Assembly (NCBI GenBank): GCA_021432655.1 | Contig: MU271260.1 | Span: forward strand, 1 to 64,000 | DNA: 64,000 nucleotides | DNA from: Atractiella rhizophila | Lineage: Eukaryota | Direction of reading: 5' to 3' | Shown here: positions 1-64,000 of the stretch, piece by piece | How positions within the stretch are numbered: the first letter of the stretch is position 1 | Layout of the letters: every line of letters starts with the position of its first letter | The notes under the pieces: model-generated | What the model saw: the letters and a program-made list of their open reading frames with translations, nothing else | What the model was told of the DNA's origin: nothing | Databases searched by the model: none | Program-made: the position numbers and the translations under genes

Positions 1-1103
1 TGGCTTATGGATAGGGAGACAACCTACAACTTCGACGGCTACACCTCAAAGCCATTCGCCCTTGCCATAGGACTGGCACAAGGATCCCCCCTCTCTCCTA
101 TTCTCTACCTGTTTTACAATGCTGATCTGCTTGAAATACAGGCGCCGGAAGGGGAATCTCTCAAATGCGGGTTCGTAGACGACATCCACATGAATGCCCG
201 TGCGACGAACCCTCCGACGGCCATTGGTAACCTCGAGGTGATGCTCGACAAAGCAATGGTCTGGGGTGAGAAACATGGTGCCATTTTCGAGGAAGCCAAG
301 ACGGACTTCGTCCTCTACGGGAAACTGAAGGGGATGAAGTCCCGATTTGGCACGCTCACAATTCGTGTAGGATCTACAACCATAAAGCAGTCGCTTGAGA
401 TGAAATACCTGGGAATGCTCCTCGATTCCAGGCTAACTTTCAATTCTCATTTAAAAGCGATCGAGAAGAAGGCGAAGTCCTCGCTCTCCCTTCTGGCGAC
501 ACTCTCCAACACCACAAAAGGAATACCTCTATCACACTATCGGCGCCTCTTTGAGGCTGCAATCTGCGCAATGACGGACAACAACGCCATTATCTGGCAC
601 CACCTTGGAAAGAAAGCAGGAGGAGCGGCTCGCCTCGAAATCGTCCAACGGTATGCCCAACGCCTCATGCTAGGAGCCTTCCACACCACCCCAGCCCCTG
701 CTCTCTCCTACGATTCAAACCTCCCTCCGGTCATAGCCAGACTGGACAAAGTAGTAACACGAGCCATGGTCAGGCTACTATCCCTTCCGAACACCAACCC
801 AGCAGGAGTCATTGCACAACACCTCATCTCAACCGCCCCCCCGAGAAAACACTGCTCCCCTCTGAACCCTCTCGTCGGATCGAAACACTTCAACTTACCT
901 CGAGACCTCGAAATCATCCCTTCCTTTTCCACTCACCCAGGACACATGCCTCCATTTGACTCCTTCATCGCTGATTCAAAGGAAGAAGCTCTCCAGAACT
1001 TTAAAGAACTTAAGGAAGACGAGGGGGAGATCTGGATCTTCATGGATGGCTCGAGGACAGAGGAAGGGGTAGCTTGCGGCCTGGCTATGACGAATCCAAA
1101 GAC
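1..1103 (+). mobile_element. Non-LTR retrotransposon (Tad-like LINE) ORF2 fragment: RT C-terminal half and start of RNase H
   Basis: ORF 7..1146 has RT motifs GLAQGSPLSPILYLFYNADL, FVDD, KYLG..LD.RL.F..H and the RNase H start IWIFMDGS. Cut at 1104 by a TGTTGG LTR-like terminus. Confidence 0.9.
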
Positions 1104-2685
1104 TGTTGGAGATAAGCGACAAACAGTGACAATTATGGTCACATGAATGCCCCGCAAAGAAGCGAAGTCAGAAATAGCTATGCGTGTCCAACCATCCTTG
1201 AAGAAGCTACCTACGACTATATCGAATAAACCTCCTTCAAGCCTCAGTTGCACATTCTGTGGATACAATAATCATACTGAGGCAGAGTGTCATTTCAGAA
1301 AGAAGGCCCAAGATACCTTCAAAAAGGAACGAAAGGATAAGAAAAGGATGGCAAAGGCAAAGGTTGCTAGTGGCTCAAAGGAGGAACCATCATCTGGTGA
1401 CTCCGAGGAAGAAAATAAAGAAAAATTGAAGGTGGTGAAGGCTGGAAAGACTGCCAGAGTACGAGCATTGCTTGCGAATGGAGCGATGGAGAAGGCTGAT
1501 GTAAGATGGACGGTAGACACTGGAGCCACAGCTCCTATGACGCCTCATCGCCATTGGATTCAGAATGATTACCAGAACCATCGCATTCCGATCGAACTTG
1601 CAGATGGAACCATCATCTACTCCGAAGGAAAAGGATCGATATATTTCCGTTCAAACAAACAACCTACAAAGCCAATAGTTATCAGAAATGTTCTCTACGT
1701 TCCGAAGTTGAAATCAAATCTCCTCTCAGTCTTCTCCCTAAAACAATACGTAATTGTTATCCGTGAGAACTTTATAAAGTTCTCGAAAAAGGGAAAGATT
1801 CGATTCACAGCAACAATAGAGGACAAGGTTGCCACTTTGGACGGAATAACAGAGGTTAACACTCAATTCCTCAGTCTTGCGCGTACAGAAGCTAAGGCTC
1901 AGTCATGTCATACTCATGACTTAGACTTATGGCATCGCCGTCTCTGTCACATAGGGAAAGATCGACTGGATCTGGTTATACAAAAGGATCTGGTTAAAGA
2001 TATGCGCATGGATAGCAAAACAGGATTTCCTGAGATGTGTGAAAGTTGCATCAAAGGAAAACAACATCGCCATCCATTTCCCAAATTATCTACCAGCAGG
2101 AGCTCACAAGTTCTTGAGCTTGTGCATACCGATTTAAAGGGACCTATGCCGGTTAGGACCGCAAGGGGATTTCGATATTGAATGACCTTTGTAGATGACC
2201 ATTCCCGATACCCATGGGTATACCTTCTCCGAAAGAAAAGCGAAGCATATCAAGCTTTTCGTGACTTCAAGACGATGGCAGAGAAGCAGACTGGACAGCA
2301 GCTTAAGAAAATCAGAGATGATGCAGGGGGAGAATACTCCTCCCTCGAATTTGACGCATTTCTCAAAGAATCCGGAATCATTCGTCAGCAGACTGCTACA
2401 GCATCTCCTCAACAGAATGGTGTTGCTGAACGCATCAATCGAACTCTTGAAGAACGAATCACTTCAATGCTCTCAGAGTCTAGTCTACCACCAAGCTTTT
2501 GGGGTGAAGCACTTGCTACTCTTGTTCATGTTATCCGAAGACTGCCAACACGGGCATTGATGGATACAACTACACCGTACGAAGTGCTCTTCAAGAGGAA
2601 ACCTTCAGTATCACACCTCCGAGTTTTTGGATGCACTGCCTATGTTCTTATTCCCAAGAAGGATAGACGTCCGTTTGAGTCAAAG
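1104..2685 (+). mobile_element. Ty1/copia family A, internally deleted and 3'-truncated (LTR start, Gag zinc knuckle, protease, integrase)
   Basis: TGTTGGAG at 1104; CTFCGYNNHTEAEC knuckle, WTVDTGAT protease, LWHRRLCHIG, LELVHTDLKGP, QNGVAER integrase. One in-frame TGA at 2179-2181. Homology stops near 2685. Confidence 0.92.
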
Positions 2686-3412
2686 TGGTGGGTAGGTGCA
2701 TACTGCTCGGAGCGTTCGAATAGTCACTTGGAAAATATGGGAAGGGAGGAGGCGCAGGATTTTGAAGAGGTACCTGAAGTCCGTGTTGCAAATGAGGCAC
2801 AACAGATGTATTGTAGGCCGAAATTGGATTAGGTCCTGGGTTATTAATTGGACTGTTACAGACGTTTTCTGCGTGCCCGAAAGAAGGCACCGGTTGTGGG
2901 AGCGTTCGCCGCCGAGGATCTTCAAGTGCGACCAATGAGTGCTTGCCGGGTATGAAATCAGAAGGAACAAATGAAGGGGGTTCGTGGTGGTCGGATTGCG
3001 GAAAGTCCACAATCATGGCATCTGTCGCGAAAGGGACTGAAGTCGAAAGTTCGGATGCATTGGTGGGTGTTTGAATGCTGGTTGAATGCGAAATGCAGTT
3101 TTGCTGGCGATCTTCCATAAACAAGGCTGTGGCACTTGCGCCTGGCCCTTGATCTGCAAGTGGGATTGATGGTCGTTGCTCAATCGTTTCCAAACAACGT
3201 CCGGACGTTGGTAAATCAGCGGAGATGGAGTGATCGATGATCGGCGATAAAGTGGTCTCGTTGTGACGTCGCTTTTGGCTGCAAACGTTCTCAATACTAA
3301 AGCACACAACCATTTTGAGCAACGATTGGGAAACAGTTTGCACTCTCAAGCGCGCTCGCTCAATACTGTATTGCGCTTTGGTTTTGCGACATTTCAGTCC
3401 AAAACTTTTCAA
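2648..3412 (-). CDS. Hypothetical 254-aa ORF, Pro/Ser-rich, no recognised domain
   Basis: Open frame only; non-ATG start and its 3' end runs into the copia fragment. Confidence 0.2.
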   Translation of the reverse strand: MKSFGLKCRKTKAQYSIERARLRVQTVSQSLLKMVVCFSIENVCSQKRRHNETTLSPIIDHSISADLPTSGRCLETIEQRPSIPLADQGPGASATALFMEDRQQNCISHSTSIQTPTNASELSTSVPFATDAMIVDFPQSDHHEPPSFVPSDFIPGKHSLVALEDPRRRTLPQPVPSFGHAENVCNSPINNPGPNPISAYNTSVVPHLQHGLQVPLQNPAPPPFPYFPSDYSNAPSSMHLPTTLTQTDVYPSWE

Positions 3413-3949
3413 CAGCTTCTGGAGCAGTTTTAATGCCGACCGACTCCGACTCCTAAATAAATTGAATGGCCCCTAAAAACTGCCAAGTGGCATAGGTGAG
3501 TGTGTTCTCGAAATCCAATTTGAGTAACGATACATTAATCGAACTCGATTGTGGAGCGTCTAAGTGAGATGGCGGATGGGAGTCCAGGCTTCTTCGAGCC
3601 GCGAGACTAAAGGATATGGGAGATATCTCCTAAAGTAGTGCACGTATCTCGATTGCCACCAGGACAATCAAGATAAAAGCCGCCGTTGGGAAGCTCTGTC
3701 GATAACAATATCTGCAAGTCCCAGCACAATGCAGATGATCCCAGGCAGAACATGCGTCAAGGCTCTCTTCTGCCTCAATTGCCATCGGAACAATCAAGAG
3801 AAAGCTGCCTGTAGCGGTAAGGGTAAGGGGAGATGTTGATGAGATGTGGGATGATTGGAGTTCTCAACGCCTCTCTTTTCAACCTTCGGCCTCCAAAGCT
3901 TCCTTTGTTCTAAACGTTTCGGTTCATTGCTTTGCAGGATATGCAATGA

Positions 3950-4303
3950 CATACCCTTTCGTACGAGGGGCCATAACATTTCGTACAACATGAATAACCT
4001 TTCACATGAGGGAAATAATCTTTCGTACGAGACAGGATAACCTTCGGCACGAGCCTTTCGTACGAGAGTGCTTTCGTATGAGAGAAATAACCTTTCGTAC
4101 GATAGAAATAACCTTTCGTACGAGAGAAATAACCTTTCGTACGAGAAAATAACCTTTCGTACGAGAGAAATAACCTTTCGTACGAGAGAAATAACCTTTC
4201 GTACGAGAGAAATAACCTTACGTTCAACTTACGTTCAATGAACACATTGTATGAGAAGACATAACCTTTCGTACGAGAAACATAACCTTTCGTACGAAAG
4301 ACA
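3950..4303. repeat. Tandem array of about 15 copies of a ~21-bp unit (TAACCTTTCGTACGAGAGAAA)
   Basis: Near-perfect units at ~4088-4215, degenerate units on both sides; palindromic core TCGTACGA. Confidence 0.95.
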
Positions 4304-5394
4304 TTATACTATAGACAAGTATTATGGACTGACTTCACAATTTGGAACACGTGGGCTTGCACAATTGTATATGTCGTCACAACATACCCTGAGCATAAAA
4401 GGGAGATGCTTCCTACTCAAACAACAATCGGTTGTGAGATCGAGATGGCACCATCATCATATGGCGAAGTTGTCCGTCCCGTCCTCATCTCTGTCGTCCT
4501 CTCCTTCTGTCTCTGGGGGATCGGACTCTCTCAGGTCCGTCCCCTTCAATGGAACCGCACAGCTTTCTTACGAGCACGTCAGTTTCATCACTGTTTTGGT
4601 ATGCTCCAGTCGGTATGCTAGACCATCCTACCCTGTTTTGTACCGGAGAATCAAATTGTACCAAAATGTTTCGGAACAGTCAAGAAAGATACTTGCTCTT
4701 GAGCTCTCAGCTCTCCTCGTTGTCGACGTGGTTGACTCGTGAGTCACTCGAGAGATGAACCTCACATATTGACTGTGGCTGATTAAGTGCCACAAAGCTT
4801 ATATGGTCCAAAGCGTTTATTCGCGGCGCTGCCTTGCACACGCTGTCGGATTTCATAGCGTATCTTCCCTTCTATCTCCTGCCCTGAGAATGACTGATCT
4901 TAATATTATAGCCTGCCGGATCATGGCATAGCCGTTTTGTCCATCAGCACTTTCCTGGGCAACGTCTATGGTGCTATAAGCCCTATCATAGCTCATAGGC
5001 ATTTTGTCACCTAGGCTCTATGGTAGACCCTCTATAGTGCCATAGGAAGGGCGCCCTATGGGCCATATTGCACAATGGCCATGCTTCTTGTCCCAATGCA
5101 ATACACACCTAGGTAAACCGCAGTGACTGTTTGAAGAGTGGACTTGATGTGACAAACATCATCGAAAGGATGAATGTTCGACGTCGACAAGGGGTAAAGA
5201 CTTCAGCCGAGGGTGGTTCAAGAGTTGTGCGCATCGCTCAATGATCACAGTTTCCGCTCTGGTAGACCTTCCGGGGGCCGTAAACACGTAGGTGTTCGAA
5301 AATTAGTGAAGCATGATGATAGAATCGGATCGAAATGTATTCAAAGTCTTCTCCTTCATCATTAAAAAGCTATCCTGATAAGTATATGTTGCCT

Positions 5395-7380
5395 TCAGTA
5401 TGTAAAGAAGTTCTGCATGCAGGCGAAAGCAGGAGAGAATTCACGACTGTGAAAGATGGAAAGGAAGAAGACTTTCGTTTTTGGGTCCGATGTGACGCTT
5501 TCTCCAACTTCTCCTCGCTCTCCGCCTACCTCTGCAAGGAAGTTTTTGGGTTAGCTCCCCAACCTGGAGAAAATGACCTTGCCACCGTAGCGAGATATTT
5601 CCAAGCACACAAGTGCATCCTCTTCTTGGATAATTTCGAGACGCGCCCACACGGTCGGACCCGAATAAGCTGCAACCATTCTTCCAATCCCTTCTTCCAG
5701 AAAATGCTCCTCTGGTTCCATTCTCGTCGCAGTACACCGCGGCTATCAGGTCGAATGTGGGAATTTTGAGTGAGGCAAGATTTCAAAAGCTGGTGGTTGG
5801 GTGCCTCAGCGACACCGCTGGAAAAAACATTGTTCAAGTACACGTAGTGCAAGGGAGATGAAGGTTGTGCACAACAACTACTGGAGTCCACTTTCGCTAA
5901 GCTGGACCATCATGCCTTGGCCATCAAGCTCTTCTGTTGGATTTTGCAGTGTAGTTGTGTGCCACTCAGTGGCAAAGTCCTTTAGTTTTCTGGAATGTTC
6001 TACTACTTTCTAGTTGCCACTGCTGTAAGCTATATAAACACATAGAATTCCATTTCCTGGTGCTCATGCGTTTGCAAGAGCTCAGCCAAACGTAACCAAG
6101 TCGTACTTAGCTCCGCTCCTCAGCCCGTCGATTTCCAACATCTTCATTCTTCACACTAATGCGGAATCAACTAAGCAGCTTGCAGTTTTGTTCGAGGAGT
6201 GGGCGGCAAAGAAGACCACGCACTTATGGAACGAAGATAGCGAAGAGATACACTCTCTCGCCTCTTCTATCTTTTTCGCTCGATTCACCTCTTCTCAGAA
6301 AACATGAAGACCTCAGCGCTTTTATACTTGTCCTATTTTCATGGACTCCTGATGGTCTCCTGGCAGACGACATTATCGCCATGGTGGATAACAACTTGTC
6401 TTCCGAGCTCCTCACTTCAATCTTAGCCGTCGGACTTGCTGAAGATACCATGGATACCCTTACAAACCGGAAACGGTTGCACATGCTTGCGCCAATTCGC
6501 GACACATCAACCGTATGGTCTTGGGTCCGGTTCCACCGTTTAAAATCACTGCTTTATCGCTTCAGCCGTTGACAATAGGTCTCATTGATAAGGCTCGTAG
6601 AAATGTTCGACGATTCAAAGATGGAGTTGAGCGGATCGGATTACTCTCTTTTCGCAACAATCCGAACCTGGAACAAGTCCTTCTGACCGCCTTTCAACAC
6701 CTGGAAGATGTGACAACAGTATTGATTTTCCTGATAGAAATTTGGAATTTCCTCTATCTTCCAAGGCTTCTCTCCACAGCATTGTTCCACTCCGCTTTAT
6801 CATCCAAAAGATTAATTACACTACACAAAGCTGAATTGATGCAGGCTCTTGCATCAGCATTTCGACAGAAGGGGAACCTACAACAGGCGTTGAAACGGTT
6901 CGAGGAGGCGAAGGGGCTGTATGTGGTCGCGGCAGATCAGCAAGGCCTTGCCCACTGCATTCGCGGCATGGGGGGCATCGAGAGGGGTCGCGGGCGGAAC
7001 GAGGAAGCGTTGAAACGATTTGAGGAGGCGAAAGAGCTATATGTGATTGTAGATGATGTAGGAGGTCAACTTAACTGCCTTTCAAACCTGGCTTCTGTTT
7101 ATGCTCAACATCGCCAGCTTGCTAAGGTGTTTGAACTTTGTGGGGAAGTGGTCAATTTGAGTCCAACAGGTACTACGAAGGTGTTAGCAGAGAGAAGATG
7201 GCCAAATTCCACTTCGTTCTGTCAAAGTATGCAGAGGCCAGGGAAGAAATCATCCATGCCCGTCACCTTTACATGGAATGCAGTGCAGAGTCAGACATTG
7301 CCAATTGTGACCATTTGCTGCAGGCAATGGCACAGGCAGAAAAGGCGGTCACATGGTGGTGAGCCATGGCTGCTTAAGTC
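5395..7380 (+). pseudogene. NLR-like STAND NTPase + TPR gene, copy 1 (no P-loop, frameshifted, LTR-interrupted)
   Basis: FWVRCD, Walker B-like ILFLDNFET, LDHHALAIKLF, SLDSPLL, MLAPIR, then 40-aa TPR-like repeats (ALKRFEEAK.LY twice, 120 nt apart). Collinear with copy 2. Confidence 0.82.
5935..6140 (+). mobile_element. Solo LTR (206 bp), copia-like, 5-bp TSD TCTTC
   Basis: TGTTGG...CCAACA termini; TCTTC at 5930-5934 and 6141-6145; TATATAAA at ~6031. The paralog at ~12990 reads through the empty site. Confidence 0.95.
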
Positions 7381-8980
7381 AGATATTCAAGTGCTCCCTT
7401 CTGACGGGAGACTGGGAGATGAGAAGGATGGAGCCTGCCATCACGAGGTTAGGCGTACCAGCCAGAGACTGAGAAAGAGGATGGGAAACGAGTTGACATC
7501 CAGTCAAGATAAAAAATTGAAAGTGCCTGGCTAATGCTAACATGCTCACAGGTGTATACAATTCCTAAAGACATTACCGTCAAAAGATCATCACCCTAAG
7601 CTAACATGGCTTGCTAAAATTGTGATGCGTAAAGGGCCTATCGCCTTCGTAGCCATATTTCAGTCCTCACTTCCTCCACCCACATTTTCTTTTCGGCCCA
7701 CCGCATAGCCTCACATTCATGCGCACGGATCTGTTCTCTTCCTAGCACCGATTTTAAACGCAAAATCCACAATCTTCACACCCTCCATTGCCTCTCGCGC
7801 ATACACTGTCTTCACATTTTCGACGTTCGCCGAATTCAGCTTGATGGCTTCACGCTTTACCTCCTTCCTTGATTGGACTGATGTACTTGTCATTCCTTGA
7901 ACAGGCAGAGCACGATTAGGAGAACGGGAGCGATCCACGACAACGGTCTCCGAGGGGATTTTGTGGTGGCTTGCGCCATAGGGGAGCCGGGGAATGTATG
8001 GAATTCTTTTCTTGTGTTGGATGTCTCGGGCATACGTGGTAGGTTCTGGGATCTCGTTTGAGGTTGTCTGACCTTGGTTCGGGTTGGAGTTCAACTCTTG
8101 CGAGGGAGGAATCGGGGGGGGGGGATCGTTGCTTGCTCTACGCTGCTTGTGACAACCCTCCTACAAGCTAACTCAGCATATGGAGAGTTCAGGAAGGATC
8201 GCTCACTTTGCACTGCAGTGTCTGCAAGGTATCGTCTGTGAAAGCAGATCAGTTCGCTACCACTGCATACAAAACCAGATACATTATCACGTGCAAGTTT
8301 TCCCCCTATACACTCCTAGGTCCATCAATCAGCAGTCGCTACCCAGGCACGTCAATCGCATACCATGCAGACAACACTGCACAACCACTAATCATGGAAA
8401 ATCGCAATTGGATGATGACAGACACACCTCCAATTAGCCTTCCGTTTTCTAGGGTTTCGTTCGCTTGTGTCATCTGTTGCTTGCATGATGACAGAAGCGA
8501 CAGGGAGGGTGGAGCAAGGGCAAGAGGGTTGGAATTCGCTGCTGGGATGATGAGCCCGGATCCGCGTTACGAATCAGGTCAAGACCGCCTTCCAATTCAG
8601 GACCAAATAGCTTTGTTTTGATGGTCGACCAGTTTTTAACTCGACGATTCCGTTTCTCAAACAAAGTTTGATCCTCAAGGTTGGAGAATGGCCAAGCTCA
8701 TTCATGAGAATGTCCGTTTGAATTCGAGGCACTTTTGATGCATCGCACCCAAAATGACCGCGGAACGCGGAATGACTCATAGCCATCATCGGCTGGACAA
8801 GGGTTTCGAGAATCGAGCCTTGTCTACATCAACCGACGAACCCTCTCTGCATCTCTCTCATGCTGTCAGGGAGAGCAAATTGTTCCTGGATTTTGCTTGT
8901 TGAGTGTCAAGTGCCAGCAGTTGGTTGTTACTACGCTATCGGTCGAAGAAAGTCGCGCATGTGAGTCTTTATTGACTCTC

Positions 8981-9173
8981 TGTTGTTTTTCTCTGCTGCT
9001 TTGTTAACCTCAAACAAATGTATTACTGTATTACGTTTGGCTGAGCTCTTGCAAACGCATGAGCAGCAGAAACACAAGAACAGGTGTTTATATACATGTG
9101 AGCTTTGTGGCAAATAGAAACTTCCAGAATGATCATGAAGAAAGTATTACTAACATTTTACACATCTCCAACA
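8981..9173 (-). mobile_element. Solo LTR (193 bp) related to 5935-6140
   Basis: Minus strand TGTTGG...CAACA; flanks CTCTC/CTCTT (1 mismatch); shares TATATAAACAC and an exact 35-nt block with the first solo LTR. Confidence 0.78.
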
Positions 9174-9949
9174 CTCTTGCCCTGTTGATGATGAGATGAG
9201 AGATGTGTCCTCTCTTGTCAATTCGATATTCAAGTTGTGCAGCCTTCATATCTCCACTGACCCAAACTCAAACACATATCCACAACTTCAATTCTTCGGC
9301 AGTTGGTTCATCGCGACATCTTTCTTCTTCCTAGCGTTCGGTTCACCGTCTTGCAAGTTGACAAATGGTTCCATGTGTCCTAAGTTGACCTCCCCTTCTT
9401 ATCCTTACGTCCTCACATTCGTAAGGAATGTTCTTCCATGGGTGTGGATCTTTGAATCGGAATGCGGCTCTACTGCCTTGTTTCTTCTTCCGGTTCTTCA
9501 GAGTCAGTTTCACGTATCCTTTCGCTGCTCTCCCTCCTCGCAGCTCTAGTCCAGATCTGACCTATTCCGCAGTTTCGTATCTCACGTTCAACAAGGAGTT
9601 CTCGGTCAATTGTCATCGATGTCATCTCGTGTTCTAGGCGATGTACGCCTCAGCCTTCAGAAAGACGCCTAAATCTTCTTCATTAAATCCCAGCGACAAT
9701 GAAGACCCTGGGAATTTATCTGATGACGACAACGCATTCACCGCCGGTTCGCGACATGTTCCACAGTCTAATGAAGGCATCGGAGTGTCACAATCTTTCA
9801 GTATTGCAGCTGTACTCTCAACCCAGCCGTTTCCTGACTGCCAAACCGACCGATTTTTGGCCGACAATTTGGCTTCCTATCGCGTACCGCGTCGCCCATT
9901 GCCTCCAGAGCTGCTACTCCAACACTTTTCTCATCCCCCAGCCGCTCCC

Positions 9950-12700
9950 AAGTTGAAGCCGTCAAGATTTTCCAAGTCTCCAAGAATGTCAAGAAGACGA
10001 ACGACCAAGGCGTCCGAATCCTCGTTATTGACAACGGCAGCATCTGTACCTTTCCCACACTTTACATGCTCCAAGTCATCATGCTCCAAATTGGAGATCT
10101 CCTCGGTGTTCCCGAGGTAGAAGAGGTTCGACCCTGCGATGTTTTCGATCTCATTTATGGTACTTCTACAGGAGGATGGATTGCCCTCATGCTTGGACGA
10201 TTGGGAATGACCGTTCAAGAATGCATCCGTGCGTGGGAACAGATCGTGCAGCAAGTCTTTTCCGAAGAACTCCAACCACGAAAGGAGGCTGCGTGTACTC
10301 TGCGGAGAGGCTCGAAGCCGTCTTCCACGGCATCATTGCTCGACATGCTTCATCATCTGTGCCGTCGTCCTGTCTTCCTATGAAGGATGACCAGATTGCA
10401 GATCGATGCAGAACATTCATCGTCTCAAGATACGAATCAGATGCCGTCGTTTCGACAGAGATGCGCACGCACGACGTCCCCCATGCAGCTCGCTTTGCTG
10501 CTCAATGTGCTGTGTGGAAGGCAGCAAGAGCAACCTCCTCTGATCCTGACTTCTTCCCTCCTATCGTCATCGACAACACTAACTGTCGCCATGGGAAACA
10601 ATAACCCAGCAGCATTAGCGATTGACGAGTCAAAGAGGATTTGGGGAAAAAGAAGTCAAGCTGCCTGTCTCGTATCTTTGGGGTCAGGCCTTGCTCAGGC
10701 TGTCTCATTGGGTCATAAGATGGCTCAGATTGAGCAGGCTGTGAAGGCCATCGTCGAGGATTGCTCCCGCGTGGCGAAAATGATGATGCAAGAACAACGT
10801 CTGGGTCATCGCTACCATCACTTTTCCGACCATATGGTGGGAAGCATCAAGAGGGAGGAGTGGGAGCGAACTCAGGTCGTGGAAGGCCGTACGAAAGGCG
10901 TATATGGACGCCATGGATCATGAAGCTCGTCCTGCTGCTGACCATCTCGTACAAGGTATGATCCCTCACCTCCCGTTTCGTTACTATGTTGATGTTCTGA
11001 TAGTGTGCAGTGAACGGATTGCAGTTCGTCGAAGGTTTCCGTTACCGCCTCCAGGGTCTTGCTTTGGGCAAGAGGCTGAGATCCAACTTGCGAGAGAAGC
11101 TATCCTTAGTGGCCGTGACGTCGGGATCGTTGGTGGAGCTGGAAATGGAAAATCCACCGTTGGACTCGACACGCTGCACGCAGAGGAGATCAAGCGGGCC
11201 TTCGCAGCGGAAACTCGAGAAGATCTCCGCTTTTGGGTTCGCTGCGACAACTTTGACAACTTTGCCAGGCTTTCAGATCACATTTGCAATTATATCTTTG
11301 CGCTGTCTTAGTCTAGCAAGACCCACTGGAGAATGTGGCCACCTACTTCGGAAGTCGAAAATGTCTTCTTGGTTTGGATAATTTTGAAACTCCTCTACGT
11401 CCTGACAACGACGACAAAGGAGACATCCTTTCGAACCCTTCTTTCAAACAGCTCAGGCGGGTCAGTGCTCGTCGTGGCCCATCGGGGAAATCAAGCAGAA
11501 TCTTTAGGCGTGAAGAAGCTGGCGCCTATGAAGGAGCAGGCGTGAGTGAAGTTTGTCAAGGTCTCAGTTGGACGTTTGCCGAAAGACGGTGCGCTGGAAC
11601 TCTTTGCAGATTCATATCGGCGAGAAGATGCGTTCTCACATCTGCTGGTCAGAAACCTAATTCAATAGCTGGACCTCCATGCTTTGTCCATCAAGCTATT
11701 TGCTCTACGGGCCAATGAGGATCCGAACCATGACACTCGAGGAATTAGTAGGCGAGCGGCAAGAGAAAAAGACTAGCATTTTATGGGATGAGGACAGCAA
11801 AGACGCTATCACCCTCAAAACCTCTATATTGTTCTCCCTCGATTCTCCGGTTCTGTGCAAGGAGGGGGAGGGCGGTTTTTTTTGTGCTTGCCCTCCTGTC
11901 GTGTGTGCCTGGCGGTTTATCCTACCACGATTTGTCAGCACTCCTATCCAGTTCTTATGAGCATAAGGGTATCTTCAAGGTTGTCGGTGTAATTTCGAAA
12001 ATTGGGCTTGCCAATGGCCTCAAAGGCACTCTCCGTATGCTAGCTCCTTTCGTGAATACCTCAACGACCGTGTCTCTCGTTCCAAATCACCATTTTCGAT
12101 GGCTCTTGCTTAATCGTTGCTTCCTCTTTCATATCATCTCATGCAGAAAGCTGAAACAAATATTCAACAGTTTGACGCCCACGAGGATCAGCACGCACTG
12201 TTTCAATCCGATGAACAATACCCAAACCTTGAACATGTCCTGCTAAGGAGCATGTTATGCCTGTCAAACCCTTTACCAATCCTGCGGCATTTGGAAAAGA
12301 CATCAGAGTTTCTACGTCTGAAGCATACGCTCTCAACTTCATTTTTCAACTGGCGACACGTGTAGTGAACACGGCGCTGGGAATGACCCTGTCTCCGCAC
12401 ATCGAGTCTGAACGGTTAAGACTGAGGCGTTTGCTGACAATGTCCCTTGGCAATTGTTTTTATGCCCATGGCGAGAATGAGGATGCTCTGAAGGCATTTG
12501 AAGAGGCAAAGGTGCTCCATATGGAAGTGGAGATCAACAGGGTCAAGCCAACTGCATCTGCAACATTGGGGAGATCAATATTCAATGTGGGTGGAATGAG
12601 GATGCTGTGAAGGTGTTTGAAGAGGCAAAGGTACTTTACACAGAAGTAGGCGATGTATATGGCGAGTATATGGTGAACACATTGCTGCCGTTCAATAGCT
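9950..12700 (+). pseudogene. Patatin + STAND NTPase + TPR NLR-like gene, copy 2 (several frameshifts)
   Basis: GVRILVIDNGS, RPCDVFDLIYGTSTGG, AARATS, GNNNP, LVSLGSG (patatin); P-loop GGAGNGKST; LLGLDNFETP; TPR-like DALKAFEEAK repeats at 12475 and 12594. Probable intron 10956-11003. Confidence 0.88.
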
Positions 12701-12779
12701 GGTGTTCTGCAACATACAATTCATAGAAGGTCACCACCGGCAAGTGGTGCTGCAGGTGTGTAGCGCAGAGATCATTCGA

Positions 12780-13395
12780 AATAAGTATTGTTTACGTGAG
12801 AGATAATAAGGCAAGGATAAAAGCGCTGAGGTCTTCATTTTTTCTGAGAAGAGGTGAATCGAGCGAAAAGATATCGAAGTGGTGAGAGTGAGTGTCTCTT
12901 CGCTATCTTCGTTCCATAAGAGGGTGGTCTTCTTTGCCGCCCGCTCCTCGACCAAAACAGCAAGCGGCTTAGTTGATTCAGCGTTGGCGCGAAGAATGAA
13001 GAGCTTGATGGACAACGCATGATTGTCCAGATTATTGACGATGGTTTTCACTACCTGCTCCCGACCCGATAAATCTCTTCTCCCAGCAGTGTACATATCG
13101 TTGAATATGTCCAGTACGGCAATATCGCTCAAGCCGCCAATTACTAAGACTTGAAATTTTCTCCTGCCAAGTTCACACGTTCCACCTGATAGCCACGTTG
13201 TACTACGACGAGAATGGAACCAGAGGAGCAGTTTCTGGAAGAAGGGATTGCAAGAATGGTTGCAACTTCTTCATGTCCGACCGTGCAGGGGTCTCGAAAT
13301 TACCAAGATGAGGAAGCACTTGTGAGTTCTGAAATATCTCGCTACGGCCGCAAGCTCATCTTCTTCAGGTCGGGGAGCCAATCCAAAAACAAGTA
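12780..13395 (-). pseudogene. NLR-like NTPase-domain fragment, copy 3, inverted
   Basis: Reverse complement aligns at DNA level with ~5540-6340 of copy 1 (LDNHALSIKLFIL...LLWNEDSEETL). Confidence 0.85.
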
Positions 13396-13414
13396 CAATC
13401 CTTGAATGACAATA

Positions 13415-14015
13415 AAGTAGAACGAGTTATTTGCTATATATTCGTCAACTGAAAGACTCCGAAACTAGATATGCAGCTACACAATTAGAATGCCTAGCTG
13501 TAGTTTGGGCTCTGGAGAAGCTGCATCAATATTTGGACGGTGCGGAGTTCGAAGTCATCACGGATTGCATCGCACTCAAAAGCCTTTTAGGCCTAAAGAC
13601 TCCGACGAGACAGATGTTTCGCTGGCACCTGGCAATTCAAGAGTTTCAAGGAAGGATGACAATTGTTCATCGAGAAGGCAAGAAACACTCAAACGTAGAT
13701 AGCCTGTCCCGAAATCCTCTGCCTAATAATGCATCCAACCCAGCTGCTGACTTAGATGACGAGGCAATTCCCCAAATTGCTGCTATATCTGTGTTAGAAC
13801 TGAAAGATGAAGTCTTCGAAGCAATTCATGAAGGATATGCTCAAGATAAACAGCTATATGCATTGTATTCAGCATTGAAAGACGGTATGCACACTTCTAA
13901 AGCAGCTTTACTGTCTACTCTGTCTCCAACTCTATGAAGAGATGCAGAAGACGGGCAGTTCTTTCTCATGGATAATCTGCTTTATAGACAAGACAGCCTA
14001 GACTCCGTTGTGGTA
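13415..14015 (+). mobile_element. Ty3/gypsy pol fragment (RNase H)
   Basis: RQLKDSETRYAATQLECLAVVWALEKLHQYLDGAEFEVITDC, QMFRW...IQEF, HREGKKHSNVDSLSR. Confidence 0.9.
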
Positions 14016-14039
14016 ATTGGAGCCAAACCCACACACACA

Positions 14040-17000
14040 ACGGTGTCCGACTTTTGGGCTGGAAGGAATCATTTGCTCAGAATGTGGTGCCTTTCATTGG
14101 CTTGAGGAACTCATGGCCAGGAGCTCTAAGCAGAAGCCAAAGTTTTCTAACTGTTGTTCTCTGGGAAAGATTATTCTTCCTGCTTATGAAGAACCATCAG
14201 CCGAATACATCAGCTATTAATCAACCCAGATACCCGAGAATCAAAGCAGTTTCGAGAGAATATCCGGTCCTACAATAATGCTCTTTCCTTTACTTCTCTT
14301 GGAGTCAAGTGGTCACCTATTCCTGGGCAAGGAGTTTACTCTTTCTGGATTCAAGGGAAGCTGTGCCATCACATTGGAGCTTTGCTACCTGATTCTGATG
14401 GAGATGAACAGTTCACACAGATCCATATGTTGGATTCTGAAGAGCAGATTTGACAAAGAGTAGACACTGTTGGACAGCACAAACTTAAGGAAGAGACTTT
14501 GAGGAATTTACAAGAAATGATATGGCGAGTCAGTCCCTGGCCAGAAATTTAATAAAACAGCAAGAGAGTGCATGGGGATAATCCGATTTTGAACTTCCAC
14601 CTTCAAACTATTGATCCTACTGATCAGGACCCTCGACGATACAATAGGCCAACAGGTCATGGCATAGGAGAAATTGCAGTGCTTCTCACCGGCGAACAGT
14701 CGGGAGCTAGGGCAGGCATCACAAGGGACATTGTGGTTAAACTTTGACGTCCTATGGTCAGAATGTCTTTGAAAGTGTTATTAACCAGAATGCCAACTAT
14801 CTTCCTCTACAATTCCCACTTTTGTTTCCCAATGGCGAGCGAGGTTGGCACATAGACATCCCCTTAGTCATGGAGATCTGCTTCTACGGGGTCTACGAGA
14901 AGAATATCGAAAAGATGAAGGACGAATAGTTGGTAATATGGGGGAACAGAAACATGTGACTCGATGAACTATTACTCTTATCTGCTTTACCTAAAAAAGG
15001 ACACATTCTCTCTAATTCACCGTGGTGGCTGGCTGCTTCAAGAATTGGTTTGTGACGCTTATGCTCAGATAGAAAGGGGACGATTCAGGTTCCTGAGGTA
15101 CAATCAAGAACTTCTTCGAACTGAGTCTTATGCTGGACTTGGCGATGCATTAGATGGTCAAGATGCCATAGATGTTGGGAAGCAGACCATTCTACCATCG
15201 TCACAAACTGGAAGTCCCCTCCAAATGAACCAGCAATTCCAAGATGCTATATGGCGATTGTCGGGAACTGAGGTTCACCTGCTATCTTCACAATTTTCAC
15301 TTACTATCCACGGTGTCCAGAAGCTCTACTTCCTGGCAAACAGCTGCTGATCGACCAGACTTGGTCTCTAGAGTTTTCAACGCAAAGGTGAAGGCTTACA
15401 TGCAGGACATCAAGGATAACAATTTTTGGACAGTCGGTTGGCTACGTCTGAGTGATTGAATTTTAGAAACGTGGCCCCCCATGCTCACATGCTCATCATC
15501 CTCAATCCTGAAGATACCATCAGGGATGTCAAGGCAACCGACCACATAGTATCTACCGAATTGCCTGACAAGGATACAGACCCTGAATTGTTTGAGATTG
15601 TCTGCCATCATATGCTTCATGGACCCCGTGGAGATATCAACCCATATGATAGATGATCCTGAAAATCCTGGAAGAAAGATATGTGGCAAAGGGTTTCCGA
15701 AGCCATTCGTAGAAGAAACAGGCATCAATGCAGATGCTATCCTCACCTATCATCGCCGTAAACAATGGACGTACCCTTCAGAAATCGCGGAATGGATTCA
15801 TTTACAACAATGGATGGGTCGTACCGTTTAGCGCTTATGTCCTTTGTCAGTTTACAGCTTATATCAATGTGGAACTCTGCATCTCCATCAAATCAGTCGA
15901 AAATCTGTTCAAATACATCTATAAAGGAAAAGATCTGGCACAAGCTGTCCTTCATAGTGCCTGAGGTGATAATAGGGTATTGGATGAGATTCAAGAGTAC
16001 TTGGATGCTACATTCATTGGATCTTCTGAAGGTAAGTGTTTAGAACTACTCTGAGATGATATTAGAGCTTAGTTGATACAATTTACAGCCTGTTACAGGA
16101 TTTTCTATTTTACTTTACGCCAGCATTTTTCCTGTGGTTATTCGCTTGGCAGTACACCTCCTTGATCAGCATTCTGCGACCTTTAATCCTCAGGATGAGT
16201 CCCTGGGTGACATTCTTGGCAGGAACAACATTGCTAAAACAATGTTGACACTGTTGCTCTCGTGAAACGGTAAAGCACTATCTGCAATTCTGTAGGAAAT
16301 ACAAACGCCACCGGGAAGTCCTCAAGGCGATGCTGGCTAAAGGAGGTATCAGAATCACAAGTAACGCCTCGCTGCTCGCCAACCCCGACGCTCTCCCTCC
16401 CCTATGGAAGTTCATCAGGGCTACGGGCAGGTTCTCATGGCATGCTCGCTCTACGGAACGGATCCTTCGTTACAAGAAGGCCAACCACGACGCCAAACGT
16501 TCGGAACAGGCTCGGGAGGGTATAGGCTAATGCCCCCTCTCGAGCCCGAACAAGCTAAGCGTTCTTAGTTCTTTACTTTATGTTTTCAACGTCACTCCAC
16601 ATTTCTTCAATAATTTCTCCTCTTCTGCTTGTACAACAGTGTACTTTATGTGTTATTATTAGTTTTGTTTTGCTTCTTATCTTTCTAAATTGCGTTCTGA
16701 CACTTGGCGGCCACAGATCAGCACATCTCGTCATCACCTCTCATGCTAGGGAGCCTTGACCCTCAAATAGCCATCTCAGGAGTTTATTTTAAAAGGATGC
16801 CATATCTCCGTGAAGAGCCGGGAAGCAGCAGGAAGGGGAGAAGGAGGTAGTTGGGGATGAGAGGAGGCAGAGAATGGTTTCCCGGCGCTTATTACGTTAC
16901 TAAATCACGATGGAGAGCTTCATGACCCATAGGTCGCAAAAAGCTCGTTAATGGATATCATCATCATCATCATCATCAATGTTGACAGAGTTCTTCACCT

Positions 17001-18817
17001 ACTGTTGGGATAATCCCAACATTACTGAAGACCTTACCTATCATAAGGTTCCTCAATTCCTTACCTGGAAGTCAGGCTCATGCTCTTGGAAAATTCAGGA
17101 GAGACAAGAAGCTATTGGCTGTATCTACTATGTTACTCCGTCACAAGGGGAGTTATTCTATCTCTGAATGCTTCTGCATCAGGTCGCCAGTCCAAAATCT
17201 TTTGAGGATGTCCGAAGAGCAGAGGGAACTGTCTATGAGACTTTCAAGGCTACATGTGTGGCTCTTGGGCTGTTAGAAAGTGACAAAGAATGGAGCCAGC
17301 ATGGTAAAGAATGGCTTTGCCATGCGATCTCTATTTGTCTACGCAAACCCAGATGATTATGGGACAGCCATAATGAGCAACTCAGTGATGATTGTAAACA
17401 CCTTCTACTGACAAAATATGGTGTAGACAATCCAACGAACGAACTAATTATCAGCCTCTGTCTCCTGGAGATCTTCTCCAAGCTCATGGTAAATCCCTAA
17501 GTGACTTTGGACTGCCACAACCCGTAGAGCAACTAGAAAGATGGAGAGGTGAGACAAGTGTTATTGGAGAAGAACATGCATATGATCGACTACTACTTCA
17601 TGCATGTATTCAGACAGAGTTACTGTTATTAAATCTGGAGCAATATCATGCTTGCGACACAATTATAGAAGCATGGCAAAGTGGAAATGGTGGATTATTT
17701 TTTATCGATGAGCCAGGAGGGACTGGAAAGACTTTTGTTGAAAACCTATTACTTGCCAGGGTACGTTCAGCAGGGAAAATTGTGCTGGCAGTGGCTTCTT
17801 ACGGTATTGCCACTATTCTGCTGGAAGGTGGACGACCGGCCCATACTCGCTTCTGGATCCGATTGGACATTGAAGCTGGTCCATCTACATTGTTACGGCT
17901 CAAAGTGACCACGGTCGACTTTGCCGAGAGCAGAATTAATAATTTGGGACGAAGTGGGAATGAGTCATCGATGGTGCTTTGAAGCAGTTGACCGAATGCT
18001 GAGAGATATATGTAAAGTGGATGTGCCTTTTGGTGGAGTTATTTTGGTTCTTGGTAGTAAGTGCATCAAGTCAAAGAGTTTATGTCTGATAAATAATCAG
18101 GCGACATGCCACAATGCCTCTCAGTTATTCCCAAAGCTTCATGTGTGCAGATTATCGATGTGTGTGTCATCAACAGTCCCTTTTGGCTAGCAGTTCAAGT
18201 CTTCCTTCTCACTGTAAATATGCGCCTGCTCCATCGTCGGGCCGAAATGAGTACCCGAGACTTTGCTATTGCCTCTGGCTTTGCTGAATGGTTGTTATCA
18301 GTTGGTAATGGTGCAACAGATAACCCGGAAGATTGTGGTCATGGTTCATTGACTATGAAGGACGAAACAATAGTCCGGCGATCCCATGGTCTGGATGGTC
18401 TCCTGAATGACATCTACTCTGGACTGAGCACCATAACATAAGATGTCAACCCAGTTAAGTTGAGGCAATACTTTCAAGAGCGCATGGTCCTTACAGCACT
18501 GAATGTTGATGTTGAGATGATAAATGATCAGCTTATTCGACAATTTGTCTCCAGACAGGAACGTATCTACCTTAGTGCTGACCGATTAATGGAAGACAGT
18601 GAGAACATTCAACAAGGCTTCACAGTTGAATACCTCAATACTCTCAATATGATGGGTCTCCCTCTTCATTGTCTTTTATCTCAAAGTTAGAGCCCCTATC
18701 ACCACCCTAATACAAACCTTAATCCTTCAGCTAGGCTCTGTAATTGTACACGGTTGATCATCACCCAGCTGCTCTCCTGTGTCATTGAGGCTACCATCAT
18801 TATAGGTGGATTCACAG
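14040..18817 (+). mobile_element. Helitron RepHel (HUH Rep + PIF1-like helicase) pseudogene
   Basis: Cys motif CSECGAFHW..CC..GK, PLLFPNGERGWH, ADRPDLVSRVF, PHAHMLI (HUH), FKYIYKG, PGGTGKTF, LIIWDEV, PFGG, NMRL, LCN.TRL. Many stops and frameshifts; introns 16032-16088 and 18057-18100. Confidence 0.95.
16251..16976 (+). mobile_element. 5'-truncated LINE insertion (726 bp) with (ATC)7 tail and 10-11 bp TSD
   Basis: (C)AATGTTGACA at 16240-16250 and 16977-16987; encodes ETVKHYLQFCRKY..R and LWKFIRATGRF, typical of the Tad-like ORF2 C-terminus, followed by a 3' UTR. Confidence 0.92.
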
Positions 18818-21487
18818 TAGGGCTCGACACCGTGCCGACCCGTTGATTTTTTGGGCGAAACGGGGACGGGACGCTTGGCAAGCTTTTCCCGCTGTACTCT
18901 CCATGCACCTCAACGAAATCCAACAAATCGGTATTAAGATTCCAGTTGGAATCAGCTGGATGGCCACAGATCGCGAGGAAACTCGAATTAATACTGGCGG
19001 TCCAAAGATCAAGAGAAATAGCGAATTTGCATTCCAGGGAGGATAAAAGTCATGGGTCAATGCCAGTGTGACAAAATAAAATAAATGTACCTCATAGTAT
19101 TTGATGAGATTATCCCCAAGGTTGTCAAAATAATCCGAAGTTCCACATCGGATCGTCGTTGGAGGGGGAATCTCCAGTCGGGAACCATGGACATAGCTCA
19201 GCAGATCCCTCAACTCCTGGCATTCAACCTCCGTAAAAGGCTGCATGCTGACCGAAACCCAACGCTTGAGGAGGTATTTGAGCCTTTCGGGATCTACCTT
19301 CTGTAATATAATCTATAAGTCCCATGCTTTGCCAATAGCGAATGAAACAAACCTCATTGCCATTTCTTTCGAAGGACAACCCCTTTGCAATCGAATGATT
19401 CCTCATCCATGCTTGAATACTACCCGGAGCTGGCACATCCTCATCCTCAGGCGGCAAATCCCTGCGCAACGACTTGTAGTCTGGAGTCGTCAGTTCCTTT
19501 CTTGCATATCTGATGTTGGCGTCATTCAGGTCCTCGCTGGCCGGAATATTTGCGAGTCGTTGGAGGGCTTTTGTGTCATATTGTCCATGCTTGTTCTGCA
19601 GATGATTGATCAAGGCGTCGGAGTTGTATTTACTTTCGCTCGTCTGGCGAAAGTAGTGGCTGCATCGGCGGCATTGAAAGATACGGTCGCTAGGAACGAC
19701 AGGCCGAGTTCCGAATGCTCCTTTCGGAACGGCGGTATGATCTTCAACATGATGGTAGAAGAACTTGCACGTCGCCTTCCTGCGAGGTTCGTTATTGCGA
19801 GCTCTCTGAGTAACTTGTCAGGGTGAACAAGGAAGTAGCTAAGCATCAGGTACGCACCTTTCTCCGGGATTCTGAACCGAACCCCATTTGCTGCTCGTCA
19901 TCATCAGTTGTTTCCTATTGCAACTTGCTATTAGTCGGACGGTCAAAAAGAATGGTTGACACCTACTTGCACCGCTCCTGGCACCTTTTGTTTCTTCTTC
20001 TTTTTCTGCTCCTTCTTCTTCTGGGCTCTTGTCTTTCCCTTCTGGGTTCCATCTTCCTTTCTTCTCTCCTTCTTCGCATCCGCCGTTGCTTGATTCATCT
20101 CTCTGCCGTCTTCTTCTTCCTCCGTAGCTCCAGCTCCAACTCCGTCTTCCTCTTCCTCCTCGGGCACAAAGTCCAGGTCCTGCTTATCCTCTTCATATTC
20201 CTCCAGCTCGCCCACTTCAATCAGGATCGTTACAATAGTTGCCCCAACTTTATTGAGGTAGCGTAACCGTTCGACCCTCAGTAAAGGGAATGCCGTGTGT
20301 TGCTTTCTGGTCTCGAACCAAAGCTTGACGAACGACGAGATACCTGCCCCGCCGCCAATCCCCGCTGTGTTGAGCTGAGAATGGACGAACTCGTCATCCT
20401 CGTCCAGTGGTTGAGGCTCATCAGCGGTGGTTGGCATTATGAGGGAGAGAAGGTGTAGGGAACTCAGAGCCAACGTCGAGTTGGTGTCCTAGAATGGAAT
20501 GCATGAGGAAACCATTCATACGAGAGCAATGAAACATCTCGGAATAAAAGACTAACCGAAATGTCATTTAGACTCTTGATCAGGGACTGGCTTTCCGAAA
20601 TTAAGTATCTTGTCGCATCATAGCCACTCTGGTTCGCATCTGACATGAGCCTGCAAGTGAATATTAATCTATCAACAAATGTTGATGCCAAAAAAGAGGA
20701 CAAACATTTCATGTAGCTGTTTCTTCTGCGCTCTTTCCGACAGCGATGTTCCATCTTCGTGTTCTTTCGAGCTAGGTTGACTGGCTTTTTAACTCTGTTA
20801 CTCTTTCTACCAGAAGGCTGAAATTGAAGTTTCGGTTGATCCATGACTGTACAGTGACGGCTCTTGGAGCAGAAGTACACCCAGTGGCAGCTTTTGAAGG
20901 ATTGCACCCTCTTTGCAAGGTCCGGGAATACTACATCATACGGGACTGTGTACACACCGACTTGTGAAAAGAAAACGAGTAATACTCATCAGAAATTCCC
21001 TGAAACACATCATAACATGTCCATGACCTGCCGATGCAGCATCATCCTTCTCTTCCACCCTCCTTCCTCCATTTCCACCACCACCCTTCACTTCTTGGTG
21101 CACCTCCATGCTAAGATCCATTGCTTTGGTAGAGCTCGAGAACCTGCGAGCATTGACAGAAGCAAAATTTCGAAATGAGGAAAGGAAGGAAGGGGGTACG
21201 TGATGACAGCCGGGTCATCCTCAGGGTACCTATTCCTGACTCTATCCTCAGCCTCAGCAAGTCATCTGCAGCAAGACACATACCTCAGCCAGCCGTTGAT
21301 ACCCCGTGCACCCGCCCGTGTCACGCGTTCTTTCCAATCGGACGGTGATGATACGGGTCAAACCCGTAAGGTGAAACTGTCCGTAGACAAAAAACAGCAA
21401 GCCACAATGGGGTCAGGTCGGGGTAGCCTTTCGGTACTGTGGGCCGTAGCCGTCAGCCGTTTTCCAACGGGTTGGTGTCGAGCCCTA
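18818..21487 (-). mobile_element. hAT element 1, internally deleted, 14-bp TIRs TAGGGCTCGACACC
   Basis: Perfect TIRs at 18818-18831 and 21474-21487; transposase motifs QPFTEVE..LRDLLSY..IP..TTIR and ISLDLWTAS..SFLAI..H..W.L..LLDFVEVHGEYSG. C-terminal part absent; flanks do not form a TSD. Confidence 0.87.
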
Positions 21488-23312
21488 GATGCCGTGCGAC
21501 TTGAGGTATGTCTTGAACTCATTGCTTGTATATTCGCCACCGTTGTCTGATCTTATCGTTTTGATCTTCAGGCCAGTTTCGAGTTCAACTTTCGCTTTGA
21601 ATTCCTTAGAACGCGGAGAATACATCGGATTTGTACTTCAGTAAGTAAATCCACTTTCTTCTTGTTGCGTCGTCGGTAAAGCTGAGCCAGTATTCAGCCC
21701 CTCCGAACGATTTGACGGGCGCAGGACCCCATACGTCGGTGTGGATCAGTTCGAGCTTCTCGTTTGCGCGTTCAGTGGGGCCGGAGGGGAATGGGAGTTT
21801 GCGTTGTTGACCAAGGAGGCATCCGGTGCACGGTGAGTGGTGGTCCTCATCTCCGATCTCTAGCCCTCTGACCATTCCCTTTTCTTGCAACAGCTTGAGG
21901 CTCCCGCTCCCGATGTGACCTAAACGACAGTGCCAGACATGCAAGGAAGCTGGCTGTGCGGCGCTCGTGAGTTTTGAGCTTGCACTTTCGTTCATGATTA
22001 CTGACACATCCAACCTTCGCAGTCCGCTTTCAGCGACAATTTCAGCGACCACAGTACCATCACCCTTCACCACCTTCCCTTGCCTGTCCGCGGAGAATAC
22101 GACATCGAAACTGCGGGTGTTCAACTTGTCGGTGGAGAGGAGGGCGCAGTCGATTTCGGGGTCATAGAGAGTGTCAGTTATCTCGATTTCTCTTTCTACT
22201 CCTTTGACCTTAGTTAGCACTTTGACAGTGCCGATGCCAATTGCTTGTGTGACAACACCGTGGGATGAGCGGATGCGGCGTGTGTGGGGCTTGAGCGAGG
22301 AGAACCAATTTGCAAAGGGCACGATGTGGTCCGCGGCAGCGGAATCGACATAGATCCCGTCGCGGTGTGTCCCTTCCCCCGTAACCGTGTGGAAAGCCTC
22401 TGAGATTTTGGCTTCTCCAGGCTTCTCTCCTCCCTCTCTCTTCTTCTTGTGGCAATCCCGCTCCAAATGTCCCTCGATGCCACAGTAGTAGCACTTTCCC
22501 CGCTTCTTCTCGCTCTTTGACTTCACTCCGCCACTCCCGCCGTTCGGTTTGGTGAAGTGCTTTCCTCCTCGCCATGTTTTCGTTACTAACGCTTCTGAGG
22601 TAGTCTTTGACTCAGGATCCTACCGTCCGCTTCGAGCAGAAGACGGGAGGCGACGTATGAGGACGTGAAGTCGGAGGTGGCAACAGTGTTAAAGGAGGAG
22701 ACGACCTCAATCCAGGACTGTGGGAGTGAGATGAGTAGGAGCATTGCGATATCATCATCGTCAGTCTTGTCTCCCATCGCTTTCAACTCCTGTCCCATGG
22801 TTCTGATTCGGTTTATGTGCTCCCGCATAGATTCACCTTCAACATAACGCGCCGTGTAAAGCTTCTGGCGGAGCAGTACGCGTGCTTGTCGGTCCTGAGT
22901 CTGGTAGAGCTCCTTGAGCTTGTCCCAGACCTCTTTAGGTTTCTCGACTTCGATGTCCCGGATATCTGTGAGTACATGGTCCTTGCACGCTTCGATGATG
23001 ATTGAGTAGGCTAGGTATGCTCGCTTTGTCCAATCCCTCTGTGACGCTTCGATTTGTGTCGACTCTCGCGACATTCTCCAGTTTCACAGCCTCCGCTCCC
23101 TCGAGACTCGCTGGCTTGGGATGCGTTCCTGCAACGATCCCCCAGCAGTTCCTTCCGAGGAGCTTAGCCTGGACTCGAAAGTACCAGGTATGGAAATTCT
23201 CCTGTCCTTCGAGTTTCACGATAGTCGATGCAGCAATGAAAAAAGATGTGTCATTACCCTCAGACATCCTGGGCTCGTGAAGCGACGGAGAACTTGGCCA
23301 GATATGAACGTA

Positions 23313-23325
23313 GCTCTCGCTACCA
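23313..23325 (-). promoter_or_regulatory. Primer-binding site TGGTAGCGAGAGC (initiator tRNA-Met-like)
   Basis: Two nt downstream of the LTR end TTTGTCA; starts TGG, complementary to tRNA CCA. tRNA identity is inferred. Confidence 0.75.
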
Positions 23326-23327
23326 AT

Positions 23328-23573
23328 TGACAAATGTATTAGTGCTGCGAAGTGCGAGATAACAATGAGTATATGTTGCATTCAGTATGTAAGGGAACTA
23401 CATTACCTGCGAAGTGCGAGATAACAATGAGTATAAGTCTCGCACTTGCAGGTTTACAAGCTTTTATAACAGAGAGATCCCTGTGGCAAAAGGTTGGCCA
23501 CAGTTCCAGAAAGCGCTGGAAGGAAACGCACAAGTGCGCAAGTGGCGAAAGGAGGAGGCGCACGATTCTGTCA
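23328..23573 (-). repeat. 5' LTR of copia family B (246 bp)
   Basis: TGACA...TGTCA termini, TATAAAA, internal ~28-bp direct repeat; homologous to the LTR at 31541-31792. Confidence 0.85.
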
Positions 23574-24410
23574 CCTTTTGCGATAACCATCCAATTAACT
23601 TTGAGCCGGAATATTGATGGGAACAGTCGCAAGTATCGTTAAAACCACCGTAGCACAGGTCCGGCGAAAGCCCGTGAATGGTCCATGAATCATCAAGGCC
23701 AATTAATGGATCTGATGGAACTGAAGCCAAGTTTCGTTTGCGGAATCATGGAGGGAAAATAAGCACCCATGTCCCAGAACTGAGTCTCTCTAGCGTGGAG
23801 AAAACCCTTATCTCACACCCGCACCTAACAACAGACTTTGGACCCTATCAACAAGGAGCAGGGGTTGGAGATTAGATTATTTTCAGCAGGGGATGGGTGC
23901 ATACCCTAGATTAGCAGGATCTGCGTATTCTGAATAGGAGCTGAAGGTACTATCAACAGTGAGTGATCAAATCTTGATAAAGATAAAGAGTTGTGTTGGA
24001 GTGCTGCATTTGGAAACTGTAAACAAGTCTCTACACCAGGCTACATACTAAGTCACGGAAGAAGTCCATAGGCTTTCTTCTTGGGACCTCTGTTTACAGT
24101 ACGCCCTTGTGATATTGTCAGACAGTCTTTTGGACTGCTTTATTGCACAGCAAGGACGTCAATCATCCCATAATAGTGCAGTAACCAACTTTGAAGTTCT
24201 TGTTAAGTTTGGTTACAAACTGTATATCTCATTCCAAACAACCTATCAATAAACCGCAGATTAGTCTCAAGATGTCTTACGCTTCCACTTTCGTCTCTGA
24301 AAAACTCAATGATACAAACTACGCAATATGGTCCGAAGAAATCTTTGCCTTCCTCCAGACGAAACGAGCAGGTAGAATCATTCTTGGGACAGAAACTCGT
24401 CCTGTACACC

Positions 24411-27400
24411 TAGGCTTGGTACACGGGGAACCCGTGGCCCCGTGGGTTTTTCCGGGAGGTTTTGGCGCTCTGATGCCATCCCGTACCCACCCTCGAACCC
24501 TCAAGGGTTTCCCCGTCATTGCAGGGGCATTCCCGCAGGATTGCTGGGAGGGGACGGGAGCCAAAGGGTTCACGGGACACTGACGGGATGGGAGGGGCGA
24601 TATCAATATTATTATCCATGTACTCTACTAACCTCTCTGCACAGTTCAATAATCATTAATCATTCACCTATCAATCAATCAATCAATCATCATCCTTCCC
24701 TCCCCGCGCTCCGCCTCCGCCGCCGCCTTCTTCCTTGCCGCCTCTGCTCCCTTCCTCTTCTTCCTGTCATTCTGTTTCACAGCTCCAAATAACTCCTTCA
24801 TGGGAGGCATGAATCCATCCTGCTCCCAGAGCTTGAGCATCATGGCCGAACGAAAGACGGGGTCCGACAATTGATGACGCAAGTAAGAAACCGTCAGACG
24901 ACCCCCTGAAAAGGCACGCTCAACATCCACCGAAGTTGCTAGCACCTTCAATCAATGTAAAAAACAGAGATGAATGAAGCTGCATACCTAGGACTGCCAT
25001 AATATCCATAGCCATCTCGTGGAACTTCACACGGAAATGCTCCTTTGCGCGCTTCGCCTCTCGCCATTGCTGATAGTGGTACTTCAGGCCATCCAATTCT
25101 GTTGTCCCAGAATCAGCCTGCAGGGTCTTGATAGGCAACGGGACACCTTTGATAAACTCTACAAGGTAGCCGGCAGTGGAGGTATCGTCTGCATCGTCAA
25201 TCATTGCGTCGAGTTCATACAATGTCCGAGCCTTCTTTCGTAGGCATGGCACAGAGGTGGATGCCTGTGAGCAACAAATTAGGACTTAATTGTGGGAAGG
25301 AAAGTATAGAGGTTCCGGGTTGAACGCACAGAATTACCCGTTTCTGCTTTGTAATGCTGCTGCTGAAACTCCGGTAAGCTATCCATGGCTTCCATGATCC
25401 AAGCCTCTTCCCAATCCAATTTTTTCAAGTATGCAGCCCGGCGGTTGGGATGAATCACTTGAGTATCTGTCAGTTTCAATGCTGAAATGTTTGAGTAGTG
25501 AAAACCTGCAAAGAGCCCATAGATAGATCTTCGAATCTTCAACTACTTTCAGAAAATATTTGTCCAAAACTGCCTGTGCAGTTGCAGCGCCGGCTTGGAC
25601 AGCAGCGTGCTTGTCAGGGAAGTGGATTTCGCCATCAAGCTCGTAAGTTTCACAGAGGCGAGAGAGATGGACACCGATATTATTGAAGAGGGGGATGACA
25701 CTGGCTAAATTGGAGAAGTTGGCCCTCGACATCCAGTCTGTTGCCTGTTGGAACAGCTAAAGCAAAGTCTTCGCTTTTGGATAAAAAAAATAAACGGGAA
25801 AAACATACTTGCAGGGTCGGATTTGCTTGCTCCATAATTTCCCACTCCGTTCTTGTCAATCGGCATCGTTCAAGTTTTAAGCTCGGTTTACCACAAAGAT
25901 TTCGCAATGCGTCCTTCAAGTCTATTGCTCGATCAATCATCGCACCTTCGCCATTCCTACGTGTGGGACAGGCTTTGACAAGGTGCACAGGAGGAGATAG
26001 AAACTTAAGAGGTCCTTCAGGATCCTCTTTTTGGAGAGCGGCAACCTCGTCGTCAAGTTTGCCTCTAAGCCCATCGTTCAAGGCTGTCCTTTTGGCCAGA
26101 TTCGCAAGCTATTTTGTTGATTAAAGGACGGTGAAGGGTGAAAGACAATGCATGCAGCGTACCTTCGTGAGCATGAAACGTGCCTCTAATTCTTCCTTCG
26201 GAGAACAAGTTGCTTTCGGAGCAGCCTCTTCCCGAATTAGATCAATTGCAGCCGCTTGTGCTTGCACTTCTTCACTTTGGTCTATAGCAGAAGCTTTAGA
26301 TTGTTAGACCAATTGGCTAAACCATACCTTCTAGTTCTGCTTCTTCAGTGAACCCCGACTCTCTCAGTTCTGCTTCCAATTGTGATAATGCCACTTCATC
26401 CGCAGTGATGGAAGTCCCAATACCTGCTATGACTCGTTTCTTCGTAACTGGCTTCTTGAAACGACTCAAAAATCCCTGGACATTGCATCATCTAATCAGT
26501 CTCCCATCACATTTTACTGCCAGAACCGTACCTTTGCAACCAAGTTGAGTATGTGGTCAAAGCATCGCACTCATAAATCTGCTCTCCAGAGAAGCATCTT
26601 CGGATACTTGACCCTGTTTTCCATTGCCATTGTGAATGTATCGTTGTTAGACGCACTGTCGCACGTTGGAGCCATGACCTGCGCAGAATGTCAACTCTCG
26701 AAGAAAGACTCCATGAGCAGACTTGAACACGCACCGTCTCGCACACTTCATATGAATCCAATAAGCCATAGACCAAAGCAGCAATGTTATCTCCCATATG
26801 TGAATCAAGAACCCTGTTCCTACATTAAATGGGTTCTCACAATGAAGGACTTTGTACCGAATGAAACCAAGAGCAACTTTCTTTGCATCTCCCCGCTCGT
26901 GGAAGTGAAGGTAGACAAGGACATAACTGAAGCCTTGAGGAGCTGTCCAGCCGTCCAGCGTAATGAAAAAGTTCCCAGGAGCAGCCTTTGACAGTTATTA
27001 GTATTGTATACAGGATTCAAACTCAGCACGTACCGAAATTCTGGCCTTCACCTTAGCGCGCACGTACTCCTGCAAGAATTTCGCATCCTCTACTACTCTG
27101 TGACGATCAATGTTTGGAACACTCTCTGATCCACCGTTCCCAAGCTTGAGGATCTCTCGGAAATAATGATCGTGTGTGACATTGAACGGACGAGCTGAAG
27201 TGGTGCACCAGAGAGCGGCAAGGACACATCGGTACGTGTCGCGGTCCGTCTGGTCCATCGCGTTGACCCATAGCTGATTCTCGCTGACCACAAGTTTTGT
27301 TTGCTGGCTCTTTGAAGATCCTTCGTCGCCCTGTAGACAGTCTTTTTAGATCCTTATCTAAGGCTCACAAAAGACCAACCTCGACGCATTTGTCGGCGCT

Positions 27401-28697
27401 AGCTTGCAAGCCTTTGGTGCTTCCGTCATCGCGAGCACGTTCATATGTGTGGTTCGGGTTGGTCTTGCAGACAAACGTGTAGAAAATGCGAAGTTCTACC
27501 AGATCGCGTGTCCTTCAGATAGGTACCGCGACGAAGAATTGGACGTTCGTGATAATGAAGATATACGCTCGGTTTGTCGCTATTCTTTTGAACTTTGGAC
27601 CTTCCCCAGCGTTGAATATCGAAGTCTATTGTAATATCAGAAAAAGATTTGGATGGAGTCTCGGAAGAAGACCAACCAATGATCTCATCATCCTTCCAAC
27701 CGTCAAAGCTGCTGTCCATCTTGAAGTCCACCCCTCGTGGCAGTTCCCGAGCGTGCTTTCGAGGGACCTGCGAATGGAATCCCCAACATCATCATCTGAT
27801 GAATCAAGCTCGATGGTAGCAATATTTTGAGGGTCAGGGGTTCGGCAGGGGCTCTGATGACTGGTGTCGGAATTCATCAAATCTTTCCGAGTGCGCTTGG
27901 ACATGATGGAATACCAGACAAGAAATGAGTGCAAGTGATTGCCAGGAAATCAGTCCTGTTTTATAACTTTTCGCCTCTGGGTACGGCCGATAGAGGCAAT
28001 CCTCTACCAATTGCAAGGTCAACAGAGCACACGGATGCGGTATGTCATCCCCAATGGACTCGTCCGAAGCAGGCACTGACATTTTTTGTGTTCCAGCAGC
28101 CAGACAGAAGCTGCCGATAGCCATCAACAGCACATTCATTTGCTGGGAATTTGAATGTTTCATTTATTTCTTCGTGCTGCTCTCATCGCAGGGACTCAAA
28201 CCCATCTGCACAGTTCATTGAAGGAGGAGCACATTCGGTACACTCAACTTCAGAGAACTTCTTTGGAATCACTTAATTTTGCCAATATTCTCATCCGGGT
28301 TCTTTCAGAAGCAGATTGTACTCTAAGCTTTTCATAGCTCTTTCTCCTATGCCCGCGCAGAATCGAGTGGAAGGCATCCAATTCTCTCTCCCACTCACCC
28401 ATGACATAAAAAAGGAAGGAATGACGGACTGTTCGAGGACTGTTTAAAATCTCGGGCTCTGCTTTCAAGTTGGGACGGGAGTGAAGCATAGGATCAAGCG
28501 TGAAAACTTGTGCACAGTTGCTCGAGAAACCGTGCAAACCCACGGGTAGCCACGAGTTTCGAATTCGTAAATGTGTTTCCCGTCCCCTTCCCTTCCCCAG
28601 CAAGGATTTTCCCGCCGCTCCCGTGGGATCCCCTTAAGGGGAAGGGGATGGGAGGGTCACAGGTTTTGACGGAATCCAAAACCGTGTACCAAGCCTA
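24411..28697 (-). mobile_element. hAT element 2, structurally complete (4287 bp), 16-bp TIRs, 8-bp TSD TGTACACC
   Basis: TIR TAGGCTTGGTACACGG at both ends; TSD at 24403-24410 and 28698-28705; CCCGT/ACGGG subterminal repeats. Confidence 0.97.
24679..27904 (-). pseudogene. Multi-exon hAT transposase, mutated
   Basis: ITLDGWTA, TCDSASNNDT, VRCFDHILNL, CPTRRN (usually TRWN), ATSVDVERAFS. In-frame TGA at 26571-26573 and an apparent frameshift near 27490. Confidence 0.88.
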
Positions 28698-29710
28698 TGT
28701 ACACCATTCTCTTCCTGAAAAACCTACGAGTATCGATTATCAGAAGCAACTTGAAGTGGAGAAGAGACAGACAGATTGGGATGAGCGAAAAGAAGCAGCC
28801 ATGGGATATCTACATCTTTCGATTGAGAATAGTCAGCAACACCACATCACTGACCTCATGGATCCGAAGCTCGTTTGGGAAAGCTAAAAGAAATCCATGT
28901 CAAGCCTGAACGCAATGCTCAATTCAATGCTTTCAATGATCTTCTCGATATTGGCAAAATGGCAGAGATGTCAATGTAACAACTCATTACGAAAGTCAAC
29001 AAACAAATCAGTCTCATTCAAAAGCTTCATCCAACTGGTTATACCTTGGCAAAGATGGATAACGAACTTGCGATCATGACCCTCCTCCGTTCCCTTCCAT
29101 ACAATGAATATCAAGTCCTTCTCACAACTCCCCGAATCAGTTCCGAAAACCTTACAATCACAGAGGTGGAAGAAGGAGAAAAGAAGAGGCCAGAAGCGAA
29201 GTCAGAAATAGTTATGTATGTCCAACCATCCTTGAAGAAGCTGCATACGACTATATCGAATAAACCTCCTACAAGCATCAATTGCAAATTCTGTGGATAC
29301 AACATCCATACTGAAACAGAGTGTCATTTCAGAAAGAAGGCCCAAGATACCTTCACAAAGGAACCAAAGGAAAAGAAAAGGATGGTAAAGGCAAAAGTTG
29401 CTAGTGGCTCAAAGGAGGAACCATATCTGGTGACTCTGAGGAAGAAAATAAAGAAAAATTGAAGGCGGTGAAAACTGGAAAGACTGCCAGAGTATGAGCA
29501 TTGCTTGTGAATGGAGAAATGGAGAAGGCTGATGTATGATGGATAGTAGACACTGGATCCACAGCTCCTATGAGGCCTCATTGTCATTGGATTCAGAATG
29601 ATTATCAGAACCATCGCATTCCGATCAAACTTGCAGATGGAACCATCATCTACTCCAAAGGAAAAGGATCGATATATTTCCGTTGAAACAAACAACCTAC
29701 AAAGCCAATA

Positions 29711-30520
29711 CAGTCAGACTCACTAATATGCATACTAGTCAATATGCAAACCTCTTTACTTGCAAGGAAAAATCGTCCACCAACCTCGTTCCTATGTATT
29801 TTTTGCACTTTATGCAATGCATATTCAGTTCTCAATATGCAAACACTTGCTTGCAATTTTTGGCTGTGATTGCATGTTGAGAGTGTGGTACGTGACCTTC
29901 GGAACCTTCTTTTTGCACGCGAAAGTCACGGTCGTGCGACTCCTTCGAAATTTATCCTTGTCTCAACCTACCACTCATCCACTATGGTGCCAAAAACAAA
30001 AGAAGCACCTAAAAGTTCAGCCGTTAGCAAGCCTCTTTCAATCACAACCGCAGCAGCACATCCAAAGCATGTTTAGAGGCGACCTCTCTTCAGCCAACCT
30101 GTCACTCTCCACCGAAGAAAGTGTTGCCACCCCACGAATCTTGACAAACTAGTGTTTATAGACTATGCTGAGAAGAATAAGGGAATGAATTTGGAGGAAC
30201 AAGCACAACACTGGAGCAAGAGTGGTTTCGATAATCTCAGCGTAGCAACTCTGTCTTGATACTTCAAAGACAAGGATAAAATTCGGAAAGAAGCAGACAA
30301 AATCTGAAAACTTGGCCATGAAAAAACAGCATGTTGTCACCTATCCAGAGGTCGAGACAGCACTCATCCAATGGGTCAAGCAGCAGCTTCACCGTGGCGT
30401 CATCCTCACTGTTGCGGTTCTGTGTGAGAAATGGAGAAGATTTGCAACAGTTATGGTTATTCCTGAAAGCGAATGGCTCTCATTGTCAAATCGGTAGCTT
30501 GATCTGTTTAAACAACAGTG
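29711..30520 (+). mobile_element. pogo/Tc1-mariner left end with CENP-B-type HTH fragment
   Basis: Starts TA|CAGTCAGACTC exactly where copia homology stops; YPEVETALIQWV...VLCEKWRRFA...LSLSNR*LDLFK. Confidence 0.8.
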
Positions 30521-31540
30521 AGTTTTTGCTTTGTGGTTCCAGTTGATTCCAAACACTATACGACGTACATACTTGTGATATCCGATGTTTTCCGACGATA
30601 TTCCAGCCACAAGTCCCCTTTTTTGGTGCCCCTGCTCATATGCAAGCACCCTTTATATGCAAGCTTAGGTGGTCCACCGAGGGCCTGCATGTTTAGGGGT
30701 CTGACTGTACAGAAAACACACTGCTTGTCATGCTTAACCAATCCAAACTCCTGCTTCGAAAAGACATCCAGCAGTTTAGGCTGGCTGGAAGAGGATAAGA
30801 GTTCTTCTAGGGACAGATTTCAATCCATAAGGAAGATATGTGGGTACCAGCCTCAATAACCTTCCTCCGAAATGCTTGTGATGGTGAGTCAGCTGGCTGA
30901 GAGCAATTCTTAATTTTGACAAGGAGGTTCTTCCATTAGAAGATTATCGGGAAGGACACTCAGAACAGTTGTAAGAGAAGAAGCTGATCCACAAAATGAC
31001 TCACCAGTTGCATTATGCCAGTTTTCATTATTTGATGTCGTAAATGGAGCTGCTGATGCTTTGGAATAAGGCATCCCTTTGTAATGTGACCCTTTTGAAG
31101 CTCGAATGTGGCGCAGCACTTGTTCCAAAGATCAGGATTCTTCTTGAACTTGTCTTCAACTTTTGTAAGTGCTCCAAGCTTTCTTCAACTGAATAATACT
31201 CAGCAACTCCACCTTGCAAGTCTGCCTTCCAAGATTGCATCTCAAAACGCCACAACAAAATCTACTCGTGCTGGATTTGTGTGAGGAATGGTTTCAAAGA
31301 CACGCATTTCCAGATGAGCTAGATCCTGGCCAATCCAGAGTTCAGGCACATAGAGAAGGACACTGTTCCTATGTTGACAGCAGAGGTCAACACATCCCTG
31401 CCTGCAACCTTTGAAATCACCTCCAGTAGCTGTGCATGTTGAGCAAAATCTTGTAAGTGGTGGACCCATCTCCAGTGGTAAGTTTCCAACAAAAAATTCC
31501 TGGATTGTTATTATTAGACTCTGAATTTACAGATGAAAAC

Positions 31541-31792
31541 TGACGGACTCGTACGCTACCTCCTTTCACCAGCTGCGCGCTTGCACGTTTAGTTTCCCTT
31601 CAAGCACTTTCTTGAACTGTGGCCAATCTTATGCCACAGGGATCTCTCAGTTATAAAAGCTTGTAAACCTGCAAGTACAGGATTCATACTTAGTGTTATC
31701 TCGTACCTTGCAGGTAATTTAGTTTCTTTACATCCTGAATGCAATTCATACTCAGTGTTATCTTGCACTTAGTAGCTCTTATACATTTGTCA
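31541..31792 (+). mobile_element. Isolated LTR of copia family B (252 bp, diverged)
   Basis: TGAC...TTTGTCA; aligns end to end with the reverse complement of 23328-23573. Flanks AAAAC/CAATC do not match. Confidence 0.85.
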
Positions 31793-31862
31793 CAATCAAC
31801 CTTATAACTTATGTATCCCACAAGTTCCCGGTCCTCATTTACCATCGTCAACAATCCTCCAC

Positions 31863-32337
31863 TAGAGATGTCAACAAGTAGTACTCGCAAGTACAGGTAC
31901 CCTTGCTCACGAGTATAAATCAGCTTAGAGCCTGATTTGTAACTTGTTGTGACCTTTGATATAGTTACCCTTGTATCAACTTAGACTCTACTCGCCAACA
32001 TAATTTTACAGTTTAGGCACATTAGTTTATACAGATGACTTATTATACTTATGGCTTAAACAACACTATTACTTGTATCCCATAGTAAGATAGAGCCATT
32101 TTGAATGTGAAAAAGATGAAAAATTGATATAAAACTCGCTTTAACTCTTTCAAACGAGTACCTTATGGGGACCTGCCATTTCAGGACATATGCTCACAAG
32201 TACTCTTCGGTACTTAGCTGGGAACACGAACGAGTACCCCTGATGAAAATTTACCCTCTGTAGCTGATTTGTAACTTGTCATGCACGGTTACCTGTGGCA
32301 CAAGTACCTACGAGTACCATACTCAGTGACATCTCCA
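31863..32337. mobile_element. hAT-type MITE (475 bp), 8-bp TSD TCCTCCAC
   Basis: TIR TAGAGATGTCA, GAGTAC subterminal repeats, AT-rich non-coding core; TSD at 31855-31862 and 32338-32345; second copy at 61048. Confidence 0.93.
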
Positions 32338-34489
32338 TCCTCCACCAAAAATATTTGTGACTTGGACCTTTTGACGACCACCAGCCTTCTTTACTGAAGT
32401 GTAAACATTTGCCTTCTTGGCGACCTTGAGGGTTGCATCGAGGCCTAATGAAAGGCCTGATTGTTTGTCAGGATAGAGGACCAAGCTAAATCAAAATACC
32501 AGTAGAGGTCTGAAGAGGTCTTGAAATACATGTTGTTTTCTAAAATACCGGTAAGGGTCTTCAAATACATGTTGCTTTGTGGGCCACACTTACACTCTAT
32601 TCAGTGTTACTAGATTGTCTTGATGAGGTCAGATGATGGAGAGGGACTAATCACATCAGATTTTATAGTTGGCAGCTCTAGATAGAACAGCTGGGAACTG
32701 CTTCAAGATTGGCTTGAAGGGGGGTTAGGCCATCTGTGATGAATCTGTTCTGCAATGGCACACTATTGTCAAACCCGTTTAATCTGCTGGACATGCTCCG
32801 AATGTAGCCCTGCAAACACAAAGAGCATGTAAGTTTTTTTTTCTAAGCAAAGACAGTAGTTATGCAAGCTGAATCGCTTCTCCAAGTTTGCCAACATCAG
32901 TCTTTGGCTGTAATTCCATAATGAAGTTGAACAGCTCCCAAGTGACAGCCAATGACTCACAGAAGTAAGGTATTCCATCTAAGCAAGAAACTTAGTCATG
33001 AGTTTATTAAACCCCTTAAAATGAGGTGGATACCTAATTCATATAGCTGAAATTTCCTTCAACAGTCAGGAGAGGTTGTGGTCCATTTAACGTGAGTCTG
33101 GCATTGGAGAGAACAACTAATTGCTTTCAAATTGTATGATAGCCCATAAACTGAGCAATAACCAGTTGGTACCAGTCCCTGCTTTTCAACTTTCACCATG
33201 CAGCTTTTGACCAGAGATTCCTCCATATTATGTCCAGGAAAGTATTCAGGAGTAAGGGCAATGAGAGGTTCAATGAGAAAATTCCCCACACAGTTCAGAA
33301 ATGTTTCTTCACCGTAATGATCCTCATCGGCAGTGGGAGGACTGAAAAGAGGTCCATAGAGGGTAAAGCGAGTGAGAGTAGCTCCTTGGTTAATCTACAT
33401 TTCACTTGTAACACAGAGACTTTAAATAAGTACAGAATAGCATACCTCTAAGGACCCAGTTTACAATTTTCCTATATTCTAACACTTGGGCAGCAAAGAA
33501 TAGTTGTCCCTCTTCTCCCATAATACTTTTATTTTTCTTCCATTTCTCCACTGTAACATTGACCGATTGGCTTGTCCACATTGTTTCCCAGTCCACAAAC
33601 CAGTTTCCCTTCTTATTCCCAGACTTCTGTTAAGTGTGGGTCTCTAGCACCTGTTGCACAGTGCCTTCATGATGGGGGGATCGAAGATGTTGGAAAGCGC
33701 AGACATGATGATTGAATAAGTTCCATTCAGCTGGTACTCTGCTGGGAGAAGGCGTGAAGGGTTAAACAGAGTAGATGCGACGAAGAGGGGTGGGTATGAG
33801 AGTGAAGTGGCTGTTGAAGCTGGTGGACGGAGGGTGAGAAGCAAGTGGAAACAGAAATACTGGGAGATAAGTATTAGTACAATGTTCCTGCACAGAGGAA
33901 AGGAATGAGAAGTAACAAGAGAGGCATACCTTTTCGGTAAAAAATGTGTTGGGCATTTGAACCACGTTTTTAGGGTTAAGGGTCAATGTTGAACGTTGAA
34001 CGTTGACCTTAAACCATGACTTTACCACCAGGTGACCTTGCCACATGACAATTATTTGCAAGGGAGGCGACAATGTAAGAATGAGTGATACATTAAGATG
34101 TAAGGAAACTACATTATCTGTAAGTGTAAGGTCAAGATGTAAAAAATGGGTGAACACTTTCAGTTTCAGGCTTTATATGATAGAAGGATTCTTGCTGCCA
34201 TAGAAGAATTGCACAGTTTCAGAGAGCCATCTTACAAGAACTGGAGGTTAATAATATGGAATTATAAGGAAAGTTTTTGCAGCTAGAGGAGTGGCAACAG
34301 GTGTCATTTGTCTTTTCTTCTAAGAGAGTTGGATTTCTTGGCTTGAGTCATAAGACACACTTTTTTGCCCTCGTACCTCCCACACCATACACAATGGAAT
34401 AGAATGAAGTATACTATCGTAACCCATATGCTTCTGAACCTGCAAGGAAATTTTATGAAAGGGTTAAAAAATTGTGTTTTGTACTAGAC

Positions 34490-34595
34490 TCACTGGACTC
34501 ATATCTTACATGAATGATCACTGTGGGGTTTAAGGGGCCATAACCCCTGCGAGTGAGTTGGGGCCCGAGGGATGAAGGTTGCTGAAACAATGGTA
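34490..34595 (+). repeat. GC-rich hairpin module, degenerate copy of 43935-44039
   Basis: ACTGGACTC...AAGGGGCCATAACCCCTGCGAGTGAGTTGGGGCCCGAGGGATGAAGG aligns with the 43.9 kb copy. Confidence 0.7.
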
Positions 34596-35239
34596 ATCAC
34601 CAAAGTTTGATGGGAACATATGCCATAAGAACTGGAGACAAACGGGCTAGTATTGTTCCAAGTGTCATGTAATGTGAAGGGTTTGTGATGGAAAATTTGG
34701 CCATATATACTGGTAATATGTTCCCAACGCTCAGTAATAATATAAATGTCCTTACTTCACAAGGCATATAAGAGTCAAACATTTTGTTGAAGGAAGGAGG
34801 GTCCTATAAACATGCCGACACAGAAGTTTAGTTGCTGTAAGAGCTGGCTCCATTATACTACACTTGAACTTGGAGAGATAACTTGAATCAACAGTGACAT
34901 CAAGAACTCCCTCTTGATCCACAACAGGTTGATGCCCTTTGAAGGCACTATGTGTAGACCGAAGAGCTGCTTGCTGATGGCTGTTAGTGGCTGACAGTCA
35001 GTGAGCATTTTGAGGTAGATGTGAGGTGGTTGCCCAACACAGGTGTGGCTCTCATTCATTTGGAAGCGGTGCGCCAGACGCACTTCAACGCATCCTTGCT
35101 ATGCCCATGGAAGCAGGTGAACTGTTGTCTACGTGGCGCGCGAACGCACAAAGGACACCAAATCAATTTGTTTTCAATGCGCTAATATTGTGCTGCCGAA
35201 AAGAATGCCACCTCTTTTGTCTTTTTACTTGCACAAGCT

Positions 35240-35415
35240 GGGAGCCCATCGTCCCTCGGAGGGACCACATGGAGTTTCCACTGTTTTTCAATAAAAGTGG
35301 TTGACTATACTGTTAGGAACGTGCTGAGAGATAATCAGTGGTTGAGTACTCATAATGCTTCTTACAGCTTCAAGGGGTGACAAAATGTGAGGCAACAGAG
35401 AATTGAACCAACATC
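35240..35415. repeat. Dispersed repeat, paralog of 39090-39285
   Basis: Shared blocks TCGTCCCTCGG.GGGACCACAT, TGCTGAGAGATAATCA, ACAAAATGTGA, AACAGAGAAT.GAACCAACA. Confidence 0.75.
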
Positions 35416-35999
35416 ATTTTGGACTCCCCAGACCGCGACGAGGAACGAGAGATGCAGACCAAAGGAGTTCGTTTTGGCTGGGAGTCAGAAGTTGAAGAGA
35501 TGGAGGCATGCAAGGACGAGGACGTGAGCAGGGAGAATAGCAAGGAAAGGGATGAAGGTGCGATGTCAGTGGCATCTTCCTATGGCCTCGATGCTCAAGG
35601 GGACGTGATGGAGGCAAGAAATGTGACAGAGGCGCCGATTGATGGGAAGCCCGAAATGCCTACTTGCCTTGCTGGACAATTGCAGAATCCCAACACGTAG
35701 CTCCCTCTACTTTGGCAGTTCGTGACCTAGCCCGAAGCATTTCGAGTGAGTCTGTTAGGAACTGTCTGTTTCACACGACTTTGAGGAAATGGAGGGTGAG
35801 GACGTCGAAATGGAGGTGGTTGATGTGGAAGAGGAAGAGGAAGTGGAGGAGGTGGAGGTGGAGGTGTGGGAGGCCGAAGAGGAGGAGGGCGTCGTCGCAG
35901 AGGAAGAGCCTGCCGACAGCGAGGAGGATTGTGAGCATGAAGAGGATGACGACGAAGAATCGGATGCTGGTGGCTCGACTCTTTGGTCGAGGGTTACCG

Positions 36000-36511
36000 G
36001 TGTTCAAGGTATAGTAGTCGACCATCGCTCTTGGACGTTTTCCTAATACGGTCACAGAGGCAGGCGCAGGCGGGTCTGGATCTGGCACGGTTTCGGTGGA
36101 TGGAGTAGTCGGTTTGATGAGATGTTGTAATGGGGTATCTGGGTCTTTAGGAGAAGGTGAGTCACTCCCACTCTTCTCCTCTGTTCTTTTCTTGGTTGGA
36201 GGGGGCTGGACAGAAGGAACGGTTATCGATTCTTCATCCTCGCCAAATTTGAAGTTTCGCGAGATGAGAACTCGCTGCGTCTTTGGATTATAGTACCGAA
36301 TTGCCTTCGGTCCATCTTCATACCCCACAAAGATGACCTTTACTGATTTGGGGTCCAGTTTTGGCTTCTGCCTCTCGTCTATCACCCATACGTCCCGTCC
36401 GAATTCCTGGAGCTCGCCGACAGCCGGCTTCTCCTTAGACCACGCCTCGTGAGACGTCTTGCGGTCCAGTGCTCGCGTGAGCGCTCTGTTTTGAAGTGAA
36501 CTTGTGAGCAA
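36000..36511 (-). mobile_element. Ty1/copia integrase C-terminal fragment
   Basis: NR..TRAL..KT.HEAW..EKP....EFG, KLDPKS.KVIFVGY, YYNP....ISRNFKF. Confidence 0.88.
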
Positions 36512-36519
36512 GAGAGGCC

Positions 36520-39062
36520 ATCATTGTGTCATTATTAGATTCATTGTCGGAGGTAATGCAGCCGATCTACATCCACAATGTATGAGAAGGAAACATGAAG
36601 ACAAATCAAAAGAAATCTAGTCACCTTGCTTGCAATTCCAAAGAACTTGATGCATCTCCACACAGCATCAGCCATATTCTCCCCAGTGTGAGATCCTGGA
36701 AGCTCTGCAAAATCAAGAATGACCTCATTCACTTCCCAATTATGATCGATGTAGGTTCCAGTAGTGCAAAGGAAGGAGAAGTCATTTTCAGAGCTCCACG
36801 CATCTAGTGCAAGATGAATCTTGGTATCTACTCCCTATTCACAGAAGAATTGTTAGCAATTGAGGTTTAACTGTCAATCAAATAGCAAACCTGCAGTTCC
36901 TTCTTGAGTTCTTCTAACAGAGTATCCCCTTTCTTCATCACCTTGCCCCTCAATGCCTTCCTCTTCGGTATCTTGATCTTCTTTAGGTCGACCTCGGCTA
37001 CAGCCTCCTCTCCTCCGTTCGCATGCCCCTCATTATCTGTATTCCAGGTAGCTTGTTCCTCAGGATTGAGGCCAGAGTCTTGTCCAGGTATTAAAGTAGG
37101 ATAGGTATACTGAAGATATTCAAGAAGGTTACGGAACTGAGAGTTCTCAGTGAGCTGGAAGGGCTGATTGGTTGCAACAAAGAACTCTGTCAAAAGATTT
37201 TCAAACTTCATTTGATCGAAACTCTGCAGAGACAAAAGCGTCAGAGAAGAGTTGCATAGGTACAGTACAGTGAAGACATACCTGTTCGCCAAAGCGTGCA
37301 TGCATAGTGTTTACATGATCCAACATATCTTTTTGTTTCTTTGCCCCTTCAGCTATACCATCAGATATCTATGGAATTATTCGGATACAATGTAATACAA
37401 GTTGGAACTATACACACTGGCAGACCCTGTTTGCCATCCCCTTCTCTTCCTCTGAGATGGGAATCCCATCCATGATTTTCATCTTCATCGTTTTGAAGAG
37501 GGTTTGAGTTTGTTTAAAAGTGGGTCGGAGGATTGATAAGGTGATCCTCGAGATGGGTGAGCTTGCCGTTGCTGGATTTGGTGATGCAGCTGGTCCAACA
37601 ACAGAAGTTGCATCCAAAGTACGTCGTTCCATTCTTATGTCCATGTTGAACATCATTATGCGCCAGAGCCTTGGGGATATCTTTGTAGAAGAGCCAGACT
37701 GGATTCTGTTTCTTTGAAGGTAGCTGTACACAGGTCAATCAGTTGGAGAATGTGTGGAGAAAGGCTGTACAACACATACACGGCTTTTCGGTTCTTCATC
37801 ATCAAGGTTGACAACTTCTCTCAAAGAGGGATTCAACATCGAGGTTGCCGTCATATTGTTGGCAGCAGTCTGCTCACATAAGTCAATACAAACAAATGAT
37901 TGAAGGAGAAAGAAAATACCAACCAAAGTTCTTGTTCGTCTTCATTCAGACTTTGGGTCCATCTTCTTATTCCGCTCAAGAGCTTTTACTAACTCCTCCT
38001 CATCAATGTCCACTGCGATTGGATCTGGCGCATCATCTCTTGCTGACCCGCTATTGTCCAACAGAGGGTCATAAGTGCCGTCGAGATCCTCCTCACCAAT
38101 TTCGACGATGAGGGCATGTTGAGCAAGTACAGCATGAATCAGAATTGCAGCGGCACAAATCGATGCCTTACATGCATTCAGCAGATAGACTGGGATGGAA
38201 TGTTCATCGATTTTGATGAGGGCAACCCACAGGACTTGGAAGGCAATGAGACCCTGTCTTCCTCCTATATCGGCTAGACTGGGGATCCAACCGGAGAAGG
38301 CATGGTGAAGTGGCTCATCGTTGTCCTCCAAAAGTGATGACACTTGACCCATGAGGCCTTGACAAATGGTAGCAAGATGTGTGGTGCCATCCAGCTGTGT
38401 CGAAGAGTTAAGCTAATTCGACTGCTGACAAGGGGAAAAAAGAACACTGACATTGTTGCGGTCAATCCTCAATGTATAAGATGCAGCATGCAGAATCTTC
38501 AATACATCGTATCCAGGTATCTTCATGTGTCTACTCGGAGGGTGATTAGTGATATCGGGAAAGGAAACATAAGGGAGCACCCACTCAGATTCTTCATTCT
38601 TCCTCCTCTTCGACTCGCTAATTGCTGTGCCATCCTCATTGTTCCTCTTCGCAAGGCCAACAGATGATCTAACCCTCTTCCCCAATGCAGACATTGATAA
38701 TTGGTGGTGTGGTGGAACTGTAGTTGATAACGAGGGAATACCTTATAATTGGAGAGAGGGCTCAAGGACCCGTTTATATAGCCAGGTGGCTTGCAGTCTA
38801 CACTTTAGAACAAGTAGGAACACGTTAGGAAGTGAACAAAAGAATATTGGAGTGTGCACCTTTGATTCTCATTGTCCGAATCTACATTCTGAATCGTCCA
38901 TCGTACCGAATCGTAAAATTGGACGGGAGGGCGTTCGATATGGTGTTGGGAGTCGTATCGTAGTCAAATCGTAAACCGAAGAGAACGTGAAGCTTCGATC
39001 GGCTTCGTTCTTGCATCGGCATCGACGGGGTAAATACGTTTTGGGTTCGATGTCCATCCCTA
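36520..39062 (-). mobile_element. hAT element 3, 5' part (TIR, BED finger, N-terminal catalytic region)
   Basis: Terminus TAGGGATGG ending at 39062 with ATCGTA subterminal repeats; VWLFY..CNFC..LEDHL; TNQPFQLTENSQFRNLL; LALDAWSS; LDFAELPGSHTGENMA; ITSDN.SNNDT. Assigning the terminus to this transposase is inferred. Confidence 0.85.
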
Positions 39063-40659
39063 AGTTTGCCAGGCTTTAGTATACTTACTGGGGGGCCGCT
39101 CGTCCCTCGGGGGGGACCACATCTAGTTTCCGATAAAAAGTGGATGACTATGCCCTTAGGAACATGCTGAGAGATAATCAATGATTGAGTACTTTGGAAA
39201 CTGCATTGTCCATTAAATTATGTGCAGGTACTCACGGCTTCAAGAGTAACAAAATGTGATGGAACAGAGAATCGAACCAACACCAGAGGTGAGAGGAGTT
39301 ATGAAGGGGGATCGGACTGAGGGGATTGGATCGGATCGGCTCTTGTGGTTCGTTTATTCTTTGGAGAGTGGTAGACAAGGAGATCGTGAATGTGAGGAGG
39401 ATCATGAAAGAGTATGCGGTGCACAAGGAGATGACAAAAGTTGAGGAGTGATGTTGTTGGATCATCCTGATTCCGTGAAGACGTGATTATAAGGTCAGAC
39501 TCCCATATCTCTATCGGTCGCTCAGAATTTCCCTGCGAACACAACCGAATTCTAATGTCAATCCCCGGATATCAGGTAACAATCTGATTGATCCCATCAT
39601 TCCTTGGAGGACCATACACTCCTTAGCACGGTAGAGGCGCATTCTCATCAAAGCTTTCCTCATAGAACTTCGCATAGACTTACCTTTAATTCCTTTGCTC
39701 TCATATAGCTCTGTTCTTCTTTATTGTCTGACCATTTAGCATGGACCTGTTTCTTGATCAATTCTTGTTCAGTGATCTATTCTTGCTTGCTTGTGGCTCT
39801 CTTAAAAGAGCTGCTCTTGTAGATACACCCCAAGGTCTAGCCTATACCTTAAATCAAACTCTCAAAGTTTAAAATGTTTAAAGCTCTTCAAAGCGGAAGA
39901 AAGTCACCTAGGTGTTCCATGTGGTGCCTTGACGGCAGAAATAACTCAGATCCTTTCGTTCAACGCGAGAAATCAGAAATCGGATGATCAACACCTCAGG
40001 AGGTACCTCACCTTAAAGAAAAACTGAAGAAGACAGGAAGCTGCTTGTATCGAGAGGGTCTACCGTAGGTCTGGCACTTTCTTGTAGTGTCGGTAGTGAT
40101 ACCGAAGAGGGTCAATTTTTTTTAACTGGCTTTCCATTGACCTTGCAACACAATGGATCAGATTTGGCATGGATGAAGGTATTGACCGGATTCTCAATGC
40201 TGCATGTAACATCCACAGATGTAGCGGCAAGCTGAGGATCATACCGAGCCAGTGTATTGAAATCCTTTTCCCTCAAGTTATCAGTACATTTCCACAATCA
40301 GCACTTAAAATACCACCTCATAGATCATGGCAACATTGACAGCTTCGCTCAATGTCTCAGCTGCAGCCGGTTTGTAATGTGTATCCCAAAAGTCGTAAAG
40401 TGTTTTTCAGCATCACTCATCCATTCCTCGTCACAGTTTATCATCTTCAGATACGAAAGACAGATCCTAATCCTTTGGCGGAAGACTTGGAAGAGGCGGA
40501 AATCCAGAAGCAATCCACTTTGATATATCGAGATCCAGGAACTGTACCGCGACATTGAAGAGGTCAAAACTAAATTGATGGATGAGGGTATCTCGAATCA
40601 GGTGCCGAAAGAAACCTGGAGCCAAATCACCGAAGTCCTTTTTCAAATCACTCGCTCCT

Positions 40660-41594
40660 CTTCATGATTACTGACGCATCCAATCTTCGCAGTCCGCCTT
40701 CAGCAACGATTTCAGCGACCACAGTACCATCACCTTCACCACCTTTCCTTGCCTGTCCGCGGAGAATACAACCTCGAAACCACGGGTGTTCAACTTGTCA
40801 GTAGAGAGGAGGGCACAGTCGATTTCGGGGTCATAGACAGTGTCAGTTATCTCAATTTCTCTTTCCACTCCTTTGACCTTTGTTAACACTTTGACAGTGC
40901 CGATGTCAATTGCCTGTGTGACGACGCCATGGGATGAGCGGATGCGACGCAAGTGGGGCTTGAGTGAGGAGAACCAATCTGCGAAGGGCGTGATGTGGTC
41001 TGTGGCAGCGGAATCGACATAGATCCCCTCACGGTGCATTCCTTCCCCCATGACTGTGTGGAATGCTTCTGATATTCTAGCTTCTCCAGGTTTCTCTCCT
41101 CCTTCTCTCTTCTTCTTGCGGCAGTCTTGTTCTCAATGTCCTTCAAGGCCACAATAATGGCATTTCCTCCCCTTCTTCTCACTTTTCGGTTTTCCTCCGC
41201 TACTCCCACGATTCAATTTGGTAAAGTACTTTCCTCCTCGTGCTGTCTTTGTTACTAACGCTTCTGAAGTAGTCTTTGATTCAGGGTTTCGCTTCGAGCA
41301 GAAGACGGGAGGCGACATATGAGAATGTGAAGTCGGAGGTGGCAACCATGTTGAAGGAGGAGATGACCTTGATCCAGGATTGTGGGAGCGAGATGAGGAG
41401 GAGCATGGCGATATCGTCATTATCAGTCTTGTCCCCCATTGCTTTCAACTCCTGTCCCATGGTTCTGATTCGGTTTACGTGCTCCCGCATAGATTCCCCT
41501 TCGACATAACACACCGTGTAAAACTTCTGGCGGAGCAGTACACGCGCTTGTCTGTCCTGGGTCTGGTAGAGCTCCTTGAGCTTATCCCAGACCT
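40660..41594 (-). mobile_element. Ty1/copia family B, copy 2 internal fragment (gag-protease)
   Basis: Aligns at DNA level with ~21990-22950; extra stops and frameshifts. Confidence 0.92.
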
Positions 41595-42096
41595 CTTTCG
41601 GTTTCTCAACTTCATGTGCCTTCCTGACTTTGTCGAGTTGAAGCAGGTTACTGCTCCGCTCTGGGTCTCACCATCACCTGATCTAACTCACGATCTCTGC
41701 CAGCAGCTTTCCTCCAATTCATGGCTTTAATGCATGGCTTTCAGCAAAGCAAGGAATCTGTGTCTTCGATAATGTGAGCCCAGCTGCTCTTGCTCCACAT
41801 GATTGTGCTTCCTGTCAGGATTTGAGCACGTCCGTTGCCACCAAGCGGCGCAGGTAATTCATGAACATTCCAGGCTTGCTGTGATTACTCATTTTGCCAC
41901 CTACCTTGAAGTATATAAAGCCATGTTTCACCTCATCGTAATTTCATTCTATTCAGCCGTTACAATAGAATCAACACTTCCTTCGTCAGTTTCAGGGATG
42001 GATTTTTTAAACAATTTGGATGCCAGCTGACATGGTGTTGATCCTTCCTTATCCAAAGCAAGCAACAGAAATTTCCCTGCTCCAAGCTCCACGACC

Positions 42097-42662
42097 TTAT
42101 CGGTTACTCAACGGGATGCTGTCAGGCCTCGCCATACCCGTGAAACCAACGAGAAAGAAATCTGCAGCCGCTGCAATGACAGCGAACGCATAGCTCGTCT
42201 TTTGAAGCCTGTTCATCAAACCGGCATATCGATGGCAGTTAGGATCACGAGTGACGCAGTCGAGCTTCCTGTAATCGTAATTAAGTGAGATGGCGTAGCC
42301 GAAGACGAGACCAATGACGAGGATACCAGAAATGGGATTGCCGATTAAGTCGAACGCTCGATGGTACGGAGGCGAAGCGTTCGATTTATCGAGGCGGAAG
42401 TAGAAGAGGAGCAGTGTAGTGATGGTCCAAGAGAGTGAGAGGGAGAACTGCACCAGAATGAGCCTCGAATTCAGTGACTAGGATGCTGACGTACGCCGAC
42501 TATTCCTGCGACATCGGCATCGTCTGCATCCGCATCCGAAGAGAACGCATCTTCATGCTGCAGCTTCACCGTGAGCACAGCAATCCCGACAATGCACGAA
42601 AGAAATATCAAAGCTCGAACAGATAAATAGATGATGCGGCGGATGCTCTGCTGCGAGGGCAT
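42097..42662 (-). CDS. 172-aa four-transmembrane protein, MARVEL-like (exons 42662-42495, 42447-42097)
   Basis: 47-nt intron GTACGT...TGCAG joins two ORFs in frame; four hydrophobic segments with a Cys pair between TM3 and TM4; TATAAA at 42803-42798; probable 5' UTR intron 42755-42701. Confidence 0.78.
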
Positions 42663-43934
42663 AGTGATCCTTCGTTGCCTTGGTTGCCACACCGTTAAAA
42701 CTAAAGCTTGGATTGGTGAGGAACGTGCTACAAACTCATAGGAAAAGCTACTCACCTGGTACTTTGTGCGAGAAGATAAATGGTTGAAGGGAGTAGCTTT
42801 ATACCCTTTCAGGATAGCTACGTTGAACTTCCTATCAACACGATTTCAGAAACAAACAGTGAAGATGTTGATTTGGACTCCTTTTACTTTGACCGACTCA
42901 GTTGAACCATATTGACCCATCATCAATGGTTCCTGAATAAATTGCTTCATCCCTGGTACAGCAGTCTTGGCAAGCGACAAGGCAAGCGACCGGGAAATCC
43001 TATTTCCTCGCAACTACTGTATGGGGACTGATGGCCGGGCTATTGACCATGGACGCAGGACGGAGTAGCAAGACACTGCACTAATGCAGTAATCTGGAGA
43101 AGTCTAGAGAAGAAGCCAAGCAAGATCCCGCCTACATCACCGCACTGAAAGGAGTGAACGCAGGAACATCACTACGAGAAGCAACAACGAGTACAATTGG
43201 CAATCAAGTTAAGACAAATGTTATTCCTCAGTTGCCCGGGAAGCCTATGAGATTCTTTCCGAAACTTGCTGTAATCACATGGGAGTCGTCAATGATGTCC
43301 CCCATGACAAGGAGCGACTACAGCTACCGTATTATTTGTTGGCTGCGGTACCTGAGCTAATTAGTTCTCACGGAACTATGTTGTTATGCTATCGCCAAGG
43401 CTGAAGGAGCAGTGCCAGCACAAAGGATTCAGAGAGATCTAAATCATGCAAAAGAATATGCATCAACAAGGGTAAAATAGTACTCAGGTCCCAACGAGAA
43501 GTGGTTGAGTTTCGCGATGCAGAAATAGAAAAGGTTGGTTCAGACTGTGCAGTTTCGGGAGGTTGTGGGCAGAATGTGACGAGTTGGATACCGTTGACAA
43601 CAGGAGGGATTGAGCATGAACTCCATATTCCCTGCCTTAAGCGTAAACTTGTAGAAGGGATGGATTGACAGTCGCCAACATTCTTGACTAAGAGGCCAAC
43701 TCTTTAAGTATGGTATTTTGTTGTCTTGCCTTTCGTCCGGTTTGTTGGTCGGGAATGTATACGGGTCACCCGTGACACCATGGGGAAATCCGCCATCCTT
43801 ACCTCTAAAAGCCATCCGTTCTTGGCATGAGTCATAAAACGCACTTTTGAGCGTTCATACCACCTTCAGCAGGCACATTGAAACAAAATGAATTACACCA
43901 TCTTACTGAACATGCTTGTAGAAAAATGTGTTGC

Positions 43935-44039
43935 ATACTGGACTCGAACCCTCACAAGAGTCACAGTAGGGTTCAAGGGGCCATGCCCCTTGCGAGTGGG
44001 TTGGGGGGCCTGAGGGACGAAGGCCGTTGACACACTTGT
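43935..44039 (+). repeat. GC-rich double-hairpin module ending CTTG|T, candidate Helitron-type 3' end
   Basis: Stem CAAGGGG/CCCCTTG, stem GGCCT/AGGCC, then CTTGT about 9 nt downstream. Confidence 0.5.
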
Positions 44040-44082
44040 GGGTAAGAAACACAATCCATATCCCGGCAAAGTGGTCACCCTG

Positions 44083-44350
44083 AGGGTTTTGCGAAAGCGG
44101 CCGGTGGCCGCCAGCGAAAAATGGTTTTGCGCTTGGATTTTGAGCAAATTTGCTGCCAAAAAGAAGGTTAAAACTGGTCGCTCAGTTTTATCGCCGACCA
44201 ACTCCGACCCTTGGGCGACGGGTCTGCCGGGGGTTCTGCGAAAGCGCCTGGATGCCACAAAGTAGAAAAGTTTTGCGCTTTGATTTTGGGAAGATTTGCG
44301 CACAAAACCGGTCAACCTCTTTTGGATCAGTTTTAACGCCGACTGACGCC
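44083..44350. repeat. Imperfect tandem duplication (~145 bp period)
   Basis: GGGTT.TGCGAAAGCG, GTTTTGCGCTT.GATTTTG and TCAGTTTTA.CGCCGAC each occur twice in order. Confidence 0.75.
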
Positions 44351-46829
44351 ATCACGAGGGTGTTGCGTGGATATGGTTGACGTATTCCATATTTTGTTTC
44401 TTCCCCTTGCTGGATCCGACATGTCTTACAGAGTGTTTGGGGATGGCAAGGTGCTTTTAAACCTCTTACCTACATTTGGCCGCGAGCGAGTTTTTACAGC
44501 TCTCATTCCCCCAGGACCGACCTAAATGCTAGGGGTTTAAGCGTTCAAGTGTTCACTACTCAGCTCCGCTGCGATACAGCCAAGGTGCGACGCGGCAGAT
44601 TTACAACGAATTCGAAATGGGAGTGAGTGTTATGTTATTCTAGCATTGCGGCTTTGGATGAGGGAGCGGAAATATATCTGTTGTCGGTGAGCCCATGTTC
44701 TCCCACTAAGTCGTATGCAGAAGGACTCACGCTTTCTCGTCTCCGAGAGAGTTTTCGCACCTAGCAGGAATGACATCCTAGGTATATGCCTATAATAGTA
44801 GACATTTCGCTCGTTCGGCTATACGTTGGAGTCGTGAAAGAGGTTATCTGCTGTTTTGATCAGCAGAGGTACCTTCACAATGAGAATGGCGCTGCGAACT
44901 GCACTCTGAGCAGTCTCTGCGACCGCTCTCGCTGTTGCCGGAGCCTTCAAGGCGTCATATTTGCCAAATTCAGCGTTACATGTTGAGTGAGTTCGTCAGC
45001 TGCATCGTGGGGCGTACAAATCTCTCACATGATCCCTGATGTAACCACCATCTCCGCTGGGTAGGATTCCGACCATGACTAGTATGCACGCCATCAGCAA
45101 GTGCATATCAAGATATGTTCATGTTCTTCGCTTCAACGCCTTTCAGGTTTTGGAGCCGCGCCGGTTTCTTTTCTTTCCACCGTCACGTGGTTTTACCTGA
45201 AAGTGGAATTATTGAACGCTCGCATTGCCTCATAACAAAGTGGCACTGAGCCAGACAAAATCTCAAATCGATAGTTGGAAATGAAGAGTAAAGCGTCATC
45301 ACTTAAGATATCGCTTGTTGGATTCGCTTTTCGACCTGTCCTGGCTGACTTCCTCCTGCTTTTTTGCCGCCACGGCGGAGGATTCATTTCCGATGCGCGT
45401 CGCGGAGGGGATGAGAGCACTGCAATAAAGGGATCAGTGGGACGAACGAAGGTTGCGGGAGACAAGACAAACGTAGAGGCAGTCAAAGCAAATCTCACGG
45501 TGGTGGCAGTCTCCGGAACATTGAGAGTTCTGGTCCCGCGCTAAGTCGAACTTCCGCGGATTGAATGGGCGGTTACACACCTGTCTTTGCCCCTTGCACA
45601 CGTCTCCATATCTGCTCCTCCATCCCCGCTCTCCCTCCCAGACTCTTCGGTGGATTCAGAGTCATGTTCGGAGTCTTCGGACGAAGACTGGGTTACGTGA
45701 GGCCTAGGACGACAGCGCTGAAAAATTGAGAGGAGTGAGGGGGCAAGGCGGCGAGACAAACGTTGAGTGGGCTGAGGGAGAAGAAGTTGTGGGCATGATA
45801 AATCTTCTCCCTGGAGTAGATGAGAGGGATTGGATCCTTGCTAAGGTATGTCTTGCCCTATCAAGAGCAACATCAGTTTATGTTGATGACCTACGGAGTT
45901 TTACAATCATGTAATGTCTCGGGCACTCCTGAAACGAAGTGTATTTTTGACAAAAAGTGGTCCACATAGCCCGATTGGACCCACCGTTGCATCCACTTCC
46001 CAACATTCATTTCCGAAGTCAACTGTTTTTATTCTCGACACTTTGCCCTTCTTTCACCCGGCGAATCTTTCCCTCAGATCAGTTTAGATCTGCTATGGCT
46101 AGCCCTTTTTTTCCAGATCCTATCGAACGGAATAGAAGCAGGACTGGTAAAATCATGTGGTCTGTGTGAGACTCTACTGCAAAAGCGAGTTCCTTTAGCT
46201 CGATTAGAGCGAGAACTAGGATGCTCAATCAATGAATGAGAGCTTAAACGAAAAGGAAAGACAGGAACCAGCTTATGCTAGCCACACTGAAGTGCAGGGC
46301 CGCTTATCAAGCTATTTGGTCTCAGAAATAAGACAGTGGATCTTACAGGGGCGCTTCTACGGCCCGGGGAACTTACCTCGATTCTTACCGCGCTTTCTGC
46401 TATGAGTGCGAAGTAAGATGATGAGGAATAAGATGAATTTACATTAACAAGTGAGGCCTCTTTTATAGGCCAATGAATCGGATAAAAGATCAAACAACAT
46501 CGTGGGAAAACCCGTAATACATAAGTAGATAGAAATATAGAATAATCTGAAAGCATGGAACGAAGAGGAAGCTGAAGGGAATCAAACGAGGCTCACCAGG
46601 GAATCGACGGATCTTGCCTTCCAGCTTCTGGATAAGGCTAAGATACCATGCGGTTATCTTCCCTTCTTCTCCCAATCGATTGTACGCGCTTGGAGCCAAC
46701 AGGAGAGGTGTAGAGAGACGGGGGAGTTGTGAGGTATACAGTGGTCAATGTCACTTCCAAGTTAGGCAGGAGCCGCTTCCAGAATAGGAAGGTATTGCCG
46801 CATGTGAGCGGATTGACCATTGTATCTCA

Positions 46830-49271
46830 CAGTCTGGAGGGGTTCTCCGAACTTTCACGCGAAGAGGTTCAAGAGAAGGCCAAGCGATGGCTTGCTGCTA
46901 GTCAGCGCTGTCTGGTGCTTGGAAAGTAACTGGAACAGCCACGAATACGAACTATCCAGTGAGTGTCATGTGGCTTAAGAGAGAATGCTAGACACTTCTG
47001 CAGAACCATTTTTCTCTTTTGCCGGAATTTGCAAACTACCGGCATACCCACTTATACGGCAACCTTTGCTCTATCCCTCTTGGGAACTGCCATCCGTATT
47101 TCTCAGCTGTTAAAACTACACACAGGTTAGGCGAGGACAAGAATGTGCGTTCGTTCTCTCCCTGTTCCTCCATCAAGCTTGATGTTCCGAGCAGAGAATG
47201 CCACCCGACGATCCTGCTCTTCCGTGGGGAAGGAACTCGCTGAAGCGGCAAACGGCGCTTCGAATCTTCGGGATTGTGTGCTTCGTCAGTGGTTATTTTG
47301 CTTCACCGTCACCCTTTGTGCTGAGAGATAAAAAGCTGGACTGGATGTCAGCGACGACTACCGATCGAGCTTACCTCATAAACCCGTGCCTAGTCGACTC
47401 TGAGCCTCCAATGAACGTGAATGACAACTCTCTCTCCCACATGTCTTCGTCAGTTACTCGACAACCCCCTGAAGTTCTCACCGATGTGAGTTACGAGCGC
47501 CTGATGCTGGCGGCGGTGAGAATGATGCAAAGGATGCACGAAAATGTCCTTTGTGCATCAAGCAAGGGACCAGGATACGATGTCATTCTTTTGCTCGATG
47601 GTGTATGGCACACCCACTTCCTTCCTTGTCTTGCTGATTGGTGTTGCTGTGGTCACACAGCAATATCAGGACATATTGAGCCATCTCCCATCGGAGCTCA
47701 CAAATTTACAAACATCAAATCAGTCTCCTCTTCTTCATTGGCAGAAACGTACGTTCTTCATTACCTGTTATGGAATGCAACCCAATCCTGACAGCTATTA
47801 CAGACGGGTCTCAATACATGGTTCTTGCTTTACTTTTGGTGTCTAACTGTGGATACAGACTGACAGGAATGCGTAAATAGATACACTACCTAGTGATGAA
47901 GCTCCATCGACCTTTTGTTCCTTTCTTCAAGAGTACACGACCGCAACATGGATACTCCAAGGATCAGTGCATCAGGTCGGCAAGCGTTGTAGTCTGTTCA
48001 GTTTTTGAGCTGCGAGGTGGGCGTTCACTTCTGTCAGTCTTTCTCTTAACTCAGTGTACACATCGCACATCAGAAACATTATCACACGTCCCGTAAGCTT
48101 CGTCCTTCAACTCAGCATGTTTGTTGATTGCGTCACAAAACAGGCACATGTACCACCATGCCTTCGTTGCAACCGTCGTTCTTTTGGCCGACATGTTCGA
48201 ATCAATTGAAAACGGGGTCCCGCCGTCAATACTCGAAGAGAAAAGGAGGACGCTACTCCTTGCAGAGGACATTTTCGTACCAGATCGAATTCCTGGGCAG
48301 AATCTCAATCATACGGTTACGCAAGTGGCAACAGCAATCAAAATGTTGCTAGACAGTGTACAGGTCAAGAGTAGTGGTGAGTTTATCTCTGTTGGGAGAT
48401 TTAAAAGTAATGGTCATTGTCAGAGGATCCGGGCACATCGAGCAGATCAAACTCCAATAGTTATACATCTTTTGTGGAGGTTTGCGATCGCTTTTTCACC
48501 TTCACTTACAGCTGGATTAAAGACTTGTTAGGTCTTAAAATCAGTCCGTGGCCGTCTTGAGACTCTTCTTTCCGACTGTAACCAAGGTGGCTCTAAGGCC
48601 AGAGAACTCCAACCAGCTGCCGCTGTCACTGCGTCATGTCATCTTCCTCCTACAGCCCATCTGTACCATCACCCTCAACCGTCTTACCTACGAACTCACT
48701 ACTCGGACTCCAGTAAGGACTTCCGGGACTCTTAACCGAAGATATCAAAAATACCCAAGCGACTGGAGGGTCGGTTCAATCGTTCGAATACGCACTTGAA
48801 TCAGAACCTTTCCAACAACATGATCCTGTCGGAGTGGAAGGAACACAAATACCGCTGACAGTCCCCTCTTCTGCTGCTCCGGTGCCACTTTCTGATTATC
48901 ACCCTCAACAGCAACTCACTTATGCGATTCAGTCTCCATATAACTTCCCTGCCAACCCATCACACTTTATCCCACTTTACCCCAATCAGGAGCAGTTTGC
49001 GCATTATACTTCAGACCACGATCTGCCTCCTGCTCTGCAGGTGCAGTCACCGCACGTCCACACTACTACCATATACGATGATGCGGCACAATACAATCGG
49101 AGCCTTTTCCTCACTATATGTCGAGATGCTGACAGCCTCAGTATTTTGCATCCGTTGCTTTTTTCTGTGAATAGCTGCTGCCTTGCGTGCTCGAAGTTAT
49201 TACAGTCTCCTGTCTACAGCTTCAAAGTTAGTCGGTACTGCAGTATCATTTTGATCAGTTTGATTTACTAG
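46830..49271 (+). pseudogene. Fungal-specific transcription factor domain gene (Zn2Cys6-associated middle region), no Zn cluster seen, premature stop
   Basis: WLAASQRCLVLGK*LEQPRIRTIQ, LDWMSA..AYLINP..DSEPPMNVND, KLHRPF..SKDQCIRSA, HHAFVATVVLLADMF; several short introns. Boundaries approximate. Confidence 0.7.
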
Positions 49272-50023
49272 ACTCTTCAAAGTTTCCACATTTCACTTTT
49301 GCTGGTTTTCAGCCCTGGAGCGCTGAATATTACCATGCGAAGCCTATTCAACTTTTTAATACTTCAATAACCATATTATATATGCTACAGAGGTAAAATC
49401 CCGAGAATATGGAAGAACATAGCGTGAATATTATCGATCAAGTGAACTACATTTTAATACTGGCCATGGAAGCAATCAGCATCTCATCCCAGAAAAGAGG
49501 AAGGAACTATGGAGGGAAGAAATTGGCAGAGGAGATGCCATCATCTTGTAATCGACTGTCCTAACGAATGCCTAGTCCAACAAACCATCTCTATCCCCAA
49601 TATGAGATGCGCACCTGTGTACCATATTATCTTTTCTGATCCATCAACGCATGATGAAGACTTGTGTCGTCGTCGTCCTTACATGCGCTGCCGCCTTTCA
49701 TGCGGAACATGTTGCCGAAAAAAGTGTCGTTTGTGGTAAGTTTCTTCCGCGAGGAGTTGAAGAAGGGAGGGAATTTGAAAAGCGAAATTGCATACGTGCT
49801 GTGTAGGGTCAGGGTCCATGTCATGATTTCGACCAACGACAAAGCTGTTCAAATCCAAGGCTTGAATGGAAAGCTTACGCTGAGGGTAAGAAAGAAACGC
49901 ACAAGGTTAGTGCTCTTGAAAGCTTTTGTAGGGCACAAGAGGTTGAGCCAACGCATAGGATTTCACTTATTTGTTGTGAAGATCGATAAACTCAATCAAA
50001 CCGCTTTATCCTCGCTCAGTGTC

Positions 50024-51844
50024 ATGTCGCAGCCACCTCCTGTGGATCCGTTTTCTCGTGCCTCTGCTCTCCAGATGATCGATCATCCGTGGCTTCAAAA
50101 CAGGGCTTCTTTGAATGTTCTACTAGCCCATGGTCACGAGGAACTTCCCCTTGAAAGGCGACCCTCACCGCCAATCAAAATCCCGTTGTCGCGGACGGCA
50201 GCTGCAACCCCCGACGACGGTTGCGAAGTGGGGAGCCCTACATTGTCTCGGCGCAGCAGCAGAAGCTCCGGAACTGGTAAGACTTTGGTGATTACCTGCA
50301 GAACGTCATGACCTGAAGACACCACCGCAGCCTTATCTGATGATAGTTTATTCAGTTTGAACCATTACGTGACTCTTGCCATGCGTTCTTACCGTTGGCA
50401 TTCGACCCGACCCTCTCAAACTTCTTCAATTACCCGATTACCAAACGAACTGTTATTCCAGATATTTTACTTTTTCTCACCCTGGGTCTCTCACGTCGAG
50501 GATCTGAACCAAGAGTTTATCACACATTTTTGTATCTTCCGACAGGTTTGCTCCTCGTTTGGAGAAGTCGGACTCGGTGCCCTCCGAGACTATAGTACTC
50601 GTTTTGCCAGTAGCTTTTCCGCCTACACTTTGAATATCAGTTACCTCAGGAACATGGCGATGGAACATAACTTTATGTCTTGGGAATGGGACGCAACGTC
50701 GAAGTTAGGTCAGCCCGTTCCGCCGTCCAGCAGGTCTTGGCCATATTTGTTGCGGGCTGTTGCAGCACATCCAGGTCGTACCAAGGTGCAGATCCATAAT
50801 CTCCCATGGGATGGTTATGATCTAAAGGATATGTTGAGGTCTATTTCTTCTGCATCAGAAGCATCTTGGATACTTCTCTTTAGAAAACAGCAAGTTCAAA
50901 TATCTCTGCAGCAAATACTTATTGTCCTCTCACAAAAAGTTCGATCTAGCACTTTATGTGGACTGATTCCTTCGCCGGACGAGCGTTTCACTTGGAGGTG
51001 GCGTCCCTTGACTAGCAACTGTCTTTCCCTGCTTCGGTGTTGCTTTTGCGATGAAGACCTCTACGTGTTCGTCGGAGCACCAGAGTCACTCTTGAATGCA
51101 CACTTCATATCTACCAAAACGCTGAGGTTCAGCTCATTTCATCAACAGCTTACCGCCGAGGGCTTCTGTCACTTTTTGAGAAAAATCAAGACTGCTCATC
51201 TTTGCTGTGCTTTTCAGCGGCTGTGTGAGATTGATCAGAAGATTGATCAGAACAATAACGTCTCTGACCTGACGAAATATCTTGACCATGAACTGCTTAA
51301 CCGGCTCCCCTTGAAAATTGGCTGTGCGCTTGGTGGCACACTTTACTTTGATGGAGGGGAGGAGGACTCTAACCTTATTTCTAATCAGTTTCTGGCATTT
51401 GATGCTGAATGGCAATACTTATCAGAGCTAGTTTTACTTTACTGTCATTTTCCATTCAGCGCAATCTGCACCTTCCTGTGGTCGGCCACTCAAAAAGAGC
51501 CTCGAGGTGTTGTTACACGCTTGGTTGTCCAGTTAAAGCCATTCTTCGGAGACTGTGACTTTTCTGCCACATGGTTCTCCAAAGCTCTTGGGTCATTTCG
51601 AAACTCGCTGGCCATGTCTTCCATCGAAACGTTCTACGAAAGGTGTGGGAAAGAACTTCAATATCAACTTCAGTATGATCCCTTAAGATCAGGAAGGTTG
51701 TTTAGGGTTTTCTGTGAGGGGATCTTCCCAGTTGACCTCTGGATCATTGATCAAGATGATGTGCCGGAATCTCTTTTCTTTTGGACAAATTTCGATGCAA
51801 ACAAGCAGGTTAGTGGTGAGCTTCACTTCCCTTTACTTGTGTAA
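50024..51844 (+). CDS. F-box-like protein, ~588 aa (exons 50024-50276, 50331-51844)
   Basis: ITRLPNELLFQIF...FRQVCSSF F-box pattern; 54-nt intron GTAAGA...CGCAG joins the upstream ORF in frame; 1.5-kb open exon. Confidence 0.72.
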
Positions 51845-52229
51845 GCTGATCCCCAGCAATGAGGTGGAAATGCTGGGGAATCAGGACAGCATGAACTCCT
51901 GACACTATGTACACGGAGCAACAGAGATGAAATGAGTGCCGAAGAGTGGAAAAGGAGAGAGAGGAAAGGGGACAGCCATATGAACTGAGGAATGAGAGAA
52001 GTGGTGGAAGCGGAATGAGTGAACGAGGTCCAACGGACGATATCGCCTCTCTCTCCTCTCTCCTACACCCCCCTCACTCAAGGGCCGAGAGCGAAAGAGA
52101 TCAGATCGAAAAAAAAGAGGCAACGGAACGCAGACAGAAACAGAGGAGAAAGAAACAAAGCAAAGTATGAAATATGAGAAGAAATAACAATGAAAGTCTA
52201 GTAGTAACTAAACAGAGAGAAGCCCCATT

Positions 52230-52820
52230 TCAGAGCATAACTTCGAGTGTTGTAAATGGCCTAGACCTTTCGTAAGCACGTCAGCAACCATGCCTTGAGT
52301 GGGGATCCATTTGAGCATGATTTCACCACTGGCAACCCTCTCTCGCATGAAGTTATATAATGAACATCGATATGTTTGGTCCTGCCATGGCTAGCAGGAC
52401 GCTTAGCGAGGAGTAAAGAACCGTAGTTGTCGCCTCTGATGAGGTAGGGCCATCATGAGGGAAACCCAGCTGCGAGAGGAATGCCCTGAGCCATACTGCC
52501 TCTCTGGCCGCAGCCGACAGAGCGATATCTTCGGCCTCAGTGGAGGCGATAGCCACCCTAGGTTGCATCTTAGAAATCCAAGCGGCGGCAGACCTACCCA
52601 GGTGGAAGACAATCCCTGAAATTGAGCGTCTGGTGTCTAGGTCAGCAGCATGGTCAGAATCAGAGTAACCCTCCAGTATCGTGCTGTCAGTAGCGTCCCA
52701 TATCAGTTTAAAATCGAGAGTCCCAAGCGGATACCGGAAAATGCGCTGCACCATAGACCAATGCCTGCGGCCAGGATTTCCATTATACCTGGCGGCACGG
52801 TTCACGGCGGAAGCTATATC
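52230..52820 (-). mobile_element. Ty1/copia RT C-terminus and RNase H fragment
   Basis: DIASAV, HW....RIFRY..GT, GYSDSDHAADLDTRRSISG, STEAE, HIDVHY, ADVLTKGL. Confidence 0.93.
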
Positions 52821-53150
52821 TAGGATGGGTATCGTATCGTATCGTCGTTTTCGGAGCACTTCCGGACGGGACGTGCCCTTGTCTCGGCTCGTACCGTACC
52901 GTCATCAGTTTTTCAGCCTCAGAGACTGAATGGTATCGTGTGCTCCAGAAAAGATCCACTCAACTGCCACAGCACAGCCTATCAACATTTATATCAGCTG
53001 GTGTATAAAGAGAGACTAACTCAATGCGGAGATACTTACCTGGAATAGCCAAGATATCCCGAGCCAAATGTGCAAGGTTTTCAAGGTTGTGTGTTGACTC
53101 GTACTTCCAAAAGGCTGACGGATCAGTCTCCCACGCCAAAGCTTTAGGGT
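52821..53150 (-). mobile_element. hAT element 4, 3' end (dimerisation-domain fragment and terminus)
   Basis: FWK..LAHLARDILAIPG, intron, CAVAVEWIFSGA; terminus TAGGATGGG with TATCG repeats abutting the copia RT. Confidence 0.8.
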
Positions 53151-53647
53151 TAGGGAGGAAGGTGGGACCAACATCAACAGGAGAGGGCAGAACCATCAGA
53201 GTCCAACAAAGTGGCAGTCCACAGCGAACCAAAGACGAAACACTCACAGTGTAGCTTCTCCCTTCTTGATATGTTCCTCTCAGACACTTCCAACAGTAAA
53301 TAACTAGGAGCAGTGGGGGAGGAGCGATAGTAGGGTGTGAGATGAGGGGTTCCACCAGAAGACGAGACTGGCTAGATCCTGTTTCACTAAGGCTTCTTCA
53401 GTTCTGGTGATGGTGAGGGCTCTTTGGAAGGCACTCTGGGTGGTTTATAAGTGAAGGAATTGATGGGGATTGCCCGGATGAGAACGTTGTGAGTCCTCTC
53501 ATACTCTCCAGTGGATATAAAGGATGTCATTCAACATGATCTCCTTTCCAACCAAGTATCAGCCAACGCAGCTCAATTCATCTTCTTCAAGTATACTATA
53601 GATGTGTGGTTTTCCTCTCTTACAGTTAATCAGAATTATATTCACTG

Positions 53648-54980
53648 TTTGATGTCAGATACGCCACACCAGATGTCAGATTTTGCCACGAATCTCGACT
53701 CGTATAGTCCATCTGCTTTTGGGAGCCCCATACCACCAGAGAGTAGAATGCAACCACCCAATTATGGGACAGGCTCTTGTTCTCCACCGAACGATCCTTT
53801 CCATGATCCATTTGTGCAACACCAACAGAATCAGCGCGATGCGGCTAATGCAGACGAACAAGAACTCAGACATCGATCAGCCGGACAGCTTGGATCGCAA
53901 GCAACAATGACCGGCACTGGGAGGGAGTTAACCTACCCACATTTCCGCACGGTGGTGGGAGTTCTCATTGCTGCCCGTCCTTGGCTGGAGCAAAGTGCTC
54001 TTCCAAATCTGTTGAGGTTTTGGAGCGGTACATATCTCTGCATTTTCTGTATGACATTGAGTATGAGTTGGAAAATGGACAGGCGCATGAAGTGCTACAG
54101 AAGATGGAACTCAAAGGGGACCTCATGGTTATTGCTTGTGAGGTGAGACAGCGCCAGAAAGCCCCTCGGCAATGGTATGTCGGCAAGGAAATGAAGGTGC
54201 GTCTGTGTTCCGTCAGTTGATATGATGCAATATATACCAACCCGGCTTGCAGGATTATCTTCGCCAGCTTATCTCTGAGCTCCTCCAAGCACATGATCTG
54301 TTCGCGTATAAAGCAAAGTTTGGTGACCGGGCCAGAGTTTGTACTTTCTCTTGCCATTGTGTTTCTCCGCTGACTATCCAATAGAAATACATTGAGAAAG
54401 TAGAACGCAAGGCTGGAACAAACATCTTTGCAGCAGCTTGGACCCTGGATCCCTTGAGTACACAGCGGCCAGGAACGGTCTAATCTAAGGAGCAAGGCAA
54501 GTTTTGTCCTGCATGTCTGCTAATTTGACACCATTGCCAGCTTGACGAGGGTATTAAAGAAGCAATGGGACATTGTAAACCTGACAGTGGCAGTTACTGA
54601 TGAACTCAACATTCGACCCAGTGCTGCCCTTCAAAGGCGGCTCGCTTTCCTTGCGAGTGTCGCTTTGCGCTTGACTATCAAAGATTGAGCCTTTATCTAG
54701 CGGTCGTTCTTAGCTGGGCAGCACGGTGCTTTCACTCAGAAGGATTTCTGGAACAAGGTCGACACAAAGCTGGATGACATTTGCAAAGGTGGACCAGTCG
54801 AGGTGGGCGCGTATGTTTCCTCTTTCGCTGCTACTCCGTTCACGTTATGCTCAGATGATATGTTGGTGATATAGGTTCTACTCTCAGTGGTTTAATTGGG
54901 ACATACAAAAGTGGCCGGTTCAGCAAGAGTTTCGAGACGCACTTCGCCATGTGGAGGCTTTGTCTGCAGGTCTCTAAAGG
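53648..54980 (+). pseudogene. Degenerate multi-exon hypothetical gene, possibly transposon-associated
   Basis: Fragmented ORFs separated by intron-like gaps; RRLAFL and DFWNKVDTKLDDI resemble repetitive basidiomycete hypothetical proteins (from memory, unverified). Confidence 0.3.
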
Positions 54981-55676
54981 TAAGCTTTTCTTTTATGTGA
55001 GCTACTTTGTCTCTGATTTGTTAGGCAGACTCTTATTGTATGTCTCCAACCCCACATCTCCTCTATTCACATCTTCTCTATTCCGTCTCCATTCCATTCC
55101 CAGCCAACTGAACAACGCTCACTTTGGCTACTTACATGCAGTTGGATGCGGAGTGCTTATATAATGTCCTTCGTTGCAATTCTGCAATGTAGACTGTTCT
55201 GTCCTTCCTTTATGCTCCTGCAAAGTGCTTACCGTGCTTGTGAGGGGAGGGAGAGGAGCTACTGCTGAGGAATTGAAGGCAGAATCGTCACCGGGTGACG
55301 GGTGCTGAGAGGTAGCAGCGTTTCCACATCATTGACACTTGGCCGGTAGTTTTCCATGGAACTTGTGTATGATGTTGATTCTCCCCGTACAATGATGGTA
55401 CCGACTGCCAGAATCCCTTGGTGAGGAAGTGGATAAAATACGAAATCATATTGCACAGGATACAAATCCAAATGGGCCTCGCAACCAAAATCCTTATTCG
55501 GCGTTCGCGCCTCCTAGGGATGTGGTGAGGATTCACTTCCAAATCTCCCACCACAACCAAAAAAGTGTAAAACCCACCTCCCCAGGACGTGCTGTCAAAT
55601 TAGCGGTGTACTACATTCAAACCCTTGAAAGCAAGAAAATAACTAAATTCTGGCTTTGTCCCGCAATTCGGTCATT

Positions 55677-55860
55677 TCTGATGAAGACGAGGCATTCCGC
55701 GGTCATTTTAGTAGATGCTATATATCAACCTACAAACGGCCATTCCCATGGACAAGCTTGGATCAAATGGTTATTCCTAATGGATACGAGGCATTCCGCT
55801 GTCATTTTTGGTGGATGCGAACAAATGGCCATTCTCGCGAACAAGCTGGGTCAATACATC
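55677..55860. repeat. Imperfect tandem duplication (~100 bp period)
   Basis: ACGAGGCATTCCGC.GTCATTTT and ACAAA.GGCCATTC...ACAAGCT each occur twice. Confidence 0.8.
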
Positions 55861-56275
55861 TGCTGGATGAATGAACGCTCATTACAGGAGATCAGAGAAT
55901 AATCTCATTGGATGATGGCTGAGGATAAAAGACCATACTCGTCAATCTTTGGATTGGTTTGAACGTCACCACTGCAAAGTCTTTCCTCCCCTAGCTTATG
56001 TGAGCTTTAGGCAGAAAACCTGCCCCTGGTCTTTGGTTCGTTCGTCTCTCTTCAATGACGAGAGCAAAATGTGAATATCGTCTGCTTTTTTGTTTAGACG
56101 TCGCCGGCTCTATCAAATGGTCACCGATACTCAACGATATTTGCATCTTACCATGTCTTTTGAGGATTTGGGAACGATAGCAACGAACCGATTACTCTCG
56201 TGGACTGAGGATGCGTGTGGTCTGTCCTCTCACCACTTAAATTGAATGTTGTTGAGAGGAAAATACATCAGGGGC

Positions 56276-58117
56276 ATGTTCTCGAAGGCTCTTCCAGGAA
56301 TTAAAAGGGGTCGACGATTCGAGAACTCGCTGTGACGTCTGTGGTATGAAGAAATGTCCCCATACGGCACTCCATCGATGCGCGCGAAGGAGCCAAAGAC
56401 CGTCAAGGCACTCTTCGAGACCTTGAAAGGCCTCTTCCAAGATGATTTTGTTGAAGACAACGTCAAAGCGGTGTTGTTTAAGGCGTCTCCAGATTTGGTC
56501 TCGGTTTTGGAGGGCATGAGACTGGATTTAGGGAGGGAAAGGGATGGAGGTACCCGGAGCCCAGCGTGCAAACCGTCAGCACCTGTTTCATCTTCACTGG
56601 CTAAACGCCAAGCTCCTCTCACAAGCACAAGTTCCATTGCCATTTCCAACTCGAAACCGCTGACTCCAAGAGGAACATCAGAGGAAGCCGTTGTTGAGCG
56701 GCATGGAATTGTTCCGTTGGATGGATTGGGATGGATGAACCGGCGCGTCACTTTTCCTCTTAGTGCAAGCCTCAAAGTCTCGAGCTCAGCAGAGTTGAAG
56801 AGAACAATCGCACCCAGCTTGACATTTCCGCAACTTGCACAGCAAGTGAAGGTGCCGTGTCACCAGTATCCAGGAAAGAAGAAACCGTCTCTCATGACTC
56901 CCAGTCGAGCCAAAAGGGTCATTAGTGCATTACCTCGTTTTTCCTCAAATCATGTTGGTCGAATGTCTAGCAATCATGTCCGCACCGGTGCCACCAAATC
57001 TTTGCTCCTGCGTCGCCCCAAAGCCCCACCACGCGTAGTTGAGCTTCCTTACCCTGGCTACACCAATCCGCTAAGACCTCTCCCCCCGCTTAACCCTCCA
57101 CCGCCGGAACCCGAACGAAGGAGCCAGCGGATATGGGGAGAGACCATGAGGAGGAAGATCCTCGATATCCCTCCGCCAATCAAAGGCGATCCTTTGAAGG
57201 TGATAACGGGCTTCGAAATTGTGGCTAGCGAGGATGAGGATGAGGCTTCATCGACTAGTTTCACCCTTCTCCAACCTTTGAAGACCGAATGTAACGTGAA
57301 GGAAAAGGAGAAGCAGATCCTGCGACAGAGGGGGGAAGCAAGCTTGGCCCCATCGGGACTCAAATCGTTGGAGCCTATGGACCCACTGCAACCTACTCAT
57401 GATCAACCGTCTGCCACTGTGGATTCTTCCCCAGTTGCTGCTATGTCTACGCAGGCAAAGGAGAGAGAATCGCAGCCCCTTCTTCCATCTACCAAATTCG
57501 CTCCGATGCTGGCTTCCTCTATGTCTGATGAACTGGATGCGGAGGGGGTGAAGAAGGATGATTTGGATTTGATACTATGGTGCTCGGAAGGAGAGGATGA
57601 TGATGATGATGAACAGCATGCCGTGTTGAAAAAAGAATGGGACGAGCATAACAAGGATAAGGAGACTTGGTTCGTCAAGCGTCTGGTATCTTTAGCCAAT
57701 GCCACTCGTCCTTCTGCTCTCACCGCCATCTTTGATCCCTCCAAAGTTAATCGAGATTTACGCATCAAAGCGATCTCCTATCGGAATAAGGTGCGCATAC
57801 TCGCCAAAGCTTCTCTTCCCGTTATTGAGTTGGAGAGTGACCCCGAGGACGAAGTGGGGGTGGAAGCCCAGGTGAAGGAGGAGAATCAGGAGCGAGAGCG
57901 TCATGAGGTCCTAATGGCTCCACCTCTGTCACCACGGACGACTAAACGCAATATGCTGACAGGCGAATTTAGCGAAGTTCTGTGGCAGATTCTCATCAGG
58001 GAGAGGCAGGCGAGGAGAAGGAGTGGATGCTATAACCCTGGGGATTGGGCAGAGGCCATCAAGGATTCAATCCGCGTAAGCCCGAACAATGCCTTGGAAG
58101 CAACGGCAATAAACTGA
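56276..58117 (+). CDS. DUF1752 + DUF3295 family protein, with an in-frame TGA in the N-terminal motif
   Basis: 587-codon ORF from 56354 ending in PLSPRTTKRNMLTGEFSEVL..IL..ERQ (DUF3295-like); in-frame upstream MFSK..GRRFENSL*RLW (DUF1752-like), TGA at 56333-56335. Confidence 0.75.
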
Positions 58118-60789
58118 AACGACTGTAAAAGACGTGAGTCAAACCGAGGAACTTCTGTCTGTACTCCTGATGCTCAGATTCTGCTCATGCCTGAACTGAA
58201 AATCGCTCCTGTGGAAGAGAGGTCGATAGAATTCGACGGAAAGGGAGACGGCGAACGGGTATATGATACGGAACAATAGGAGTGCTGGATAGGCTGCGAT
58301 CGTCACAAAGAAGGGAAATTGAATTTGAGTATTCATGGTTTGTAATATCTCTGGTTGTATCAATCATATTGCTGGAAAAATCCAACTGATTCCATTATTG
58401 CCGTTTGTATAAAACACGCGACTTTGCGAAGTTGTGAGAACAAAGAAACTAGCGCGAACCTTAAGCCCCACTGCGGAGTTTCGTCCAAACGAGTCATGCC
58501 CTAAACATATTTTTGCTTGCTTGTGCTTCTTCGTTTCGCCTATTCTGCAGGAAATGGAGATGATTGGCTGCTCGACGCCTTGAGGGATTTGGGGTTTAAT
58601 TGGACAGAGTTTAGTTTAATTGTTGATGGATATTGTTAGAGACTGCAAAAAATTCGAGAGGAATGCGGAGGAAACTGCGGATGAAATGCATTCAAAGGCA
58701 GACAAAACTCAGAAAAATGTGGAAACGGCGGCGGGCCAACCCTCCGGCTGTAGCACCAACTCTTCGAAAGTCGCATGTTTTATGCAAACGGCAATACATC
58801 CTTCTACCAAGTCATGGTGTCTGTCCTTCCAGCAGCTCTTGTTCTTACATTTCGCTTCATTACCTCCTCCATCATTGGCTCCTCTGACACTTTACACTCA
58901 ATTGTTAAGTCTTTTGACAATCCCGGCTACAGTTTTACACTTCTGCTATTCCCCCAACCTAGCCATCTAACCCTTTGCGTCCTGGACAAATCGGCGCTTG
59001 GCTGCCTGTTTGCCTATTCCCACTCTTCATCTCACAATCGACAATGGGACATGGTGTCAGCCCTGACACATCAGGTGCTGGCGGTGTATCTGGAAGCCCT
59101 CCGTGCTCTGGCGGATTTTGAGAAAGTCTTCAGCAGACACCGTGACATATTTTCCCTTCATGTCGCCGCAGACGAAGTCCTAGGCATCTTTGCTCTCTGT
59201 AGCAGTGATGATTTGACGGGATGGTTAGACCTGCTGGCGAGACGCTTCGGGGTTGGTTTATTAGTGAAGGATTAGCGGAGGTGTTGGCTGGAGGCATAGA
59301 AGCACGGGTGCCGAGAGAATAAGGAGGAAGAGGCGTGACCATCGATGGATGGCTATTTCGCTGTCTATTGTTGTGAAGGTGCGTCAGTGACTCAGGCAGA
59401 GGCCGCCAGCAGTACACGAACAAACTCTGTTTCTGGAATGATTGTTGCTTATTTTGTGAGTTGTTGAGGGAAGACAAGTAGAGGTTAACTGGTCACAAAC
59501 GTGCGGTTTCAATGTCAGTTGCACGTGACCAGAATCATTGTAGATACTTCCTCCTGCTATTCCCATTCCCATGGCTCGTCTCTTCAATATCTCCTCCCAC
59601 GCTTAGCAGCATCGCGTCCCCAACTTTTCGCGGACCTCTTTAGCTTGAGCTCGTCCCTTGATCGAGGCTTACTCTTTATGTTGTCGAATCGACCCTCTTT
59701 CAACTCTGGGGTTATTTTTCGGCTTCATTTCAGCTTGGACACTCTTATGAAGGCTTCAGTAGATGCAGTGAATAGAATAGACTTACTTCTGGCTGCTTCG
59801 ACGGCACAGGAGAAGTTTTCTAACGGTGGTCAACAATGAGCATCCTTATGTGCTTCCATCCATGCGACTTTTCCTGTTGGCGAACACTTGGTATAATTCC
59901 ATATCTGGCATCTTCCAAAGCAAAAGCGGTGCAGCTTGAGTCTGCTGTAATGCAATGTGGTCTGTTCATGCCAATATGACTATGGCGCAAGGCAGTAATC
60001 ACTTTCCTTTATGATCTACATTGGTACAGCTTGGACTGCCTCATCCTGTACTTTAATGTTATACATTATCTGTCCTAGTACTGCAACCTATGTTCTCCCC
60101 ATTTTTATGACAACAGTACATATAAACCTAGGTATTTAATATACATCACAAGAGGATTGGATAATTATTACTATATTTTCTTTAATGACATTCTGCATTC
60201 TTACTTCATGTCAGCAGAGTCAATGAGATTCAGGACTAACATGAGAAGCAATCCTTTGGGTTGCAGAGTGCCTTGAGGTCATAGAGGGTTCATGATTAGG
60301 CCTTGAAAGTGATAGAGAAACATGGTGAGGTAAAGAAGGGGAATCCTCAGTGGAAATTGAATGGTCTATGGGGCTTGTCCCAAGATTGAACCGTGGAGAA
60401 CGTCTCACTGGGATTGGTGTTGCGATAGCGGGTGAATACGTGAAAGGCAAGATGAATATCAATGAATGTTGATCATGATGGGCGCCAATAAACATGCTTT
60501 ATATGAGTGAGATAATTCTGATTCTGAAAGTCAACCGACAATTGCTGTGCGCCGTGGAGCATCGGATGTTGGAAGTTGGCAGGTTCAAAGATTCTGAACT
60601 TAGAAGGAAGCACTGGTCGTTAAATGCTGAGAAGCTGAGAACCCTGAACGTTGTCAGACCTGAACACGTCAGAAGTTAGATCGGCCACTTGAAAAGGCAG
60701 TAAGAAACCTTGAGTTGCACATTACATTAGATATTGTCATGATTATAACCTAAATGTTCAACATCCTGTTATCATAATGTGCTTACAGA

Positions 60790-60887
60790 TGTAATGCATT
60801 ATGAGCTGTGGAAATTTAATGTAAGTTGTATTACATTACTTAGATCAAATTTTTTTGTAATGTAATAGTGTAATGGTGGGAGCCCTG
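60790..60887. mobile_element. Orphan hAT-like terminus (CAGGGCTCCCA on minus strand) with GTAAT/ATTAC repeats
   Basis: TGGGAGCCCTG ends at 60887; the same 11-mer ends at 61977; related CAGGGCTTCCA starts at 63974. Confidence 0.5.
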
Positions 60888-61047
60888 GTTGGTATACCTG
60901 TCACAGAAGTTCTATATGACTGAGCGGTTATCAGTGTTGTCGAACAGGATGCAAATTGTGATGGGAATGCCTATTGGGCTGTGCAGATTATCTTTGAGTA
61001 ATGTTGCCCAATTATTTCAATAGAAACGATGATGATCATTCACCAAC

Positions 61048-61505
61048 TAGAGATGCCAACGAGTAGGGCTCGCGAGTACGGTACCCTTACTCATGAGTAT
61101 CGATCAGCTTAAAGCCTGATTTGTAACTTGTTGTGAACCTTTGACACCCCTTGTATTAACTTAGACCCTACTCGTCAACATAATTTCACAGTTTAGGCAC
61201 ATTAGTTTACATAGATTGACTTACTATACATTAGTTTGGCTTAAACACCACTATTACTTGTATCTCAGAGCCAGATAGAGCCATTTTGAATGTGAAAAGA
61301 TCAAAATTGATATAAAACTCTCCTTAACTCTTTCAAACGAGTACTCCACCAGGACATATGCTCATGAGTACTCTTAGGTACTTAGCAGGGAACACAAACA
61401 GGTACCCCTGATGAAAATTTACCCTCTGTAGCTGATTTGTAACTTGTTGTGCATGGGTACCTGTGGCACAAGTGCCCACGAGTACCATGCTCGGTGACAT
61501 CTCTA
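61048..61505. mobile_element. hAT-type MITE, copy 2 (458 bp)
   Basis: End-to-end homology with 31863-32337; TIRs TAGAGATG/CATCTCTA; flanks TCACCAAC/TCTTGCTG are not a TSD. Confidence 0.92.
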
Positions 61506-64000
61506 TCTTGCTGTAGGAGAACGGATCTCTCTATCCGATATGTCGATGCATGGCTCGGAATTATCTTGCGATCCCAGGCTCAAATGCAGCAGTTGAGCGT
61601 CTGTTTTCATGGGGAAAATAGATTGCCTCAGATGTACGTGCTTCCATGGAAGATCAAAGATTGGCGGAAATGATGATGACAAAAGCATGACTGGTGGAAG
61701 GTCTGAAGGTGCCGGAGGTCTGGTGAATCCGGATATAGATACCTTTGTTTATTTTCAATTATTTCTACCCCTTTTAATTGTTTGCATAACTATACAGTTT
61801 CATCATTACTTATTGCAATGCTAAGTATAACGGACTGTCAGTTCTTTTAGCTCACAGTAATTTATCTTTTTGTTCTAAAGCAGTTCTTTATGCATTGCAT
61901 TTTGACTGTCTTGAATATCCGTTCAATCATGTAAAAATACTATGGAAACACCGTAAACTGTATTGCTGGGAGCCCTGCAATGAGCCTTTCGATACCACCC
62001 ACAATCATTCAATGGAGACCAAGGCATATCAATTCATCGGAACTATACTTCACCGTGCCCTCATTTCACCATTTTTTGATGTCTGACTTTCTCTTACCGA
62101 ACAGCTCGAACAACTGACGGAGGCAATGGTGCTTACGACTATCTCGCTTCCGAAGTGCCAAATCGAGATTTATTCCGTGGCAGATCCTCCACGACTTTCT
62201 TGCAACCACAACAGGTGCCTTGGTCTATGCTGCACGCTCACGTCGCCTGGATCAAACCCTTGAAGTCCTTCTTATCCAGCTTGGGACAGATCACCTCGAG
62301 CAACTCTTTGGAGTACTGTGTACAGTTGTCTATGGCAACTGCAGCTTTGACATGCTCCAAGCTGCCATCTCATCAGTTGCTGTCTTTGAGGTCTGTGATA
62401 TCCTCCCTAGATGCTACATCATTTGTGAGCAGCATCTATGCCATTGTCAAAGCATCCATATGTTGAGCTAGCCCTTTTGGTTTGATGCGAGGCAGAATTT
62501 ATTTTTGGGAAGGCTGGTTCGCTGTTCTTCTGACCAGTAGGGCTTTGCACCGTCCCGTCCATTGATTTTTGACTCTGAGACGGCAAATCCCTCAAGTCAA
62601 GTGTAGCTGCTGTGTGCTCAAGTTCATCGATGCGAGGTCCCGTGATGATCCCCTGGATCTGTTCAATTTCCCCAGGAACAGTTCCAGCTTCGAGAGCATT
62701 GATCCAACTCTCATAGACAGCACTTCCTCTAGCTGTTCTGGGCTGTCTCTTCTAGCCCCAAGATAGCTCACTCAGTCTGCCAAACAAAAATCAAGAGAGA
62801 CACCATCAGTCCAGTCTGCACTCGAAGACCTAAGCATGAGCTCATGACAAGAAGTTTCTTCTTGCACTTGTTGATGGCTGTGTTTTATGGATAATCCCTT
62901 TGTTCGAGACTGACTCCATGGGATCTCACCAGGCTATCAAATGCTTGGCAGGACCTCACTTAGTACCACTCTTCTCATGGAGGTGTATTGTGGTGTTCAA
63001 CAGGAGAATCTTAAGACGCTTCATGAGGCTGAGAATGTCGGACTGGGATTGGACAGGTGTGAGGATGAGGTCAAGAGGTCTTTCTATGCTCTCATGGCAT
63101 TTGTGCATGGAAAAGAACCTGTTCTTCGAAAGCCTCATGATCTAAATGAGGAGTGCCACACTGCTGACTTCCTTAAGAGCTGGATCTACAAGGTGGCAGA
63201 TTATATCGCTCTTCTCTCTCATACACTGCAACAAATGCTCTCATCCCATTATCAGAGTCATAACAGGCCTGGAGGCTGTGTAACTTGACAGGAGTCATAT
63301 CTCCGTTCTGATTCTTTCCTGCCTTGCCCTCTCCTTCAATGTAAGCTTCGGTGGTTGTGTAGTTAAATGCAATACTATTACATTTCATGTCACTCAATCT
63401 GTTCCTCCTTTACAAAATAAGCAAAATTGGCCAGAAAGCTGCAACGAGAGCGTGAGACCGGGCTATACTTTAAGGAGGCTACCTCATGCGATTATAGAAG
63501 AGGTTTATGTGGAAAGAAGGCTGGCGGTTCGGAATTGATCCTGAAATCAAACAAACAATTTAAATGGGACTCAGGTGACCATCCACAACTGAACTTCGGC
63601 ATGACTTTTGAGACCTGGCAGGCGGTTCCGGCTCCTCTTCACGCGCTCGCTTTCCGGAGGGGCGAGAGGAGGGATAGACGACCTCGCCTCTATATGCCGA
63701 ATCTCCTTGTTTCCTCCACGCGTCGCCACCCTTCGTCAATGCCCTTTGAAATTTCTTGCGCATGTATCCATGAGAAAGCATGCGACCTGTAGCCGGTTTC
63801 GTCTTGTCGCCTCTGAACACAAATACTTGTTCGGATTCAGAGTCTTCGTCGTCTGAAAAAATTCTTCCCGCCTCCATCTCCTCCTGGAACCGGACCAGAA
63901 ATTTCAAGGATTGAAACAAGGAAAGGCAAAGCTTTTTAAGATAAGGGCTGTTAATCTTGAGATTGCCCACGTCCAGGGCTTCCAGTCGATTGTCGATTGC

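Follow-up and report, generated by a model that had tools for sequence, protein, structure and literature searches.

Pseudogene debris of a patatin-like/STAND/TPR gene family in Atractiella rhizophila, a family whose patatin head lacks the catalytic aspartate

Patatin NLRs in fungi and the locus in the window

The closest described counterparts of the genes analysed here are PLP-1 of Neurospora crassa, HET-Z1/PaPLP1 of Podospora anserina and VIC2 of Cryphonectria parasitica, which, in the accessible parts of the reports, have the same order of patatin, NB-ARC and TPR, with an NB-ARC-like STAND NTPase and a TPR sensor. A trait of the PLP-1 type is cell death once a SNARE partner is recognised. 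According to the same parts, PLP-1 oligomerises and needs both its P-loop and its patatin activity (PMC12881547; 10.1101/2022.04.03.486892). The available text on patatins ascribes their catalysis to a Ser-Asp dyad (PMC12480259), and patatin heads are put at 2-3% of fungal NLR N-termini in the available portion of a second source (10.1101/2022.03.16.484565). The accessible sections of a survey from 2014 class fungal patatin NLRs as direct enzymatic effectors, give usually one or two of them per species (index 1.7) and name no NLRs in Pucciniomycotina (PMC4986451). HIC NLRs of Podospora and Laccaria, as far as their available descriptions go, share with the present family near-identical repeats, a varying repeat number and an association with transposons and pseudogenes; the family differs from them in that its TPR units have 40 residues and sit on a pseudo-patatin scaffold. 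Outside the NLRs, the CBASS effectors CapV and CapE and potato patatin have the same fold as the head of the family, with an alignable dyad site. In the accessible accounts these are active, ligand-gated, polymerising enzymes, whereas the head described below is part of an NLR and is without the Asp.

Atractiella rhizophila is a member of the Pucciniomycotina. In the window, a stretch of 64,000 nucleotides from its genome, a first-pass annotation had described a decaying cluster of three NLR-like receptors in a transposon nest, as a candidate for an uncharacterised system. Six-frame motif scans and self-alignment bore out that three paralogous segments of STAND type lie within 8 kb, two on the forward and one on the reverse strand. 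All three are indeed disrupted (frameshifts and stops in copy 2, an LTR in copy 1, deletions in copy 3), Pfam confirmed TPRs after the NTPase segments of copies 1 and 2, and the surroundings are rich in transposons, with copia-type gag/integrase, RT RNase H, Helitron N and PIF1 domains in the window. The motifs said to be common to the three copies held in part: LDxHxLxIKL and SLDSP occur in all three, FWVRCD and the exact LDNFET in two. This sharing is far above chance (copies 1 and 3, blastn E 1e-67). The architecture is not an uncharacterised one, being patatin-NOD-TPR, like that of Neurospora PLP-1; the patatin-like N-terminal domain of copy 2 and its 48-nt intron had both been overlooked. 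Nor do three receptors lie side by side. The locus consists of one full-length pseudogene and two fragments from two subfamilies (Table 1).

Table 1. Features of the cluster and its surroundings in the window.
Feature	Position	Strand	Remarks
Copy 1, 5'-truncated STAND-TPR remnant	5406..7345	+	patatin and Walker A absent; numerous frameshifts
Solo LTR, 206 bp	5935..6140		TGTTGG...CCAACA; inside copy 1; 5-bp target duplication TCTTC
Block with copy 2 and upstream spacer	7345..12797	+	also on contigs C25 and C3 (93-94%)
Second LTR-like insertion	8980..9172	-	upstream of copy 2; missing at paralogous loci; 79% like first LTR over 91 bp
Copy 2, full-length patatin-like/STAND/TPR pseudogene	9641..12763	+	10 frameshifts and 4 stops, from patatin start onward
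Copy 2, patatin-like domain	10006..10930	+	IDNGS loop; GTSTG at 10159; two-residue deletion at catalytic Asp motif (~10585-10610)
Copy 2, intron between patatin and NTPase exons	10956..11003	+	48 nt, GT..AG
Copy 2, STAND NTPase	11030..12065	+	Walker A GGAGNGKST 11132-11158; Walker B LDNFET 11374
Copy 2, residual TPRs and C-terminal cap	12460..12763	+	2 TPR motifs left
Copy 3, internal NTPase fragment, 589 bp	12802..13390	-	no Walker A, no TPR
RT RNase H fragment of retrotransposon	13416..13937	+	adjoins copy 3; Helitron remains then to ~18000

Copy 2 is the only one of the three to retain a Walker A motif. Its patatin domain is matched by Pfam Patatin at 9838-10380 with 28.7 bits (cut-off 27.7), and it is 91% identical over 3.3 kb to a gene on contig C334 with an open frame of 1315 codons. 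The C-terminal cap is kept, while the TPR array is reduced to 2 motifs, compared to 10 in the C334 gene. Relative to an open paralog on contig C317, copy 1 begins at residue 518, just beyond the P-loop (507-514), and it has two TPR motifs, at 6899 and 7019. Copy 3 corresponds to residues 564-761 only of the same paralog and carries four single-base deletions. It is 89% identical to a gene on contig C139 and 84-88% identical to copy 1, and we rejected the idea of a recent inverted duplicate of copy 1 on the basis of this identity and the nearer relative.

Copies 1 and 3 form one subfamily and copy 2 belongs to another. A local tandem array was likewise rejected, since copy 2 is ~91% identical to the C334 and C159 genes as opposed to 68% to copy 3. 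The block with copy 2 is bounded by two junctions, at 7345 and ~12797, that occur in this window only. The cluster is, as read from these relationships, a patchwork produced by rearrangement. No mobile element with defined ends was found to carry copy 2; in the other copies, the homology runs beyond both junctions. A suspected fourth NTPase fragment near 9000-9300 proved to be the LTR-like insert together with the upstream flank of copy 2.

The gene family across the genome

Searches of the genome assembly returned at least 106 matches to the P-loop segment and at least 133 to the patatin domain; these are match counts, not copy numbers. We fetched 80 loci, picked from the best hits rather than at random. 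The patatin and NTPase domains are both open, 111-144 bp apart, at 41 of them, three being near-identical copies, so that the intact paralogs predicted for elsewhere in the genome do exist. At the remaining 39, at least one domain is broken or partial, or one domain is absent. Compared to the one or two patatin NLRs usual per species in the accessible survey text, about 40 are thus open here and more are broken. The suggested birth-and-death turnover is supported, and the family, proposed to be lineage-specific, is lineage-restricted among the hits seen; the nearest named proteins are labelled Atractiella rhizophila.

Open members carry the tripartite order of effector, NOD and repeats in one gene, and single open frames with Patatin, STAND and TPR_12 matches span 1315-1649 codons. 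An in-frame intron of 46-49 nt lies between the exons at 15 of the 17 loci parsed by script, and the intron length restores the frame at six of the seven loci whose exons lie in different frames. At least three TPR motifs follow in the same frame at 27 of the 41 open loci (range in open frames, 0-18 motif hits). The TPR unit is 40 residues long. Within single genes, its copies have mean DNA identities of 0.92, 0.93 and 0.90 in three of four genes and of 0.76 in the fourth. Repeats that are 80-100% identical within a gene, as in HIC NLRs, were therefore found in three of the four, and copies 1 and 2 of the window retain only two motifs each. The TPRs hold most of the variability in the family. 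By its architecture alone, the family would have a putative immune role.

The proposed assignment of the NTPase to the STAND class was confirmed by profile searches (E<=0.01), which matched nSTAND1 in 35 of 37 members, NACHT in 31 and NB-ARC in 21, the NB-ARC match lying under the cut-off wherever scores were given. An open member scored 34.1 with nSTAND1 (cut-off 27.1) and 28 with NACHT (cut-off 26.7). The nearest Atlas clusters to the NTPase are NB-ARC (0.98), and what we take to be the position of the NB-ARC GxP motif reads LDxHAL. When the PDB was searched by sequence with the NTPase profile, most matches were ABC ones confined to the P-loop, and a single weak one was to a plant NLR, ADR2 (E 0.002). 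Judged by these matches, the NTPase is of STAND class and NB-ARC-like, with no clean subclass assignment.

Several contigs from sequencing runs align on the C334 paralog. One contig of run X4 shows a 48-nt GT..AG joint, a contig of run X1 a 55-nt joint with an out-of-frame acceptor, and the root metatranscriptome runs X5 and X6 contain short matching contigs. With contigs at 88% identity and a best run that has no recorded library type, these data weakly suggest that the family is expressed.

The patatin head and its possible role

The patatin motifs concerned are named DGG and DGGG. Among 66 near-complete patatin domains, 59 share a common two-residue gap at the Asp motif, three lack the Asp in other ways and four bear it. 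Whereas PLP-1 needs its patatin activity according to the accessible reports, the catalytic Asp is absent from all 41 open NLR loci. This unusual trait of the family had escaped the first-pass annotation. By its domain order, the family has a PLP-1-type layout, but the dyad of such NLRs is not intact in it (Asp 0/41, Ser 37/38). The former Asp position is occupied by seven different residues, and the glycine-rich loop is altered as well (DGGG to DNGG or DSGD). The set of 38 loci is what remains of the 41 open loci once two duplicates and the divergent C209 gene are set aside. That the Ser is kept in 37 of the 38 counts against a non-catalytic head, as it would be needless in a fully dead enzyme.

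The N-terminal patatin fold is supported by the Pfam Patatin match, a structure model and a fold search. The alignment-based model reached a pLDDT of 90, compared to 36 from a single sequence, and its top fold matches are CapV and patatin (Foldseek E 1e-14, TM ~0.75), with whose Ser-Asp site, as with that of CapE, the heads can be aligned. In the 38 loci, pairwise dN/dS has a median of 0.19 in the head (506 usable pairs) and of 0.23 in the NTPase (337 pairs), the pairs not being independent; for close pairs (dS 0.05-0.2) it is 0.23, with 5 pairs only. Since dN/dS is about 0.2, the head is under purifying selection. We are very confident that in the open members the Asp is gone while the Ser and the fold are kept and the domain is conserved.

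Each of the four Asp-bearing domains stands alone as a protein of ~395 residues. A profile search found no NTPase in the DNA fetched around these four stand-alone patatins and around eight further, mostly Asp-bearing, patatin-like loci. A FastTree phylogeny of 100 domains, built after masking the motif columns, places the Asp-less heads and the stand-alone patatins together in a single clade (support 1.0), within which they are sister groups (0.96, 0.91; NLR clade 0.91 and 0.84). A divergent NLR on contig C376 is an exception in retaining the Asp motif, although telomere repeat, at the end of the contig, stands in place of its front half. Its Asp motif suggests that the ancestor of the family was catalytic.

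Outside the family, we compared 131 of 150 representatives, the other 19 being same-family members or fragments. The Asp is missing in 11 of them, 7/35 with a P-loop and 4/96 without (Fisher p 0.008, uncorrected for kinship). Five of the seven Asp-less proteins with a P-loop are patatin-TPR proteins, from records labelled Rhizoctonia, Ceratobasidium, Hypsizygus and Serendipita. The patatin-NB-ARC-TPR proteins under these names resemble the Atractiella family in combining patatin, P-loop and TPR without the Asp; however, their Asp is replaced by Gly and not deleted, most lack the Ser, as do several of the outside Asp-less homologs in general, and they fall outside the family clade where placed (P0011). 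From this comparison, the Asp was probably lost in these basidiomycetes independently of the Atractiella family. Hypsizygus has an Asp-less NLR and an intact stand-alone patatin 50% identical to it, with near-consecutive accessions.

Taken together, the best overall explanation is that the window genes are relics of PLP-1-like receptors with a non-catalytic head, to which we assign a probability of about 0.6. By analogy, the intact members are probably NLR switches of the PLP-1 kind, in which the TPRs, as near-identical 40-residue units, would recognise a ligand that is non-self or modified self, the STAND domain would exchange nucleotide and oligomerise, and oligomerisation would cluster the patatin heads. 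Because the Asp is lost, we somewhat favour the view that the heads, once clustered, serve as a platform for binding proteins or membranes and do not act by lipase chemistry. The leading specific form, which we put forward tentatively, is that they recruit the catalytically intact stand-alone sister patatins; recruiting free active sister enzymes would be the most economical way of reaching the same output, damage to lipids. More speculatively still, dozens of NLRs with diverse TPRs could converge on a few free active patatins, the dead head being a homotypic adaptor that recruits and activates the enzyme once the NLR ring clusters it, like animal CARD and death domains. Such an adaptor split may have evolved repeatedly in basidiomycetes, the Hypsizygus pair being an example. 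The flanks fetched contained no stand-alone active patatin adjoining an NLR, an observation that counts against recruitment. A complex prediction for an Asp-less head with a stand-alone patatin, run without alignments, scored 0.01, a value that speaks neither for nor against recruitment.

That the head is still an enzyme, its Ser pairing with another acid (one supplied in trans once the protein oligomerises, or the conserved Asp that lies five residues upstream) or serving a different acyl chemistry, appears unlikely. The retained Ser, the equally conserved upstream Asp (37/38), the intact fold and the activity required in PLP-1 would all fit an enzyme. However, the modelled upstream Asp lies, from secondary structure, at a beta-hairpin turn one strand off the catalytic position, the active sister proteins have the same upstream Asp, and the change of the glycine-rich loop accompanies the loss of the Asp. 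The dependence of PLP-1 cell death on patatin activity, as given in the accessible reports, also counts against a non-catalytic head.

We consider it doubtful that the head serves as an integrated decoy, or as an autoinhibitory cap, mimicking active patatins targeted by microbial effectors, with the receptors as sensors that signal via a separate helper. The sister relation to active stand-alone patatins and the loss of catalysis in a kept fold are what one would expect of a decoy, and the Asp-bearing C376 NLR could be the helper type. Against this, about 40 heads are under uniform purifying selection with no diversification, most of the variability is held by the TPRs, the N-terminus is the effector position, and the C376 gene is without its Ser half in this assembly.

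The conserved and expanded Asp-less family, the active free sisters in the same genome and the parallel losses in other basidiomycetes make it testable whether an NLR effector of enzyme type can turn into an adaptor. The Asp-less family is of interest as the single tested case of a patatin NLR needs catalysis, according to the accessible text. Among the papers listed in searches of mainly openly accessible literature, none dealt with Asp-less patatin NLRs or with Atractiella rhizophila NLRs. This analysis adds the active stand-alone sister group, the Asp-bearing C376 gene, the parallel losses in basidiomycetes and the duplication of a dead copy.

Decay and duplication of the window copies

The locus in the window is a case of ordinary decay. 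NLR pseudogenes near transposons are already known in fungi from the available part of the literature (PMC13449251), and the window copies on their own are of no further import. Five of the ten frameshift positions and three of the four stop positions of copy 2 recur on contigs C3, C25, C1581 or C1938, and runs X1 and X6 yielded contigs that also have one of the shared insertions. The identity of copy 2 is 94-96% with three dead copies on other contigs, compared to 91% with open ones, and the dN/dS of copy 2 against the C334 gene is 0.38. Since its frameshifts and stops are common to copies on other contigs, an already dead gene was duplicated. We are very confident that the window contains pseudogene debris of a large lineage-restricted patatin-like/STAND/TPR family, that no copy in it encodes a full protein, and that copy 2 stems from a dead gene duplicated with its flank several times.

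The duplication of copy 2 with its flank after inactivation, together with the 39 of 80 loci that are broken, partial or without a domain, would also be expected if the expansion were mostly passive, repeats and segmental copying spreading live and dead genes alike, without any immune role. We regard this as very improbable in view of a dN/dS of ~0.2 even in close pairs (0.23, though from 5 pairs only) and open frames of 1400-1650 codons. That the window genes are intact and their breaks errors of assembly or sequencing, as the position of some indels in homopolymers and a private single-base deletion in the C334 gene itself (upstream of the patatin domain) might hint, is largely refuted and hardly credible given identical lesions on separately assembled contigs, four copy 2 stops that arose by substitution, the insertion shared with the X1 and X6 contigs, the raised dN/dS of copy 2 and the LTR with its target duplication in copy 1; from the contigs compared, the breaks are real.

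The element in copy 1 is a solo LTR, as follows from its TG..CA ends, the TCTTC duplication and its full-length matches. Among 40 candidates scored, 39 more full-length matches at 93-98% identity were found, some of them in direct pairs ~1.4 kb apart.

Open paralogs and the patatin-NTPase intron

We found that an out-of-frame intron of 54-56 nt is possible between the patatin and NTPase exons in 8 of the 17 loci parsed, via a second AG located 7 nt 3' of the in-frame acceptor. One contig of sequencing run X1 carries a 55-nt GT..AG joint. Out-of-frame splicing at the second AG could produce a head-only isoform.

In L042, the open paralog of copy 2 on contig C334, one C is missing at position 1431, upstream of the patatin domain. 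This base is present in C159, in the dead copies, and in most contigs aligned to the paralog. C334 may be mis-assembled or damaged at L042:1431.

Unusual family members and outside homologs

An open patatin of the NLR clade without the catalytic Asp (L107, G000:C34:40734-41675) has no NTPase behind it. Nested or head-to-tail copies of the family occur at L037 (G000:C627), L093 (C189), and L051 (C953); one of them fuses a TPR array with the C-terminal half of a second patatin domain plus an NTPase. Telomere-type hexamer repeats interrupt family genes mid-gene, directly at contig ends; such junctions result either from the healing of a broken chromosome or from an error of assembly.

Two Hypsizygus records share 50% identity: RDB16830.1 (P0088), an Asp-less patatin NLR, and RDB16828.1 (P0152), an intact patatin of 354 residues. 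A contig of the same size is given in both.

Other open frames and repeats

The start of the 510-codon frame is F-box-like by eye (LPNELLFQIF), and the frame had no Pfam match at E<=0.001. Copies (80-84%) of the 900-bp spacer repeat are found on contigs C3, C81, C94, and C270.

Coordinates of the features described
Feature	Position	Remark
Intron with second AG acceptor	L042:2463-2517 and paralogs; window 10956-11010	loci parsed, n=17
510-codon open frame	window 50312-51844	
593-codon low-complexity open frame	window 56336-58117	DUF3295 match
Short tandem array, ~20-21 bp units	window 3950-4305	
900-bp repeat in spacer	window 7637-8556	
Gene running into hexamer repeat	L149, G000:C376:1-700	
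Gene running into hexamer repeat	L075, C1372 end	
Gene running into hexamer repeat	L050, C627 end
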